Source: Bacteroidales bacterium (GTDB lineage: Bacteria > Bacteroidota > Bacteroidia > Bacteroidales > WRLA01). From it: DNA of 64,000 nucleotides. Position 1 is the first letter of the stretch. Each line of letters starts with the position of its first letter. The position numbers were made by a program, and so were the translations under genes. Positions 1-64,000 of the stretch are shown piece after piece. The stretch lies in the NCBI GenBank assembly GCA_009777825.1, contig WRLA01000003.1:4898-68897 (forward strand). The letters are read 5' to 3'. The notes beneath the pieces are model-generated. The model was not told the DNA's origin. It ran no database searches and was given only the letters and a program-made list of their open reading frames with translations.

Positions 1-767
1 TGCGCCTCCGGTTCCTCAAATAACAAAACGGAGTTTTTATTAGAGGCAATAGCCGTTTTATAAAAAATAACTCGTTGCAATGTATCGGCAATGGAAGAAT
101 AGGGGATTTGTAATACTTCCGCTTCACCTAAACGGCGTTGTATTTTTATACTCTTGCTTGCTTTGTCTAAAACATACTCTAAATTGAATTTTGAAAATTC
201 CTGTTTCATCCATTCTTTGACACCTATTACATCTTTGTTATAAGAAAGCACATCAATAATATTTTCACCAAAAGGTGGAAGCAAAAAATTATCACCTACA
301 AAATTTTCTGTATTTCTTATATCTTTTATGTTAGGTGAGAATATATATCTATTAAATCCGCCAAAGTCAGTCAAATGTGATTCTGATTCTTTTTTACGCA
401 TAAGATAAACACCGGCAAATTCACTGTTTGGTGAAAATCTATATTCAGTTCGATATTTATTATCATCACAAAAAATAGATAGATTTGGACATACTGACAC
501 TTCAATACTTTCTATGTCTGTTTCAATAGAAGTCCAAGTATCTTCTGTGTGAATTAATTCATATTTGTTTTCAAAACGAACTAAGCGATTCAGGCTATCT
601 CCTTCTTCAAGGCAAGAAACGGAAAATAAACTCAACGCCTCCAACACATTTGATTTTCCTACATTCGGATAACCGATAAAAAGGTTAATCCGCCTGCAAT
701 CTTCCAATTTCAATTTAGCAATTGACTTGAAATTTTGAATATTTACATATTTAATGAAGTTTTCCAT
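1..767 (-). CDS. ABC/AAA_15-AAA_21-type ATPase (partial, runs off window start)
   Basis: Manual translation MENFIKYVNIQNFKSIAKLKLEDCRRINLFIGYPNVGKSNVLEAL...LLFEEPEA: Walker A GxPNVGKS and Walker B hhhEEPE; not in ORF track. Confidence 0.8.
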   Translation of the reverse strand, partial: MENFIKYVNIQNFKSIAKLKLEDCRRINLFIGYPNVGKSNVLEALSLFSVSCLEEGDSLNRLVRFENKYELIHTEDTWTSIETDIESIEVSVCPNLSIFCDDNKYRTEYRFSPNSEFAGVYLMRKKESESHLTDFGGFNRYIFSPNIKDIRNTENFVGDNFLLPPFGENIIDVLSYNKDVIGVKEWMKQEFSKFNLEYVLDKASKSIKIQRRLGEAEVLQIPYSSIADTLQRVIFYKTAIASNKNSVLLFEEPEA

Positions 768-793
768 ATTTATTATTTCTTTTATTACGATTT

Positions 794-1903
794 TTATATT
801 CTTTTGTTTTTAATGATTACTCTTGCGTAGATACTTGAATATAATTCTCCTGTTTCTACGTCTTTAAATGCAGGCGTTTTGTCTTTTTTTGCATCATACA
901 ATCTGTACAATGTGCCTTTGGCGTTAAATGTAAATTTGCCTGTTGGTTTCCCATTTTTATCTAAAATTTCCATTTTGCGATTTGAAGTAAAATCTATTGA
1001 ACCAACTATACCAAGAGCCAATATTTCAAATTGGTCTGGATTATATTTGTCAAGAAATGTAATAGGGACACCCATTAAACCTTTATAATCAATGGGAATT
1101 TCATTTGTTTTATCAACATTTATTGCTTCAAAGTTTTTGTAGGTTGGATATTCTTCGGGAGTATAATTTTTGTAGAGGATTAACTCTTCGTGTCGTTTTG
1201 CATTGTCAAGATTAGTAAACCAACAGGTATTATTAGTTGAAACAATTCTGTTTCCATTTTCATCAATTCGGGCTTCTGTGCCGTGCATTGAATAATGATT
1301 GGGAACTATGAACCCTGAAAAATTACGATTACTGTTTATCTCTATCCATAATTTGTTTTCCTTTATCAGTTTGAAAATTTCTTTGTATGATATTGCATTC
1401 CAAGTGCCTATAATGAGGAATTTCTTTTCAAACTCAATGAGTTGGGCGACATATTCGCGAAATAAAGAAAATGGGGGATTCGTAACAACAATATCAACTT
1501 GTTTGAGCAGGTCTATACATTCTTTGGAACGAAAATCGCCATCGCCAATTAAGTGTTTAATGCCAATTTCTTCTGGATCGGGCAAATTATTGATATTTTT
1601 ATCGCCATTGTACTCAAGGTAAATTGCTCTTTCAGATTTATGTTCACTGAATAAGTCCCAATTTTGGTTTTTGTAGCAGGTAGTAATTAACTTTTTTAGC
1701 CCTAACTTCTCAAAGTTGAAAGAAAAGTAATGGAAAAAATTACTCACTCTCGGGTCATCGCAATTACAAAGAACTACTTTGTCTTGAAAATGCTTTTTAT
1801 AGTATTTCAATTCTTTTTCAATGTCTGAAAGAATAGTATAAAACTCATCGTTTTTAGCCTTTTTCGCCTCTTTCAAGTTCTTATTTGTCGCATTTCTTGC
1901 CAT
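794..1903 (-). CDS. Adenine-specific DNA methyltransferase, EcoRI-methylase family
   Basis: AKKAKNDEFYT, LCNCDDP, DGDFRS, DIVVTNPPFSLFREY, GVPITFLDKYNPDQF motifs; start reassigned to MARNATN downstream of TATCTTTGCA promoter. Confidence 0.88.
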   Translation of the reverse strand: MARNATNKNLKEAKKAKNDEFYTILSDIEKELKYYKKHFQDKVVLCNCDDPRVSNFFHYFSFNFEKLGLKKLITTCYKNQNWDLFSEHKSERAIYLEYNGDKNINNLPDPEEIGIKHLIGDGDFRSKECIDLLKQVDIVVTNPPFSLFREYVAQLIEFEKKFLIIGTWNAISYKEIFKLIKENKLWIEINSNRNFSGFIVPNHYSMHGTEARIDENGNRIVSTNNTCWFTNLDNAKRHEELILYKNYTPEEYPTYKNFEAINVDKTNEIPIDYKGLMGVPITFLDKYNPDQFEILALGIVGSIDFTSNRKMEILDKNGKPTGKFTFNAKGTLYRLYDAKKDKTPAFKDVETGELYSSIYARVIIKNKRI

Positions 1904-2241
1904 TTTAATTTCTTTTTTATTCAGACTGCAAAGATAGCGTTTTTTCAGCGATTTTTCCGCTTTTTTCACCTGTCAATTTCTCGTTTCCAAATACGCACGC
2001 ACTGTCCCGCTATTGCTTACAACTCCTAAATATACGCATACCCCCATCCCACCATCGCTCAAACCTTTATGCGCATTTTCAATGTAAATCATTCTTTATT
2101 AAGAACTTATACTGTTTCTCCTTGTTGCGCATTTTGTATATTTTTTTGTTGCTCAAAATGATACAAATACGCAACGCATAAAAACGGCGACAAAGGTACG
2201 ACATTTTCTTTTATCTGTAAAACCTTTTTCGTTTTTTGCTG

Positions 2242-2292
2242 TCTCACATCTCAAATCGCACATCTCAAATCTCCCATCTCAAATCTCACATC
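2242..2292. repeat. Heptamer tandem run (TCACATC/TCAAATC, ~7 units) forming the uvrA 3' end
   Basis: tctcacatc tcaaatc gcacatc tcaaatc tcccatc tcaaatc tcacatc; related runs at 29179-29214, 40611-40638, 62759-62781. Confidence 0.85.
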
Positions 2293-5133
2293 CCCCATCG
2301 CCTTCCCCGTATGCGACCCCTCGCAGAGCATCAGTTCGTCAGGTGTTCCGGCGAAGAGCAGATGTCCGCCGTCGTGTCCGCCTTCGGGACCGAGGTCAAT
2401 GATCCAGTCTGCCGTTTTGATGACTTCCATGTTGTGTTCGATGACGATGACGGAGTGTCCTTTGTCTATCAGGGCGTTGAGCGAGTGGAGCAGTTTGCTG
2501 ATGTCGTGGAAATGGAGACCGGTGGTTGGTTCGTCGAAGATAAACAGGGTTGGGCTGTAGTTGGATTTGGAGAGGAAGTAGGCGAGTTTCACCCGTTGCG
2601 CCTCGCCGCCGGAGAGGGTGGCGGTGGACTGTCCGAGTTTCAGGTAGCCCAAGCCGGTGTTTTGGAGGGCGTGCAGTTTTTCCAAGATATGTTTCACGTG
2701 GCTGTTTTTCTCCGGTTCCTGATGGAAAAAGTCTATCACCTCGTCAATGGTTTTTTCCAACAGTTCGGAGATGTTGACGTCGCGGTATTTCACATCCAAG
2801 ACCTCCTGTTTAAACCGTTTCCCGTTACATTCCTGACACTCCAACCAGACGTCCGCCATAAACTGCATCTCGATTTTTATTTTCCCTTCCCCTTCGCACA
2901 CTTCGCAGCGTCCGCCGGGGACGTTGAAAGAGAAAAATCCCGGTTTATAGCCCCGTGTCTTGGAGAGCGGTTGGATGGCGTAGAGGTTTCGTATCTCGTC
3001 GTAGGCGCCGATGTAGGTCGCCGGATTGGAACGGCTGGAGCGTCCGATGGGGTTTTGGTCAACTAATTCCACGTTGCTGATGCGTGCCGTGCTGCCTTCG
3101 ATGGTGCGGTGCGTTCCGGTATGTTCGTCGCAGGAGTCGAACAGTTTTTTCAGAGCCGGATACAAAATCTGTTTCACCAATGTCGTTTTCCCCGAGCCGG
3201 AGACGCCGCTGACGACGGTTAAGGTGTTCAATGGAAAGGTAACGTCAATATTTTTAAGATTGTGTTCTTGAGCGCCGACGACGGTGATGTATTCGTTCCA
3301 TTTTCGACGGACAGAAGGCGTGGCAACGGTCAACGACCGCGAGAGATATTGCGCCGTAAGGCTTTTTTTCGTCTTCAGCAGGTTGGGCAACGTTCCCGAA
3401 AAGACGACCTCGCCGCCGAGATAACCTGCCAACGGTCCGATGTCAATAATCTGGTCGGCGGTGCGGATGATCTCTTCATCGTGTTCAACCACTACGACGG
3501 TGTTTCCCAAGTCGCGCAACTTTTTCAGCAATCGGATAAGCCGTTGGGTGTCTCGCGAGTGCAGCCCGACGCTGGGTTCGTCCAAAACATAGATAGAACC
3601 GACCAAATTACTTCCCAGCGACGTCGCCAACTGAATCCGCTGCGACTCTCCGCCCGACAAGGTGTTCGACAGGCGGTTGAGCGTCAGATAGCCCAATCCG
3701 ATGTCGTACAGAAACTCCAACCGTTTGACAATTTCAACCATCAGGCGTTCCGATATTTGCCGTTCATAATCGTCTAACGGAATGGTTTGGAACGTTTTAT
3801 ACAGTTGGTCAATCGGCATCTGCACCATGTCGCTGATGGTCATTCCCGCAATCTTCACGTAGTTGGCTTCTTTGCGCAGTCGCGTTCCCTTGCAGTCGGG
3901 ACAGGTGGTTTTGCCCTGATAACGCGCCTGCATGACGCGGTATTGGATTTTATGCATGTTGTCCGTTACCATTTTGAAAAAGTCGTCAATGCCTTCGAGT
4001 TCCGGAGCGCCTTGCCACAGCAGTTGTTTCTGTTCCGGCGTCAGTTCAAAATAGGGGCGATGTATCGGAAAGTGGTATGCCGCCGCCTCTCTGATGAAAT
4101 CATTCCGCCACGTGCCCATCGTAGGACCCCGCCACGGCGCTACGGCGCCTTCATAAATCGACATCCTCTTATCGGGAATCACCAAATCCTCGTCAATGCC
4201 GATGACCGAGCCGAAACCGTCGCACCGTTTACAGGCGCCGTAAGGATTGTTAAACGAAAAAAGATGCTCCGTAGGCTCTTCAAACACGATGCCGTCCGCC
4301 TCGAAACGGTTGGAAAAGGTGTGGCGTTTATATCCATCCGGTACGGTTTCAGTATCCATAAGACCGTCTTCTTTCTGGGGATTGCGGGTCAAGCCCGCAA
4401 TGACGGGGGAGGTTTCAACATCCACAATGCAACTTCCTTTTCCCTCGTAGAAAGCGCTTTGGACGGAGTCGGAACAGCGCGACATGAGGTCGTTGTCTTT
4501 CTTGAGCGACAGACGGTCAATGACGATATAAATTTGATTTTTTTCGGTGATATGGGAAAAATCCTGCGGAACGTCAATTCTTACCTGCTGACCGTCAACC
4601 ATTAAGCGGGAAAAACCCTGTTGCAGCAAGAGTTGGAAATGTTCATTGACGGAACGCTCTTTCAACGTAATGGGCGCGAGAATGAGCAACCGTGTGTTGT
4701 CGGGAAATGAAAAGATGAAATCCGTAACGTTGCTCACGGAGTCGTATTTCACCAATGCTCCCGAAACGGGCGAGTAGGTCTTTCCGATGCGGGCAAAGAG
4801 CAGTTTCAGGTATTCGTAAACCTCTGTCGAGGTGCCGACGGTGCTACGCGGATTGCGGGTGTTGACGTGCTGCTGGATGGCAACGGTCGGCGAAATGCCG
4901 GTGATGGATTCCACTTCGGGCTTGTTGATGCGTCCCAGAAACTGACGCGCATAAGCACTCAGGCTCTCTACATAACGACGCTGTCCTTCGGCATAGAGGG
5001 TGTCGAAAGCCAAGGTGGACTTTCCCGAACCGCTCAATCCAGTGATTACCACCAACTTATTGCGTTCAATCTCGACGTCAATATGTTTGAGGTTGTTCTG
5101 ATGGGCGCCTTTGATGATGATGTTATTTTGCAT
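2251..5133 (-). CDS. uvrA: Excinuclease ABC subunit A
   Basis: GLSGSGKSTLAFDTLYAEGQRRYVESLS, two LSGGE signatures, Zn fingers. Confidence 0.98.
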   Translation of the reverse strand: MQNNIIIKGAHQNNLKHIDVEIERNKLVVITGLSGSGKSTLAFDTLYAEGQRRYVESLSAYARQFLGRINKPEVESITGISPTVAIQQHVNTRNPRSTVGTSTEVYEYLKLLFARIGKTYSPVSGALVKYDSVSNVTDFIFSFPDNTRLLILAPITLKERSVNEHFQLLLQQGFSRLMVDGQQVRIDVPQDFSHITEKNQIYIVIDRLSLKKDNDLMSRCSDSVQSAFYEGKGSCIVDVETSPVIAGLTRNPQKEDGLMDTETVPDGYKRHTFSNRFEADGIVFEEPTEHLFSFNNPYGACKRCDGFGSVIGIDEDLVIPDKRMSIYEGAVAPWRGPTMGTWRNDFIREAAAYHFPIHRPYFELTPEQKQLLWQGAPELEGIDDFFKMVTDNMHKIQYRVMQARYQGKTTCPDCKGTRLRKEANYVKIAGMTISDMVQMPIDQLYKTFQTIPLDDYERQISERLMVEIVKRLEFLYDIGLGYLTLNRLSNTLSGGESQRIQLATSLGSNLVGSIYVLDEPSVGLHSRDTQRLIRLLKKLRDLGNTVVVVEHDEEIIRTADQIIDIGPLAGYLGGEVVFSGTLPNLLKTKKSLTAQYLSRSLTVATPSVRRKWNEYITVVGAQEHNLKNIDVTFPLNTLTVVSGVSGSGKTTLVKQILYPALKKLFDSCDEHTGTHRTIEGSTARISNVELVDQNPIGRSSRSNPATYIGAYDEIRNLYAIQPLSKTRGYKPGFFSFNVPGGRCEVCEGEGKIKIEMQFMADVWLECQECNGKRFKQEVLDVKYRDVNISELLEKTIDEVIDFFHQEPEKNSHVKHILEKLHALQNTGLGYLKLGQSTATLSGGEAQRVKLAYFLSKSNYSPTLFIFDEPTTGLHFHDISKLLHSLNALIDKGHSVIVIEHNMEVIKTADWIIDLGPEGGHDGGHLLFAGTPDELMLCEGSHTGKAMGDVRFEMGDLRCAI
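4379..4405. repeat. Palindromic element (CGTCATTGCG family) in frame in uvrA
   Basis: ATTGCGGG-tcaag-CCCGCAAT hairpin plus GACG tail; translated as PVIAGLTRNP. Confidence 0.8.
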
Positions 5134-5146
5134 GATAATTTTTTCA

Positions 5147-5195
5147 ATAATTTATTTATTTTCTAGTTGCAAAGGTACAGCTAATTTTCAACATT
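5147..5195 (-). promoter_or_regulatory. uvrA promoter (TACCTTTG -7 box), duplicated at 7707-7755
   Basis: 46/49 identity between the two copies; Bacteroidetes TAnnTTTG consensus. Confidence 0.8.
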
Positions 5196-5334
5196 GCAAC
5201 ACATTGGGGGAAAAGGTACGAATATTTATAATACCAAACAAATTTTCGTCTCACATCCGAATTAGAAATCCAAATGCTTGCCCAAGCGAATGAATAAAAT
5301 TAAATTGTTTCCAAAACCCCATCATCCATTTCCC

Positions 5335-6795
5335 CTACCTCTTCACCCACTTCCCATGCATCGCCTCGCCATTGTCGGCAATGACGCGATAGAGATAGCA
5401 GCCCGACGGCAGTTTTTCCGTATTGACTTCTTTGCCGTTTTGCTGTGTCAGCAGCAGTTTCCCCTGTAAATCATACAATTGCAGGGTGAAGTTGACGAGT
5501 TCGGTTTGGATGAGAAACTGATTGTTGCCCGGATTGGGAAAGATGGTTACAAGAGGTTTGGACTTTTCCGGCTCGGAGATGGAGGTGAAATCCGGCTTGG
5601 AAAGTTTCGCTATAAAAGTATTCCTTTTTTTTTCCCCTTTGCGCCAGTCGTAGCGTGACGCCGCAAGAACACAACCGCCGTCAGGCGTCGGACTTACATA
5701 AAACAACTCATAATATGCATCATTGCCGATATTGGTTGCCCACAATGAATCCAAATCATAGTCGAAAGCATAAGCCATAATGAAATTGTCGTAGTTTGAA
5801 TAGGCATCCGAAGAACTGAAAGCAAAGCCTCCCACAAAAAAATAATCGGGATGCATCGCCAAAGCTTTAAAGGCGCCGGAATAACAACCACGCCCTTCCT
5901 CAAAACCTTCATAACCAAACTTCCTCACTTTGGCTTCGTTTCTTGAAGCTGTATCCATTTTTTTGACTGCCAACAAATCGCGGTAATCAGATTTGTTTTT
6001 CTCAATGCGTCCCGACCGGATAAACTCCGTATTATTGAAAAACTCCAAATCAAGCGGGAAACGCATATCCGGATTTTGATTGGGGTAGATGGTCGGGTAA
6101 ATAGAGTACAGATAGTTTAAATCATCATCCATAACTGCAGTTTGCCGATCAAAAGTAGAACGATTCATCAAAAAATGGGATGTTTCTGGAATTTGACGTA
6201 TATAAAAAACAGGATTCCACGGTGCAGGATTAGGCTCTTCCGGAAGAGGGATGGATACCCTTTTCATTAATTCGCCATAGTCAGTAACTTTATATGAAAA
6301 AGTCTGGCTCGTTTCGTATATATAAGTTCCTATAAAATAGTGATTGCTCCAATGCTGAAACTGCATAAAAGTCGGCTCATAATTAATGGTATCAATAATC
6401 TGTTCCCATTGAACATTGAAATTATCGTCAAATTCAAATATCCAAAGGTATTTAGATGTTTCAATACCGGTCCATTGCACTCCTAATCCAAGATAAGTGT
6501 TTTCGTGTATGGATTGACCAATCTGTATAATTCTATTAAACCGGTTCGGCACTGAAGAAAAGAGCAATGAATCGGTAATATTGCCGTTTGCATCAATTCG
6601 AATCAATTCGGCTATACCGTCTTCCAAACCCAATCTATCTAAAACTGCAATAACTTCATTATTTTCCGTGGCTATAGCACAAGGTGATACGCTTTCGCCT
6701 GCTCTTTCAATGGTCAGTGTATAACTACTCTGAGACCAAAGGCTTTGCCAACTTATGATGGGCAGAAACAGTAATAAAAAAAGATGTTTTTTCAT
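5335..6795 (-). CDS. Secreted protein with T9SS type A C-terminal sorting domain
   Basis: Signal peptide; C-terminus IFPNPGNN...LYDLQGK...LPSGCYLY...KWVK. Confidence 0.88.
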   Translation of the reverse strand: MKKHLFLLLFLPIISWQSLWSQSSYTLTIERAGESVSPCAIATENNEVIAVLDRLGLEDGIAELIRIDANGNITDSLLFSSVPNRFNRIIQIGQSIHENTYLGLGVQWTGIETSKYLWIFEFDDNFNVQWEQIIDTINYEPTFMQFQHWSNHYFIGTYIYETSQTFSYKVTDYGELMKRVSIPLPEEPNPAPWNPVFYIRQIPETSHFLMNRSTFDRQTAVMDDDLNYLYSIYPTIYPNQNPDMRFPLDLEFFNNTEFIRSGRIEKNKSDYRDLLAVKKMDTASRNEAKVRKFGYEGFEEGRGCYSGAFKALAMHPDYFFVGGFAFSSSDAYSNYDNFIMAYAFDYDLDSLWATNIGNDAYYELFYVSPTPDGGCVLAASRYDWRKGEKKRNTFIAKLSKPDFTSISEPEKSKPLVTIFPNPGNNQFLIQTELVNFTLQLYDLQGKLLLTQQNGKEVNTEKLPSGCYLYRVIADNGEAMHGKWVKR

Positions 6796-6814
6796 AAAAA
6801 GTTAAATATAAAAT

Positions 6815-6940
6815 GTAAGGTTGTCCAAAAAATTTATCACTTTGAAAACACAAAGTTACTATACGAAAAACGTTACTATTCAAATATTAGTGTACTTTAT
6901 GAAAAATTCATGGTAACGCATTATCTTCGAACAACCTTAC
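6815..6940. mobile_element. 126-bp MITE-like element
   Basis: Perfect 10-bp TIR GTAAGGTTGT/ACAACCTTAC, imperfectly extendable; internal TAACTTTG promoter box facing the T9SS gene. Confidence 0.55.
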
Positions 6941-6953
6941 GAAGTTAAAATCA

Positions 6954-7532
6954 TTACTTAATCGGAGGATTAGGCTTTACATGTCTAATGGCATAATTAA
7001 CATAGCCGTAATGAAATTCTTCACGAATTGGTATCGAAACATAATAAGCGTAATAAAAGAGATAAGAAACCAAATCTTTTCCGGCAGGACAATTGTTATT
7101 GCCACGATTTTTTAAATTAGTCAAATAAAAATTTAGAACATCAGGCGATAAAATACGTGATCCATAGCTATTATACTCGGGATACTCACAATAAAACATA
7201 GTACTCATCAAAGGATCATCCGTATTCGGATTATAGTTAGGGTTAGGCTCGTGTTCACATTCTTGAATCATGTGATCAGAATAATCAGTATAATAGATAG
7301 TGCCACCAACTACTCCAATCTTTTGAATAGAGTAATTGGCTTTATCTTGGATTTTGGATGCAGCTATCTCACAGTTCCAATATTCGCTTGCTGTGTCCAT
7401 AAAACGATAACCATGAGGCTGTGCGCCAAGTTTGGTTACCACGTTATGCGATATTATTGATACGAAGCATTTGTTACTCTTATACCCGGCGTATAGCATT
7501 TCGCCGTATAAGCCTCTTCGCCCGGAGTACAA
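6954..7532 (-). pseudogene. Hypothetical protein, probably 5'-truncated
   Basis: Tyr/Cys-rich ORF overlapping the upstream gene, no convincing start. Confidence 0.45.
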
Positions 7533-7708
7533 AGTTGCATGATGAAATTACCCATCCCGACCATCTCCATACCTTTTTTTAATGCTTCTTCGTTGTCTTC
7601 AGAAGCATATATCACTTTCTTATCCGAAATTATAAGGTGCTTTCCGTTATAACGTCTCAGCAACTCATCCTGATTTGCCAAATAATAATAGAAATTTTGT
7701 ATCAACAT
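7454..7708 (-). CDS. Small hypothetical protein (DUF5678-like)
   Basis: YYLANQDELLRRYNGKHLIISDKKVI...GNFIMQLC; own promoter at 7707-7755. Confidence 0.65.
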   Translation of the reverse strand: MLIQNFYYYLANQDELLRRYNGKHLIISDKKVIYASEDNEEALKKGMEMVGMGNFIMQLCTPGEEAYTAKCYTPGIRVTNASYQ

Positions 7709-7753
7709 AATTCATTTATTTTATAGTTGCAAAGGTACAACTAATTTTCAACA

Positions 7754-8533
7754 TTACGCATGTTCTCTGATTGATTGTGTAAGTATTTGATAGATTCCCA
7801 GCAGTTTCGGTTCGCTTTGGAGCAACTCCAAATGCTTCCGAATGGTTTCGAGGTCGTTGCGGACGGCAGGACCGGTTTGTAACGACATCGGATTGTCGCT
7901 GTTTTCTATCCGTGTCGCCGTCTCCCGAATCAACGGAAGAAGTAGTTGAAAGTCCAATCCGTTCTCCTGCATGAGTTCCGCCGCCAAGCCGTACATGAAG
8001 TTGGTGAAATTACAGGCAAAGACGGCGGCTATATGTAATATCTTGCGTTGCTCGCCCTTCAACGGAATCACGGTGTCGGAAAAGAGGTGAGCAAAAGTTG
8101 TTAAAGCATCGGTGTCCGATGGAGTGGCTGCCTCCACGAAAACCGGAAACCCTCCCATCAGGAGGGGAGAGTTGTTTTTATTGAACGTCTGCAACGGATA
8201 GATCACGCCTTGCCGCCGGTGTTTTTTGTCAATAGCGTCTATCGCCGCGGCGCCCGAAACGTGAACTGTTACTCCGTCATTTTCGGGCAACAGTGCGCTG
8301 ACGGGGGCGATGGCATCATCGGAAGTACAGATCAGATAGACGTCGGCGTCTTTCGGCGCCCGTTCCAAGTCGTCAACGACCGGACAGCGCAACCGCTCCG
8401 CCAGTGCCTCCGCATGTCGAACGGTGCGACTGTAAACGCCTACAAAACGACAGCCTTTCGCCGACAACGCCGCCGACAGATGCCACGCTACGTTGCCGGA
8501 TCCGAGGAGGAGGATGGTGGGGGAGGGGATCAT
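7754..8533 (-). CDS. Rossmann-like / DUF2520 domain oxidoreductase
   Basis: LLGSGNVAWHL, YPLQTF, LHIAAVFACNFTN, QTGPAVRND. Confidence 0.9.
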   Translation of the reverse strand: MIPSPTILLLGSGNVAWHLSAALSAKGCRFVGVYSRTVRHAEALAERLRCPVVDDLERAPKDADVYLICTSDDAIAPVSALLPENDGVTVHVSGAAAIDAIDKKHRRQGVIYPLQTFNKNNSPLLMGGFPVFVEAATPSDTDALTTFAHLFSDTVIPLKGEQRKILHIAAVFACNFTNFMYGLAAELMQENGLDFQLLLPLIRETATRIENSDNPMSLQTGPAVRNDLETIRKHLELLQSEPKLLGIYQILTQSIREHA

Positions 8534-8539
8534 TGTTAT

Positions 8540-8632
8540 TTATGACAGTTCTTGTTTACTTTCGCGAACAAAAAAACTTACTATTGCAATGACGCCAACG
8601 GTAATAGCTACTATAAAAATACTCAATCCCAT
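8540..8632 (-). CDS. 30-aa single-TM peptide (not in ORF track)
   Basis: MGLSIFIVAITVGVIAIVSFFVRESKQELS*, starts 2 nt after the upstream stop. Confidence 0.6.
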   Translation of the reverse strand: MGLSIFIVAITVGVIAIVSFFVRESKQELS

Positions 8633-8634
8633 AA

Positions 8635-8835
8635 CTACTTTTCCTTTCTTTTTGGTTTTAATTTGTATAAATAAAAGCCTAAGAATATCAGCATGGCAGC
8701 ACAAACAGAACCGCTGATATACAATACCAAGGTATTTATATTCTCAGATATTATACTTGCTAAAATAACTCCACCGATAATCAGTTTAGCAATATCTATC
8801 AGCAAATCACCTGCTTTTTCTTGGACATTCATCAC
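8635..8835 (-). CDS. Small two-TM membrane protein (DUF6722-like)
   Basis: EKAGDLLIDIAKLIIGGVILASI; TACCTTTG promoter at ~8863-8870. Confidence 0.7.
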   Translation of the reverse strand: MMNVQEKAGDLLIDIAKLIIGGVILASIISENINTLVLYISGSVCAAMLIFLGFYLYKLKPKRKEK

Positions 8836-8917
8836 TTCTATATCTTTATGTTAACAAGAGCACAAAGGTACGAAATTAATTGAGAATTGAGTTGAAAATT
8901 GAAAAAATAAAACATTT

Positions 8918-11900
8918 TCACACTTTCGTTTTCAGCACAATCGTCGTCCCTTTCTCCATTTCGGAAATTACTGTTAATTCGCCTCCTATCTGCGTAGCGC
9001 GGCGTTTCATGTTCGATACGCCGTTGCGCGAGGTGGGGGCGGCGACGTCGAAACCGTTGCCGTCGTCGTGGATGGAGATTTCCAGTTCGGGGGTTTTCAA
9101 GAAAGCGACTGACAGGTTTTTGCAGTCTGAATGTTTGATGGCGTTGTTCACCGCCTCTTTCACGATGAGGAAGATGTTGCGGCGCTCTTCCATGCCCAAC
9201 TTCAGAGCGAAGATGCTCTCGTCGGCGCTCAAGTCGAAAGTGATATCTTTCGTTTCGCACATCGGGATGGCATACTCGCGCAGGCGCACCACCAAACTCG
9301 ACAGGGAGTCGTTCTGCGGATTGACCGACCAGATGATGTCGTCCATCGAGTTGAGAATGTCGCGCGAGTCCACGCCGATTTTACTCAGCGCCTTTACTAA
9401 CTCCGCCTCTTTATCCTGCCGGCTTGCCATTTCGCTGAGCATCGAGATGCTGCTGAGCGTCGAGCCGATGTCGTCGTGCAAGTCGGAGGCGATGCGCGTC
9501 CGTATCCGTTCCATCTTGATAACCTGTCGCAGCCGGTATGTGTAAAAAGCGTAGAGCAGCGCAAAGATAAAAACGACAATGAGCGTATAGAACCAAACCG
9601 TTTGGTAATAGGCGGGTCGGATGCGGAAGGAGAGCGACGTCTCTTCGCCGGCGGCGGCATCGCTCTCCGCCATTGCCGCCCGGACTTTAAAGGTATAGTT
9701 GCCCGGACGCAACGCGGCATACTCCACAAATCCACGTTCCGACAACACGCTCCAATCATTGTCGGCGCCCTCCAATTTATACTGGTATCTGACGTTGTCG
9801 GCGTTTCTGAAGGTGATGGCGGAATATTCAATCGTGATGTTATTTTGCCCGTGCGCGAGGCGAATGTCGCGAGTACGGGCGGAAATGTTCGGATCCGCTA
9901 CGCCGTTTATCAATACATTGGTAATAAGAACGTTGGGCGCACTTTCGGATTTCCCTTTCAGCAGTTGGTTTTGGGTAACAAAAACGCCGTCGTCGGTCAG
10001 GAGATACAACCGGTCGGCGATTTGCAGCGGCGTGGAGGTGATGCCTTCCATTCTTGGGTTCACGTCGAACTTGTGGATGGTTTCCGTGCCGTTGCTATCG
10101 TGTCGGAGGATGCTAATGCCTCTTGGCGTTAAAAACCAGACGCTGCCCTCGTCGTCAAAGGTGATGCCATACACGTTGTTACTGACAAGACCGTCTGCCG
10201 TCGAGTATAACTTATACGAAAGAACGCTGTCAGCGTCAATGGTGAGTTTGTAAACGCCGGTGTATAACGATGAATACCAAAGGTTTCCCTCTTTATCGAA
10301 AGTCATCTCCCGTATCAACGCCGATACGAAAGTGGAGTCGGCGTTACGCGATTTGTAAGTTGTTACGGGGTCGAATAGAATCTTGTTATTATCGGGTCGG
10401 GAGATGGTTCCACGGAAAATCCCAAACGAGTAATCTCCACACCAGTAGTAGCCATACTTGTCGCAAATCATCCGTCGGGGGCTTAGCGAGACTGAGTCGG
10501 CATGGTTAAAGGTAACCGGCAGAAATTGTTGGCTGTAGTAGTTGCACAGTTTTGTCGCGGAGCAGATCCAGACGCCTTCGCTGTCCGTGGCTATCGCATG
10601 TAGCAGCCCCGGCACTTTATACTTGGAATAATCGGCGACTTTTTCGATTTTCCGCATATCGGGCAACGATTTTGAGATGGGCAGCCGGAAGAGTCCCACG
10701 TCGTTGGAGATTAGCACTTCGGAATAGTTAATCTCTAACGACCTTATTCCGGCTATCTCTATGGGAGTTCCGCGCAGGCTGAGCGGTATCAGTTCGTCGT
10801 TCTGATAGAGAAATAAATCGCTTCGCGAGTGCATCCAAATTCGCTGAAACGCATCCGCCGCCAAACTCGATACCCCCGAAAACAGAACGCCGTTGTTAGC
10901 GATGGCGAAATCGTCGAAATCTTTCACCATGCTCACGCCATTGTTGGTGCCAAACCAGAAATTGCCCTCATGGTCTTGTATCGTACAGATTACCGATGAT
11001 GAGGTTAGCCCGTTTTCCTGTGTGAGGTGCAGGGTGATGGCGTCTCCTTTTGTTCTGAAAACGCCGTAAGAGTCGGTGGGAATCCAAAGATGCCGCTCGT
11101 TGTCTAAATAGAGATGATTGATGTAAATATCCTTCAACTGCGGAAACGGTTGCTCAATCGTATAGTCGCTGTCCCAATGGGAGGGCTGGCGCCATGTAAT
11201 CCGGTAATAACCCTGCACGGTGGCAATATGCAACGTCCCTTCATCGTCAAAAAGGAGGTCGCAGATGAATTTATCTTTTAATTCGGAAAAAAACAGCGGT
11301 TCGTATCCCGCCGTGTCGGACAGTTGCATCATGCCCAAGCCCAAACGACCGCCAAACCAGATACGGTTCTCTTTATCAACGTCCAAAGCGCTGAAAAGGG
11401 TCATCGCCTTATCATACGTATATAAATGATTGATCGAATCCTCGTCAATAAGATAGAGCGACCGCCCCGTACATGCCAAAATGCTGTTATCCTGAAAAGA
11501 TTTTACCACCTTGAACATATTTTTCCCCACTTCGACCCGCTCTCCCTCTAAAAACTGCTTAAACCGCCCGTCGTCCTGCTGCACAAACACCCCTTGCATG
11601 TAACTCGCCGGAATGATGGCTCCATCCGGCGTTGTTCCGATGTAAGCGACTAATGCGGCGTTGTCGTAAATCTCCGGTACGGCTTTGTGATAGAATGTTT
11701 TACCGTCGAAACGGCTCAACCCTACGGAGGACGCTATCCAGATATATCCGTCTCCGTCTTGCGCCATGGCGTATGTGTCATTAGCAGGTAATCCGTTCTG
11801 TGTGGTGTAGTGCTTAAAGAGATAACACTTGCCGGACGAGGTCTCCGACGTTTGCGCCAAACCGACGTAACTCCCTGCAACTAACAGCAGAATACATGCG

Positions 11901-11920
11901 AGTTTAAATGATGGTTTCAT
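8918..11920 (-). CDS. Sensor histidine kinase: beta-propeller + Y_Y_Y + HisKA_3/HATPase
   Basis: GLxxNxV propeller repeats, YQYKLEGAD, RIASDLHDDIGSTL, EAVNNAIKHS, DDGNGF. Confidence 0.92.
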   Translation of the reverse strand: MKPSFKLACILLLVAGSYVGLAQTSETSSGKCYLFKHYTTQNGLPANDTYAMAQDGDGYIWIASSVGLSRFDGKTFYHKAVPEIYDNAALVAYIGTTPDGAIIPASYMQGVFVQQDDGRFKQFLEGERVEVGKNMFKVVKSFQDNSILACTGRSLYLIDEDSINHLYTYDKAMTLFSALDVDKENRIWFGGRLGLGMMQLSDTAGYEPLFFSELKDKFICDLLFDDEGTLHIATVQGYYRITWRQPSHWDSDYTIEQPFPQLKDIYINHLYLDNERHLWIPTDSYGVFRTKGDAITLHLTQENGLTSSSVICTIQDHEGNFWFGTNNGVSMVKDFDDFAIANNGVLFSGVSSLAADAFQRIWMHSRSDLFLYQNDELIPLSLRGTPIEIAGIRSLEINYSEVLISNDVGLFRLPISKSLPDMRKIEKVADYSKYKVPGLLHAIATDSEGVWICSATKLCNYYSQQFLPVTFNHADSVSLSPRRMICDKYGYYWCGDYSFGIFRGTISRPDNNKILFDPVTTYKSRNADSTFVSALIREMTFDKEGNLWYSSLYTGVYKLTIDADSVLSYKLYSTADGLVSNNVYGITFDDEGSVWFLTPRGISILRHDSNGTETIHKFDVNPRMEGITSTPLQIADRLYLLTDDGVFVTQNQLLKGKSESAPNVLITNVLINGVADPNISARTRDIRLAHGQNNITIEYSAITFRNADNVRYQYKLEGADNDWSVLSERGFVEYAALRPGNYTFKVRAAMAESDAAAGEETSLSFRIRPAYYQTVWFYTLIVVFIFALLYAFYTYRLRQVIKMERIRTRIASDLHDDIGSTLSSISMLSEMASRQDKEAELVKALSKIGVDSRDILNSMDDIIWSVNPQNDSLSSLVVRLREYAIPMCETKDITFDLSADESIFALKLGMEERRNIFLIVKEAVNNAIKHSDCKNLSVAFLKTPELEISIHDDGNGFDVAAPTSRNGVSNMKRRATQIGGELTVISEMEKGTTIVLKTKV

Positions 11921-11946
11921 ATTGTAATTTTTTTTGCAAAAACAGA

Positions 11947-12525
11947 TTATATCTTCTTCTTCACCGTGATATACCCCGTCGAGACATTTCGTCCGCCTAC
12001 CGACACCGTCGGTTTGATGCGGATGGAGATGGTGGACGAACCTTCACCCGCCCGTAACAGATTGTTAGCCAAGCCAATGATGTTGTCGTTGGTCTCGCCC
12101 TTTTTGACGAATTTCATGACGTCTATTTGAAAGTTAAACGGGATGACGGTCTGTCCGCCATTAGCGGGGACGCTGATTTTCTGGTTGACGTTTCCGGTGA
12201 GGATGTTGCTGTTGTTCAAGTCAATAGCCCATTCCAACTTTTCGACTTGCGCCGTGCTTGTGTTGGGATTGGTGGCTTTCACGTTGACGGTGGCGTTCAA
12301 AGGGAGTTTGCCCGACAGGATGGCGGTGGTTACTTTCAGCAACGACGTGGTGCTAAGGCTTTTAACGTCTTGTAAGCCAGCCATGCTGACGCCGGCAACG
12401 GCGGTGTTGCTTAGATTTACAAGTTCGTAGTTGCAATTTACAAACGAGGTTAGTTGTGACAGTGTGTTGCAGGAAAAAAAGGAGAGAAACAACACGGAAA
12501 GGAGGATTAATACTTTGGTTTTCAT
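11947..12525 (-). CDS. LEA type 2-like lipoprotein
   Basis: Lipobox FFSC; NPN motif, beta-rich. Confidence 0.7.
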   Translation of the reverse strand: MKTKVLILLSVLFLSFFSCNTLSQLTSFVNCNYELVNLSNTAVAGVSMAGLQDVKSLSTTSLLKVTTAILSGKLPLNATVNVKATNPNTSTAQVEKLEWAIDLNNSNILTGNVNQKISVPANGGQTVIPFNFQIDVMKFVKKGETNDNIIGLANNLLRAGEGSSTISIRIKPTVSVGGRNVSTGYITVKKKI

Positions 12526-12549
12526 TACGATATATTTTAAATGTTAATA

Positions 12550-15500
12550 TTACGATTTCAACGCTTTTATCTGCTCTTCGATGACGAGGATACGGGCTTC
12601 GGCGTCGGTCTTTTTCTTGCGCTCGCTTTCTAAGACTTTTTCGGGGGCGTTGTTGACAAAACGTTCATTATTAAGTTTTTGCATAACGCTTGTTAAGAAA
12701 CCTTTGGTGTATTCCAACTCTTTGGTCAACTTTTCTATCTCTTCCGCTTTGTTGACGCTTTTGCTGATGGGGATAAAAAATTCGGTCGAACGGACGATGA
12801 ACGGAATACAGTTTTCGGGTTTGGTATCCAAGTATTCTATCTTGCTGATATTGCACAGTTTAGCGATGACGCTGTCGAAAGGCGATGGTTGCGTTTCGTT
12901 GCTCTTTTTGATAAACAGTTCTATCGCTTCTTTGTTGAGAATGTTGCGTTGGGCGCGTTGGGTGCGGATGGCAACGATGACCTCTGTGACATAATCGAAC
13001 TTTCTAAGTATCTCATTGTCAAAAGACTCCACAGCGGGCATGTCCGATACCATGATACTTTCGCCCTCTTTGCGTTGGCGGAGCCATTGCCAGATCTCTT
13101 CCGTGAGAAACGGCATAAACGGGTGCAGGAGGCGCATCAGACGGTCGAAAAAGTCTGTCGTCGCTTCCAACGTCTGCACGTCTATCGGCTGTTGATACGC
13201 CGGTTTTATGATTTCCAAATACCACGAGCAGAAATCGTCCCAAATCAGTTTGTAAATGGTCATGAGCGCATCCGAGATACGGAATTTCTCAAAATGGTCG
13301 TTGACCTCGGCGATGGCGGAGTGCAACCTGTTGCCAAACCACAGTATCGCCGTTTTGGAACTCTCCGGCTGCGCTGTCCGGGCGTCGCTCTCCCATCCTT
13401 TTACCAAACGGAAGGCGTTCCATATTTTGTTACAGAAGTTGCGCCCCTGTTCCACTTGCGATTCGTCGAAGAGGATGTCGTTGCCGGCAGCCGAGCAGAG
13501 CAACATGCCCATACGGACGCCGTCGGCGCTGTATTGGTTCATCAACACAATCGGGTCAGGGGAGTTGCCCAGCGACTTGGACATCTTCCGTCCCAACTTA
13601 TCACGGACGATGCCGGTGAAATAGACATTGCGGAAGCAGCGTTGATTGCGGTATTCGTAACCCGCCATGATCATACGCGCCACCCAGAAAAAGATGATTT
13701 CGGGCGCCGTGACCAAGTCGTTGGTCGGGTAATAATATTTAATCTCGTCGTTGTCGGGATTGTTGATGCCGTCAAAAACGGAGAGGGGCCACAGCCAACT
13801 CGAAAACCATGTATCCAAGCAGTCGTCATCCTGACGGAGGTCTTGCAACCGAAGGGCAGGATTACCGCTTTTTTCTCTTGCCGCTGCCAATGCTTTCTCC
13901 GGCGTCTCGGCTACCACATAGCCGCCTTCGGGAAGATAATACGCCGGAATACGATGCCCCCACCACAACTGACGCGAAATACACCAGTCTTTGATGTTTT
14001 CCATCCAGTGGCGGTAGGTGTTTTTGAACTTTGCGGGATGAAACATGACGTCGTCTTCCATAACGGCGTCAAAAGCCGGTTTCGCCATCTCTCCCATCTT
14101 CAAAAACCACTGCATAGACAACTTCGGCTCGATAGGAACATCCGTCCGCTCGGAAAAACCCACGTTGTTGACGTATGGCTCGACTTTCTCCATCAGACCG
14201 GCGGCAATCAAGTCCTGCTCGATTTGCTTGCGTACTTCAAACCTGTCCATCCCTTCGTACTGCAAACCGTGCTTGTTGAGCGTGCCATCATCATTGAAGA
14301 TGTCAATGGATTCGAGATTGTATTTCTCGCCCAACATGTAGTCGTTCACATCGTGCGCCGGCGTTACTTTCAGACAGCCCGTACCAAACTCCATGTCCAC
14401 ATACTCATCTTCAATAATCGGAACTTCGCGATTGGCAATCGGGACAATCACCCGTTTGCCTTTCAGATGAGCAGTTTTAGGGTCATTGGGATTGATGCAA
14501 ACGGCGGTGTCACCCAATATTGTCTCGGGACGGGTGGTGGCAACAATAACAGCCCCCCCAAGCCCCCCCGAAGGGGGGGATGTGCGGAGCCATCCTCGCT
14601 CTGCATTATCAGATTTTTCTAAAATTTGTTCATTATTGAGAGCATTTGCTGTCAAATATCCATGTTCATCGTGTGTGTTCCTCACACCCCCCCTTTCGGG
14701 GGGGCTTGGGGGGGCTGCTAACCTTTCTTTAATCCGCCCTAACACCTCATCCGGATTTTCCAAAACCTCTTCATTTGTAAACCGTACAACGCTATACCCG
14801 TGGCTTTCAAGATATTCTGTTCTGATTTTGTCTGCTTTTTGAATTTCAGGGTCATTGTGATAGCCGCCGTCCACTTCAATAACCAACTTGTGACGAAGTG
14901 AAACAAAATCAACTATAACATCGCCAATAATATGTTGCCGTCTAAATTTTTCATCCAGATTTTTTCCACGCAACATTTCCCAAAGCGCACTTTCTGCCAC
15001 CGTCGAAAACTTACGCATATTTTGCGCATGTTCTTTCAGCAATCCATAATTGATAGCATTTGCTGTTAAATATCCATATCCATCGTGTGTGTTTCTCACA
15101 CCCCCCCCTTCGGGGGGGCTTGGGGGGGCTATGTTATACCGCAAGTAATACAACTTCCCCTGTTGTTCCTTATAGTTCACCTCTTCGTCGGAGAGGGCGG
15201 TTTTTGCTGCGGGGTCCCAGTTGACCATGCGCACGCCGCGATAGACCAACCCTTTCTTGTAAAGGTCAACAAAGGCTTTGATAACGCTTTCGGAACGGGC
15301 GTCGTCCATGGTAAAGCAGGTGCGTTCCCAGTCGCACGACGCTCCCAACTTTTTCAACTGTTCGAGGATGATGCCGCCGTGTTTGTGTGTCCAGTCCCAG
15401 GCGTGTTCCAAAAACTGTTCGCGGGTGAGGTCGGACTTTTTTACTCCTTCCTGTGCCAATTTGGCGACCACTCTGGCTTCGGTGGCAATGGAGGCGTGGT

Positions 15501-15741
15501 CGGTGCCGGGGACCCAGCAGGCGTTTTTGCCTGTCATGCGGGCGCGTCGCACCAATACATCCTGAATGGTGTTGTTTAGCATGTGTCCCATGTGCAGGAC
15601 GCCGGTTACGTTGGGCGGCGGAATGACGATAGTGTAAGGCTCGCGACCATCGGGAACAGAACGGAAAAAACCGTGCTTCATCCAATAGTCATACCATTTA
15701 TTCTCAACCTGTTCGGGTGCGTATTTTGAAGGAATGTCCAT
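12550..15741 (-). CDS. valS: Valine--tRNA ligase with ~193-aa in-frame insertion
   Basis: [38 protein letters not shown]-terminal coiled coil. Confidence 0.98.
14551..15130 (-). mobile_element. DUF559 (Vsr-like) endonuclease element with 29-bp perfect inverted repeats, in frame in valS
   Basis: AGCCCCCCCAAGCCCCCCCGAAGGGGGGG at both ends, inverted; [46 protein letters not shown]. Confidence 0.88.
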
Positions 15742-15743
15742 CT

Positions 15744-16928
15744 TTAATGAGATTTAATTTTAGGGGTGCAAAGGTACGTTTTTTTTATCAGTTCCATCAG
15801 CCTTTCCACCGCCTCCTCCTGCGGGATATTTTTCACGACGGCTTGGTCTCCTTTAAACAACGTTACCGTTCCTTTTCCCGATCCGACGTATCCGTAGTCG
15901 GCGCCTGCCATCTCGCCGGGACCGTTGACGATACATCCCATCACGGCGATGGTGATGCCTTTGAGGTGTCGGGTCTTTTCGCGTATTTCCGCTACGGCGC
16001 CGATAATGTCGAACTGCGTCCGTCCGCATGAGGGACAGGATATCAGTTCCGCGTGGCTGAAGCGTGCGCGGGCGGCTTGCAGGATGGAAAAACCCGGGGC
16101 AATTTCGTTCTCCGGCGTTTCCGTCAGCGAGACGCGGATGGTGTCGCCGATGCCGTCCATCAGGAGCGTTCCTATGCCGACAGCCGATTTTATCCGTCCG
16201 TCCTCGCCGGCGCCGGCTTCGGTAACGCCGAGGTGCAGGGGGTAATCGAATCCTTCTTCCGCCATCCGCTGTACCAACAATCTCGTTGCAAAGACCATCG
16301 TGCGGGTGTTGCTCGACTTCATGGAAAGCACCAAGTTGTGGAAATCCAGATCCGCGCAGATGCGCACAAACTCCATCGCCGCCTCGACCATGCCTTCGGG
16401 GGTGTCGCCGTAACGACTCACGATGCGCTCCGACAGCGAACCTTGATTGCTGCCGATGCGAAGCGCCGTCCCATGTTGTTGGCACACGTGGATGAGCGGC
16501 GTGATGTTTTCACGTATTCGTTCTATTGCCCGACTGTATTCGGCTGGTGAAAAACGGACTTTTCCGATGTTTTTGTCGGTATAGTTGCCCGGATTGATGC
16601 GTATCTTGTCCGCGATGCGGGCGGCGGCTATAGCGACGTCGGCGTTGAAATGCACGTCGGCGATGAGGGGCGTTTTGAATCCGTCTTGACGCAGTTTTTC
16701 CTTAATCAGCGCCAGACATTCAACCGATTTCATGTTTGGCGTGGTGATGCGGACGTATTCGCATCCCGCCTCTATCATCCGGATGGATTGTCGAACCGTA
16801 GCCGCTACGTCCATCGTATCCGTGTTGGTCATGGATTGGATGCGGATGGGATTGTCTCCACCCAAAGGAACGTCGCCGATGTAAACCTCGCGGGAAGGGC
16901 GTCTTGAATATTGAAAAGGAGTATTCAT
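15744..16928 (-). CDS. ispG: 4-hydroxy-3-methylbut-2-en-1-yl diphosphate synthase (short form)
   Basis: [55 protein letters not shown]. Confidence 0.95.
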
Positions 16929-17062
16929 CTTTTTTAATAATTTGGCAATGCAAAGGTAAATCATTTTTTGTAATTACTCGGAAATTTCAACTTTTTTGAG
17001 TACTTGACATTGTTGTTTTAAAAATAACGTGTATCTTTGCGCACGAAAAACCATATTTATTT

Positions 17063-17320
17063 ATGGCAGAAATATCACGATTTTATGGTATAATCATTGC
17101 GATGTTTGGCAATGAACATAATCCACCACATTTTCATATAAAATATGGTCATTACAAAGCCATATATACGATAAAGAATGGTGTAATAAAAGGAGAAGTT
17201 CCAATAAGTGTTATAAAAAAAGTAATTGAATGGGTGGAAATTCACCAAGATGAATTATATCAAAATTGGGAACTGTTAAAAAATGGAAAAGATACAAATA
17301 AAATAAAACCTTTAAAATAA
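17063..17320 (+). CDS. DUF4160 protein (putative TA component)
   Basis: ISRFYGIIIAMF..EHNPPHFH..W..IKPL. Confidence 0.88.
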   Translation: MAEISRFYGIIIAMFGNEHNPPHFHIKYGHYKAIYTIKNGVIKGEVPISVIKKVIEWVEIHQDELYQNWELLKNGKDTNKIKPLK

Positions 17321-17325
17321 TTTTT

Positions 17326-17568
17326 ATGAACGATATAGATTTATTAAGAGTAGTTGATGTAGAATATATTAAAGATTTTACAATGCGGTTAGAGTTTAGT
17401 GATGGGGAAATAAAAACAATAGACTTTTTGCCGTTATTAAAAGGTAAGATGTATGAACCATTAAAAAGCAGGGAAAATTTTATTCAATTTGGATTAACAG
17501 ATTGGACTTTAGAATGGTACAATGGTGTAGATTTTGCACCTGAATACCTTTATGAAGTTGGAATTTAA
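17326..17568 (+). CDS. DUF2442 protein (putative TA component)
   Basis: V.YIKDF.MRLEFSDGE..W.NGVDFAPEYLY. Confidence 0.88.
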   Translation: MNDIDLLRVVDVEYIKDFTMRLEFSDGEIKTIDFLPLLKGKMYEPLKSRENFIQFGLTDWTLEWYNGVDFAPEYLYEVGI

Positions 17569-17588
17569 AAGACAAGAAGGCGTCTGCT

Positions 17589-18857
17589 TTACAACAGCGA
17601 CAGCCTGTTAGCATCCTGTTTGATAAAGATAAACAGCAGGATGGTGAAACCCAGCAACGACGACCCGCCGTAACTGAAAAACGGCAACGGGATGCCGATG
17701 ACCGGAAGCAGTCCGAGCACCATTCCGATGTTGACGGTGATATGAAAAGCCAGAATGGACGCCACGCAATAGCCATATATCCGGGCAAAGGCGGAGCGCT
17801 GTCGCTCGGCGTTGCGGATGATGCGTAGAATCAGGAAAGCGAAGCATCCGACGACTAAGAAACTTCCGACAAATCCATACTCTTCGCCTACGGTGCAGAA
17901 GATAAAGTCGGTATTTTGTTCGGGGACGAAGTTGTATTTTGTCTGTGTGCCTTGCAGGAAGCCCTTTCCGCTGACGCCGCCCGAACCGATGGCAATCAAC
18001 GATTGATTCACGTTATAGCCGGCTTTTTTCAGGTCGGTTTCGATACCCAGCAGCACGTTGATACGGGTTTGCTGGTAGTCGCTCAGAAAGGTTGTGAACG
18101 CCTTATGCGCAACAAAGACAAATCCCGCACAGAACGCCGCCGTCAGGATGGTATTTCTGATGCTTTTCCATCGGTGCGACGAGAAAAAGAACCACCAAAG
18201 CAGTGCGACGGAAGATATGACGATGATGGTTATCTTCTCGCCCAACAGCAACGTAAGGACAAAAAGCACGACGGCGATAATCGGAAACAGTATCAGCCGT
18301 CCATCCATCCCTTCGCGGTACATGGCGATAAAAAGCGCAAAGTAAACCAATGCCGTTCCTGTGTCATTTTGCAGGATGATGAGTCCGACGGGCAGCAGGA
18401 GGATAAGGATGGAAACTATCAGCGTATCCATCTTTTTCGGTGCAAAAGAGTGGGTGGAGAGGTATTTAGCCAAAGCCAGCGCCGTCGCCCATTTGAACAG
18501 TTCTCCCGGCTGCATCGAAAATTGACCGATTTTTATCCATGCGTTAGCGCCCTTTATATCACTTCCGAACGGAAAGACGCTTAACAAAGCGAGTATCGCC
18601 AGAATATAAAACACCCACGCAAAAGAGGTGAACAGTTTGGCGTCTAATAACAGAATGACAAAAGCGGTAACAACGGCAATGAGAATGAAGATCGCCTGTT
18701 TCCCGTAGTCGCAGTCGAGGCTTAAGATAGAGCGATGCGTCTCGTCGTAAACGGCGGCATAGATGGAGATCCATCCGGCAAACACCATCAGCAGATAGAG
18801 GATGATCAACATCCAGTCCACGTTGGCAAAAAAACTCTTTTGTTCTCTTTCTCTCAT
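17589..18857 (-). CDS. rodA: Rod shape-determining protein RodA
   Basis: SEDS family: QPGE, QNDTGT, GYNVNQSLIAIGSGG, PEQNTDFIF, PFFSYGGSS. Confidence 0.95.
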   Translation of the reverse strand: MREREQKSFFANVDWMLIILYLLMVFAGWISIYAAVYDETHRSILSLDCDYGKQAIFILIAVVTAFVILLLDAKLFTSFAWVFYILAILALLSVFPFGSDIKGANAWIKIGQFSMQPGELFKWATALALAKYLSTHSFAPKKMDTLIVSILILLLPVGLIILQNDTGTALVYFALFIAMYREGMDGRLILFPIIAVVLFVLTLLLGEKITIIVISSVALLWWFFFSSHRWKSIRNTILTAAFCAGFVFVAHKAFTTFLSDYQQTRINVLLGIETDLKKAGYNVNQSLIAIGSGGVSGKGFLQGTQTKYNFVPEQNTDFIFCTVGEEYGFVGSFLVVGCFAFLILRIIRNAERQRSAFARIYGYCVASILAFHITVNIGMVLGLLPVIGIPLPFFSYGGSSLLGFTILLFIFIKQDANRLSLL

Positions 18858-19027
18858 AAAGCATATTGCAGAAATGACTGTTTCATTTCGTTTATTTGAC
18901 GTGTCTGTTCGGCTTTACGGTCTTTACACGCTGCTATAAAAGCCAACATTGCCAAATGGTCTTCTTTCGTAATCTCATGAGGTTCTATTACAAAATCTAC
19001 GCCTTCCGGTTCTCTAATCATTCCCAT
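18854..19027 (-). CDS. 57-aa hypothetical protein (not in ORF track)
   Basis: MGMIREPEGVDFVIEPHEITKEDHLAMLAFIAACK...; stop overlaps the rodA start (ATGA). Confidence 0.65.
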   Translation of the reverse strand: MGMIREPEGVDFVIEPHEITKEDHLAMLAFIAACKDRKAEQTRQINEMKQSFLQYAL

Positions 19028-19029
19028 AA

Positions 19030-19548
19030 TTATTCGATTTTATCGTTAAAATATCTTTTTATCAACTCTAATGACTGTTTTTCTCCGATTGCCATGCGTT
19101 GCCCGCCTATCGGTACCGCGCCCAATGTTTTTGCATAATGCCCCATCAAAACGGTTTTGGCAGTAAATGCTACAAATCCGGCAAAACCAAGTTCAAAAGA
19201 ACGTTTACAAGCAAATGCCACCAAATTGCCGGCTACGCCATAGTGTATTTTATTTTTGCCATAGTTAAACGGAGCGCTTTCTATCAAATGCATTTCTATA
19301 TAACCCTGCTCTTGAGCAATGCTTATCAAGCCTTGTATTACAGTAGGATTCCACAAGATTGTCAACTTAAAAACATTTCTGTTGGATTGCAAATACTCCT
19401 TTTTCCAATCAAATTTCCATCCGTTCTTTTGGGTTAGATGTACCAAATCCGGTTTGGAAAGCGGTAATATTTCCGTAGGGAAACTATCGCCGGTTACCAC
19501 ATTTTCTATCGAACGTGTCAGTTTGTCTATTTCAATGTCAATATACAT
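19030..19548 (-). CDS. Hypothetical protein, GNAT-fold-like
   Basis: IEIDKLTRSIEN, IQGLIS, HLIESAPFN..GVAGNLVAFACKRSF..GFVAFTAKT.L..HY. Confidence 0.7.
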   Translation of the reverse strand: MYIDIEIDKLTRSIENVVTGDSFPTEILPLSKPDLVHLTQKNGWKFDWKKEYLQSNRNVFKLTILWNPTVIQGLISIAQEQGYIEMHLIESAPFNYGKNKIHYGVAGNLVAFACKRSFELGFAGFVAFTAKTVLMGHYAKTLGAVPIGGQRMAIGEKQSLELIKRYFNDKIE

Positions 19549-19587
19549 TTTCTTTCGCTTATAATCAGAGTGCAAATGTACAAAATT

Positions 19588-21396
19588 TTACGGGTATTCG
19601 TTCAACATCTTATCTTTGTACCATGGAAAGTGTGTTTCTCCTTCCAGCAGATAGTGTTCCACGAGCAGTGTCCCGATGGGCGCCGCCCAAGTTGCGCCGA
19701 AGCCTCCGTTTTCGACGATGACGCTGATGGCGATTTTCGGGTCGTCTTTCGGGGCGAAGGCGATGAAGATGGAGTGGTCTTTGCCGTGCGGATTTTGCGC
19801 GGTGCCGGTCTTGCCGCACATGTTCAGTTCGGCGATGCGGTAGCGGCGTGCCGTCCCGTAAGAGCCGTTGAAGACCATCCACATTCCTTCGACGGCGACG
19901 GCGTAATAGGCAGTATCTATTCCTGTATAATGTTTCGGGAATTGCAGAAGCGAGTCCGGCTCTATCTTTTTCACCAAATGCGGCTCGTAGTAAAAGCCTC
20001 TGTTTGCTAACGTTGCCGCATAGTTTGCCATTTGCAGGGGGGTCAGTTCTACCTCGCCTTGTCCGATGCTGAGCGAGCGGATGGTCATGGCGTTCCAGCG
20101 TCCTTTGCCGAAGTATTTGTTGAAATAGTTGTCGGTGGGGATGTTGCCGGAACTTTGGTACATGATGTCGGAGGCGTCGAACTTTCTTCCGAAGTTCATA
20201 TTCAGCATGAGTTCTCTCCATCGCAGATAGCGGTCGGCGATGGTGGGATAGGGCGCTTTTTCCAAAAACGTCCGGAAGACGCCCCAGAAATAGGGGTTGC
20301 AGGAGGTTTCGAGGGCTTCGTAAAGGTTGAGCGGCGATTTGTGGCTGTGGGTGCATTTGATGGGCTGCGACCCCGGACCGCTGCACGAATAGCAGGAAAA
20401 GGGCGTGATGACATTTTCCTCCATCGCCGCCAGTCCGTTTGCCATCTTAAAGGTAGATCCGGGCGGATATTTCGCCGTTACTGCCCTGTTAAAGAGCGGT
20501 TTAGAAGGGTCAACAAGCAGCGCGTAATAGTTTTTGGAACGGTCGTAGCCGATAAGCAGGTTGGGGTCGTAAGCCGGCATGGAGACCATCACCAGCACCT
20601 CGCCCGTCGCGGGTTCGATGGCGGTGATGCTGCCGCGTTTGCCGTTCATCAGCAGTTCGGCGAACTTCTGCAAGTCGGCGTCGAGCGTCATATAGATATT
20701 GTCGCCTAGCACCGGATCCACATCGTATTCGCCGTTTTTATAGATACCTTTTTCCCGATTATGAACGTCCACCAACCGCACCGACTTCCCTTTGACGCCC
20801 CGCAACGCATGTTCGTAATATGCCTCCACGCCGCTTTTTCCGATATAGTCGCCCGGCTTGTAGTAATCATCTTTTTCAATATCCTGACCGTCCACCTCTC
20901 CGATGTATCCGATGGCATGAGCCGCAATCCGCTCATCGTACAGACGGGTGATGCGCGGCTCCAAAAAGAAACCGGGGAACTGATAGAGCCGCTCTTGCAC
21001 ATAACCGGCTTTCTCTTTCGACAACTGCGAGGCAATGACCGACGACTTATAACGGGAATATTGTCGCGCGGCTGTCAGTTTAGTTTGAAAATCGGCGACG
21101 TCCATGTTCAGCAGTTGGCACAGTTGCGCCGTGTCCATCGGCTTGACCATGCGCGGAATGACCAGCACGTCGTAGGCTATTTCGTTGGAGACAAGCAGTT
21201 TTTTGTTCCTGTCGAAAATCATCCCGCGCGGCGGATGCAGCGTAACATTGCGGATGGTGTTGTTGTCCGACTGCAACAGGTACTTCTCATCAATAACCTG
21301 TATGTAAAACAGTTTACCGGCAAATATCAAAGCAATCAGCACAACCGCCCAACTGATAACCATCCTGCGTAATACGAAATTTACCTTTCTTTGCAT
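19588..21396 (-). CDS. mrdA: Penicillin-binding protein 2
   Basis: PPRGMIFDRN, GKSGVE, PGSTFK (SxxK), SCN, KTGTAQ. Confidence 0.95.
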   Translation of the reverse strand: MQRKVNFVLRRMVISWAVVLIALIFAGKLFYIQVIDEKYLLQSDNNTIRNVTLHPPRGMIFDRNKKLLVSNEIAYDVLVIPRMVKPMDTAQLCQLLNMDVADFQTKLTAARQYSRYKSSVIASQLSKEKAGYVQERLYQFPGFFLEPRITRLYDERIAAHAIGYIGEVDGQDIEKDDYYKPGDYIGKSGVEAYYEHALRGVKGKSVRLVDVHNREKGIYKNGEYDVDPVLGDNIYMTLDADLQKFAELLMNGKRGSITAIEPATGEVLVMVSMPAYDPNLLIGYDRSKNYYALLVDPSKPLFNRAVTAKYPPGSTFKMANGLAAMEENVITPFSCYSCSGPGSQPIKCTHSHKSPLNLYEALETSCNPYFWGVFRTFLEKAPYPTIADRYLRWRELMLNMNFGRKFDASDIMYQSSGNIPTDNYFNKYFGKGRWNAMTIRSLSIGQGEVELTPLQMANYAATLANRGFYYEPHLVKKIEPDSLLQFPKHYTGIDTAYYAVAVEGMWMVFNGSYGTARRYRIAELNMCGKTGTAQNPHGKDHSIFIAFAPKDDPKIAISVIVENGGFGATWAAPIGTLLVEHYLLEGETHFPWYKDKMLNEYP

Positions 21397-21412
21397 GTCG
21401 TAAAATTTTCAA

Positions 21413-21462
21413 GTGCAAAGGTACGTTTTTTTTGAGATGTGAAAAATTTTTGTACTTTTGCA
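21413..21462. promoter_or_regulatory. Divergent TAnnTTTG promoters for mrdA and the protease gene
   Basis: TACCTTTGCA (- strand) and TACTTTTGCA (+ strand). Confidence 0.7.
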
Positions 21463-21480
21463 CCGTAAATAAAATCTTAC

Positions 21481-24400
21481 ATGAAAAAGTCTATTTTAAG
21501 TCTAATGCTCTTTGCATTATTAGGATTCAATGCGCTTCGGGCGCAGGTCAATATCGGCGGCGAGCCGGTGAGTTATGGATATGAAAAACGGGACATCCTC
21601 GTTGAAAACGACATCCTCGTTGGAAACGAGGAGGAACTGGCGCCTGTTGTGTTTGTTCGGACGCCGCCATTGGATATGGCGGTGGTTGAGACGGAAGACG
21701 AGCAGTGGGAAGCCGAACGGGCTGCCGGAATGACGAAGATAGGACGCCGTTTCGGGATTGAGTTCGAGGTGGAATACGACGTGCATAACTCCGGCACGTG
21801 GAGTTGTCTGCCCGATGGCGGGAAGTTGTGGCGCTTGGGCGTCGAATGTCCCGAAGCGCTCTCCATCAACTTGATTTTCGACCGGTATTTCCTGCCGGCG
21901 GGAGCAACCTTGTACATTTACGGCGAAGACAGACACGACAAAATTGGCGGTTTCACCAATTATAACAATCAAGCCGACAACTTCTTCGCCACCGACGTGG
22001 TGCTGAGCGACAAGATCGTCATCGAATACTACCAGCCCGTTGAGGCTGATTTCGACGGCGAGTTGCGCCTTGCTACCATCGTGCATGGCTATCGCGGTCC
22101 GGGAGAGTTTACCAGAGGCTACGGACAGTCCGGATCGTGCCAGAGGAACACGATATGTCCCGAAGGCAATGGCTGGCAAGACCAGGTGCGGTCGGTGTTT
22201 GCACTCTACAGCGGCGGGACGGAGTTGTGTTCCGGCTCTATTGTCAACAACACCGCCAACGACAAGACACCCTACGCGCTGACGGCAAACCACTGTTGGA
22301 ATGCCGCACAGAATCCGGGCATTTGGGTTTTTCGTTTTAGATGGGAAAGCCCGACATGCACGCCCACCGCTAATTCGACCTACAAAACCATGACCGGCGC
22401 TACTTTAAGAATGAAAACGCCCACAAATACTTCCAGCACCGACTGCTGTTTGGTGGAACTCTATCAAACAATTCCCGACGATTACGATATTTATTACGCC
22501 GGCTGGTCGCGTTCCACAACGCCGTCATCTTCGGCTATGTGCATCCATCATCCCTCTTTGGATATTAAAAAAATATCGCCGACGAACCCATTATACACAT
22601 CAAATACTTATGTCCAAGCATGGCGTGCTAATTGGTCAACCAACGCTTGTACGGAAGGCGGTTCCTCCGGCTCTCCTCTATTTGACAGCAACCATAGAGT
22701 TATCGGACAATTATACGGCGGTTTGTCGAGTTGCGCTACATACGGAGGCTCCAATCATTGGGATGAATACGGCAGGTTCGACCTGTCATGGAACTACGGC
22801 TCGTCGTCCGCCACCCGCCTGCGCGACTGGTTAGACCCGCTCAACCTCAACCCCACCACTTGGGACGGATACGACCCCAACGCCGGTCCCGCCATCTGCA
22901 ACCCGCCCACCAACCTGACCGTGGACTACACCCCCGAATGTAACGCCGAACTCAACTGGCAACCACCCGCCGGAAAATCTGACGACAAAGGAAACTTCCT
23001 CGAAGACGTAGAGGCACACCCCAACTTCGCCATCAACTCCACCCTCAACGGATGGTCGTACATTGACGGCGACGGCAAAGGCACCTACGGCATGACCGGC
23101 TACGAATTTCCAAACTCCGGCTCGCCCATGGCGTTCATCGTCTTCAACCCCAGCGCCACCACCCCACCAAACACCACTCCCGCCGCCACGCCACACTCCG
23201 GACAGAAATTCTTCGCCAGCATCTGCCCGTTAGAAGGTGTCAACAACGACTGGATCATCAGCCCGCTACTCACCAACCCCACCACCTTCTCTTTCTGGGC
23301 AAAAACATACACCTCAGCATATAACGGATTGGAAAGAATGAAAGTGGGATACTCCACCACCGGCACCGCACAAGGCAATTTCACCTTCCTCACGCCAAGT
23401 CCCTACGTGGAAGTCCCCACCGCATGGACAAAGTACGAATACAGCCTCCCCGCCGGAACCAAATACGTCGCCATCAACTGCGTCTCCGACGACGCTTTCA
23501 TCCTCATGATTGACGACCTCCAACTGACCGGCGTCTCCAACCCCGGCGGCAAAATCTACAACGTCTATCGCGACAACGTCCTCATCAAAGCCAACCTCGC
23601 CGAAACCTCATACACCGACAGCGGTTTCCCCACAGGCACCGGACATACATGGAGCGTGAAACAAGTCTGCACCGACGGCGAATCCGACCCCGTCAGCGTA
23701 ACCAAAACCGCCTGCACGCAAGTCCAAACATGGACCATCACCCCCAGCGCCGGCGCCAACGGAACCATCGCCCCCAGCACTCCGGTAACAGTAAATCACG
23801 GCGGCAGTCAAACTTTCACCTTCACTCCGGCTCCAAACTACGAGGTAGATCAGGTGAAAGTGGATAATGTCAATGTTAGTTTTTCCAACAATCAATACAC
23901 ATTCACCAATGTTACGACAGATCATACTATTAATGTAACGTTTAAACTGAAAACATACACCCTCACCCCCACCGCCGGCGCTAACGGAGCCATCAATCCC
24001 AACACGCCGGTAACAGTAAATCACGGCGCAAGCCAAACCTTCACTTTCTCCCCCGCCTCCGGCTACGAAGTTGACGAAGTCAAAGTGGATGGCGCAACCG
24101 TCAGTTTCTCCAATAACAACTACACTTTCACCAACGTTACCGCCGACCACACCATCAACGTAACTTTCAAAACCACTCCCATAGAACAGCACACCATCAC
24201 CGCCACCGCCGGAGCCAACGGCGGCATCAACCCCTCCGGTACTGTCATCGTCAATCATGGCGCCAACCAACCGTTCTTCTTCCTGCCCGACAACGGTTAT
24301 GAAGTAAACGAAGTTACAGTAGATGGCACGGTGGTCAATGTTGCGGATGACCAATACACTTTCACCAATGTTACCGCCGACCATACCATCCATGTAACTT

Positions 24401-25110
24401 TCAAAACCCTCCCGCCCGTCCAATACACCATCACCGCCACCGCCGGCGCCAACGGCATCATCAACCCCTCCGGCGTCGTAACCGTCAATCACGGCGACAA
24501 CCAAACGTTCTTCTTTATCCCCGATAGTGGCTATCAACCGGACGAAGTTACAGTGGACGGCGCACCGGTCAGTTTTACGGAAAACCAGTACACGTTTACG
24601 AACATTACATCCGACCACACCATCAACGTAACTTTCAAACAACTCCCGCCCGACCAATACACCATCACCGTCATCCCCAATGACCTTGCTTGGGGCAGCG
24701 TCTCCGGTGGCGGCGTCTATCCTGCCGGAGCAACGGCAGACGTCATCGCTACACCGGCAACCAACTACAACTTCGTGAAATGGACGGAAGACGGAGCAGA
24801 AGTCAGCATCACCTCGCTCTACTCCTTCATCGTGGAAAAAGACCGCTATCTAACGGCATGGTTTGAACCCATCACCGCCATCGGCGAACCGGATGCCAAA
24901 GCGCCGCAACTCTACTATTTCAACGACGTCATCTATTTCAAAAACATCCCGCCGGAAACAACCGTGCAAATCTTCGACGTTTGCGGAAGAGCGATACAAC
25001 AAACAACCCTCACGGGCGAAAGCATACCGTTCTACTATAAAGGGTTCTATGTGGTGAAACTCATCCATTCCGATAAAACGGTCATTACCGAAAAAATAGT
25101 AGCGTATTAA
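21481..25110 (+). CDS. Secreted lysyl-endopeptidase-like serine protease with cleaved-adhesin domain, repeated beta domains and probable T9SS CTD
   Basis: LTANHC, TEGGSSGSPL, NDWIISP/YVAI adhesin motifs, four ~76-aa AGANGxI..F..VTxDHTIxVTF repeats. Confidence 0.85.
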   Translation: MKKSILSLMLFALLGFNALRAQVNIGGEPVSYGYEKRDILVENDILVGNEEELAPVVFVRTPPLDMAVVETEDEQWEAERAAGMTKIGRRFGIEFEVEYDVHNSGTWSCLPDGGKLWRLGVECPEALSINLIFDRYFLPAGATLYIYGEDRHDKIGGFTNYNNQADNFFATDVVLSDKIVIEYYQPVEADFDGELRLATIVHGYRGPGEFTRGYGQSGSCQRNTICPEGNGWQDQVRSVFALYSGGTELCSGSIVNNTANDKTPYALTANHCWNAAQNPGIWVFRFRWESPTCTPTANSTYKTMTGATLRMKTPTNTSSTDCCLVELYQTIPDDYDIYYAGWSRSTTPSSSAMCIHHPSLDIKKISPTNPLYTSNTYVQAWRANWSTNACTEGGSSGSPLFDSNHRVIGQLYGGLSSCATYGGSNHWDEYGRFDLSWNYGSSSATRLRDWLDPLNLNPTTWDGYDPNAGPAICNPPTNLTVDYTPECNAELNWQPPAGKSDDKGNFLEDVEAHPNFAINSTLNGWSYIDGDGKGTYGMTGYEFPNSGSPMAFIVFNPSATTPPNTTPAATPHSGQKFFASICPLEGVNNDWIISPLLTNPTTFSFWAKTYTSAYNGLERMKVGYSTTGTAQGNFTFLTPSPYVEVPTAWTKYEYSLPAGTKYVAINCVSDDAFILMIDDLQLTGVSNPGGKIYNVYRDNVLIKANLAETSYTDSGFPTGTGHTWSVKQVCTDGESDPVSVTKTACTQVQTWTITPSAGANGTIAPSTPVTVNHGGSQTFTFTPAPNYEVDQVKVDNVNVSFSNNQYTFTNVTTDHTINVTFKLKTYTLTPTAGANGAINPNTPVTVNHGASQTFTFSPASGYEVDEVKVDGATVSFSNNNYTFTNVTADHTINVTFKTTPIEQHTITATAGANGGINPSGTVIVNHGANQPFFFLPDNGYEVNEVTVDGTVVNVADDQYTFTNVTADHTIHVTFKTLPPVQYTITATAGANGIINPSGVVTVNHGDNQTFFFIPDSGYQPDEVTVDGAPVSFTENQYTFTNITSDHTINVTFKQLPPDQYTITVIPNDLAWGSVSGGGVYPAGATADVIATPATNYNFVKWTEDGAEVSITSLYSFIVEKDRYLTAWFEPITAIGEPDAKAPQLYYFNDVIYFKNIPPETTVQIFDVCGRAIQQTTLTGESIPFYYKGFYVVKLIHSDKTVITEKIVAY

Positions 25111-25115
25111 AATAT

Positions 25116-25778
25116 ATGATAATGAAACACTTAATAGCGCCTTCGATGCTGTCGTGCAACTTTCTGAATATGCAGCACGATATTGAAATGGTGAACAACA
25201 GTGAAGCCGACTGGTTTCATTTGGATATTATGGATGGAGTTTTTGTGCCGAATATCACTTTCGGACAGCCTGTCATCAAGCACATCAAGAAGTTAGCGAA
25301 AAAGCCGTTGGACGTTCATCTGATGATTGTCCAGCCTGAACGTTATTTCCAAGACTTCAAAGAGGCGGGCGCCGACATCCTGTCGTTTCATCACGAGGCT
25401 TCCACACATCTGCACCGCTCTATTTATGCCGTGAAAAACTTAGGAATGAAAGCGGGCGTAACCTTAAATCCGCACACGCCGGTAGAGTTGTTGGAAGATG
25501 TCGTTGCCGATGTTGACATGGTGTTGATTATGTCGGTCAACCCCGGATTCGGCGGTCAGAAATTCATCGAAAACAGTTACCGCAAAATCAGTACGCTGAA
25601 AGAGATGATTTTACGACGCAACAGTCCGGCGCTGATAGAACTCGACGGTGGCGTTACCTTAGACAATGCGGCGAAGTTGGTAGCGTGCGGCGTGGACGTG
25701 TTAGTCGCCGGAAACACCGTCTTCTCCCATCCCAACCCGCCGGAAGCCATTAGACAATTAAAAATGTTGGGGACATGA
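25116..25778 (+). CDS. rpe: Ribulose-phosphate 3-epimerase
   Basis: HLDIMDGVFVPNITFG, DVHLM, MSVNPGFGGQ, DGG. Confidence 0.97.
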   Translation: MIMKHLIAPSMLSCNFLNMQHDIEMVNNSEADWFHLDIMDGVFVPNITFGQPVIKHIKKLAKKPLDVHLMIVQPERYFQDFKEAGADILSFHHEASTHLHRSIYAVKNLGMKAGVTLNPHTPVELLEDVVADVDMVLIMSVNPGFGGQKFIENSYRKISTLKEMILRRNSPALIELDGGVTLDNAAKLVACGVDVLVAGNTVFSHPNPPEAIRQLKMLGT

Positions 25779-26905
25779 AAATATTAATTCAGCACAGAGT
25801 ACACAAAGAACACAGAGTTGCACAGAGAAAAAAGAACTCTGTGACCCTCCGTGTCCTCTGTGTCTCTGTGCTGAAAAAATCACTATTTCTCCTCTGTCTC
25901 TCTTGTACCCTCCCCTGCCACGCCCAGAACTTCTCCTCCCAGTGCGAAAATACCCAACGCATCATGTTCTACAACGTCGAAAACCTCTACGACACCCAGC
26001 ACGACCTCGGCAAAAACGACTACGAATTTCTACCCGACGGCGTCCGCTACTGGACTAATTCCCGTTTCTATTCCAAGTTGAAAAACCTCTACAAAGTCTT
26101 TTCCGCCAATGGAACGCCCGCCCCGCCGACCATCATCGCCTTGTGCGAAGTAGAAAACGACTTCGTCCTCCGAAAACTGATAGAGACCACGCCGTTGAAA
26201 AACTTCGGTTACGACTTCGTCCACCACGAATCACCCGACATCCGCGGCGTGGACTGCGCCCTGCTCTACCGCAAACAGAACTTCGAACTCTTCGACAGCC
26301 ATCCTTTCCAAATCACCTTCCCCTTCGACACCGCCTCAAAAACACGCGACATCCTCTATGTCAAAGGATTACTTTTTGAAGAACATCTGATACACATCTT
26401 CGTCAACCACTGGCCCTCGCGCTACGGCGGACAGGCGCCCACCATGCCCAAACGAAACTACGTAGCCCAACAACTACGCAAAATCTGCGACAGCATCCTC
26501 AACGACAACCCCAACGCCAACATCCTGATACTCGGCGACCTCAACGACGACCCCACCGACGAAAGCGTCGCCCAGTTTCTATGCGGACAGCGCTCTCCTT
26601 CCGACACCTTGTTGCTGACCAACCTCTCGCTCCCGTTATTCCAAAAAGGACAAGGAACCATAAAACACGGAACGCAATGGTGCCTCTTCGACCAAACCAT
26701 CGTCTCGCCCGCCTTGACCGACGGTCGAAACGGATTGCAAATCTGCAACGACGCCATCATCTTCAACCACGATTTCCTCTTCGTGGACGACGAAACCAAC
26801 ATGGGTAAAAAACTTTTCCGAACCTACAACGGCATGACCTACGCCGGAGGATACGCCGACCACCTCCCCGTGGGCGTGGACGTGAAAAAGGTGAAACAAG
26901 AATGA
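25775..26905 (+). CDS. Endonuclease/exonuclease/phosphatase family protein
   Basis: FYNVENLYD, LCEVEN, HWPSR, GDLND, ADHLP. Confidence 0.9.
   Translation: MKILIQHRVHKEHRVAQRKKNSVTLRVLCVSVLKKSLFLLCLSCTLPCHAQNFSSQCENTQRIMFYNVENLYDTQHDLGKNDYEFLPDGVRYWTNSRFYSKLKNLYKVFSANGTPAPPTIIALCEVENDFVLRKLIETTPLKNFGYDFVHHESPDIRGVDCALLYRKQNFELFDSHPFQITFPFDTASKTRDILYVKGLLFEEHLIHIFVNHWPSRYGGQAPTMPKRNYVAQQLRKICDSILNDNPNANILILGDLNDDPTDESVAQFLCGQRSPSDTLLLTNLSLPLFQKGQGTIKHGTQWCLFDQTIVSPALTDGRNGLQICNDAIIFNHDFLFVDDETNMGKKLFRTYNGMTYAGGYADHLPVGVDVKKVKQE
25788..25875. repeat. CACAGAG-family inverted element at the gene N-terminus
   Basis: TTCAGCACAGAG...CTCTGTGCTGAA 12-bp perfect ends; half copies at 44374-44437 and 62567-62605. 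Confidence 0.85.
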
Positions 26906-26936
26906 GAAAATTTTGTTACATAAAATATATTACAAC

Positions 26937-27575
26937 ATGACATCACACAACATTGCAGAGACCATCGCCTCCCATTTATTGGAGATCAAGGCAGTCAAAT
27001 TGAGTCCTCACACACCGTTCACGTGGGCATCGGGCTGGAAGTCGCCGATCTATTGCGACAACCGAAAAACGCTGTCCTATCCGAAAATACGCGATTTTAT
27101 CCGGGACGCCTTTGTGCGCTCCATCAAGGAAAATGTCGGAAAAGCGGACGTCATCGCCGGCGTTGCCACGGCGGGCATTCCGCAGGGCGTGCTGATTGCT
27201 CAGGCGTTGAACGTGCCGTTTGTTTACGTCCGCTCTTCCAATAAGGCGCACGGGTTAGAAAACAAAATCGAAGGCGTTGTCGAAAAAGGACAGTCCGCCA
27301 TCGTCATCGAAGACCTCATCTCTACCGGCGGTAGCAGTTTGGCGGTAGTAGATGCGCTACGCGACGCCGGATGCCACGTGAGAGCCATGCTTGCCATCTT
27401 CACCTACGGATTTCCGGTCGCCGACGAACATTTTGAACAAAAACAATGTCCGCTGTTTACGCTCTCCAACTATAATGTACTCATTGAAAAAGCCTTAAAA
27501 GAGGGATACATCAAAGAATCACACGTGGCGTCTCTACAGGAATGGCGGAAAGCGCCCGAAAAATGGGGTATTTAA
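26937..27575 (+). CDS. pyrE: Orotate phosphoribosyltransferase
   Basis: FTWASGWKSPIYCDNR, VIEDLISTGGSS. Confidence 0.96.
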   Translation: MTSHNIAETIASHLLEIKAVKLSPHTPFTWASGWKSPIYCDNRKTLSYPKIRDFIRDAFVRSIKENVGKADVIAGVATAGIPQGVLIAQALNVPFVYVRSSNKAHGLENKIEGVVEKGQSAIVIEDLISTGGSSLAVVDALRDAGCHVRAMLAIFTYGFPVADEHFEQKQCPLFTLSNYNVLIEKALKEGYIKESHVASLQEWRKAPEKWGI

Positions 27576-27598
27576 CACTTAAAATTCATTGAAAAACC

Positions 27599-27994
27599 AT
27601 GAAAGATATCGAAAGCCAAAGCCGGATTATCAACCGTCCGTCGAAAGACCTATACGACTTTATCGCTGAGTTTCATCATTTTGCGAAGTTTCTCCCCGAA
27701 CAGGTAACCGGCTGGGACGCCACCGACACCACCTGCTCGTTCAACATCCCCAACTTAGGAAAAATCACCTTGCAGGTGGAAAAAGACGACGCCGCACAAT
27801 GGGTGAAGTACGTCAGCCTTTCGGGACCCGCCCCCTTCGAACTGCTGTGCGAACTGAAACCCGAAACCGAAACAACTTGCCAAATCACCCTGACCGTCTT
27901 TGCCGACATCCCGGCGTTTATGCTGATGATGATCGCCAAACCGATTAAAAGTTTCGTAACGGCGGTGCTGGATAAGATGGCTGAGATGTGGTAA
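27599..27994 (+). CDS. SRPBCC-like protein
   Basis: Sequence pattern and typical position after pyrE in Bacteroidetes. Confidence 0.7.
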   Translation: MKDIESQSRIINRPSKDLYDFIAEFHHFAKFLPEQVTGWDATDTTCSFNIPNLGKITLQVEKDDAAQWVKYVSLSGPAPFELLCELKPETETTCQITLTVFADIPAFMLMMIAKPIKSFVTAVLDKMAEMW

Positions 27995-28004
27995 CAGTTT
28001 TTAT

Positions 28005-28245
28005 ATGGCAATGAATGATTTTTTAACAGCGCACAGCCATATCACAAACGAATTGATAAACGAAGCAGGCAAATTTCGCACTGTTAGCGTGTTTGTAGTA
28101 AACGGCAAGGGAGATATTCTCCATTCGGGGGCAGATTTTAACGAAGTGCCAGCCTTAATATCCGACCTTTTTGAATGGGGTAAAGCCGGCGATGCGCACC
28201 CACTCATAAAATCTTCCGCAATGCACTTTATGATAGAGCATATTG
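28005..28245 (+). pseudogene. Fic-family fragment
   Basis: AGKFRTVSV..EVPALISDLFEW..HPLIKSS; breaks off just before the HPFxDGNGR motif at the IS junction. Confidence 0.7.
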
Positions 28246-29160
28246 CCCAGAAAAACATCATAGCCTACCGGCAAACCCTCGCGAGTTACCATTAAGGCTA
28301 ACAAAACTTGCCCCTGATTAAATTTATGGTCTTTGCTGTATCCGAAACTGCACAACTCATCTTCTGTAAAACTCTCAAAGTAAAGAGTGGTACAGTCGTA
28401 AAACATTACTTTGATATCTTCGGTAAACAATTCGCGGGTATGGCTCCAGCATCTGTCTTGTAATAGATTGATCCTTCCGTCGGTTAATTTGTCCATCATC
28501 CAGTAAATCTTTTCCAATGAAATAGTAATGCCAAAATCTCGCGTCAGCAACTCGCACGATGAACGCTTGCTACATGGCTTGGATAGACGCGCCATCACAA
28601 TGTCTTTCATCACATTTTTGCTCACCGGACATCTGTTGAAAACACGACCAGAACCGATTTCATCGTATAATTCCCCGTAAATATCGTGAATACCCGTCAC
28701 TATGCGATACTCTTCCCGCATCTTACGTAAGTTTACAGGTAATGGACTATCATCCACAAGACTATGCTTGCGACTGGATAGTACCATCTCCGCTAGTGTG
28801 CGGGATGGAAATAATTTGGATTCTCGCCCATCCTCCATCTCCGCCCTGATATACTCGGCAACTTTTTTAAACCTTTCAACCTCTGACGGAAGAACCGTCG
28901 CCACATGACGAAGCTGCTTCTGGCGAACTTTCCCCGATTCACGGATGCTCTCCACTATCAAGATACTCACCTTGCCGTTAGCCTGATGTACCGTCCTTAC
29001 AAACATGCGGCAAAGGTACACATTTTTTTTGGTAACTGTAAGAAAATCAACACTTTCTAACCCGTATTCACTACAAAACAACTCCACCAAAATATGAACA
29101 TAAAGCATTAATAATCAATCATAGGGAAAAGAGGGAAAGAAAACTACCGTCGAAGTCGGG
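28240..29160 (-). mobile_element. Truncated IS1634-family element (transposase starts at 29006, 3'-truncated)
   Basis: IVESIRESGKVRQK, FYDCTTLYFES, FGYSKDHK, GLPVGYDVF; probable end CCCGACTTCGAC at 29160. Confidence 0.8.
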
Positions 29161-29178
29161 AAAAGTACGATTTTTTTG

Positions 29179-29264
29179 GAGATGTGAGATTATGAGATAT
29201 GCGATGTGAGATGTATTCTTTTTAACCGCAAGGAGCGCAAAGGGTTTTCGCAAAGAACGCAAAG
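29179..29264. repeat. Heptamer run plus AACCGCAAGG..CGCAAAG repeat
   Basis: 29221-29264 nearly identical to the reverse complement of 62614-62657. Confidence 0.8.
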
Positions 29265-29273
29265 TCCTTACGG

Positions 29274-30296
29274 TCATCCTTCCTCAAACTGTTTCAGAAA
29301 CCGCACATCGTTTTCGAAGAAGAGCCGTAGGTCGTTGATTTGGTATTTGAGCATGGTAACGCGCTCGATGCCCATTCCGAAAGCGAAGCCGGTATATTGG
29401 GCGCTGTCTATTCCGCAGTTTTCCAACACGTTAGGGTCCACCATTCCGCATCCGAGGATTTCCACCCAGCCGCTTCCTTTGCAGATGTTGCATCCTTTTC
29501 CGCCGCAGATGTTGCACGAGATGTCCATCTCGGCGCTGGGTTCGGTGAACGGGAAGTAGGAGGGGCGCAGGCGTATCTTGGTGTCGCTCGAAAACATCTC
29601 TTTGGCGAAGTAGTAGAGCGTTTGTTTGAGGTCGGCAAAACTGACGTCGCGGTCAATATAGAGCCCCTCAACCTGATGGAAGAGGCAGTGTGCGCGTGCC
29701 GAGATAGCCTCGTTGCGATAGACACGTCCGGGGAAAATAGAACGGATGGGCGGTTTGTTGCGCTCCATCGTCCGGATTTGCACCGAAGAGGTGTGCGTCC
29801 GTAGTGCGATGTCGGGATCTTTTTCGATGAAGAAAGTGTCCTGCATGTCGCGGGCGGGGTGATTCAACGGGAAGTTCAAGGCGGTGAAGTTGTGCCAGTC
29901 GTCTTCGATTTCGGGACCTTCGGCGATGGTGTAGCCGATGTTTCCGAAGATGTTGCAGATCTGGTTTCTCACGATGGAGAGCGGATGGCGTGCGCCTAAG
30001 TCGGAAAAGTCAACGGGCAACGTCAGGTCGTTGGTGGCGTTGTGGCTTTGTGACGTTGTGCTTTCCAACTGCTCTTTCAAGGCGTCGAGCGCGGTTTGGA
30101 TGGCGTCTTTCAGTTCGTTGAGCCGTTGTCCGGTCTCGCGTTTTTCTTCGGCTGGCACGTTTTTGAACTCCTGAAACAGTTCCTGCACGATTCCTTTGCG
30201 TCCCAGATATTTCACCTTGAGCGCTTCCAATTCGGCTGCTGTGTCGGCTTTCATCGCTTGCGTCTGGGCAAGTAATAGGTCTATTTTTTCTTTCAT
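29274..30296 (-). CDS. pheS: Phenylalanine--tRNA ligase alpha subunit
   Basis: HPARDMQDTF, LRTHTS, RPSYFPFTEPS, GFAFGMGIER. Confidence 0.98.
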   Translation of the reverse strand: MKEKIDLLLAQTQAMKADTAAELEALKVKYLGRKGIVQELFQEFKNVPAEEKRETGQRLNELKDAIQTALDALKEQLESTTSQSHNATNDLTLPVDFSDLGARHPLSIVRNQICNIFGNIGYTIAEGPEIEDDWHNFTALNFPLNHPARDMQDTFFIEKDPDIALRTHTSSVQIRTMERNKPPIRSIFPGRVYRNEAISARAHCLFHQVEGLYIDRDVSFADLKQTLYYFAKEMFSSDTKIRLRPSYFPFTEPSAEMDISCNICGGKGCNICKGSGWVEILGCGMVDPNVLENCGIDSAQYTGFAFGMGIERVTMLKYQINDLRLFFENDVRFLKQFEEG

Positions 30297-31423
30297 TGCG
30301 AGATATAATATTTAGAGAGGTATTCTTGTTTTTTGTTTTCGGATTCTTCTTCTGTATAATTTATTGGAATTACTTCTTTACCGGTTTTATCAATATATCC
30401 CCATTTTCCATTGAGTCTCACCGATGCCAATCCTTCGGAAAAACTATATGCTCCGTTGTATGTCACAGGAATTACTTCTTCGCCGGTTTTATCAACATAC
30501 CCCCATTTGTCGTTGAGTTTTACCCTTGCCAAGTCTTCGGAAAAACTTCCTACCAAATCGTACTTCAGAGGAACGATTTCTGTTCCGGTTTTATCAATAT
30601 ATCCGCATTTTCCGTTGAGTTTTACCGACGCCAATCCTTCGGAAAAGCTATATGCATCGTCGTATGTCAACGGAATCACTTCTTCGCCGGTTTTGTCAAT
30701 ATATCCATATTTGTTGTTGAGTTCTACGAGTGCCAACCCTTCGAAAAAACGCCACATCCCATCGTACTTCAGAGGAATTACTTCTTTGCCGGTTTTATCA
30801 ATATGTCCGTATTTGTTGTTGAGTTCTACCACCGCCAATCCTTCGGAAAAATCCCATGCATAATCGTATTTCATAGGAATCACTTCGTTGCCGGTTTTAT
30901 CAATATATCCGCATTTTTCGTTGAGTTTTACTCCTGCCAACCCTTCGGAAAAGTTCCTTAGACCGTCGTATGTCAGAGGAATTACTTCTTTTCCGGTTTT
31001 ATCAATATATCCGTGTTTTTCGTTGAGTGTTACTCCTGCCAACCCTTCGGAGAAAAAACATATCCCATCGTACTTCAGAGGAATTACTTCTTTTCCGGTT
31101 TTATCAACATATCCCCATTTTTCGTTGAGTTTTACGGGCGCCAACCCTTCGGAGAAAAACCATATCCCATCGTACTTCAGAGGAATTACTTCTTTACCGG
31201 TTTTATCAATATATCCGTATTTTTCGTTGAGTTTTACGAGCGCCAGCCCTTCGGAGAAATCCCATACATTGTCGTATTTAAAAGGAATTACTGTTACCCC
31301 TGCTTTATTCACATATCCCCATTTTTCGTTTGCGCCTTTTTTAAGTGTTAACTCCTGCCCGTCAGCGTAGAAATTTGCGGCGGCGAGGAAGATGGCTGCT
31401 GTTAAAAATAGTAGTTTTTTCAT
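30293..31423 (-). CDS. Secreted WG-repeat protein (9 x 37-aa repeats)
   Basis: FSEGLA.V..N.KWGYIDKTGKEVIP.KYD; 111-bp nucleotide period. Confidence 0.92.
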   Translation of the reverse strand: MKKLLFLTAAIFLAAANFYADGQELTLKKGANEKWGYVNKAGVTVIPFKYDNVWDFSEGLALVKLNEKYGYIDKTGKEVIPLKYDGIWFFSEGLAPVKLNEKWGYVDKTGKEVIPLKYDGICFFSEGLAGVTLNEKHGYIDKTGKEVIPLTYDGLRNFSEGLAGVKLNEKCGYIDKTGNEVIPMKYDYAWDFSEGLAVVELNNKYGHIDKTGKEVIPLKYDGMWRFFEGLALVELNNKYGYIDKTGEEVIPLTYDDAYSFSEGLASVKLNGKCGYIDKTGTEIVPLKYDLVGSFSEDLARVKLNDKWGYVDKTGEEVIPVTYNGAYSFSEGLASVRLNGKWGYIDKTGKEVIPINYTEEESENKKQEYLSKYYISQ

Positions 31424-31440
31424 TGATTTATTTTTAAATT

Positions 31441-33162
31441 TTACACCTCTTCAATAAAATAATCTTTCTTCCCGACAAATACGACAGCTAAGTAGCGCAC
31501 ATCGTTTTTATCTTTGAAGAAGTTGGAGCTTTTGTAATCCTGCAATCTTGTTATTGCCTCCGATTTTTTTTCTGCGATGAGTTTTTTGTTTTTGGAATCT
31601 TTTTGTTTGATGTATTTCAGTTCCCAAACCCATTCGGAGACAGAACCAGGATGCAGATGGCCGCGCTTGAGGTAGATGTCGGTATAGCCTTCGGAGTTTT
31701 CGAGTTCCGAAATCGGGAAGTAGTAGTAACTGGTGAAGAATATCGGTAAGAGCAGAAATTTCATATCTTTTTCTACGGTATTCTGTAAATCGCGGTTAGA
31801 CAGATAACTCACGATATATTTGCTGAAATATTCAAAGAACGGCTCGTAGGTGTTTTCGTAGGCTAAGCGGTAGATGGCGTCAAAATATTTGCTGTTGTCT
31901 AATGACAAGCCTTCGAGTTCTTCGGTCAGCATACGTTCTATAAACTCCCAATACATCGTTTTCATGGAATAGTTGGGGATTTTCAAGGCTATTTTAAGGG
32001 GATTAGAGTTGTCGATAGTTACTAAGCCCATGTAAAAGAGAAGTGAAAAGAAGTTCTTGTCTTCATGGATCAATTCTATTGAAAACTGGTCAACCACATC
32101 TCCTGTTATTGAGTCATTTTCGAGTAGTTCTCTCAGTTTTTGTTTGTTGCCGTGTTGATTTATCAAGTTTCTGATTCTGCCGTAGTCGGTCTTTAGATTG
32201 TTATCTATTAGTTTTTCATTTTTATCTCCCTTGATTAACAGCTCTTTAAAATAGTAGAAAATCATTGTGGAGTTAAACAGTTTATTTGTAGCGTGTTTGT
32301 TAAACAAATAGCCATTATACATTTTTTCTATATCAACGGTAATCAACGATTTATCTAAATTGATTTGTTCCATTACCCAGTCAACCTCTTCTCTTGTCAG
32401 TCCAAGTATTTCGTTGTAACGTGTTTCAAGCGACAGATTATTGGAGATGTTGAAACCGCTTGTCAGGTCGTCGAGCATGATGGGGGTTATTCCGGTTACG
32501 AAGATTTTGTCAACGACGGTTTCTGTGCCTATTTTCAGCGTTTCGTAGAAATCTTTTGTGATGCTGTTTGCCCAAACGCTTTCCTGATATTGGTTTTTCG
32601 ATAATGTCGTTCCTTTGGCGATGATGTCGTTGGCGAAATGGTCGTACTCGTCTATGATGACGTAGGCTTTTTTGCCGTAATCGTTGATTATTTTTAAGGC
32701 AAATTCTATATATGCGCCAACCGTTGTTCTTTCAGCTAATTGTTTTACTAAATCGTCTGCGTTGTTTAAAATGTGTCGGTGAAGGCTAAAAAACATCTCA
32801 ATATTATTTCTTATGCTTTCAGTGAAAGAGATTTTAAAACTTTCGACATCGGAAGTGTCCAAGCCCGAAAAGTTAAATCTTATAACAAAATAGCTGTTTG
32901 CCTTGTTGGTAGGATGTTGTCCGATATAGAGGTCGCCAAAGAGTTCCTGGAATCTCTCCTTAAAACGAACATCGTAGTAATGTTCCAAAACAGATAAAAA
33001 GAGCGTTTTACCGAATTTGCGCGGACGAATTAGAAAATTGTACTTGGCATTTTCGTTTTCGAGCATCTCTATAAAACGCGTCTTATCCACGTAGAGATAG
33101 TTCTCAGTGCGTATGCTCTCGAAATTTGTCAGGGCGTAGGGTATTTTCTTACGGGTTTTCAT
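31441..33162 (-). CDS. AAA-ATPase-like + PD-(D/E)XK nuclease protein (copy 2)
   Basis: YVDKT, RPRKFGKT, IIDEYD, GYTDI..ELKY. Confidence 0.9.
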   Translation of the reverse strand: MKTRKKIPYALTNFESIRTENYLYVDKTRFIEMLENENAKYNFLIRPRKFGKTLFLSVLEHYYDVRFKERFQELFGDLYIGQHPTNKANSYFVIRFNFSGLDTSDVESFKISFTESIRNNIEMFFSLHRHILNNADDLVKQLAERTTVGAYIEFALKIINDYGKKAYVIIDEYDHFANDIIAKGTTLSKNQYQESVWANSITKDFYETLKIGTETVVDKIFVTGITPIMLDDLTSGFNISNNLSLETRYNEILGLTREEVDWVMEQINLDKSLITVDIEKMYNGYLFNKHATNKLFNSTMIFYYFKELLIKGDKNEKLIDNNLKTDYGRIRNLINQHGNKQKLRELLENDSITGDVVDQFSIELIHEDKNFFSLLFYMGLVTIDNSNPLKIALKIPNYSMKTMYWEFIERMLTEELEGLSLDNSKYFDAIYRLAYENTYEPFFEYFSKYIVSYLSNRDLQNTVEKDMKFLLLPIFFTSYYYFPISELENSEGYTDIYLKRGHLHPGSVSEWVWELKYIKQKDSKNKKLIAEKKSEAITRLQDYKSSNFFKDKNDVRYLAVVFVGKKDYFIEEV

Positions 33163-33174
33163 GGTGTCTATTTT

Positions 33175-34905
33175 TTAAACTTCTTCAATAAAATAATCCT
33201 TCTTCCCGACAAATACGACAGCCAAATAGCGCACATCGTTTTTATCTTTGAAGAAGTTGGAGTTTTTGTAATCCTGCAATCTTGTTATTGCCTCCGACTT
33301 CTTTTCTGCGATGAGTTTTTTGTTTTTGGCATCTTTTTGTTTGATGTATTTCAGTTCCCAAACCCATTCGGAAACGGAACCCGGATGCAGATGACCGCGT
33401 TTGAGGTAGATGTCGGTATAGCCTTCGGAGTTTTCGAGTTCCGAAATCGGGAAGTAGTAGTAACTGGTGAAGAATATCGGCAAGAGCAGGAATTTCATAT
33501 CTTTTTCTACGGTATTCTGTAAATCGCGGTTAGACAGATAACTCACGATATATTTGCTGAAATATTCAAAGAACGGCTCGTAGGTGTTTTCGTAGGCTAA
33601 GCGGTAGATGGCGTCGAAATATTTGCTGTTGTCTAACGACAAGCCTTCGAGTTCTTCGGTCAGCATGTTTTCGATAAAATCCCAATACATGGTCTTTACC
33701 GAGTAATTTGGAACTTTCAACGCTGTTTTTACCGGATTGGCATTATCAATGGTTACTAAGCCCATGTAGTATAGCAGCGAGAAAAAGTTTTTATCTTCAT
33801 GGATTTTTTCTATCGAAAATTGTTTGATAATGCCTCCGTCTGTAGTGTTATTTTCGATGAGTTCACGTAACTTTTCTTTGTTATCGTGTTGATTTATCAG
33901 GTTTCTGAGTCTGCCGTAGTCGGTTTTCAGGTTGTCATCGATTAGGTATTTGAGATTTTTTCCTTCGCTTAACAGTTCGTGAAAATAGTAGAAAATCATG
34001 GTAGAGTTAAAAAGTGTATTTTCTGCTTTTTCATGAAACGAATAGCCATTATACATATCTTCTATATCAACCGCAATCAGCGATTTGTCCAAACAGATTT
34101 GTTCCATTACCCACTCCACCTCTTTTCTTGTCAGTCCGAGTATTTCGTTGTAATGTGTTTTCAGCGAGAGGTTGTTGGAGATGTTGAAACCGCTTGTCAG
34201 GTCGTCGAGCATGATGGGGGTTATTCCGGTTACGAAGATTTTGTCAACGACGGTTTCCGTGCCTATTTTCAACGTTTCGTAGAAATCTTTTGTGATGCTG
34301 TTTGCCCAAATGCTCTCCTGATATTGGTTTTTCGATAGTGTTGCCCCTTTGGCGATGATGTCGTTGGCGAAATGGTCGTACTCATCTATGATGACGTAGG
34401 CTTTTTTGCCGTAATTCTTTATAATGCCGAATGCGAATTCTATATATGTTTTTACAGTACTTCTTTCTGCTACTTGTTTTAGTAAATCGTTCGAATTTCT
34501 TAAAATATCTTTATGGTCAATGAGAAACATCTCAATATTACTTCTTATGCTTTCAGTGAAAGAGATTTTAAAACTTTCGACATCGGAAGTGTCCAAGCCC
34601 GAAAAATTGAACCGTATAACAAAATAACTGTTTGCCTTGTTGGTAGGATGTTGTCCGATATAGAGATCGCCAAAGAGTTCTTGGAATCTGTCTTTGAAAC
34701 GAACATCATAGTAATGTTCCAAAACAGATAAAAAGAGCGTTTTACCAAATTTGCGCGGACGAATTAGAAAATTGTACTTGGCATTTTCGTTTTCGATCAT
34801 CTCTATAAAACGCGTCTTATCCACGTAGAGATAGTTCTCGGTGCGTATGCTCTCAAAATTTGTCAGGGCATAGGGTATTTTCTTACGAGGTTTTTGTGTA
34901 TCCAT
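33175..34905 (-). CDS. AAA-ATPase-like + PD-(D/E)XK nuclease protein (copy 1)
   Basis: Same motifs; tandem paralogue. Confidence 0.9.
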   Translation of the reverse strand: MDTQKPRKKIPYALTNFESIRTENYLYVDKTRFIEMIENENAKYNFLIRPRKFGKTLFLSVLEHYYDVRFKDRFQELFGDLYIGQHPTNKANSYFVIRFNFSGLDTSDVESFKISFTESIRSNIEMFLIDHKDILRNSNDLLKQVAERSTVKTYIEFAFGIIKNYGKKAYVIIDEYDHFANDIIAKGATLSKNQYQESIWANSITKDFYETLKIGTETVVDKIFVTGITPIMLDDLTSGFNISNNLSLKTHYNEILGLTRKEVEWVMEQICLDKSLIAVDIEDMYNGYSFHEKAENTLFNSTMIFYYFHELLSEGKNLKYLIDDNLKTDYGRLRNLINQHDNKEKLRELIENNTTDGGIIKQFSIEKIHEDKNFFSLLYYMGLVTIDNANPVKTALKVPNYSVKTMYWDFIENMLTEELEGLSLDNSKYFDAIYRLAYENTYEPFFEYFSKYIVSYLSNRDLQNTVEKDMKFLLLPIFFTSYYYFPISELENSEGYTDIYLKRGHLHPGSVSEWVWELKYIKQKDAKNKKLIAEKKSEAITRLQDYKNSNFFKDKNDVRYLAVVFVGKKDYFIEEV

Positions 34906-34963
34906 TTTATTTTTTACATTACAACTGCAAAGATAATAAAAAAAATCATAGTTCAGACAATTA

Positions 34964-37528
34964 CTATTTCAACCTCATCCCCTCCCATGTATCCGCCATC
35001 GCACTTGCCGGCGTTACCGTCGGTGTCTGGCTTTTGCGGTTTACCACTACGGACTGCTGACCGACATGGGTAGTGATATAATTACCCAATTCGCCCAGCG
35101 TTACGTCGCCTTTGGTTTCCTGTAGTTTTTTTAGGAGGAAATAGGTAAACATGCCGTGTCCCTTTTCCCGATACGGGAAGGCGGTTTCGTCACCTTGTGC
35201 GGCTGAGAAGACTATCATGTTGCCTGTCGGCGCTCCGGGAGCCGTTTTGATAGCGACGCCGCGTGCCGAAGCCATCATGTCGCCGCTGCGCTGTGCGCCG
35301 CTGAAACAGGCGTCCATGAACACTGTTACGCTTTTGGCAGGCATTTTTCCCATCGTTTCGTACAGTTCGTCCAATTTATAACCGCTTCTCAGGTCTGTGC
35401 CGAAGCCGTCAACGGGCAATAGATAGGCGGTTCTGGCGCTTTCGTCGGGGATGCCGTGTCCGGCGTAGTAGAAAATGATGGACGCCTCGCCCTTGTAAGC
35501 ATCGGCAACGCTGCTGAGCCAGTTTATCTCGCCGCGGATGTCGTTCAGGGTTGCGTCAGCCGTGTAGTGTACGTTGGTTTCGGGCAACCCCAGCGTTTGG
35601 ATGCAGTACTTACGGAACGTTTCGCCGTCGTTTTGGGCAAATTCGACTTTCGACTCGCGCCGGTAGTTTTCGTTGGCGATGATGATGGCGAAGGTCTTAT
35701 TGTTTTTGACGTCTGTTTTGGGAATGTCCATGTCCACGTCCGATTTACCTACTTGCACGTTTACCGTGCCGATGGTCTGGTTGCCTTTGGGAGTGGTTTG
35801 CGTTGGAGGCGCTACGTTGATTTCTATGGGGTCGAACTTGTAGTCAATCTGCGCGACGGTGTAGTTGAGAGATGATTGGTTGCTGTATTTGTAGGTTTTG
35901 CCGTCGGGCATGGTAAAGGCGATTTCGGCAAGCGCGAATTTGTCATCATCAATGGTATATTGCGGCGTTTTGGTTATTTTCTCCCATGCCGATTCAAACG
36001 CCGGCGCCTCTTTGCGTGGGACGTGTACCAATAAATCGCCGAATTGCCCCGATTTGATAAGGTACGTCTCGTTGTCGGCGTCGTAATCATTGGGATTAAA
36101 AGACAGTTTTAAAGTCGTTCCTGTTGACCTTGAGGCAAGAAACTCTGTGCGGGCTTCCTTGGTAAGTTTGTCTATTTCCGCTTTTCTGGTGGTTTCGTTT
36201 ACACGCTGCTGCCATTCGGTGGTGGTCTCGAACTTGTCTTTCTTTTGCCATTCGTTGATTTTTTCTTCGACGTATTCTTTGGCAAAGGGGCTAAAAAGGT
36301 AAAAGAGGTATTCATCGGCTTCGTTTTCTGTATATTTTATTGGAATCACTTCTTTGCCGGTTTTATCAATATATCCCCATTTGCCGTTAAGCTGCACTAA
36401 GGCCAACCCATCGAAAAAGTAACCTGCATAACCGTATTTCAAAGGAATTACTTCTTTGCCGGTTTTATCAATATATCCGTATTCTCTGTAGAGTTGTACT
36501 GGTGCCAAACCTTCGGAAAACGCAGTACGTCGTGGATAGTATTCAAAATGAAATACCTCTTTACCGGTTTTATCAATAAATCCGCAGAAGTCAGAGTTTT
36601 GTACCCATGCCAACCCTTCACTAAAACCACCACATACATTATATTTAAGGGGAATTACCTCTTTACCGGTTTTATCAATAAATCCCCATTGGTTGCTGAG
36701 ATATACCGCTGCCAATTCTTCGGAAAAATCCCGTACATCGTCGTATTTAAAAGTTGTTACTTCTTTGCCTGTTTTATCAATAAATCCGTATTTACCATTG
36801 TGCCATATCTTTGCCAATCCTTCGGAAAAACCATATATAGCGTCGTACTTATACGGGATCACTAAGACGCCGGTTTTATCAATAACCCCCCAATTGCCCA
36901 CTCTATATGTTTTGTAATCGAAGTCTTCTAATGTTACTGCTGCCAATCCTTCGGAAAAACCTGATGCACAACCGTATTTAAAAGGAATTACTTCTTTGCC
37001 GGTTTTGTCAATAAATCCGTATTTTCCGTTGAGTTTTACCGGTGCCAATCCTTCGGAAAAATCGTCTGCCTCATCGTATTTAAAAGAAATTATCTCTTTA
37101 CCGGTTTTATCAATAAATCCCCATTTGTCGTTGAGTTGTACACGACACACCCCTTCGGAAAACTCACGCACTCTGTCATATTTAAGAGGAATGACTTCTT
37201 TACCGGTTTTATCAATAAATCCCCACTTTCCGTTGAGTTCTACTTCCGCCCATCTACCATAAAACGCAAGTGCTCCGTCGTATTTAAAAGGAATTATCTC
37301 TTTTCCGGTTTCATCAATAAATCCGCATTTACCATTGAGTTTTACTTTCGCCAATCCAGAGCAAAATTCCCATGCATTGTCGTACATAAAAGGAATGGCT
37401 ATTCCGTTGAAATTACAATACCCCCATTTTCCGTTTTCGCCTTGGTAAGGGGATAACGTCTGTCCGTCCGCGTAGAAATTTGCGGTGGCGAGGAGGATTG
37501 CTGCTGTTAAAAATAGTAGTTTTTTCAT
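34964..37528 (-). CDS. Secreted WG-repeat protein with C-terminal caspase-like (peptidase C14) domain
   Basis: About 10 WG repeats; YYAGHG and MDACFSG catalytic dyad; HGMFTYFLL. Confidence 0.9.
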   Translation of the reverse strand: MKKLLFLTAAILLATANFYADGQTLSPYQGENGKWGYCNFNGIAIPFMYDNAWEFCSGLAKVKLNGKCGFIDETGKEIIPFKYDGALAFYGRWAEVELNGKWGFIDKTGKEVIPLKYDRVREFSEGVCRVQLNDKWGFIDKTGKEIISFKYDEADDFSEGLAPVKLNGKYGFIDKTGKEVIPFKYGCASGFSEGLAAVTLEDFDYKTYRVGNWGVIDKTGVLVIPYKYDAIYGFSEGLAKIWHNGKYGFIDKTGKEVTTFKYDDVRDFSEELAAVYLSNQWGFIDKTGKEVIPLKYNVCGGFSEGLAWVQNSDFCGFIDKTGKEVFHFEYYPRRTAFSEGLAPVQLYREYGYIDKTGKEVIPLKYGYAGYFFDGLALVQLNGKWGYIDKTGKEVIPIKYTENEADEYLFYLFSPFAKEYVEEKINEWQKKDKFETTTEWQQRVNETTRKAEIDKLTKEARTEFLASRSTGTTLKLSFNPNDYDADNETYLIKSGQFGDLLVHVPRKEAPAFESAWEKITKTPQYTIDDDKFALAEIAFTMPDGKTYKYSNQSSLNYTVAQIDYKFDPIEINVAPPTQTTPKGNQTIGTVNVQVGKSDVDMDIPKTDVKNNKTFAIIIANENYRRESKVEFAQNDGETFRKYCIQTLGLPETNVHYTADATLNDIRGEINWLSSVADAYKGEASIIFYYAGHGIPDESARTAYLLPVDGFGTDLRSGYKLDELYETMGKMPAKSVTVFMDACFSGAQRSGDMMASARGVAIKTAPGAPTGNMIVFSAAQGDETAFPYREKGHGMFTYFLLKKLQETKGDVTLGELGNYITTHVGQQSVVVNRKSQTPTVTPASAMADTWEGMRLK

Positions 37529-37576
37529 TGATTTATTTTTTTAGTTATTAATTATTTTACATTTTTTCTTCTTTTC

Positions 37577-37771
37577 GTCTGAACTGTGATTTCAGGGTGA
37601 TTTGATTGATCTTTGTGAGGGTTTCATGCCTACGGCATGCCGGTGGGTGGCTGTGTAACGCTTTTTCTACCAAGCTGTAATCCCTAACGGGATTAATGAC
37701 GCAATTTGGCATATACCCGTCGTTTCCAATCATGTTCATCATTTTAATCATTTTAAAATCATAGTTCAGAC
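37577..37771. mobile_element. Composite 195-bp element with GTCTGAACTRTGATTT ends and two internal REP-like hairpins
   Basis: 15/16 TIR; CATGCC-tac-GGCATG and TAATCCC-taac-GGGATTA inside. Confidence 0.75.
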
Positions 37772-37880
37772 AATAGCCCCATTTTTCATTTGCGCCTTTT
37801 TGAGGCATCAACTCCTGTCCGTCCGCGTAGAAATTTGCGGTGGCGAGGAGGATTGCTGTTAAAAATAGTAGTTTTTTCAT
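37772..37880 (-). pseudogene. 5' remnant of a third WG-repeat gene
   Basis: MKKLLFLTAILLATANFYADGQELMPQKGANEKWGY, then repeat-derived sequence. Confidence 0.8.
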
Positions 37881-38713
37881 TGATTTATTTTTTTAGTTTG
37901 ATTATGTTTAATCGCTTTTGCGTTCGTGCTGCTAACGATTTTCTTTCCCGTCTTTGCTTCGATTTCTTTGCGCGTATTACCTGCTACTTCGCCGCCTTGA
38001 CGGGCAATTTCCCGACTTTGACCAAAAGTTTCCGGCTGTTTTTCTTTGGATATTTCGGTGGTGGTGGCTTCGGCGAGCATGTTGAGTACGAGTTCCAAAT
38101 TTGTCATGTTGTCGCGCAGGCTTTCTGTTTTCAAGCCTTTGTGTTGTTTATATTGTTTGGTGGTCATACCTGACCAACCCTGCGTGATTACATCGGTCAA
38201 TACGGCAAATTCCTGACCTTTTGTTATTCCGCGCCGTTCCCATTCGTCGGTGAGTTCCTTACGTACTTCGATGCTCTTTAGCCGCTGATTTATCCAGTTT
38301 TCCGAATAACCTTTGCGGTGATAGTATTCCATGAGCCGCTCAATGCCTTGTTCGGGGTCGTCAATCTCTTCCAATCGTTCGCGGGCAAGTTGCGATAGCC
38401 ACAACTTAAAAGGCTCTGCCTTAGGCGAAGGAATGGATTGGATTAAACGGAAAAGTTGCTCTACATCGGCTACATCGGTTTTGTAGAACTTGCCGTCGGC
38501 AGATTGCATTTTCAGTTGTCCGATTTTTTCGGACAACTCACTACCTTCCGCTTGCAACTTGCGTTTCAAATCATCCCAATATTTTCGGGGACGATGGCTT
38601 TCCGTCAGCACTTCGATTACATCCACAATGGATATATACCATTTTTCGGCTTCGGCATCCCAGACGGAGCGGACTTTTTTGTTTTCAAACAATTTAATAT
38701 TTGCTTCTGCCAT
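37877..38713 (-). CDS. Bro-N domain protein
   Basis: KVRSVWD..SIVDVI..QSIPSPKAEPFKLWL..LRDNMT. Confidence 0.88.
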   Translation of the reverse strand: MAEANIKLFENKKVRSVWDAEAEKWYISIVDVIEVLTESHRPRKYWDDLKRKLQAEGSELSEKIGQLKMQSADGKFYKTDVADVEQLFRLIQSIPSPKAEPFKLWLSQLARERLEEIDDPEQGIERLMEYYHRKGYSENWINQRLKSIEVRKELTDEWERRGITKGQEFAVLTDVITQGWSGMTTKQYKQHKGLKTESLRDNMTNLELVLNMLAEATTTEISKEKQPETFGQSREIARQGGEVAGNTRKEIEAKTGKKIVSSTNAKAIKHNQTKKINQ

Positions 38714-38733
38714 CTTCTGCTAAATTTTCATCC

Positions 38734-39270
38734 CTATTTAATTTTCACTTTCATCCTAACCGCCTCCACCGGTTTGTCCATGGCTCCGGTTTTGACGGTG
38801 GCGATTTTGTCCACTACGTCGAAGCCTGTGGTGATTTCGCCGAAGACGGTGTATTGGTTGTCCAGGTGAGGCGTGCCATTGGGATTCTGTACGATGTAAA
38901 ACTGACATCCCGACGATCTTCTCTCCGGATTGACCTGGTCGCCCATGCGTGCTGCCGCCAACGCGCCTTTTTTGTGGAGATGGGTGGGAAGGATTTCCGC
39001 CGGAAGCGTATAGCCCGGGTCAACCACGCCGTCTTTGTTGTGTCCGCCCTGTATCATAAAATTGTTTATGACGCGGTGAAATTCCGAACCCTCGTACCAG
39101 CCCTCACCGACTAACTTCACAAAGTTGTCGCGGTGGAGAGGTGTGTCGTCGTAAAGGAATCCTTCGATGTCGCCGTAGGATGTTTCGATAACAAATTCTA
39201 CGGGTTTCTGTGCAAATGTGTTGATACTCATCATCACTAATAAAATTAAAATACTACTAAACTTGTTCAT
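38734..39270 (-). CDS. Cyclophilin-type peptidyl-prolyl isomerase
   Basis: FHRVINNFMIQGG, HLDNQYTVFG. Confidence 0.93.
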   Translation of the reverse strand: MNKFSSILILLVMMSINTFAQKPVEFVIETSYGDIEGFLYDDTPLHRDNFVKLVGEGWYEGSEFHRVINNFMIQGGHNKDGVVDPGYTLPAEILPTHLHKKGALAAARMGDQVNPERRSSGCQFYIVQNPNGTPHLDNQYTVFGEITTGFDVVDKIATVKTGAMDKPVEAVRMKVKIK

Positions 39271-39274
39271 GTTC

Positions 39275-39994
39275 TTATTCTTTAATTAATTCAACTTTCA
39301 TTACTATATTATCTAACGGTCTGTCTTGCGGATTTTTCGGCACGGAGGCGATGGAGTCAATGACGTCGAAACCGTCAATGATTTCTCCGAAGACGGTATA
39401 ATCTCTGTCTAAAAAGGGTGTGCCGCCTAATTTTTTATAGATTGCCATTTGTGTTTCGGTGTAGGGTTTTCCTTGTGCTGCGGAGTTGTCCAGCGTTTCT
39501 TGTGTAACGGGACTGCCCTGTACGATATAAAACTGCGAGCCTGACGATTCGCGTTCGGGATTGACATAATCGGGCGTGCGTGCTGCCGCCAGAGCGCCTT
39601 TCTTGTGGATGAAGTCGGGATTTATCTCAGCCTTCAGCGTATAACCCGGACCGCCGTCGCCTAATTCTGCGTCGGCAGCGGCGCCTTTCGATGCGGGGTC
39701 GCCGCCCTGTATCATAAAGCCGGAGATGACGCGGTGAAACAACAGTCCGTCGTAAAACTCCTCGCCGACGAGTTTGATGAAGTTGTCGCGATGGATGGGC
39801 GTCTCGTTATACAGCACGCCGGTCATCGTCCCGAACTTGGTGGTGATTTTAAACTGATACATCCCGTCGTACTTGGCTGTTGCCGTCGTTATTTGTTCCG
39901 ACGCGGAGTCAGTGACACTTTTTTGCGATGTTTGTCCACATCCTGCAACCAATAGCGTTGCAATCATTAACAGAGGTAAAAAAAACTTTTTCAT
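39275..39994 (-). CDS. Cyclophilin-type peptidyl-prolyl isomerase, lipoprotein
   Basis: Lipobox VAGC; FHRVISGFMIQGGDP. Confidence 0.93.
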   Translation of the reverse strand: MKKFFLPLLMIATLLVAGCGQTSQKSVTDSASEQITTATAKYDGMYQFKITTKFGTMTGVLYNETPIHRDNFIKLVGEEFYDGLLFHRVISGFMIQGGDPASKGAAADAELGDGGPGYTLKAEINPDFIHKKGALAAARTPDYVNPERESSGSQFYIVQGSPVTQETLDNSAAQGKPYTETQMAIYKKLGGTPFLDRDYTVFGEIIDGFDVIDSIASVPKNPQDRPLDNIVMKVELIKE

Positions 39995-39998
39995 TTTG

Positions 39999-40583
39999 CT
40001 ACATTATATTTTGTTCTACATTAATTATTTCCTGATAACAAATACGGCACAACGGCTCGTAACTCTCGGTTTCGCCCAGCACCACCAACTTGTCGCTCTC
40101 GATGATGCGATGTGAGTAGTGCGCCAAATTTCCGCATTTCATGCACACGGCGTGTACTTTGGTAACATATTCGGCGCTCGCCAGCAACGCCGGCATCGGT
40201 CCGAAAGGCTTACCGAGATAATCCATGTCCAACCCCGCCACAATGACGCGTACACCCATCGCCGCCAACTTATTGCACACCGGCACCAACTCATCGTCGA
40301 AAAACTGCGCCTCGTCAATGCCCACAATCTCCGCATTGCCGGCGTAAAACAGAATCTCCGAAGCCGACGCCACCGGCGTAGAGACGATGGCGTTTTCGTC
40401 GTGAGAGACCACCCGCGCCTCGTGATAGCGCACGTCCATAGCAGGTTTGAAAATCTCTACCTTCTGCTTCGCTATGCGAGCGCGTTTCAAACGGCGTATC
40501 AGTTCCTCCGTCTTCCCGGAAAACATCGAACCGCAAATGACCTCGATTGACCCCCTGGGGTCTCTGTTCTGCTCTAAAAACAT
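39999..40583 (-). CDS. tdk: Thymidine kinase
   Basis: [17 protein letters not shown], Zn-binding Cys pairs. Confidence 0.97.
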
Positions 40584-40739
40584 GATGGGTGCAAAGGTAC
40601 GGTTTTTTTTGCGATGTGAGATTTGAGATTGTGAGATTATTAACCCCTAACCCCGCTCAGTTTAGGTAGTCTATCACGATAGCAATAACCTCTTTCTCAA
40701 TCCGGCAACACACTGAATGCGCTCCAAGAGACATAGCCG

Positions 40740-41096
40740 TTACCATTGGTTAATCAAACGAATATTTGTCCAAGTTAGATTCTCTACGCACTGCGTAGAG
40801 AATTGGTTAAAATCGGGAAAAACTAAATAAAATTGTCTGACATTCCACAAATTTGCCTCCGAAAAACCTTTACCAATCGTATCTGATAAATATCGTGATA
40901 GGTTTGTGATTAGGTAATCGCCGTAGTTGGCACGGTTTTGTCCGTGTTGTTCCTGTTCAATAATACGTTTGCCGATTTGCCAATAAGTTTGCACCATTAT
41001 TGTATTAACTGTTTTGTAAACAGATTTTCGCGCTTGTTTCAGTAATTCATTGATTTCGCTGTAAAACATATTTTCATTTTTCGATAATTCAGACAT
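40740..41096 (-). pseudogene. DUF1016/YhcG N-terminal fragment
   Basis: VNTIMVQTYWQIGKRIIEQEQ.G..RA.YG, GFSEANL..RQFY; nuclease half absent. Confidence 0.8.
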
Positions 41097-41176
41097 AACG
41101 ATTATTTTTTGCAAAAATACACTTTTTATTTGAAATCTTGATTTGGTTTATTTTTCTTCGCCAAAAGTTCTTTCCT

Positions 41177-42283
41177 TTATTTTTCATTCTCAACTATCAA
41201 CTCATAATTTGTACTCCGTCCTCCCGCTTCATCTTGTTTCAAAATGCCTTTTTCTATTAAATCTTTTATGTCTCTTAAAGCGGTGTCCGAAGAAATTTTC
41301 GTCATTTTTGCCCACTTCGAGGAAGTAAGTTTGCCATAGAAATTATCGAATAGTTTGTTGACAATAAGTTTTTGACGTTCATTGAGTTGAGTGTTTTTGT
41401 GTTTTTCCCAAAAATTTGCCTTGCGAAACACACTTTTAAGAGTAATTTCTGTGTTAAGCAACGAGTTTTTCAAACAATTAAGAAACCAATTTAGCCAAAA
41501 CGTTATATCTGAATCACTATGTTGAGTATTTCCCAATGCTGAATAATATTTCTTTCTCTCTTTCAAAATTTGGTTTGACATGCTGTAAAATCGTTGCGGA
41601 CTACCATCGCTACGAGCCAATAGCATATCAGAAATGGCTCTTGCAATACGCCCGTTTCCGTCGTCAAATGGGTGAATTGTTACAAACCATAAATGAGCAA
41701 TGGCAGATTTTATGACTGAATCAATTTGGGATTTTTCATTTACCCAACTGATAAATTTATCCATTTCTGTCTTCACATTTTTTGCTTCAACTGCTTCGTA
41801 ATGAACCTTTTCCTGTCCCATTGCTCCTGAAACCACCTGCATTTCTCCTGTGCGATATTGTCCAACTTCAATTTTATACATTCCGCTTCTACCTGAAGGG
41901 AAAAGCGCCGAATGCCAACCGAAAAGTCGGCCTTCGCTTAAATCATCGGTGTAATTTTGAGTTGCGTCAAGTAACATTTCCACAACCCCTTCTACATTTC
42001 TGTCAATAAATTCTAACCCTCCTGTTTCCAAGCCCAAACGCTTTGCAATAGAAGAACGAACTTGTTTACGATTAAGTTTTTCACCCTCTATCTCAGACGA
42101 TTTCATAATATCAAGGGTTAAAGTTTCAAGCACTGCTTCTGATTTCAATGAAAATCCCAAAGCATTCATTGTGCCCAATAATTTGCCCTGTAAATTACGA
42201 ACTTTGCCAAGTACGACGGCTATTTTACTGTAATCCCAAGTAAAATCTGTCCAATTTTCACGCTGATAAATGTACTTTGCCAT
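41177..42283 (-). CDS. Fic family protein (DUF4172 N-terminus, C-terminal wHTH)
   Basis: IHPFDDGNGRIAR; SSDTALRDI. Confidence 0.92.
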   Translation of the reverse strand: MAKYIYQRENWTDFTWDYSKIAVVLGKVRNLQGKLLGTMNALGFSLKSEAVLETLTLDIMKSSEIEGEKLNRKQVRSSIAKRLGLETGGLEFIDRNVEGVVEMLLDATQNYTDDLSEGRLFGWHSALFPSGRSGMYKIEVGQYRTGEMQVVSGAMGQEKVHYEAVEAKNVKTEMDKFISWVNEKSQIDSVIKSAIAHLWFVTIHPFDDGNGRIARAISDMLLARSDGSPQRFYSMSNQILKERKKYYSALGNTQHSDSDITFWLNWFLNCLKNSLLNTEITLKSVFRKANFWEKHKNTQLNERQKLIVNKLFDNFYGKLTSSKWAKMTKISSDTALRDIKDLIEKGILKQDEAGGRSTNYELIVENEK

Positions 42284-42296
42284 ATCAAATAAATTT

Positions 42297-42362
42297 TGCG
42301 GCGAATATACATAATATTTTCCGCATTTTATGCGGCGAAAAAATGTTTTTTTCGCCGCATAA
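42297..42362. promoter_or_regulatory. Repeated TGCGGCGAA operator-like sites upstream of fic
   Basis: Three copies; two form a 15-bp inverted repeat. Confidence 0.55.
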
Positions 42363-43001
42363 GATTTTCTGCTTTTTTGCTGCCATTTCGCCTCGTTTTC
42401 GCCAATTATAGCCATCTTCTACCTATACCGCAAATAAATAAGTTCATGCCAATAAAACGACGCGAACGTTATCTATCCATCCTTGCGATAAAACAGTTGT
42501 TGAAAGTTTAGTTACACAAGAACAAAAGCAAAGTAGATGTTGTAACTTATTGATTATTAAAGTAAAAAGCCCACTTTTACTTCTCGTGGGTAACAAATGA
42601 GTAACAAAACAGCCTTTTTTTGGCTTTTTAGTGGGCTTTTCACGGCAAAGATACAAAAAATTATTTATTCGGCATAGGGACTGTTCAAAACGTAAACTTT
42701 TTTAGTCGCTGCCGGTAAAATTGACGGCAGTAGTATTTCGTCATTTTATTTCTATTAGTTTTTTCATGTGTAACTGAAAAGGAAAAGCACTGCCGCCACC
42801 CCGCCGCCTCTGCTTCTTATAAAGTACCTTTTGTTCAATTACCCCGTGAGTGTACATACGTCATGGTGTTTGTGTTTATGCCATGCTGATAATCAATGAA
42901 ATCAATGATTATGTTATTTCAGATTACTTTTGAGGTTAAAACATTGATTGTCAGTTAAAAATTACTGCATTGGTGGTTTTTTGACAAAAAAAGACAGTGT
43001 G

Positions 43002-43103
43002 TTTTTGAGCCTTTTTTGAGCCATTTTTGAGCCTTTTTTGAGCCTTTTTTGACAATTAATATTACTGTGTTATCTACCGTCATTTACCGCCATTTACCGC
43101 CAT
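43002..43103. repeat. Iteron-like direct repeats
   Basis: TTTTTGAGCC(T/A) x4.5 and CATTTACCGC x~3. Confidence 0.75.
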
Positions 43104-43131
43104 TCCCAACGTTTGCAGTCGTGCCGCCTGT

Positions 43132-43473
43132 TTAATCTTCAATGCCGTGATTTTTCCGTATCTGTGCAAATGGGTCTATCGGGGGCAAAAAGTCATATCC
43201 TATCCGTATAACTTGTTCTTTGTCGCCATCTGTACCATCAAAGGTATAATGTTTGTTGCTTGTCTCCAAACGCTTACTGACAATGTACGGCAAAAGTCCG
43301 TTTATCATTTGCCACCGTTCCTTTGGTTCTAACTTCGCTAAATCGGCTTCCAACGTTTTCATGTTATTTTGCAAAATATCAAATATCCATTCTCTTACAT
43401 TCTTTGTAACCTTGTTTGGCGTTCCCTTTGGTCGCCCGTGTGGATTGCCCGTTTGTCCTTTTTTTTGTGCCAT
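43132..43473 (-). CDS. DUF5681-like protein (GNPxGRPKG)
   Basis: MAQKKGQTGNPHGRPKGTPNKVT. Confidence 0.75.
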   Translation of the reverse strand: MAQKKGQTGNPHGRPKGTPNKVTKNVREWIFDILQNNMKTLEADLAKLEPKERWQMINGLLPYIVSKRLETSNKHYTFDGTDGDKEQVIRIGYDFLPPIDPFAQIRKNHGIED

Positions 43474-43612
43474 AATTCAAAATTTTAAAATATGTAGATG
43501 ATTGTTGTTTTCATATTTTCATGGTAACGGTTTTTTTACTGTTTATAATATACTGATGTTTCCATTTTTGGCAACATTTACAAGTTATTATATTTAAGTG
43601 TAAATGGCACTT

Positions 43613-44332
43613 TTAGCGTGCATATTTTGCAACGTCAAAAATGGCGGTTTCCAACTCCGTAACCAAGTCGTTTTTGTTTCCATTTTTGGCAACAATCATT
43701 TTGTTTAACTCTGCCTTTAACTTTGCATAATCGGAACGGCTGCTAAATTTCCGTTCTGCTTTCAGTTCATTCAAAAACTCGCTGATAATATCCTGTCCTT
43801 GTTGCTGCAACAAATAAGAAAATAACGCCTCTTTTGCCTCTTTTTTACTGCTTACATTGTCTATCATAAAATCTCTGCTTTTTAATTTTTGTATTGTTTT
43901 AAATTCATTGTACCATTGTTGCACGATTGCATAATAAAAAACCTCGTCATACAACGTTGCACCGGTTACATCGGTTTTAAATTGTTTTGCTACTCTTTTG
44001 GTTATTCTCATTTCATACCTCAAAAGGTTGTCGTTTTTAAAAATATCCGGCACTTTCGTATTGCTGTTTTTTGCCTCTTTTACTTTGTCGTAAAGTATTA
44101 ATTGCCGCTGATGATTGTTGTAGTATAGCGTATCGGCGTTGCTTTGCAGTCGGTTGAAATATGGTTTTTGTCCCAAAAAAGTGTAATAGTCGGGGGGTGG
44201 TCTTTTTGTAGGAATAACGGTTGAAACGTCCAAACGTAATGCCTTTGCTATCCCTATATCAAAGTGGAGGTTGTCGCTCAACTTTTCAATGGCTTGCTGT
44301 GTACTGCTTCTTTGTAGTGTGTGGATATGGTG
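43613..44332 (-). pseudogene. Phage/plasmid replication protein gene II/X family, 5'-disrupted
   Basis: AIEKLSDNLH..RLDV..TLYY..LILYDKVKE..LLRYEMR; N-terminus replaced by a repeat cluster. Confidence 0.7.
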
Positions 44333-44437
44333 CGTCATTGCGAGGAGGAACGACGAAGCAATCCAGAGTAATTCTCTGTGAAACTCCGTGCTCTCTCCCC
44401 CTTTGGGGGAGCCGGAGGGGGCTGTCTCTGTGCTGAA
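44333..44437. repeat. Three-family nested repeat cluster
   Basis: CGTCATTGCGAG..GCAATCC (44333-44364), then a CTCTGTG..CTCTGTGCTGAA half containing CTCCCCCTTTGGGGGAGCCGGAGGGGG (44395-44421). Confidence 0.8.
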
Positions 44438-44502
44438 AAAACAAAATGCTAAAATATTTCTCTTGTGCCCTCGTTATTTTTTAATATCATTCACACCGAA
44501 TT

Positions 44503-46065
44503 ATGGATAAAATATCAATTTTATGGGTTGACGACGAGATAGAGATTCTCAAGCCCCACATTATGTTTTTAGAACAAAAAGGCTACGTATGCGACACGAT
44601 AAACAACGGGCGTGATGCGCTCGACATGATAGAGAAGGGAAATTACGACATCGTCTTTCTGGACGAACACATGCCCGGACTTTCGGGATTGGAGACGTTG
44701 ACGGTGATAAAAAACATCGCCCCGGCGCTGCCCGTGGTGATGATCACCAAGAGCGAGGAAGAGCATGTGATGGAAGGCGCCATCGGCAGCAGCATCGCCG
44801 ACTATTTGATAAAGCCGGTCAATCCGCACCAAATATTGCTGGCGTTGAAGAAAATCATGGACAGCCGCGCCATCGTAAGTTCAAAGACATCCTCCGACTA
44901 CCAACAGCAATTCCGTCAAATCAGCATGGAGATAAGCGGAGGCTTGGACCACGAACAGTGGATGGACATCTATAAACGCTTGGTCAACTGGGAGTTGAAG
45001 TTAGAAAAGTCCGACGACGAGAGCATGCACGAGATTTTGCAGATGCAGAAAGAAGAAGCCAATACGGTATTTTGCAAGTATTACCAAAACTCGTATGAGG
45101 AGTGGCTCAAGGGCAATCAGCCGGATCGTCCGGTGTTTTCTCATACTGTGTTGAAAGAGAAACTGTTCCCGTTGCTCAACAGCAATCCCAAGAAGCCGGT
45201 TTTTCTAATAGTCGTTGATAATTTGCGTTTCGACCAGTGGAAAGCCATCGCGCCGCTGTTGGAACGTTTCTACCGCGTGAAAAAGGAAGAGATGTACTAC
45301 AGCATCCTCCCGACCACGACCCAATATGCCCGCAACAGTTTCTTCGCCGGCTTGATGCCCAGCGAGATAGAACGCAAATACCCGCAATACTGGCTCAACG
45401 AAACCGACGAAGGCGGCAAAAACAACTGCGAATCGGAACTCTTGGAGATGCTGCTGAAACGCTACGGCATCAACATCCGGCACTCCTACAACAAAATATT
45501 AAACTTGGATGCCGGCAGAAAACTCTCGGAAAACATCGCCAACTACTTTAACAACAAGTTGAACGTCATCGTCTATAACTTCGTGGACATGCTCTCCCAC
45601 GCACGCACGGAGATGGAAATCATCAGAGAACTTGCCAACGACGAGAAAGCCTACCGCTCGCTCACGCTCTCGTGGCTTGAACATTCGCCGCTTTACGACA
45701 TCCTGCGCACGTTAGCGTCTCATAATGTGGACGTTGTCATCACCACCGACCACGGCTCGGTACGCGTGGTAAAACCGGTAAAAGTCATCGGTGACAGAGA
45801 AACCAGCACCAACCTGCGCTACAAAACCGGTCGCAACCTCAACTACAACGCCAAAGAGGTCTTCGAGGTGCGCGACCCGCAAAAGATATTCCTGCCCAAA
45901 AACAACATTACCTCCTCATTCATCTTTGCCCGTAGCGGCGACTTCTTAGTCTATCCGAACAACTACAACCACCACGTGAAGTACTACGACAGCACCTTCC
46001 AACATGGCGGCATCTCAATGGAAGAGGTGATGATCCCGTTTATAACGCTGCAACCGAAAGCGTAG
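44503..46065 (+). CDS. porX: T9SS response regulator, receiver + PglZ domain
   Basis: ILWVDDEI, MITKSEEE, SILPTTTQYARN, TTDHG, FQHGGISMEE. Confidence 0.9.
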   Translation: MDKISILWVDDEIEILKPHIMFLEQKGYVCDTINNGRDALDMIEKGNYDIVFLDEHMPGLSGLETLTVIKNIAPALPVVMITKSEEEHVMEGAIGSSIADYLIKPVNPHQILLALKKIMDSRAIVSSKTSSDYQQQFRQISMEISGGLDHEQWMDIYKRLVNWELKLEKSDDESMHEILQMQKEEANTVFCKYYQNSYEEWLKGNQPDRPVFSHTVLKEKLFPLLNSNPKKPVFLIVVDNLRFDQWKAIAPLLERFYRVKKEEMYYSILPTTTQYARNSFFAGLMPSEIERKYPQYWLNETDEGGKNNCESELLEMLLKRYGINIRHSYNKILNLDAGRKLSENIANYFNNKLNVIVYNFVDMLSHARTEMEIIRELANDEKAYRSLTLSWLEHSPLYDILRTLASHNVDVVITTDHGSVRVVKPVKVIGDRETSTNLRYKTGRNLNYNAKEVFEVRDPQKIFLPKNNITSSFIFARSGDFLVYPNNYNHHVKYYDSTFQHGGISMEEVMIPFITLQPKA

Positions 46066-46068
46066 AGT

Positions 46069-47370
46069 ATGGGAGTGTTTCGCAACATGTTTTCGGCATT
46101 GTACCACCGGGACTTCAGAAATTTCTGGTTCGGGCAGGTCGTCTCTACTACCGGCAGTATGATTCAGGTAACGGTGTTGAGTTGGTATATCTATCAGATC
46201 AGTGGCTCGCCGTTTTTGTTGGGGTTGATGGGGGTTTTCGAGTTCGGACCGGTACTGGTTTTGATACTGTTCGTCGGAGTGCTTATCGAGCGTTTTCCGA
46301 AGCGTAACATTCTGATTTTCACGCAGGCGCTGTTGTTAGTGCAGTCGTTGTTGCTGGCTCTTTTGGTGTGGACGGGTTCCACCAACTATTGGCTTTTCGC
46401 CATGTTGGCGCTGATTGGCGGCATCTCTATGAGCATTGACCAGCCGACGCGGCAGTCTTATTTCGTAGAGTTGGTCGGCGAGAAAGACCTCCCTAACGCC
46501 ATCTCGTTAAACTCCACTACGTTCAACCTGGCACGCATTATCGGTCCCATCATTGCCGGCATTGTGATGAAATACGTCGGCGCAGCGCAGTGCTTCTTGC
46601 TGAACGGATTGAGTTTCATCCCCGTTTTATATACGATATCGCTGATTAAAATCAATAAAAAGCCCAATCCAGACATTTTTGAGCGGCAGATTTTCCATGG
46701 CATCAAAAAAGGATTTCAATACGCCGTCAAAAATCGGAACATATTCCCTACTTTCCTGATAATGTTGATGGTATGCACTTTTGCCATGAATTACGGCGTC
46801 ATCCTTCCGGTTTTGGCGAAAGATGTGTTGTCGGGCGATGAGTCCACCTACAGCCTTCTCATGTCCATCTTTGGGATGGGTTCGCTGTGCGGGGCGTTGT
46901 TTATGGGAAGCCGAGGGCAGCACATCTCCAACAAAAACTTCTTGGTGATGGTGGCGTTGTGCATGGCGGCGTTGCAAATAACAGCGTTTTTTACTACGAC
47001 TACGCTCAGTAGCCAATGGTCTCTTGTCGTCGTTTCCATCTTGCTGGCGTGCATCGGCTTCCTGATATTTTGTTTTCTCAACCGCGCCAACACCCGCATC
47101 CAACTCAACACCTCCGACGACTACCGCAGCCGCATCATGAGCATCTACATCCTCATCACCACCGGCACCGCCCCGCTCGGACACACCTTCTCCGGCTTTA
47201 TCATGAAACAGTTCGGCGGAGCGCACGCATTTTTATTCAACGGTTCAATAACGCTTGTGATGGTCGGTGTTCTATACCTTGTCTATCACAATTATCTTGT
47301 AAAAGCAAGAGTCGTCCCTGTTTCGGAGAAAGACAGGCAAGATATTGCTAATATTCTAAATCGAGAATAG
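46069..47370 (+). CDS. MFS transporter
   Basis: About 12 TM; RDFRNFWFGQ, NAISLNS..FNLARIIGP. Confidence 0.9.
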   Translation: MGVFRNMFSALYHRDFRNFWFGQVVSTTGSMIQVTVLSWYIYQISGSPFLLGLMGVFEFGPVLVLILFVGVLIERFPKRNILIFTQALLLVQSLLLALLVWTGSTNYWLFAMLALIGGISMSIDQPTRQSYFVELVGEKDLPNAISLNSTTFNLARIIGPIIAGIVMKYVGAAQCFLLNGLSFIPVLYTISLIKINKKPNPDIFERQIFHGIKKGFQYAVKNRNIFPTFLIMLMVCTFAMNYGVILPVLAKDVLSGDESTYSLLMSIFGMGSLCGALFMGSRGQHISNKNFLVMVALCMAALQITAFFTTTTLSSQWSLVVVSILLACIGFLIFCFLNRANTRIQLNTSDDYRSRIMSIYILITTGTAPLGHTFSGFIMKQFGGAHAFLFNGSITLVMVGVLYLVYHNYLVKARVVPVSEKDRQDIANILNRE

Positions 47371-47558
47371 GGAAGTTTCCCAAAACTCCATACACCGTTC
47401 CGTTTTCTCTATTGTGAATCAAAGGGATTCTCAGCGCTCATATCATACTGAATAGCAGCGAGCGTCATTTGGAAGACATCAATTCAAAGAGAAATAGAAA
47501 AATATACTATCTTTGCACTTTAAAAACTTTATGCATCAAGGAAGAAGAATATCATAAA

Positions 47559-47936
47559 ATGACCTCAAAAAAAACAGATTGTTCGATTGTCGCCTCCGTT
47601 TTCAACGAAGAAGAAAGCGTGATGATGTTTTACAAATTCATCAACAGCATCTCTTCTTTCTCCAAAGTCCCCTTGCAGTTGGGCATTTTCACGGGATTGA
47701 TTTTTAGCGCTATCAGCCTGATTTTGATTGTATTTTCTTTGGTGATGTGGATACTCGAAAAAACCATTCCGGGCTACACCACCTTAATCATATTTATGAG
47801 CGCCTTTGCGGGCATTCAACTTTTTGTAACCGGACTGATAGGACAATATATTAGTTACGTTTTTGACGAGGTGAAAGGACGACCGCCTTATATTGTGGAT
47901 GAGGTTTATGGAGGTGAAAATGAAAAAAATAATTGA
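47559..47936 (+). pseudogene. Internally deleted GtrB-like GT2 glycosyltransferase
   Basis: SIVASVFNEEE joined directly to SFSKVPL..2 TM..GLIGQYI..EVKGRPPYIV. Confidence 0.75.
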
Positions 47937-50361
47937 ATTCATAAAAAAATATATCATTGCGATATCTGTTTTTTGGATATTAGGCGCTTTACTAAAAACA
48001 TCTGAAACCATTTATTTTATTCAACTGGAAGAAAGTTTTACTTTTAATGATTTCTTAAAAAGCATTCTCTCTTTAATAATTGTCTATAGTTTTTATTCCA
48101 TACTGTTACTTCCGATTTACGCTATTTTTAATGTTTTAAATAGAGCGCTTGCGAGAAGCATTATCTCCATTGTTTTTTCATCGCTTATCCTTTTAGAAAC
48201 AGGGCTAACCGTTTATTTGTTTCATACAGGCTCTTTAATAGGCGCCGAATTAATTATTCGCCCCATTTCCGAAGTTATAGCGACGATAGCAACCGTTGTA
48301 AATCTTTGGGTTCCCATAGCGGGAATTATTTTTGTCCCCATAATGTTTTATCTCCTTCTATCTTTTTTAAACAAGAAAAAATGGAGTAACAAAGCATTAC
48401 TAACTATCTCCATACTTGCTTTAATCCCGGCATCATCTATAGCATTGCTCCCCAAATTATATGATGGTGCGAAAAATTCAACAATAAGGAATTATATACA
48501 AAACAAAAGTTTTTACTGCTTTAATTCAATCGTATCACATTGTTTATCGGGAAGAACGTATGGTGATATTGTTTTTGAAAAACAAAGAATAAAAGAGTTT
48601 ATGCAAGAGAATCCCGAAAGAAAAATTATTAATAAATATTATCCATTAGAAAGAGAATACGAGCGCCACAATATATTAGCGCCCTATTTTAAACCCGATA
48701 CCGTAAAACCAAATATTGTAATCGTTGTTTTAGAATCATTGGGAAGAGAATGGAACGAACCCAACCATAACGAAGTCTCCTTTACCCCATTTCTCGATTC
48801 GTTGGCAAAAACAGGACTTTACTGGAAAAATTGCATATCAACAACTAAAAGAAGTTTTGGAGCAGTTCCGTCCATCACGGGTTCATTGCCATTCGGAGTA
48901 AAAGGGTTCCAGTTCGGCAACATGCCGGAACATCACTCGCTCATAAAAATTCTGAAAATCAACAATTATAAAACCAATGCTTTTTATGCCGGCACTTTTT
49001 ATTTTGACGCAATCAATGATTATTTATTAGCGCAAGAGATTGACTATATGTCTGAAAACTATTACATTGACTATGGAAAAAATAAAACAGAAGACAACGG
49101 GATATCCTATTGGGGCTATCACGACAGTATTATATATGCCAAAGCACTACAAGACCAAAACTTTTTAAATGACACGACCCCGCTGTTCAATCTTTTTGTT
49201 ACGACTTCCGGTCATCAGGAGGCAGAGAAAAATAATCCGTACTTTCAAAGAGCATACAAATTAGCCCATGAGATAATTCTATCTGCCCCAAAAGAAAAAC
49301 AGGAAAGTTATTTAAAACAAATCGACAGGAGCGCAGCCATCTTATATCAGGATTTGTGCCTGAAAGATTTTTTTGAGCGTTATAAAAAAAGAAAGTCTTT
49401 TGAAAACACAATTTTTGTTTTTACCGGAGACCATTCGAGTGGACTGATGAAAAAAAATGATTTATCTCTTTTTCACGTTCCGTTAATCATTTGGTCGCCG
49501 CTGTTGTTACATCATAAGACTTTCCCCGCTTTGGTGTCGCATAATGATTTTGTCCCTACCATGGAGGCTTTGTTAAAAGAAAATTATAACCTTCAATCTT
49601 CTCAATATGTTCATTGGCTTGGAAATGCGCTAGATACATCATCACAGTTCGTTTCTAACGTGAAAACCGTGATGTTTGACTATTCCGGCGGATACAAAGA
49701 TTTGATTTACAACAACTATTATTATAACCATCAACTATACGAAATCCAAAATGAAAATTTAGATCTGAAAGAAATTCAAAACAACTCTTTAAAAGAATTG
49801 ATGCACAACAAATTGGATTTATATAAGTACATTCACAAATACGTCTATCTCAACGACAAATTAACAAATCACCCTCTCTTTGCAAAAACAAACTATCAAA
49901 CAATAATAGATATGTTTATTAAAGATACAACCATACTTTTTGAATCTGTACCGCAATGGAAAGATGTCATTGTATATCCGAAAACCAATATCGAAGGCAC
50001 ATGGGAAAAAATAAAAATATCGTTGACCGCAGATATTATGTTTCTTGCACTGCCTGAAAACCAACAATTTTATAACTTTGTCATCGAGTGTAAAGGACAA
50101 AATATGCAAAATGCTGATACTTACCACGATCGCATCAATAAATACATTATGGTAGAAGACCTTGAACCGGAAAGATGGTATCCTTTAAATATAGGGAAAC
50201 AATTTATGGTGGATGATGTTTCCGATATAAAAGTAAAAGTGTATTTTTGCATGGACAGTAACAAACCTGAAAATCATTCGGAATTGAAAAATATTAGAAT
50301 TTTAATAGAAGGAATAAAAATAAACGATGACAATGACACATCTCTTTCAACAAACCTTTAA
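47920..50361 (+). CDS. LTA synthase/sulfatase family membrane protein
   Basis: N-terminal TMs; PNIVIVVLES, TPFLDSL, WGYHD, FTGDH, HVPLII. Confidence 0.88.
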   Translation: MKKIIEFIKKYIIAISVFWILGALLKTSETIYFIQLEESFTFNDFLKSILSLIIVYSFYSILLLPIYAIFNVLNRALARSIISIVFSSLILLETGLTVYLFHTGSLIGAELIIRPISEVIATIATVVNLWVPIAGIIFVPIMFYLLLSFLNKKKWSNKALLTISILALIPASSIALLPKLYDGAKNSTIRNYIQNKSFYCFNSIVSHCLSGRTYGDIVFEKQRIKEFMQENPERKIINKYYPLEREYERHNILAPYFKPDTVKPNIVIVVLESLGREWNEPNHNEVSFTPFLDSLAKTGLYWKNCISTTKRSFGAVPSITGSLPFGVKGFQFGNMPEHHSLIKILKINNYKTNAFYAGTFYFDAINDYLLAQEIDYMSENYYIDYGKNKTEDNGISYWGYHDSIIYAKALQDQNFLNDTTPLFNLFVTTSGHQEAEKNNPYFQRAYKLAHEIILSAPKEKQESYLKQIDRSAAILYQDLCLKDFFERYKKRKSFENTIFVFTGDHSSGLMKKNDLSLFHVPLIIWSPLLLHHKTFPALVSHNDFVPTMEALLKENYNLQSSQYVHWLGNALDTSSQFVSNVKTVMFDYSGGYKDLIYNNYYYNHQLYEIQNENLDLKEIQNNSLKELMHNKLDLYKYIHKYVYLNDKLTNHPLFAKTNYQTIIDMFIKDTTILFESVPQWKDVIVYPKTNIEGTWEKIKISLTADIMFLALPENQQFYNFVIECKGQNMQNADTYHDRINKYIMVEDLEPERWYPLNIGKQFMVDDVSDIKVKVYFCMDSNKPENHSELKNIRILIEGIKINDDNDTSLSTNL

Positions 50362-51187
50362 CCCCAGAACCGTAGGGTTGTTCATAGCAACAATCTTTGT
50401 ATTAACAGCCTCTTCCTGCAAAAAGGAATATTGCAATTGTGGCGGCGGTGATGATAACGAAAGTTATTGGGAATATTTCATCGCGCACGCCGGCGGAGCC
50501 ATTAACGGCATAAACTATACCAACTGCCTCGAAGCATTGGATCTGTCATACAGCAAAGGCTGCAAATTATTTGAACTCGATTTAATAACAACTACCGACA
50601 ACAGATTTGTTGCCGCACATCACTGGGAATACTACAAGACCATCACTGATTATCCCGGAACAATAGACAATACACCATTGAGTGAGGAGGAATTTCTATC
50701 ATTCAAAATTCACGGGAAATACACTCCGATGAACATGGATGCCATAAATCTCTGGTTTCAGAATCATCCGGACGCCATCTTGGTAACCGATAAAACAAAT
50801 GACCCGGAAAAAATTTATAATGATTTTCTATTTCGGGACAGAGTTATCATGGAACTGTTCTCTTGGGAAGCCATTGATAAAGCGATAATGTTGGGAGTAA
50901 AGCCATTAATTACCGAAAGTTTGTTTTTTGATACTCCGAATATTGAACAGATTTTTGAAGAGAAAAATATAGAATACTTCGGAATGGGGCGCTATCGTAT
51001 GCTGGGGAACGAAAATCTCCTCAGACGACTGAAAGAAAAAGGAATGAAAAATTACGTTTGGGGTTTGGAGTCAAAAATAAATGGACACCCCCCCGAACAA
51101 TACGTCTGGAACTATGAAATGAACTTCTGCTACGGCATGTATGCCAATGATTTGGATTTATTAACTTCGTTACTCAATGAACAATAA
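50327..51187 (+). CDS. Glycerophosphodiester phosphodiesterase-like lipoprotein
   Basis: Lipobox ASSC; IAHAGG..YTN..EA..FELD..HHW; LVTDK. Confidence 0.7.
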   Translation: MTMTHLFQQTFNPRTVGLFIATIFVLTASSCKKEYCNCGGGDDNESYWEYFIAHAGGAINGINYTNCLEALDLSYSKGCKLFELDLITTTDNRFVAAHHWEYYKTITDYPGTIDNTPLSEEEFLSFKIHGKYTPMNMDAINLWFQNHPDAILVTDKTNDPEKIYNDFLFRDRVIMELFSWEAIDKAIMLGVKPLITESLFFDTPNIEQIFEEKNIEYFGMGRYRMLGNENLLRRLKEKGMKNYVWGLESKINGHPPEQYVWNYEMNFCYGMYANDLDLLTSLLNEQ

Positions 51188-51256
51188 TAGTATGAAAGGA
51201 AAGATCACTCCAGGTACCAGTTAAAAAATCGGCAATCAAAAAAAATGTATCTTTGC

Positions 51257-52637
51257 GGGTGTATGACAAATTGGACTAAGCCGCCATTTTGATTTGATAC
51301 GTCAAGTCATTCCATCGTTTGCTTTTCCAGTAAGCTCTCAGATTTACAATTCTTTGTGCCCCCTTGATAGACCACCTTTGCCCCGACAATTTTAATCTTT
51401 GCTGTATCACGTTTCGATGGGCGGATTCTATTGCGCCAGAACCTATCAGGAATCCTTTTTTAATGAACGTTCCGTATTTCATTCTTTCAATATTGTTTTC
51501 ATAATAGTGTATTATGTCTTTTAAGGATTTTCCGATTTGCGTAGTAGGAAGTGTTTTGGCGGCAATTTTTTTTAGATCGTCTAATACTTTTTCTATTTCA
51601 TCGGCTTTTAGGCGTTGTTTTTGAAAGTCAAGCCATTGCCGTCGTTTTTCTACGTCTTTGTAGGCAATCAATGCATATGCACCAAGTTTTTCAACGGCAT
51701 GATAGAAATCCAAAATCTGAACCGAATCGCTATAAAAATCATCCACCCAATTCCATATCCATTTTGCGCCATCGGCGATGAAAATCTTGCATTGGTAAGG
51801 TTCTACGTATGGTTCGAGTTTTTTCAGAAAATCTTTGTTGTTGCCCAAAGTACACACGTATAAAGAATCCATTATCTCTGTCCGATTCTTTTGTATCTCA
51901 ACCCTTGATGTTCCCGAATAAATACGTCCCATTTTCATCTCTTTCCACGCATCCTCACGCGTATAAACCATTGAGCCGTCCATCGTTATATAAACAGGTG
52001 ATGCGCTTGTGGCGGCTGCTATTAATGGAACATCTGTAGACATATCTTGATAACTCGCTTCAGACTCCTCAAGCTTTTGACCATAATGCTCACTGATACG
52101 CTGAACCTGTTTAGCCGAAAGTTCTATGCCCAATAAATTATGCAAAATCTCTTCCGCTTCGGTAAACACATATCCACTTGCCAATAAACTGGCAACTTCC
52201 TGCAATTTAGCAGTAACCCCAAATTTCTCCGTATGATGGCACAATACGTGAGATTTGTTTACTTCAACTTTCCCGAAGCAGGTCTGAAGTTTCCTTTTTT
52301 TTTCCGATTAGGACTGATTTCTCCTAAACTCTTTGTCAACATAATATTACTGACTTGGTGGGCGGTCTTCATGAATTCTGTTTCGTATTCATATCCGTCT
52401 TCAATCGTTTCGGCTTTGCCAAGCCATAAATCTAATTTCTCCGATATGGAGGCAAGAATAGATGCCTTAATCTCTGATTTGTCCATTTTGTCTAATTTTG
52501 AAAATAACCGCAAAAATAACAACAACCGAACAATCTTTGCACAACACAAAAAAAAGTTATTGACTATAAATTGTTTATATCCGATAATGGGACAGATCGG
52601 GAAAAACAGGCGGGGGGGGACAATTTGTCATACACCC
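51257..52637 (-). mobile_element. Complete ISKra4-family-like insertion sequence (1381 bp)
   Basis: 17-bp perfect TIR GGGTGTATGACAAATTG; orfA 52259-52486 and orfB 51276-52244 (MDG, ADGAKWIW, LDFYHA, IGSGAIESA) linked by an A9 slippery run; no TSD. Confidence 0.88.
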
Positions 52638-52640
52638 TTT

Positions 52641-53684
52641 CTATGCGTACAGTTCCATGAAAATATCCCACAGTTCTTTGCTTTCGCGAAGGAGTTGCAG
52701 GGTGATTTCGGCGTGTCCTCTGGTATAGCCGTTGCCGACGATCATCGTTACGTCGCTTCCTACGCCTTCGGCGCCGAGCGCGGCTTTGGTGAAACTGGTC
52801 GCCATGGAGAAGAAATAGACCAAGCCCGTGTCTTTGGTGCAGAGGATGGAGGTCATCTCGGTATCGGTGATGTTGACGTTGTTGATGGTAACGTCAGCCA
52901 TCTGTCCGTCGGTCAGTTTTTCGATAATCTCTATCATGGAGACCGGGTCGGTGGCATTGCCGGCAAATACATGGTCGCAAAAGCCTAACTTCTGCAAGCG
53001 CTCCGTTGACTTTTGGCTGTGGCACATCCCGATGACTTTTCCGGTAACGCCCACGCGCTTTTTGGCTTCATAGCAGCACAACATCCCCGACTTTCCGCCG
53101 GCGCCGATGATTAAGACGGTGTCGCCCGGTTTGCACAGTTTCGCTGTTTGCGCCGGCGCTCCGGCAACGTCCAACGCCGATAACGCCAACTTTTCGGGCA
53201 TGTCGGCTGGGATTTTGGCGTAAATACCGCTTTCAAACAGGATAGCTTTCCCGTCAATATCCACCTGGTCAACTTCGGAACGGATTTCTTTGATTTTGTC
53301 AATCCGCAACGGCGTGAGAGAGAGAGAGACCAACGTGGCGATTTTGTCGCCCACTTTCAGGTCTGTCTTTCCGATTAAGGCGTCGCCGATTTTTTCGACC
53401 GTTCCCAGCAACATGCCGCCCGAACCCGTCCACGGATTGCGGTGCTTGCCCTGTTTTTCTACGATGCTGAACATGATCTCTTTGATCTTCTCGTGGTCGC
53501 CGCCTGCGCGGGCTTTGATGTCGGTAAAGGATGCCGAGTCCACGTTCAAAGTCTGTACGTCAATCAGGATCTCGTTGTCCCAAATCTCGTCCATGTTGTT
53601 GTCTATCTTATCTGCCGGTTGCGGCAAAACCCCTTTGGGTTCAATTACACGGTGCGTGCCGTATTTGTTTCCTTTTTTTTGCAT
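52641..53684 (-). CDS. kdd: L-erythro-3,5-diaminohexanoate dehydrogenase
   Basis: YGTHRVIEP.GVLPQ, LNVDSASF, NPWTGSGGML, LDVAGAP. Confidence 0.92.
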   Translation of the reverse strand: MQKKGNKYGTHRVIEPKGVLPQPADKIDNNMDEIWDNEILIDVQTLNVDSASFTDIKARAGGDHEKIKEIMFSIVEKQGKHRNPWTGSGGMLLGTVEKIGDALIGKTDLKVGDKIATLVSLSLTPLRIDKIKEIRSEVDQVDIDGKAILFESGIYAKIPADMPEKLALSALDVAGAPAQTAKLCKPGDTVLIIGAGGKSGMLCCYEAKKRVGVTGKVIGMCHSQKSTERLQKLGFCDHVFAGNATDPVSMIEIIEKLTDGQMADVTINNVNITDTEMTSILCTKDTGLVYFFSMATSFTKAALGAEGVGSDVTMIVGNGYTRGHAEITLQLLRESKELWDIFMELYA

Positions 53685-53739
53685 AGTATAATGACTTAAT
53701 TAAGTTAATAAATTACAGGCGGCAAAGGTACGATTTTTT

Positions 53740-54555
53740 TTATAAACTCAATATCCGTCTCGCCTCAGTGGGCGTAGCGATTTCGCGTCCCAATTCTTTG
53801 GCGATGCGCACTACTTTTGCCACTAACTCGCCGTTTGATTTCGCCAAAACGCCCTTTTCGAGATACACATTATCTTCAAAGCCCACGCGCACATTTCCGC
53901 CCATGGCGATGGCAGCCGCCGCCAGCGGAAACTCGGCTCGTCCTACGCCTGTCGCCGTCCATGTGGCATCGCTCGGGATGGATTGTACCATCCAGCACAG
54001 GTTAGGAATCGTCGCAGCAGTACAGCCCGGCACGCCCAACACAAAGTTTATCTGCATGGGATGCCCCGGCAACTGACCTTTCTTCACCATTGCCAGCGCC
54101 GTATCCAGATGTCCCATCTCGAAACATTCAAATTCGGGTTTGATTTTGTTTTCCATCATCCGCTTGCCGAAGTCACGCATCATGGGCATGGTGTTTTCAA
54201 AAACGTCGTCGCCGAAGTTGCAGGTACCGCAATCCAGCGTTGCCATTTCGGGGAACAGTTCGGTGGGTTGTAAGCGTTCTTCCGCCGTCATTCCCACAGC
54301 GCCGCCCGTGGAGGGGATTAAAATTACGTCGGGAATCACCTTTTTGATGGCGTCTATACACTCTTTAAAGCGAGCCTTATCCTGCGTGGGCGTACCGTTG
54401 TCTCTACGAACGTGTAAATGTACGATAGCCGCTCCCGCGTCGTAAGCCGACTTCGCCTCCCGCACGATCTCTTCGACAGTGTAAGGCACGGCGGGATTAT
54501 GCTCTTTCATCACTTCTGCGCCGCAGATGGCGGCGGTAATAATTAATTTTTCCAT
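53740..54555 (-). CDS. kce: 3-keto-5-aminohexanoate cleavage enzyme
   Basis: LIITAAICGAE, HLHVR, STGGAVGM, VRVGFED. Confidence 0.93.
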   Translation of the reverse strand: MEKLIITAAICGAEVMKEHNPAVPYTVEEIVREAKSAYDAGAAIVHLHVRRDNGTPTQDKARFKECIDAIKKVIPDVILIPSTGGAVGMTAEERLQPTELFPEMATLDCGTCNFGDDVFENTMPMMRDFGKRMMENKIKPEFECFEMGHLDTALAMVKKGQLPGHPMQINFVLGVPGCTAATIPNLCWMVQSIPSDATWTATGVGRAEFPLAAAAIAMGGNVRVGFEDNVYLEKGVLAKSNGELVAKVVRIAKELGREIATPTEARRILSL

Positions 54556-54575
54556 TCGGTAATATTTTTAAGTAT

Positions 54576-55715
54576 TTAAGATTTTAAATAATACATTTTA
54601 AACCATAATTCAAAAGCAGGGTCAAGAAATATGGCTGTTGTTTTTGTTTTTTCAATAATATCAAGATATTGCAGTTTTTTCATGTTTTTCGACACATTAT
54701 GAGATGTGCCTAAACGATAATCCATCATGGTTTTTACAGAGGTAAATTGCGTTTCCTCGTTGGCGATGGCTTCTAACAGGTTTATTTGTGTTGTCGTCAA
54801 ATCCTCTATTTCGCGTTGATATAAAATTTGATTGACTTGCAACATTCGCGCTAAGCAAATCGGTAATAATGCTTCGGTAGCAGTTGTGGTTGTATATTCC
54901 CAAACATAATGCGCATACTGCTGAACATAATACGGATGTCCTTTCATGGTTGTAGCAATTTGATTCGCCAGAGTTTCTGAAATGGTTTTCCCTGTTTTCT
55001 TAAAACGTTCAACAATAAACGGTTCCCAATGTTCTACCGCAATTTTATCTAAAAGCATCATGTCTCCAAACAGATAAAAAGCCCTGTTTCTTTTGTTGAA
55101 AATATCCGACATCAAATGCCGCTTACTCCCGTATAAACAATAACTTACATTCTCGTGATATTGCCATACAGAACGCAACAATTTTTCAAAGTCCTCCGCT
55201 TCTTTGAAATTGTGAATATTTTGAAACTCATCAATACAAACAATGAGCCTGACATTTTGTTTTTTTGCAACTGTTTCGGGAAGGTTTAATATTTCGTCTT
55301 TATGCTTTTTAAGTTCTTCGAGTTCAAAACTCAAACTGAAATCGCTGGTCGGGTCTACGCCGAATGTGATTTTAGGGACTAAATGTCTGAAAAAAACTTT
55401 CGTTGCCTCTATCCATTCGTCCCATTTTGTAGCAGTGATTTTAATGACCTCGCGGCTTAGTTTTTCGTAAAATTCTTCTTCATTCCGTATCGCAAACATA
55501 TCAATGAAACACCATTTTACCTGCTTGTTGGACGACGTTAACTGCGCTACCTGTTTTACCAAAGAGGATTTTCCCCAGCGGCGCGGCGAAATCAAAGCAG
55601 TATTGATACCGCTTTTCACGTTAAGCCACAAATGGTTAATATCGTCCTTGCGGTTGACAAATTCTTCTCTTGCCACTGTGGCGCCAAACAAAAAAGGCGA
55701 TTCTATTTCTTCCAT
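54576..55715 (-). CDS. P-loop ATPase with C-terminal wHTH (archaeal-ATPase-like)
   Basis: PFLFG..FVNR, SPRRWGKSS, IDEFQ, GSKRH; start reassigned to MEEIESP. Confidence 0.85.
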   Translation of the reverse strand: MEEIESPFLFGATVAREEFVNRKDDINHLWLNVKSGINTALISPRRWGKSSLVKQVAQLTSSNKQVKWCFIDMFAIRNEEEFYEKLSREVIKITATKWDEWIEATKVFFRHLVPKITFGVDPTSDFSLSFELEELKKHKDEILNLPETVAKKQNVRLIVCIDEFQNIHNFKEAEDFEKLLRSVWQYHENVSYCLYGSKRHLMSDIFNKRNRAFYLFGDMMLLDKIAVEHWEPFIVERFKKTGKTISETLANQIATTMKGHPYYVQQYAHYVWEYTTTTATEALLPICLARMLQVNQILYQREIEDLTTTQINLLEAIANEETQFTSVKTMMDYRLGTSHNVSKNMKKLQYLDIIEKTKTTAIFLDPAFELWFKMYYLKS

Positions 55716-55767
55716 ATAAAATAAAATTTTGCGTTTATTTTCTACTAACGAAACTCCCCCGATTTTA

Positions 55768-55815
55768 TTGTACCATCTGGTCTTATACCATTTAGTCTTA
55801 TACCACTTGGTACAA
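55768..55815. promoter_or_regulatory. 15-bp-period palindromic array upstream of the ATPase
   Basis: TTGTACCATCTGGTC TTATACCATTTAGTC TTATACCACTTGGTACAA. Confidence 0.6.
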
Positions 55816-55869
55816 CGTGTAAATTGCTGTAAAGCAATGTGATACAACGATTTTTTCGTGGAAATTTCC

Positions 55870-56262
55870 TCATTTTCTTTGACAATTTTTCGGTACCACG
55901 CAAGTCCCGCTGGCGCGACAAACCACCACCGGATCGTCCAGTACGTCGGCAGCCGAAGCGCTGATGTCGGTACGCGGCACGATGACCTTACGCGCCTCGA
56001 AAACCATCTTACGGGAAGAGTTGCCGACGGCGGTAATCTCGCCAACGGCTTCGATGTAGTCGCCGGCATAAACGGGCGCTAAAAATTCGACATTGTCGTA
56101 AGCACAGAACAGTCCTTCATCGCCATCGCGGATGATTAACAATTCCGTCGCCACATCGCCAAAAAGTTGAAGCATCTTCGCTCCATCAACCAAGTTGCCA
56201 CCGTAGTGGGCATCGTGAGCGCTCATACGCACTCGAATCATTGAGGTTATTTTCTTATCCAT
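55870..56262 (-). CDS. kal: 3-aminobutyryl-CoA ammonia-lyase (hotdog fold)
   Basis: [32 protein letters not shown]. Confidence 0.92.
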
Positions 56263-56611
56263 TTTTGTATCGTTACATTTATTTTTTGCTGCAAAGGTAA
56301 TACTTTTCGACGAAATATCAAGTTGCAAAAAATAATTTTCACAAATCATTATTTTTTCATTTCGGTATTATAAATATTTGTACCTTTGCCCCCGGTTTAA
56401 TAACATAAAATTTATTTGCATCATGTTGTAAAGGGAAATAAAGTGCGGATAGGCACATAATAGGACATATTGAAAAGGCATAGAACTTTGTTCTTTGCAG
56501 TCTGAAAATCTGGCGATTAGAAGACAGCATATAGAGGAAACGTTAAATGTTCGCGCGTAGGGCGTGGACTTGACTAATTTCTTATATGCAAGGTTACGCC
56601 AGATACCACAG

Positions 56612-56650
56612 ACAGCGGGAAACAGTTAGGTTTCACGCTGTTTTCTTTTT
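56612..56650 (+). terminator. Intrinsic terminator-like hairpin in a long leader
   Basis: ACAGCGGGAAAC/GTTTCACGCTGT stem (1 mismatch) followed by TTTCTTTTT. Confidence 0.6.
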
Positions 56651-56843
56651 GCCCCAACCCGAAAATAATGAATGGCTATCATCATATAAGACAGAACCGC
56701 AACTGTTCCCAAAAAACGCAGGGGAGGAACGAAATCTCTTGAAAAAACGGGCGGGTTATTTCCTACGAAAAGCCACACGAGTAGAAGGAACAAAAGAGTT
56801 TTAATTTAAAACCTCACAATGTATAGGTTAATTGTATTTTGAG

Positions 56844-57119
56844 ATGAAAAAAGTAATTTTATTGTTAGGTTGTTTAGGTCTTTTGACTGTTGGTATTTTG
56901 GGCGTGTCCTGCAAAAAGGATGACGATAAAAAGGATAATTTTAAAGGATGCTCTTGTACACTCCGTTATGCTGATGGGGATAAAAGTACTGAGATTATCA
57001 CGCCTGCTGACGCTCAGGAATTTGGCATAACCTCTTGTAAGAAGTTTCAAGAGCTTTGGGAGGCAACACACGGTTTCGAAGACGAAGGTATTATTTCTTA
57101 CACTTGTACCGATTTGTAA
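56844..57119 (+). CDS. Small Cys-containing lipoprotein
   Basis: Lipobox VSC-KKDDD; CxC..C..C. Confidence 0.75.
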   Translation: MKKVILLLGCLGLLTVGILGVSCKKDDDKKDNFKGCSCTLRYADGDKSTEIITPADAQEFGITSCKKFQELWEATHGFEDEGIISYTCTDL

Positions 57120-57120
57120 A

Positions 57121-58032
57121 ATGATTAACAAAACGACGCGAATACTATCCTCGCTTGCGGGGATAGTATTTTTAATATCGGGTATTGGAAAATCGTTGGC
57201 GGCATACGATTTTTCGCAAATACTCATACAATACGGTTTTGAGGGTTTGCAGTTTCTTGCGCCGCTTATCATTGTGTTTGAGATTTTGGCAGGCTTGCTG
57301 TTGTTTTTTCATATTCGGTTGAGACTGACAAGTTTATTGTCGTTTTGCTTTGTCGTGGCGCTGTCGGCGGCGTATCTCTACGGGTACTTCTTTGCCAATA
57401 TTACTAATTGCGGCTGTTTTGGCTATTTCTCGCTTTTGAACATGTCGCCGTTTTTCACCGGTGTGCGCAATATTGTTTTGATGGGCATGTTGTTGTATGT
57501 TTTCCTGAAAAGCAACAATGGGTGTAAATTGGCAGACAGAGACGAAATGCTGATTATGGCTTGTATCTTATGCGCCGTATCCTTTGTTACCGGATATACC
57601 TATATGGAGCGCCAAAACGATACTACACAATACGTTACAGAGGGAAAACTTGTGAACATGAGGGTCGAAAATTCGGTGTTGGGCGAGTTTCTGACGCCTT
57701 CCAAAGATTCCACTTATTTGGTATTTGCATTTTCGTATTCCTGTCCGCACTGCTACAACTCCATCGAAAATCTGAAACAATATGAACGCTTGGGCGTTGT
57801 GGACAAAGTTCTTGCCCTGTCATTTGCAACAGACAGCACAACCATGGCGAAGTTCAACGAGATATTTCATCCTGATTTTCAGATTATTAACTATTCGCCC
57901 AAACAGATTTTCCGTCTGACCAATCAATTTCCCGTTTCATATTACATCAAAGACAATATGATAAAAATGGAAATACGGGGCGTGTTGCCCTGCGGCTACC
58001 TGCTACGACAACGGTTGGGGAAAAATAGATGA
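57121..58032 (+). CDS. MauE/DoxX membrane protein with thioredoxin-like domain
   Basis: SGIGK, NCGCFG, CPHC. Confidence 0.85.
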   Translation: MINKTTRILSSLAGIVFLISGIGKSLAAYDFSQILIQYGFEGLQFLAPLIIVFEILAGLLLFFHIRLRLTSLLSFCFVVALSAAYLYGYFFANITNCGCFGYFSLLNMSPFFTGVRNIVLMGMLLYVFLKSNNGCKLADRDEMLIMACILCAVSFVTGYTYMERQNDTTQYVTEGKLVNMRVENSVLGEFLTPSKDSTYLVFAFSYSCPHCYNSIENLKQYERLGVVDKVLALSFATDSTTMAKFNEIFHPDFQIINYSPKQIFRLTNQFPVSYYIKDNMIKMEIRGVLPCGYLLRQRLGKNR

Positions 58033-58077
58033 TTGAAAATAATTTAGTACACTATTCACAATTCACAAATTGCAAAT

Positions 58078-58725
58078 TCACCCCTTCACCCAGAAATCCA
58101 CAAAAATCCCCGGCACATGCACCGTCTCCGGCGCTAATTCTCCGACTTCCACTACTTCCTCTATCTCGGCGATGACCACGTCGGCGGCGGTTGCCATGAT
58201 CGGGTTAAAGTTTTGGGAGGTTCCTTTGAAAATCAGGTTTCCGCTCTTGTCGCCGATGTTGGCTCCCAGCAGGGCTACGTCGGCGCGTAGTGGTTTTTCT
58301 AACAGATAGGTTTTTCCGTCAATTTCCAATGTTTGTTTTCCATCGGCGACGACGGTTCCTAATCCGGTGGTTGTCAATACGCCGCCTAATCCGGCGCCGC
58401 CGGCGCGAACACGTTCTGCCAGCGTGCCTTGGGGCGAAAATTCTACTTCCAACTCTTTGGCGTTCATCTGGTCAACGGTAACGGGGTTTGTCCCGATGTG
58501 GGAGACGATGACCTTTTTAATTTGCCGGTTGACGATAAGTTTCCCGATGCCTCTGTCGGGGAAAGCGGTATCGTTACAGATTACCGTTAAATCTTTCACT
58601 TTTGCGGCGACCAATGCATCCATGATATGCTCCGGCGTTCCGTTTCCCATGAAGCCGCCAATCATCACAGACATTCCATCTTTTATTTTAGCGACACATT
58701 CGCTAATGCTAATTTGTTTATTCAT
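58078..58725 (-). CDS. atoD: Acetoacetate/butyrate CoA-transferase alpha subunit
   Basis: MIGGFMGNGTP, SHIGTNP, PQGTLAERVRAGG, NFNPIMA. Confidence 0.85.
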   Translation of the reverse strand: MNKQISISECVAKIKDGMSVMIGGFMGNGTPEHIMDALVAAKVKDLTVICNDTAFPDRGIGKLIVNRQIKKVIVSHIGTNPVTVDQMNAKELEVEFSPQGTLAERVRAGGAGLGGVLTTTGLGTVVADGKQTLEIDGKTYLLEKPLRADVALLGANIGDKSGNLIFKGTSQNFNPIMATAADVVIAEIEEVVEVGELAPETVHVPGIFVDFWVKG

Positions 58726-58832
58726 AACTACTTTGCATCAAAAAAACATGATTAAAAATCAGGACGGCAAAGTTACAATCTTTTCTTATCTTTGCCAACA
58801 ATTTTATGAAGAATAAATAATAGGCTACTCTC

Positions 58833-60176
58833 ATGCGAAAAAAGAAAAAAATTCAGGACTACGAGTTCTCCTACGCTGTGATGAAAATACACGTTGACTC
58901 TTCCTTTCGGCAGTATTTCCGCAAGATTTATGTTGAGGGGTTGGAAAATATTCCGCAGGACAAGCGGGTGATTATCGCCCCCAATCATCAGAATGCGCTC
59001 ATGGATGCGCTGGCTGTTTTGATGACGCAGAAAGGTCAACCGGTCTTTCTGGCGCGCTCCGACGTTTTCAAAAATAAAAAAGTTGCACGGATATTGCACT
59101 GGTTGAACATTTTACCGGTTTACCGCATGCGCGACGGACGCGACGAACTCGGAAAAAACAGCGAGATTTTCGACCTCTCAATAGACGTTCTGCGCGACAA
59201 AGTTACGCTGTGCCTGATGCCCGAAGGACAGCAGAGTTTTAAGAGAACGCTGTTGCCTTTGGTGAAAGGGATGTTTCGGATAGCGTTCTCGGCACAGGAA
59301 GAGGTTGAACCGGACGAGGTGGTCATCGTTCCGCTTGGCATCGAATACGACGAGTACGTCCATCCGGGCGGCGACCTAAGTATGCGTTTCGGGAAACCGA
59401 TACCTGTTATGGATTATATGCCGTTGTATCGTGAAAATCAGGCAGTTGCGCTGAATCGTATCAAACAGGATGTGAGCGATGGTCTTGACGTTTTGATTCA
59501 GAATATCCGGTCTCAAACACATTACGACGAGTTTTACAGCCTCTCCCTCATGGCGCAGGACACTGTCTGCACGAAAAAAGAGGGACAAAAACGTGCTTTC
59601 GCACGCCTCGATGCCCGTCAAAAAATTTCGATGGCGTTGGACGCCGAAGAACAGACGCATCCCGTAGCCATTCAGCAACTTTGCTCGAAACATGCTGATT
59701 ATCAAAAGAAACTGTCGTCGTTCCGGTTAAAAGATTTTGTTTTCGGACATCCTCAAAGGGCTGCATGGACGTTGACAAAGGGATTGTTGCTGCTGCTGAC
59801 CTTGCCCTTTTTCGTTGCCGGATGGGCGGCAAACTTCATCCCGTCGTTTTTTTCGAACTTGATGGCAAAAAGGTTTAAAAACGATTTTTATAAAAGTACG
59901 GTGAACATCGTGATGCGCATTGCGCTGTATCCGATTTATTATCTATTGATAATCATTGCGTTGAGTTTCATTTTTAAATCTGTTTTAATCGTCGTTATTG
60001 CTTGCGTGGCGTCGCTGTTGCTCAGCCGGTTTGTCTTTTTCTACCGTCTTTGGGTGAAAGATGCCTGGGGCAGGATACGGTTTTTGTGGAGGAGAATGAG
60101 AAATGGCAAAGAGATGGCGCGGCTCGCACAACTGCGGAAGGGAATTGTTACGGAGGTGGTAGGGATGGTAAAATAG
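58833..60176 (+). CDS. Glycerolipid acyltransferase (PlsC-like) with C-terminal TMs
   Basis: NHQNALMD, FLARSDVF, MPEG. Confidence 0.88.
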   Translation: MRKKKKIQDYEFSYAVMKIHVDSSFRQYFRKIYVEGLENIPQDKRVIIAPNHQNALMDALAVLMTQKGQPVFLARSDVFKNKKVARILHWLNILPVYRMRDGRDELGKNSEIFDLSIDVLRDKVTLCLMPEGQQSFKRTLLPLVKGMFRIAFSAQEEVEPDEVVIVPLGIEYDEYVHPGGDLSMRFGKPIPVMDYMPLYRENQAVALNRIKQDVSDGLDVLIQNIRSQTHYDEFYSLSLMAQDTVCTKKEGQKRAFARLDARQKISMALDAEEQTHPVAIQQLCSKHADYQKKLSSFRLKDFVFGHPQRAAWTLTKGLLLLLTLPFFVAGWAANFIPSFFSNLMAKRFKNDFYKSTVNIVMRIALYPIYYLLIIIALSFIFKSVLIVVIACVASLLLSRFVFFYRLWVKDAWGRIRFLWRRMRNGKEMARLAQLRKGIVTEVVGMVK

Positions 60177-60519
60177 TTACGTTTCTCCCGACCCAATAGA
60201 TGAGGATAAAAATCAAAGTAATCATAATAAACGTTTTCCCTGAAAGCGTTTTGTACAGTTTGGGGAAGCGGTTTTTCCCATTAAAATGCTCCAAGTAGAT
60301 GAGCAGAAGAACCAACGGAATGGCAAGGATTAAAATCTGATTATAAAGCAATCCTTGTTTTATTTTTAGATGCAACAGACTGTGAAGTGCCCGTTGTGTG
60401 CCGCATCCCGGACATTGGTAACCCGTTAATTTATAAAAGATGCAGGGGAAAATTCTGCTCATTCTTGTCTTTGTGAGAATTTTATACAAAAAAAACATCA
60501 GAATACAAAAGTTTAACAT
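60148..60519 (-). CDS. DUF2752 membrane protein
   Basis: CIFYKLTGYQCPGCGTQRA; start uncertain. Confidence 0.8.
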   Translation of the reverse strand: MLNFCILMFFLYKILTKTRMSRIFPCIFYKLTGYQCPGCGTQRALHSLLHLKIKQGLLYNQILILAIPLVLLLIYLEHFNGKNRFPKLYKTLSGKTFIMITLIFILIYWVGRNVTILPSLPPP

Positions 60520-60626
60520 CTTCGTTGAAACGGGTTGCTTAAATTTAAAAGGAGAGGCTGTGGTTCACCCGCAAAAGTTTTACGCAAAGGACGCTGTAGG
60601 ATATAAACGTCTTGTATCTAAAAGTC

Positions 60627-62525
60627 TCACATCTCTCGTTTATACCAAAAGAACCGTCTCTGTTGTTCCGCCCGTTCCTCTTTTGTTTTAGCGCAATAGA
60701 CCGGTTTTTCCGAATAGGGGTCGTAGCCGGAGTAGTATATCGTTGAGGCTAAGGTCATGGGGGTGGGCGTAAAGCCCTGTACCTGTTCCAAGCGGTAGCC
60801 CAACTTCTTCGTCTTTTGCATCAGCAGATCCATATCTTGCAGGCGACAGGCGGGGAGGGAGGCGATGAAGTAGGGAATCAGTTGAAAGCGTTTCCCGTGT
60901 TTTCTGTTCAAGGCATCGAACTGCTGTTTCAGCGCCTCAAAGAGCGCAAATGGCGGCTTTCGGACTAACCTCAGCACTTCGCCGGAGACATGTTCGGGCG
61001 CTACTTTGAGTCGTCCGCCGGTGTGATGCAGGAACAGTTCCTCGAAATAGTCGTTGTGGCGGTATTCTTTCGCTTTCTCTTTCGGCATATTCATAAAGAG
61101 GTCGTAACGGATGCCGCTGCCGATAAAGACGTGCGGTACCATCTCGCGGACGGTGCGATAGAGGTCGATCAGGGCGCTGTGGTTGCAGTCCAAGTTAGGA
61201 CAAACCTTCGGATATAAACAACTCGGCTTGTTACATTTAGCGCAGACGGACAAGTTTTTCCCCTTCATCCCATACATATTCGCCGACGGACCGCCCAAGT
61301 CGGTAATCGTCCCTTTGAAGTCGGGCATCGCCCGCACCTGTTCCACCTCTTGTAAGATAGACGCTTTCGAGCGGCTTACAATCGCTTTCCCCTGATGCAT
61401 GGAGATGGTGCAGAAACTGCATCCGCCGAAGCACCCGCGATGGATATTTATCGAATGGCGAATCATGTTATACGCCGGAATGTCGCCGCGACTGCGATAT
61501 TTCGGATGCGGCATCCGTGTAAACGGCAACGCATGGACGGCATCCAACTCCGCCGTCGTCATCGCGCCGTACGGCGGATTGACCACCACTGCTCCATCCC
61601 CAACCCTCTGCACAATAACACGAGAATGAACCACATTCGACAACTCCTCCACCACCCGAAAAGCCCGCGCAAAGTAATTCCTCCCCTTTGGAGGCTTGTG
61701 CGAAAACGCTGTGTTTTCGTCATTGCGAGCGTAGCGAAACAATCCAGAGCATTGTTTTTCACTGGATTGCTTCGGGCTATCGCCCTCGCAATGACGTCGC
61801 TGCTCACTTTTCACACAATATTGAGGAGGTAGGGGCAGGCAGCACAACTCGTGCGATGGCAACACAACAGCGTCATCATACTCCACATCTTTGGATAGGA
61901 ATGCCGTTTGCGGGATTGTCCGTTTTATCTCATCGAAAGTTCCGCCATTTTTCAACTTTGCCACTAACTCGCGTACCCCCTTTTCGCCCATGCCATATAT
62001 CAGCAAATCCGCCTGGCTGTCAACCAAGATGGAAGGCATCACCGTATCGCTCCAGTAGTCGTAGTGCGAAAAGCGTCGCATGGAGGCTTCGATGCCGCCG
62101 ATGACCACCGGAACGTCGGGGAAGAGCCGTTTCAGTATCTTGGAATAGACCGTTGTGGCGTAGTCAGGACGGAAGCCGGCTTTGTTGCCGGGCGTGTAGG
62201 CGTCGTCGGAGCGCAGGCGTTTGTTGGCGGTGTAGTGGTCTACCATGGAATCCATGCAGCCCGCTGTTACGCCGAAGAAGAGGCGTGGTCGTCCTAATTT
62301 GGAGAAGTCGCGCAGGTCATCTTGCCAGTTCGGCTGCGGGACGATGGCAACCCTCAGCCCCTCCGCCTCAAGGACGCGCCCGATGACGGCATGTCCGAAA
62401 GAGGGATGGTCAACGTAAGCATCCCCCGAAAAGAGGATGACATCTAAGTCATCCCAGCCGCGGGATTCGACTTCTTTCTTTGTTGTTGGAAGCCAGTGGT
62501 TGATGTTTAAATGTTGTGTTGACAA
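60627..62525 (-). CDS. YgiQ-family radical SAM protein with ~50-aa repeat-derived insertion
   Basis: SGDAYVDHPSFG, RGCFGGCSFC, DLGGPSANMY, LKVAPEH, FTPTPMT. Confidence 0.93.
   Translation of the reverse strand: MSTQHLNINHWLPTTKKEVESRGWDDLDVILFSGDAYVDHPSFGHAVIGRVLEAEGLRVAIVPQPNWQDDLRDFSKLGRPRLFFGVTAGCMDSMVDHYTANKRLRSDDAYTPGNKAGFRPDYATTVYSKILKRLFPDVPVVIGGIEASMRRFSHYDYWSDTVMPSILVDSQADLLIYGMGEKGVRELVAKLKNGGTFDEIKRTIPQTAFLSKDVEYDDAVVLPSHELCCLPLPPQYCVKSEQRRHCEGDSPKQSSEKQCSGLFRYARNDENTAFSHKPPKGRNYFARAFRVVEELSNVVHSRVIVQRVGDGAVVVNPPYGAMTTAELDAVHALPFTRMPHPKYRSRGDIPAYNMIRHSINIHRGCFGGCSFCTISMHQGKAIVSRSKASILQEVEQVRAMPDFKGTITDLGGPSANMYGMKGKNLSVCAKCNKPSCLYPKVCPNLDCNHSALIDLYRTVREMVPHVFIGSGIRYDLFMNMPKEKAKEYRHNDYFEELFLHHTGGRLKVAPEHVSGEVLRLVRKPPFALFEALKQQFDALNRKHGKRFQLIPYFIASLPACRLQDMDLLMQKTKKLGYRLEQVQGFTPTPMTLASTIYYSGYDPYSEKPVYCAKTKEERAEQQRRFFWYKREM
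61681..61835. mobile_element. Triple-nested palindromic insertion in frame in the YgiQ gene
   Basis: Outer CTCCCCTTTGGAGG..GAGGTAGGGG; middle TTGTGCGAAAA/TTTTCACACAA; inner CGTCATTGCGAG/CTCGCAATGACG doublet at 61718-61796. Confidence 0.8.
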
Positions 62526-62781
62526 TTATGAATGATGATTAATTGAATAATTGAATGATTGATTTTTTCAGCACAGAGGCTCAGAGAACACAGGGTTTCA
62601 CAGAGTTTTTTCTCTTTGCGTCCTTTTGCGAAAACCTTTGCGTTCCTTGCGGTTAAAAATAATAAGGTAATAAGGTCGGCATTTATTCGTAATTTTTCTA
62701 CTAAGGTTGTTCAGTTTTTCAAATAAGGTAAAAATAAGGTTTTCTTACAATCTTACAGTCTCACATCGCACATCGCACATC
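62525..62781. repeat. Intergenic repeat mosaic
   Basis: AATTGAAT-like run, CACAGAG half element, CGCAAAG element, AATAAGGT copies, CACATC heptamers. Confidence 0.75.
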
Positions 62782-64000
62782 AATACTCCGTCATCAGTAT
62801 CCTAACTTTCGCCTTCATATCCTTCTCGTCGTCGGGATTATTTCCATACAGTACCACCCTGTTTGCGACGAAAGAGGCGCCGGAGATGGAGATATAGAGG
62901 TTATCGTTGTCCATGCTGGGGTCTAAGATGCGTTTTTGGAGGTATCGGGTGATGCGCATCTCATATCTGTTTTTGCCAGAGTTGAAAGCGCCGCCCATGT
63001 AGGTTGCGCCCAACTCGCTGTCCGGCGTCATGATGATTTTTCCGGTAGCGTCCACGGTGTAGGTGGTCAGTTGCGGTGATGGCGGAAGATTTTTATCGTA
63101 GGGTTCGGCGTTGTTGAGGAACAATTTCGCTTCGTTGATGACAAACTTGTTGCCATTTTGCCATTTCTCCCGCAATGTCTCGATGCCCTCGAAATTGACT
63201 TTGATACGGACGCCGTTCAGCGGTTGCAGATAGAGCCGTTGGTCGCCCAAAGTCGAAGTAGGGAAGGAGTTGTTTAGTTGATTTTGGAGGTCGGCGTCGG
63301 CTGTCGAGTGGTCTATCTCGTAGTTATTGAAACGGATACATCCGTCATTAATGACAAAGGAATAATTTGCGCTGGAGTCGGAGTTGGTGTAGTACAGCAC
63401 CAATTTTGTCTCCGGCGACGCCGTGCCGAAGTAGAGCATTTTTCCAAATGAGCCTGCCACAGGGTCAACGTCCACGCGCAAGCCATAGTATTTGCTTAAA
63501 AAGTCGCTATTGGAGACAAATAATGATGAATCGGACAAAAGTTCTTTTCCGAACTCATCATCCAAACGAATCGAAAGGAACGGTGCGTGCATGGCGGCGG
63601 TATATTTCAGCCAAAAGCGTTTCATCTCGACCGAATCAAACGGCTGGTCTAGGAATGTCTTGGAACCTAATGGTACACGGTCATATTCAACAATGTCGGT
63701 GGCGAAATAGTTATCTCGTGTTACGCCGAGCGTCGTGTCCGAATTGAGGCTTAGGCTATCGGTGAGGCGATAGACATGTGCCGTCATCCATGTGGAGGAG
63801 TCGCCCCACCGTCCGGAATAAGCCAACTGCAAGCATATAGAGTCGAACGTTACATTTTTTCCGAAGTAAGGATTTGTTTTCGACAGCCGGAACTGCGTGT
63901 TGAAAGCGGCTTGCGTTGAGCCGAACACCGGGTCGTTCATGCTGCCCAAGACCAGCGTGCTCATGCTGGAGGTGGAGACCGAATCGTGTTCTACGGTGTA
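62780..64000 (-). CDS. DUF4270-like protein (partial, starts beyond window)
   Basis: LGSMNDPVFG.T.A.F.TQF, DSICLQL, LYLQ..G..IK, INEAKL. Confidence 0.75.
   Translation of the reverse strand, partial: YTVEHDSVSTSSMSTLVLGSMNDPVFGSTQAAFNTQFRLSKTNPYFGKNVTFDSICLQLAYSGRWGDSSTWMTAHVYRLTDSLSLNSDTTLGVTRDNYFATDIVEYDRVPLGSKTFLDQPFDSVEMKRFWLKYTAAMHAPFLSIRLDDEFGKELLSDSSLFVSNSDFLSKYYGLRVDVDPVAGSFGKMLYFGTASPETKLVLYYTNSDSSANYSFVINDGCIRFNNYEIDHSTADADLQNQLNNSFPTSTLGDQRLYLQPLNGVRIKVNFEGIETLREKWQNGNKFVINEAKLFLNNAEPYDKNLPPSPQLTTYTVDATGKIIMTPDSELGATYMGGAFNSGKNRYEMRITRYLQKRILDPSMDNDNLYISISGASFVANRVVLYGNNPDDEKDMKAKVRILMTEY

Follow-up and report, generated by a model that had tools for sequence, protein, structure and literature searches.

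An in-frame DUF559 nuclease domain between translated hairpin repeats in a Bacteroidales valyl-tRNA synthetase gene

In REPIN-RAYT systems, a single-copy nuclease gene lies between inverted palindromic repeats, which are dispersed through the genome as singlets and doublets and are missing from relatives that lack the gene. RAYTs are relatives of HUH/Y1 transposases, and the REPs are extragenic. The element described here lies inside valS, the valyl-tRNA synthetase (ValRS) gene of a Bacteroidales bacterium, and resembles these systems in having a single-copy nuclease with inverted, dispersed palindromic repeats. It differs in its enzyme, which is of the PD-(D/E)xK and not the HUH/Y1 type, and in its repeats, which are mostly within open reading frames rather than extragenic. 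The GC clusters and double-hairpin elements of fungal mitochondria are mobile GC-rich hairpins, possibly within coding sequence, near mobile endonuclease ORFs that form in-frame fusions with host genes. They are organellar, with LAGLIDADG or GIY-YIG nucleases, and no homology to the valS family is implied. Inteins, too, lie in frame within essential genes, are translated together with their host and frequently include a homing endonuclease; however, they have a HINT domain and characteristic junction residues, whereas the valS insert has neither and is predicted to be retained in the mature protein.

Among homing endonucleases, the closest are the Vsr-like ‘EDxHD’ enzymes such as I-Bth0305I (PMC3239194), which share the Vsr-like fold and the residence inside conserved genes, and are likewise sporadic, with a cycle of invasion, fixation and decay. 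These enzymes occur in group I introns or inteins, to be spliced from the host product, or are free-standing, and they carry NUMOD/HTH DNA-binding regions; the valS nuclease, in contrast, is predicted to stay in the host protein, and its family is equipped with hairpin repeats at the termini and has dispersed derivatives that lack the nuclease. The ShiLan domain of actinophage methylases (PMC11855218) is also an in-frame, homing-like insertion that is neither intein nor intron; it is read through together with the host gene and is predicted to loop out. Its HNH nuclease comes from an overlapping ORF in another frame, whereas in valS the nuclease is the in-frame domain itself and belongs to a different superfamily; the ShiLan abstract mentions neither terminal hairpin repeats nor dispersed derivatives. 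Short palindromes in frame in many unrelated genes are also known as Rickettsia palindromic elements (RPEs) and further intragenic MITEs; they are translated as extra peptides compatible with protein folding (PMC10969869). RPEs measure about 150 bp and have no associated enzyme, whereas the units described here measure 36 nt or 119–166 bp and accompany an autonomous-looking nuclease copy. The host phylum also differs, and the words ‘Bacteroid’ and ‘endonuclease’ are absent from that review. No description of in-frame DUF559 elements was found in the literature, including papers that name DUF559, within a limited coverage of subscription journals and supplements.

Anatomy of the valS insert

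The insert was characterized in the window, that is, the whole 64,000-nt stretch of DNA that was analysed, which comes from a metagenome-assembled genome (G000; 69% complete, 90 contigs). The ValRS product contains the Pfam domains tRNA-synt_1 (E = 1.9e-123), Anticodon_1 and Val_tRNA-synt_C. This is the single valS of the assembly, as both halves of ValRS matched this locus alone in a tblastn search of the genome. The features of the locus are listed in Table 1.

Table 1. Positions in the window of valS, its insert and the parts of the insert
Feature	Position	Strand	Remarks
valS (valyl-tRNA synthetase, hosts the insert)	12550..15741	-	1063-aa ORF
Whole insert, 193 codons / 579 nt	14551..15129	-	valS reading frame kept
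DUF559 / Vsr-like PD-(D/E)xK domain, ValRS aa 236-341	14719..15036	-	D278, E289, D291, H295, D304 intact
Upstream terminal hairpin repeat	15094..15130	-	translated; architecture C7-AAG-C7-GAA-G7; arm I2
Downstream terminal hairpin repeat	14551..14584	-	translated; arm I2
86-nt direct repeat, copy 2 (D1)	15045..15130	-	upstream element end: hairpin plus sub-terminal part encoding ...YGYLTANA
86-nt direct repeat, copy 1 (D1)	14631..14716	-	contains internal third hairpin, core 14688-14715, translated
Nested in-frame addition, 138 nt (46 codons)	14590..14727	-	from alignment with L170, where it is missing

The initial annotation had described a 580-bp in-frame insert after YYLRYNI, at the start of the editing domain, where homologues have only a short loop. 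The insert is real and lies where it was placed; its length needed correction by one surplus base, which belongs to the repeat arm. It replaces a 7-residue loop, found in five relatives, directly before the ATTRPET motif. The valS frame contains no stop codon across the insert, compared with 9 and 17 in the remaining two frames, and 3.3% of shuffles of its 74 non-domain codons remained open.

A full DUF559/Vsr-like domain had been proposed within the insert, and Pfam recovered it (PF04480, E = 1.2e-32, 112.4 bits against a cut-off of 20.6) with the catalytic residues present. A genome-wide HMM search identified it as the sole DUF559 in the assembly. The domain matched PDB entry 3HRL (E = 1.6e-17), and its AF2 model had a pLDDT of 90 and a pTM of 0.84. 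Foldseek with this model returned 3HRL (TM 0.84, normalised to target), 3R3P and 1CW0, the best folds being 3HRL, then the I-Bth0305I catalytic domain (second, E = 2e-5) and Vsr. The five residues given in Table 1 were invariant in 40/40 ValRS inserts, and D57, E68, D70, H74 and D83 (segment numbering) in 52/52 non-degenerate domains. The putative active site was assigned to Vsr D51/H69/D97 by analogy with PMC3239194 rather than by superposition. Because the catalytic residues and both ends are intact, the valS copy still looks active, as judged from its sequence. The predicted structure of the whole ValRS was poor (mean pLDDT 59.7, with linker stretches 207-245 and 344-395 below 50), and this model gives no evidence of function.

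The arms of the terminal inverted repeat (14551-14584 and 15097-15130, 34 nt) are complementary at 33 of 34 positions (97%), exactly as first described. The core motif CCCCCCGAAGGGGGG occurs three times in the window and was absent from each of 100 shuffles. The hairpin ends have no stop codons in any of the six frames; in the frames in use they encode Pro/Ser/Gly-rich linkers (APPSPPEGG...), in agreement with the claim that the repeat is translated. Two hairpin copies had been noted in the insert, but there are three; the third corresponds to C3:19585-19612 of the genome scan, with one mismatch.

The insert is composite, since it contains the 86-nt direct repeat, whose copies are 92% identical. 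The closest relative, L170, comes from an independent metagenome contig and carries the element at the identical valS site; its copy lacks the 138-nt piece and is otherwise collinear. Together with the downstream hairpin, this piece forms a 166-bp MITE-like unit (14551-14716), and a shorter form of the unit lies in frame within another gene (C18:28495-28609). In an RNA fold, the entire insert is enclosed by a stem of over 30 bp formed between its two ends (z = −7.5 relative to 20 shuffles). As DNA folds, single hairpins showed no clear gain in stability over composition-matched shuffles (z from −0.75 to −2.3). The 34-nt terminal inverted repeats and the many non-autonomous copies are features of MITE/TIR elements. 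Pfam detected no transposase of a known family, DUF559 being the sole protein encoded by the element, and no target-site duplication was seen at two junctions, in AhcY and in the G155/G008 valS pair.

The reported absence of intein features was borne out. Seven Pfam families matched at E ≤ 0.01, none of them a HINT or intein family, and the insert has neither an N-terminal Cys/Ser nor a C-terminal His-Asn: its first residue is Ala, it ends in Gly-Ala and the next residue is Val, as in relatives. An intein was rejected on both grounds. A permissive Rfam scan of 14300-15400 yielded no ribozyme or intron, its three matches being at chance level (E from 0.36 to 0.87), and a group I/II intron or other RNA family was likewise rejected.

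Occupancy of valS and dispersal of the hairpin

As the initial annotation had proposed, valS was aligned across close relatives, and empty sites were found in the congeners G001 and G002 and also in G003, G006 and G009. In a further pair of congeners, valS is filled in G155 and empty in G008, with flanks that are 92% identical. The insert was present in 3/401 genomes of the order, belonging to three different families, and also in the ValRS of the isolates Tangfeifania diversioriginum and Dysgonomonas sp. ZJ709. Sporadic occupancy of one site in a conserved gene, with empty close relatives, is the pattern of homing endonuclease genes.

Between G000 and L170 the host gene has a dS of 1.19, and the synonymous sites of the domain are saturated. 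The ends match at 37/37 nt upstream and 33/34 nt downstream, and the probability of one or fewer synonymous differences in them is about 1e-7. The valS copy looks vertically inherited since before the split of these two lineages, and it is therefore no recent arrival; the nested 138-nt repeat unit was gained after the split. No co-conversion tract was seen around the G000 insert in comparison with G001 (34-codon windows).

The hairpin of the element occurs in 42 copies in this genome, 21 of them perfect, and in none of 40 relatives. Most copies are 36-nt translated inserts in other genes; in AhcY, for example, the hairpin forms an exact in-frame insert of 36 nt (12 aa) that is missing in five relatives. 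Two-ended units outside valS number 5 among the 42 copies and are far outnumbered by single hairpins. The nuclease-less derivatives thus comprise two-ended units of 166 bp and 119 bp and single hairpins of 36 nt. About 13 of the 42 hairpins share one junction in paralogous T9SS proteins, where they need not represent separate insertion events. For a NuoF-like gene (C13:8140), no clean empty site was present among the relatives found, because these are probably paralogues.

Two repeats elsewhere in the window, at 44395-44421 and 61681-61835, had been taken for relatives of the hairpin. They turned out to be members of two other repeat families, for which the assembly contains no dedicated nuclease. 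The genome also contains two RAYT-like Y1_Tnp (PF01797) genes, on contigs C41 and C24. The hairpin of the element was not found within 500 nt of either gene, and one of them has its own, distinct repeat; a RAYT was accordingly rejected as the mobilising enzyme. The layout around the nuclease is REPIN-RAYT-like, with a single-copy enzyme gene between inverted copies of a genome-wide palindrome, but the enzyme differs, and the separate RAYT-like gene with its own repeat is present in the same genome.

The wider family of DUF559 inserts

A search of a collection of 5.8 billion proteins identified 2063 long proteins with a related domain (E ≤ 1e-5). The host proteins include ValRS, LeuRS, IleRS, MetH, PurL, MurC and restriction-modification (RM) enzymes, and the domains in them are usually accompanied by hairpin-encoded Pro/Gly/Ser linkers. 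The valS insert is no one-off but belongs to a very widespread family in essential genes. A scan for an association between DUF559 and repeats, another of the checks proposed at the outset, found strong flanking GC-rich inverted repeats at 24/74 DUF559 loci compared with 1/74 controls. In many genomes the repeats that flank these loci are built like the valS hairpin and are specific to the species.

The copy number of the hairpin does not always track the nuclease. In G010, the flanking repeat of DUF559 is present in about 20 dispersed copies, with essentially none in four other genomes, and the DUF559 copy examined there has an internal stop. For the inserts of G083 and G036, few or no additional copies of the ends exist, and G008, with its empty valS, contains both G155-type hairpins and other DUF559 copies.

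Divergence of the insert is discordant with that of the host gene in Psychroflexus ileS and Paludibacter metH; the valS copy looks vertically inherited since its lineage separated from that of L170. For Psychroflexus ileS, dS is 0.068 in the insert and 1.29 in the host, and nucleotide identity is 95–100% across the insert and 80–88% in the flanks; in Paludibacter metH the corresponding dS values are 0.24 and 1.42. Free-standing and in-frame copies from different host genes are interleaved in the domain tree. The LeuRS inserts of Tenacibaculum and Polaribacter have lost D291 and H295, have no inverted repeats and are fixed in these genera. Fixation with eroded repeats, which the initial annotation had named as evidence against a selfish element, is seen in these LeuRS members. 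Purifying selection in the host frame (omega 0.05–0.22) is equally strong on the dead Tenacibaculum copies, and therefore reflects a folding constraint and not nuclease activity. Taken together, presence and absence, insert-host discordance and decay after fixation give the relatives a homing-endonuclease-like life cycle.

Proposed mechanism and alternative explanations

We consider it probable, with moderate confidence, that the insert is selfish DNA, an element made up of a DUF559 nuclease and hairpin ends that belongs to a family widespread in Bacteroidota and is tolerated in an essential protein. The initial annotation had read it as a selfish nuclease with a cognate palindrome. That reading agrees with the in-frame, non-intein anatomy, the dispersed repeat of 42 copies with none in 40 relatives, the empty sites of close relatives, the flanking repeats of DUF559 loci elsewhere, and the homing-like relatives; its link to the two other repeats did not hold, and excision appears unlikely. 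The in-frame, translated anatomy follows directly from the sequence. The element is a nuclease gene without start or stop codons of its own, placed between inverted GC-rich hairpin repeats in a surface loop of ValRS and transcribed and translated with its host. Because the ends encode linkers and are free of stops, the nuclease would fold as a tethered extra domain and ValRS would stay functional, making splicing unneeded.

The nuclease may break an unoccupied site or hairpin, upon which recombinational repair would copy the element in, with homing between genomes at one gene site as the outcome. Inside a genome, derivatives lacking the nuclease would spread and likewise persist in frame as translated inserts. 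Once the element is fixed, nuclease and repeats would decay, and the domain would be retained through its incorporation into an essential protein. Spread of the hairpins by the nuclease is inferred from correlation, which within the genus comes from one 69%-complete genome. To our knowledge, no PD-(D/E)xK nuclease transposes DNA alone, which speaks against the copying of 36-nt single hairpins by the nuclease alone. A broader proposal, to which we would give somewhat less than an even chance, is that of a distinct class of mobile elements, widespread across Bacteroidota, that consist of a DUF559 nuclease with its cognate hairpins and spread through essential genes in frame, being translated there without splicing. 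While fused to its host (for example, ValRS), the nuclease would act and would mobilise 36-nt coding hairpins, scattering Pro/Gly/Ser linkers through the proteome. The system would then be a protein-coding analogue of REPIN-RAYT whose life cycle resembles that of homing endonucleases.

If the selfish-element reading is true, a selfish nuclease gene can maintain itself inside an essential gene, with no need for splicing, by bringing stop-free linker ends, a third solution besides introns and inteins. It would account for thousands of oversized Bacteroidota aminoacyl-tRNA synthetases, MetH, PurL, MurC and restriction-modification proteins that are annotated as ordinary enzymes, and it would identify a source of short Pro/Gly/Ser inserts in Bacteroidota proteomes. 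The family offers a candidate pair of nuclease (an enzyme of about 120 aa) and cis-site (a hairpin of 34–36 nt), naturally occurring sites at which class I synthetases accept an inserted domain, and a marker by which annotators may recognise mobile DNA hidden within genes.

The hairpins could instead be an independent REP-like family spread by another enzyme or by replication or repair errors, DUF559 being a passenger, or a homing nuclease that landed in or near the repeats, rather than the mobiliser. The excess of single 36-nt hairpins over two-ended units is compatible with this, as are the two further repeat families without their own nuclease in the assembly and the two Y1_Tnp genes; insertion sequences, for their part, reportedly target REPs. 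The hairpins of G008, whose valS is empty, point the same way, but that genome does carry other DUF559 copies. We nevertheless regard an independent repeat family as unlikely: neither Y1_Tnp gene is flanked by the hairpin and one has a distinct repeat, the ends of the nuclease match the consensus of the repeat family and are much better conserved between species than neutral evolution would predict, and DUF559 loci in many genomes have species-specific repeats of the same architecture. A rather low probability attaches to the insert being a domesticated or tolerated fossil, immobile and kept by its embedding in an essential enzyme or by a gained host function (DNA repair, or defence tethered to ValRS). 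True fossils lose the catalytic residues that are invariant in all 40 ValRS inserts. The ends are also conserved at the nucleotide level more than a linker peptide requires, the element acquired a nested repeat unit after the L170 split, 21 perfect repeat copies exist in the genome and the distribution among congeners is patchy. The age of the element, which predates the G000/L170 split (dS above 1), would suit a fossil, as would an omega of about 0.05–0.1, similar to that of the host even in dead copies, the fixed LeuRS inserts of Tenacibaculum and Polaribacter, and the lack of a co-conversion tract relative to G001.

The initial annotation had also suggested excision at the RNA or DNA level. 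Excision is unlikely because, across many genomes, the insert remains free of stops in the reading frame of the host and purifying selection acts on it in that frame. More generally, it is very improbable that the mature ValRS lacks the insert, whether through removal from DNA or RNA or through ribosomal bypass. The RNA stem formed by the two ends (>30 bp, z = −7.5 against 20 shuffles) speaks for removal, but the frame is open here, with 3.3% of non-domain-codon shuffles staying open, and in all in-frame relatives examined; it is under purifying selection, Rfam gave no intron or ribozyme match, and matched take-off and landing codons are absent from the sequence. An assembly or binning artefact is hardly credible, even for a metagenome-assembled genome that is 69% complete in 90 contigs: the insert is perfectly in frame, an independent metagenome contig has this element at the identical position, and inserts are present in the ValRS of the isolates T. 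diversioriginum and Dysgonomonas sp. ZJ709.

The valS insert and its history

In G000, the genome that holds the window, valS is single-copy (assembly 69% complete). By Pfam, its product has a class I synthetase core, an anticodon-binding domain, a C-terminal arm and an editing domain, and amid these a complete DUF559 domain (aa 236-341, E = 1.2e-32). None of the Pfam matches of this ValRS is an intein or HINT family, in agreement with the initial annotation, which had described a non-intein nuclease insert lying in frame. The insert contained no stops in the valS frame versus 9 and 17 in the other two frames, and when the 74 non-domain codons were shuffled, it stayed open in only 3.3% of cases. 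The insert is composite. At its ends lie inverted repeats of 34 nt that pair at 33/34 positions, each with the architecture C7-AAG-C7-GAA-G7; a third hairpin copy lies inside, and an 86-nt direct repeat (92% identical) is present on both sides of the nuclease body. Comparison with the closest relative identified a later nested addition.

The DUF559 domain was modelled confidently (pLDDT 90), and a fold search returned, in order, 3HRL, the homing endonuclease I-Bth0305I and Vsr. Residues D278, E289, D291 and H295 were invariant in 40/40 ValRS inserts, as were five catalytic-type residues in 52/52 non-degenerate domains. Sequence and model show a read-through architecture with stop-free ends that encode linkers, and an intact predicted nuclease fold and active site. 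The structural matches also included mitochondrial ribosome large-subunit proteins from Toxoplasma and Tetrahymena, with E values of 3e-3 to 2e-2.

The closest ValRS, encoded on metagenome contig L170, was 85.2% identical outside the insert, versus 79.4% for the congener G001. Its gene carries the element at the identical site but lacks the nested piece. Host dS between G000 and L170 was 1.19 and the DUF559 domains were 73.7% identical, so the element is older than the split of the two and has apparently been inherited vertically since. No conversion tract was detected around the G000 insert in comparison with G001. The element ends were identical to those of L170 at 37/37 and 33/34 nt, and the probability of at most one synonymous difference there is about 1e-7 at host synonymous divergence; the ends are thus conserved as DNA or RNA, beyond the linker peptides. 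They are either cis-acting sites or homogenised with a repeat family of constant consensus.

A dispersed hairpin family in G000

The valS repeat belongs to a dispersed family specific to G000 among 41 genomes. At up to 3 mismatches, 42 copies of the 28-nt core were found in G000 (19 forward, 23 reverse; 21 perfect), with 0 copies in each of 40 relatives, both congeners included, and 0 for a reversed-pattern control. The valS DUF559 is the sole one in the assembly (tblastn and Pfam HMM). The hairpin unit is 36 nt long and stop-free in all six frames, since one strand of its core is devoid of T and the other of A; 35/42 copies sit within stop-free frames 250 aa or longer. Two translation frames predominate among genic hairpins, giving APPSPPEGG(D/G)VR in one orientation and a Pro/Ser/Gly-rich peptide, optionally preceded by T, in the other.

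AhcY (S-adenosylhomocysteine hydrolase) carries, between its ...KY and KPL(A/N)GARI motifs, a hairpin insert of exactly 12 aa (36 nt) in frame that is missing from 5/5 relatives; at the sequence level, this ortholog comparison proves one clean single-hairpin insertion. The copy is diverged (3 mismatches) and hence older. The gene of an acyltransferase fusion protein contains an in-frame two-ended unit of 119 bp. About 13 copies share one junction, directly ahead of VYPNPTSG, where T9SS C-terminal domains begin. These may not be independent events; a preferred target or gene conversion between paralogues could account for the shared junction. There the 36-nt unit is translated within about 12 very large proteins, whose open frames measure 361-4331 aa. 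Tandem 7-mers (ATGTGCG / ATGTGAG) adjoin apparently intergenic or gene-edge hairpins and continue the last bases of the unit.

Two further repeats of the window had been proposed as relatives of the valS hairpin. The one at 44395 proved to be a second family of the same three-run architecture, CTCCCCC-TTT-GGGGGAG-CC-GGAGGGGGC, with about 10 genome copies (11 hits including one first-family copy). Its similarity to the downstream end of the valS element in G155, a genome of another genus, is 90-97%, and no second DUF559 accompanies it in the G000 assembly. The other, at 61681-61835, is a composite derived from a third family (GTCATTGCGAG...CTCGCAATGAC), which gave about 50 blast hits genome-wide and has no sequence relationship with the valS hairpin.

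Coordinates of the valS element, hairpin repeats and RAYT-like genes in G000 (C, contig)
Feature	Location	Strand	Remarks
valS	window 12550-15741	minus	ORF of 1063 aa
valS insert	window 14551-15129	minus	exactly 193 codons; begins after YYLRYNI
Nested addition	window 14590-14727		138 nt
Second-family hairpin	window 44395-44424		
Composite repeat	window 61681-61835		
AhcY hairpin	C51:8049-8076		
T9SS-junction hairpins	C8:39515, C12:18159, C12:23722, C16:13860, C19:7400, C20:34719, C24:21876, C33:2262, C41:20953, C43:17616, C44:8221, C1:58866		
Hairpins with adjoining tandem 7-mers	C9:38790, C2:14005-14577, C69:11243, C10:29838		
RAYT-like Y1_Tnp gene	C24:17374-17718		own palindromic repeats on both sides (flanks 17270-17340 and 17960-18050)
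Second Y1_Tnp gene	C41:19574-19912		adjoins apparent tRNA gene (by eye)

DUF559 inserts in other genes and genomes

Long proteins (339-2000 aa) with a related domain numbered 2063 at E <= 1e-5, from 3546 candidates; hosts were named from Pfam content and source names for the 120 listed. Among these listed matches were ValRS from Paludibacter, Prevotella, Dysgonomonas, Draconibacterium and Tangfeifania, as well as LeuRS, IleRS, MetH, PurL, MurC and a polysaccharide-synthesis protein. Pfam also indicated guanylate kinase, chorismate synthase, MnmE, DegT aminotransferase and restriction-modification-type hosts (HsdM, other DNA methylases, Type ISP and Eco57I-like enzymes). In named genomes, the domain lay within open frames 300 aa or longer at 45/63 loci, 42 of which were assigned by blastp (29 LeuRS, 5 IleRS, 5 MetH, 2 ValRS, 1 MurC). 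A DUF559 match at E <= 1e-8 was present in 139 of 401 genomes sampled from the order; of the 150 matches listed (there were 89 more), 36 fell within stop-free frames 300 aa or longer.

The insertion point is equivalent in ValRS and LeuRS, directly before the TTRP(E/D)T motif. Peptides like SPL.KGG and S.P.GG.(E/L)G(G/A), the translation products of hairpins, lie on both sides of nearly all in-frame copies, and strong GC-rich inverted repeats flanked 24/74 scored loci versus 1/74 displaced controls. Besides the DUF559 insert, six other Bacteroidales ValRS (P0020, P0028, P0031, P0040, P0061, P0115) contain extra short hairpin-type peptides elsewhere (APSNSPEGGEQ..., HPSLGGAGGG, PLSPPEGGSWG, PPTPSEGGGE), suggesting that translated hairpin inserts are common in this order.

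Relatives show homing-like patterns and a decay series. The valS site is empty in close relatives, with only a 7-residue loop in the congeners G001 and G002, in G003 and G006 (same family) and in G009 (same order). It is filled in G155 and empty in the congeneric G008, with flanks 92% and 83% identical. Among the matches listed for the 401 genomes, only G000, G083 and G155, of three families, had a valS insert. Between Psychroflexus planctonicus and P. salis, the ileS insert had a dS of 0.068 versus 1.29 for the host gene (nucleotide identity 95-100% inside, 80-88% outside); in Paludibacter-type metH the values were 0.24 and 1.42. Judged by synonymous divergence, both inserts are far more recent than the genes that hold them. 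In a quick ML search of 98 domains, ValRS inserts formed one clade (support 91) beside the IleRS inserts, LeuRS inserts required 10 changes, and free-standing ORFs were interleaved with in-frame copies. In 22 Flavobacteriaceae LeuRS inserts (Tenacibaculum, Polaribacter), D291 and H295 were lost through an 8-residue deletion and flanking repeats were absent; purifying selection persists on these decayed inserts (omega 0.07-0.12).

Two DUF559 matches, both in long open frames, are separated by about 300 nt in one LeuRS gene (L147, G219:C12:10097-11103), apparently a tandem or nested double insertion. A LeuRS insert on a contig labelled Citrobacter freundii MAG (L080, QFQQ01000076.1) clusters with Chitinophagaceae copies, and the contig is probably mis-binned. 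At L036 (G010:C10), an internal stop codon breaks the domain of a free-standing DUF559; the repeat flanking this DUF559 still has about 20 dispersed copies in G010.

Possible mode of action and relation to known systems

We consider a selfish nuclease-plus-hairpin element the reasonably probable explanation. The nuclease would cut an empty site or a hairpin, repair would copy the element into the cut, and nuclease-less units might be mobilised in trans. Several points count against this reading: no target-site duplication was seen, and we know of no mechanism by which a PD-(D/E)xK nuclease copies 36-nt units. Repeat copy number, moreover, is not always in step with the nuclease, and dead copies are also under selection on the domain. 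That the repeats are independent and the nuclease a passenger is a minority possibility, and we regard a tolerated or domesticated fossil as somewhat less probable still. Excision of the insert is very unlikely, and an artefact is hardly credible.

In its way of working, the proposed selfish element resembles a homing endonuclease gene; intein or intron identity was rejected, as the insert failed every intein and intron test. Like Rickettsia palindromic elements (PMC10969869) it is translated, but it carries an enzyme. Of the published concepts encountered, the nearest is the ShiLan domain in phage methylases (PMC11855218), an in-frame, non-splicing homing insert with an HNH nuclease out of frame. 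The literature searched, of incomplete coverage, yielded no description of DUF559 in-frame elements, and we only tentatively suggest that the element deserves the name of a new class.

The arrangement recalls REPIN-RAYT, but the nuclease is of another superfamily and the element sits inside genes. Neither of the two RAYT-like Y1_Tnp genes in G000 has a valS-type hairpin at its flanks. The C24 gene and its own repeats, of the GGGCAACGCCC and AGGGCGACATCA types and distinct from the valS hairpin, are a separate REP-RAYT-like system in G000.
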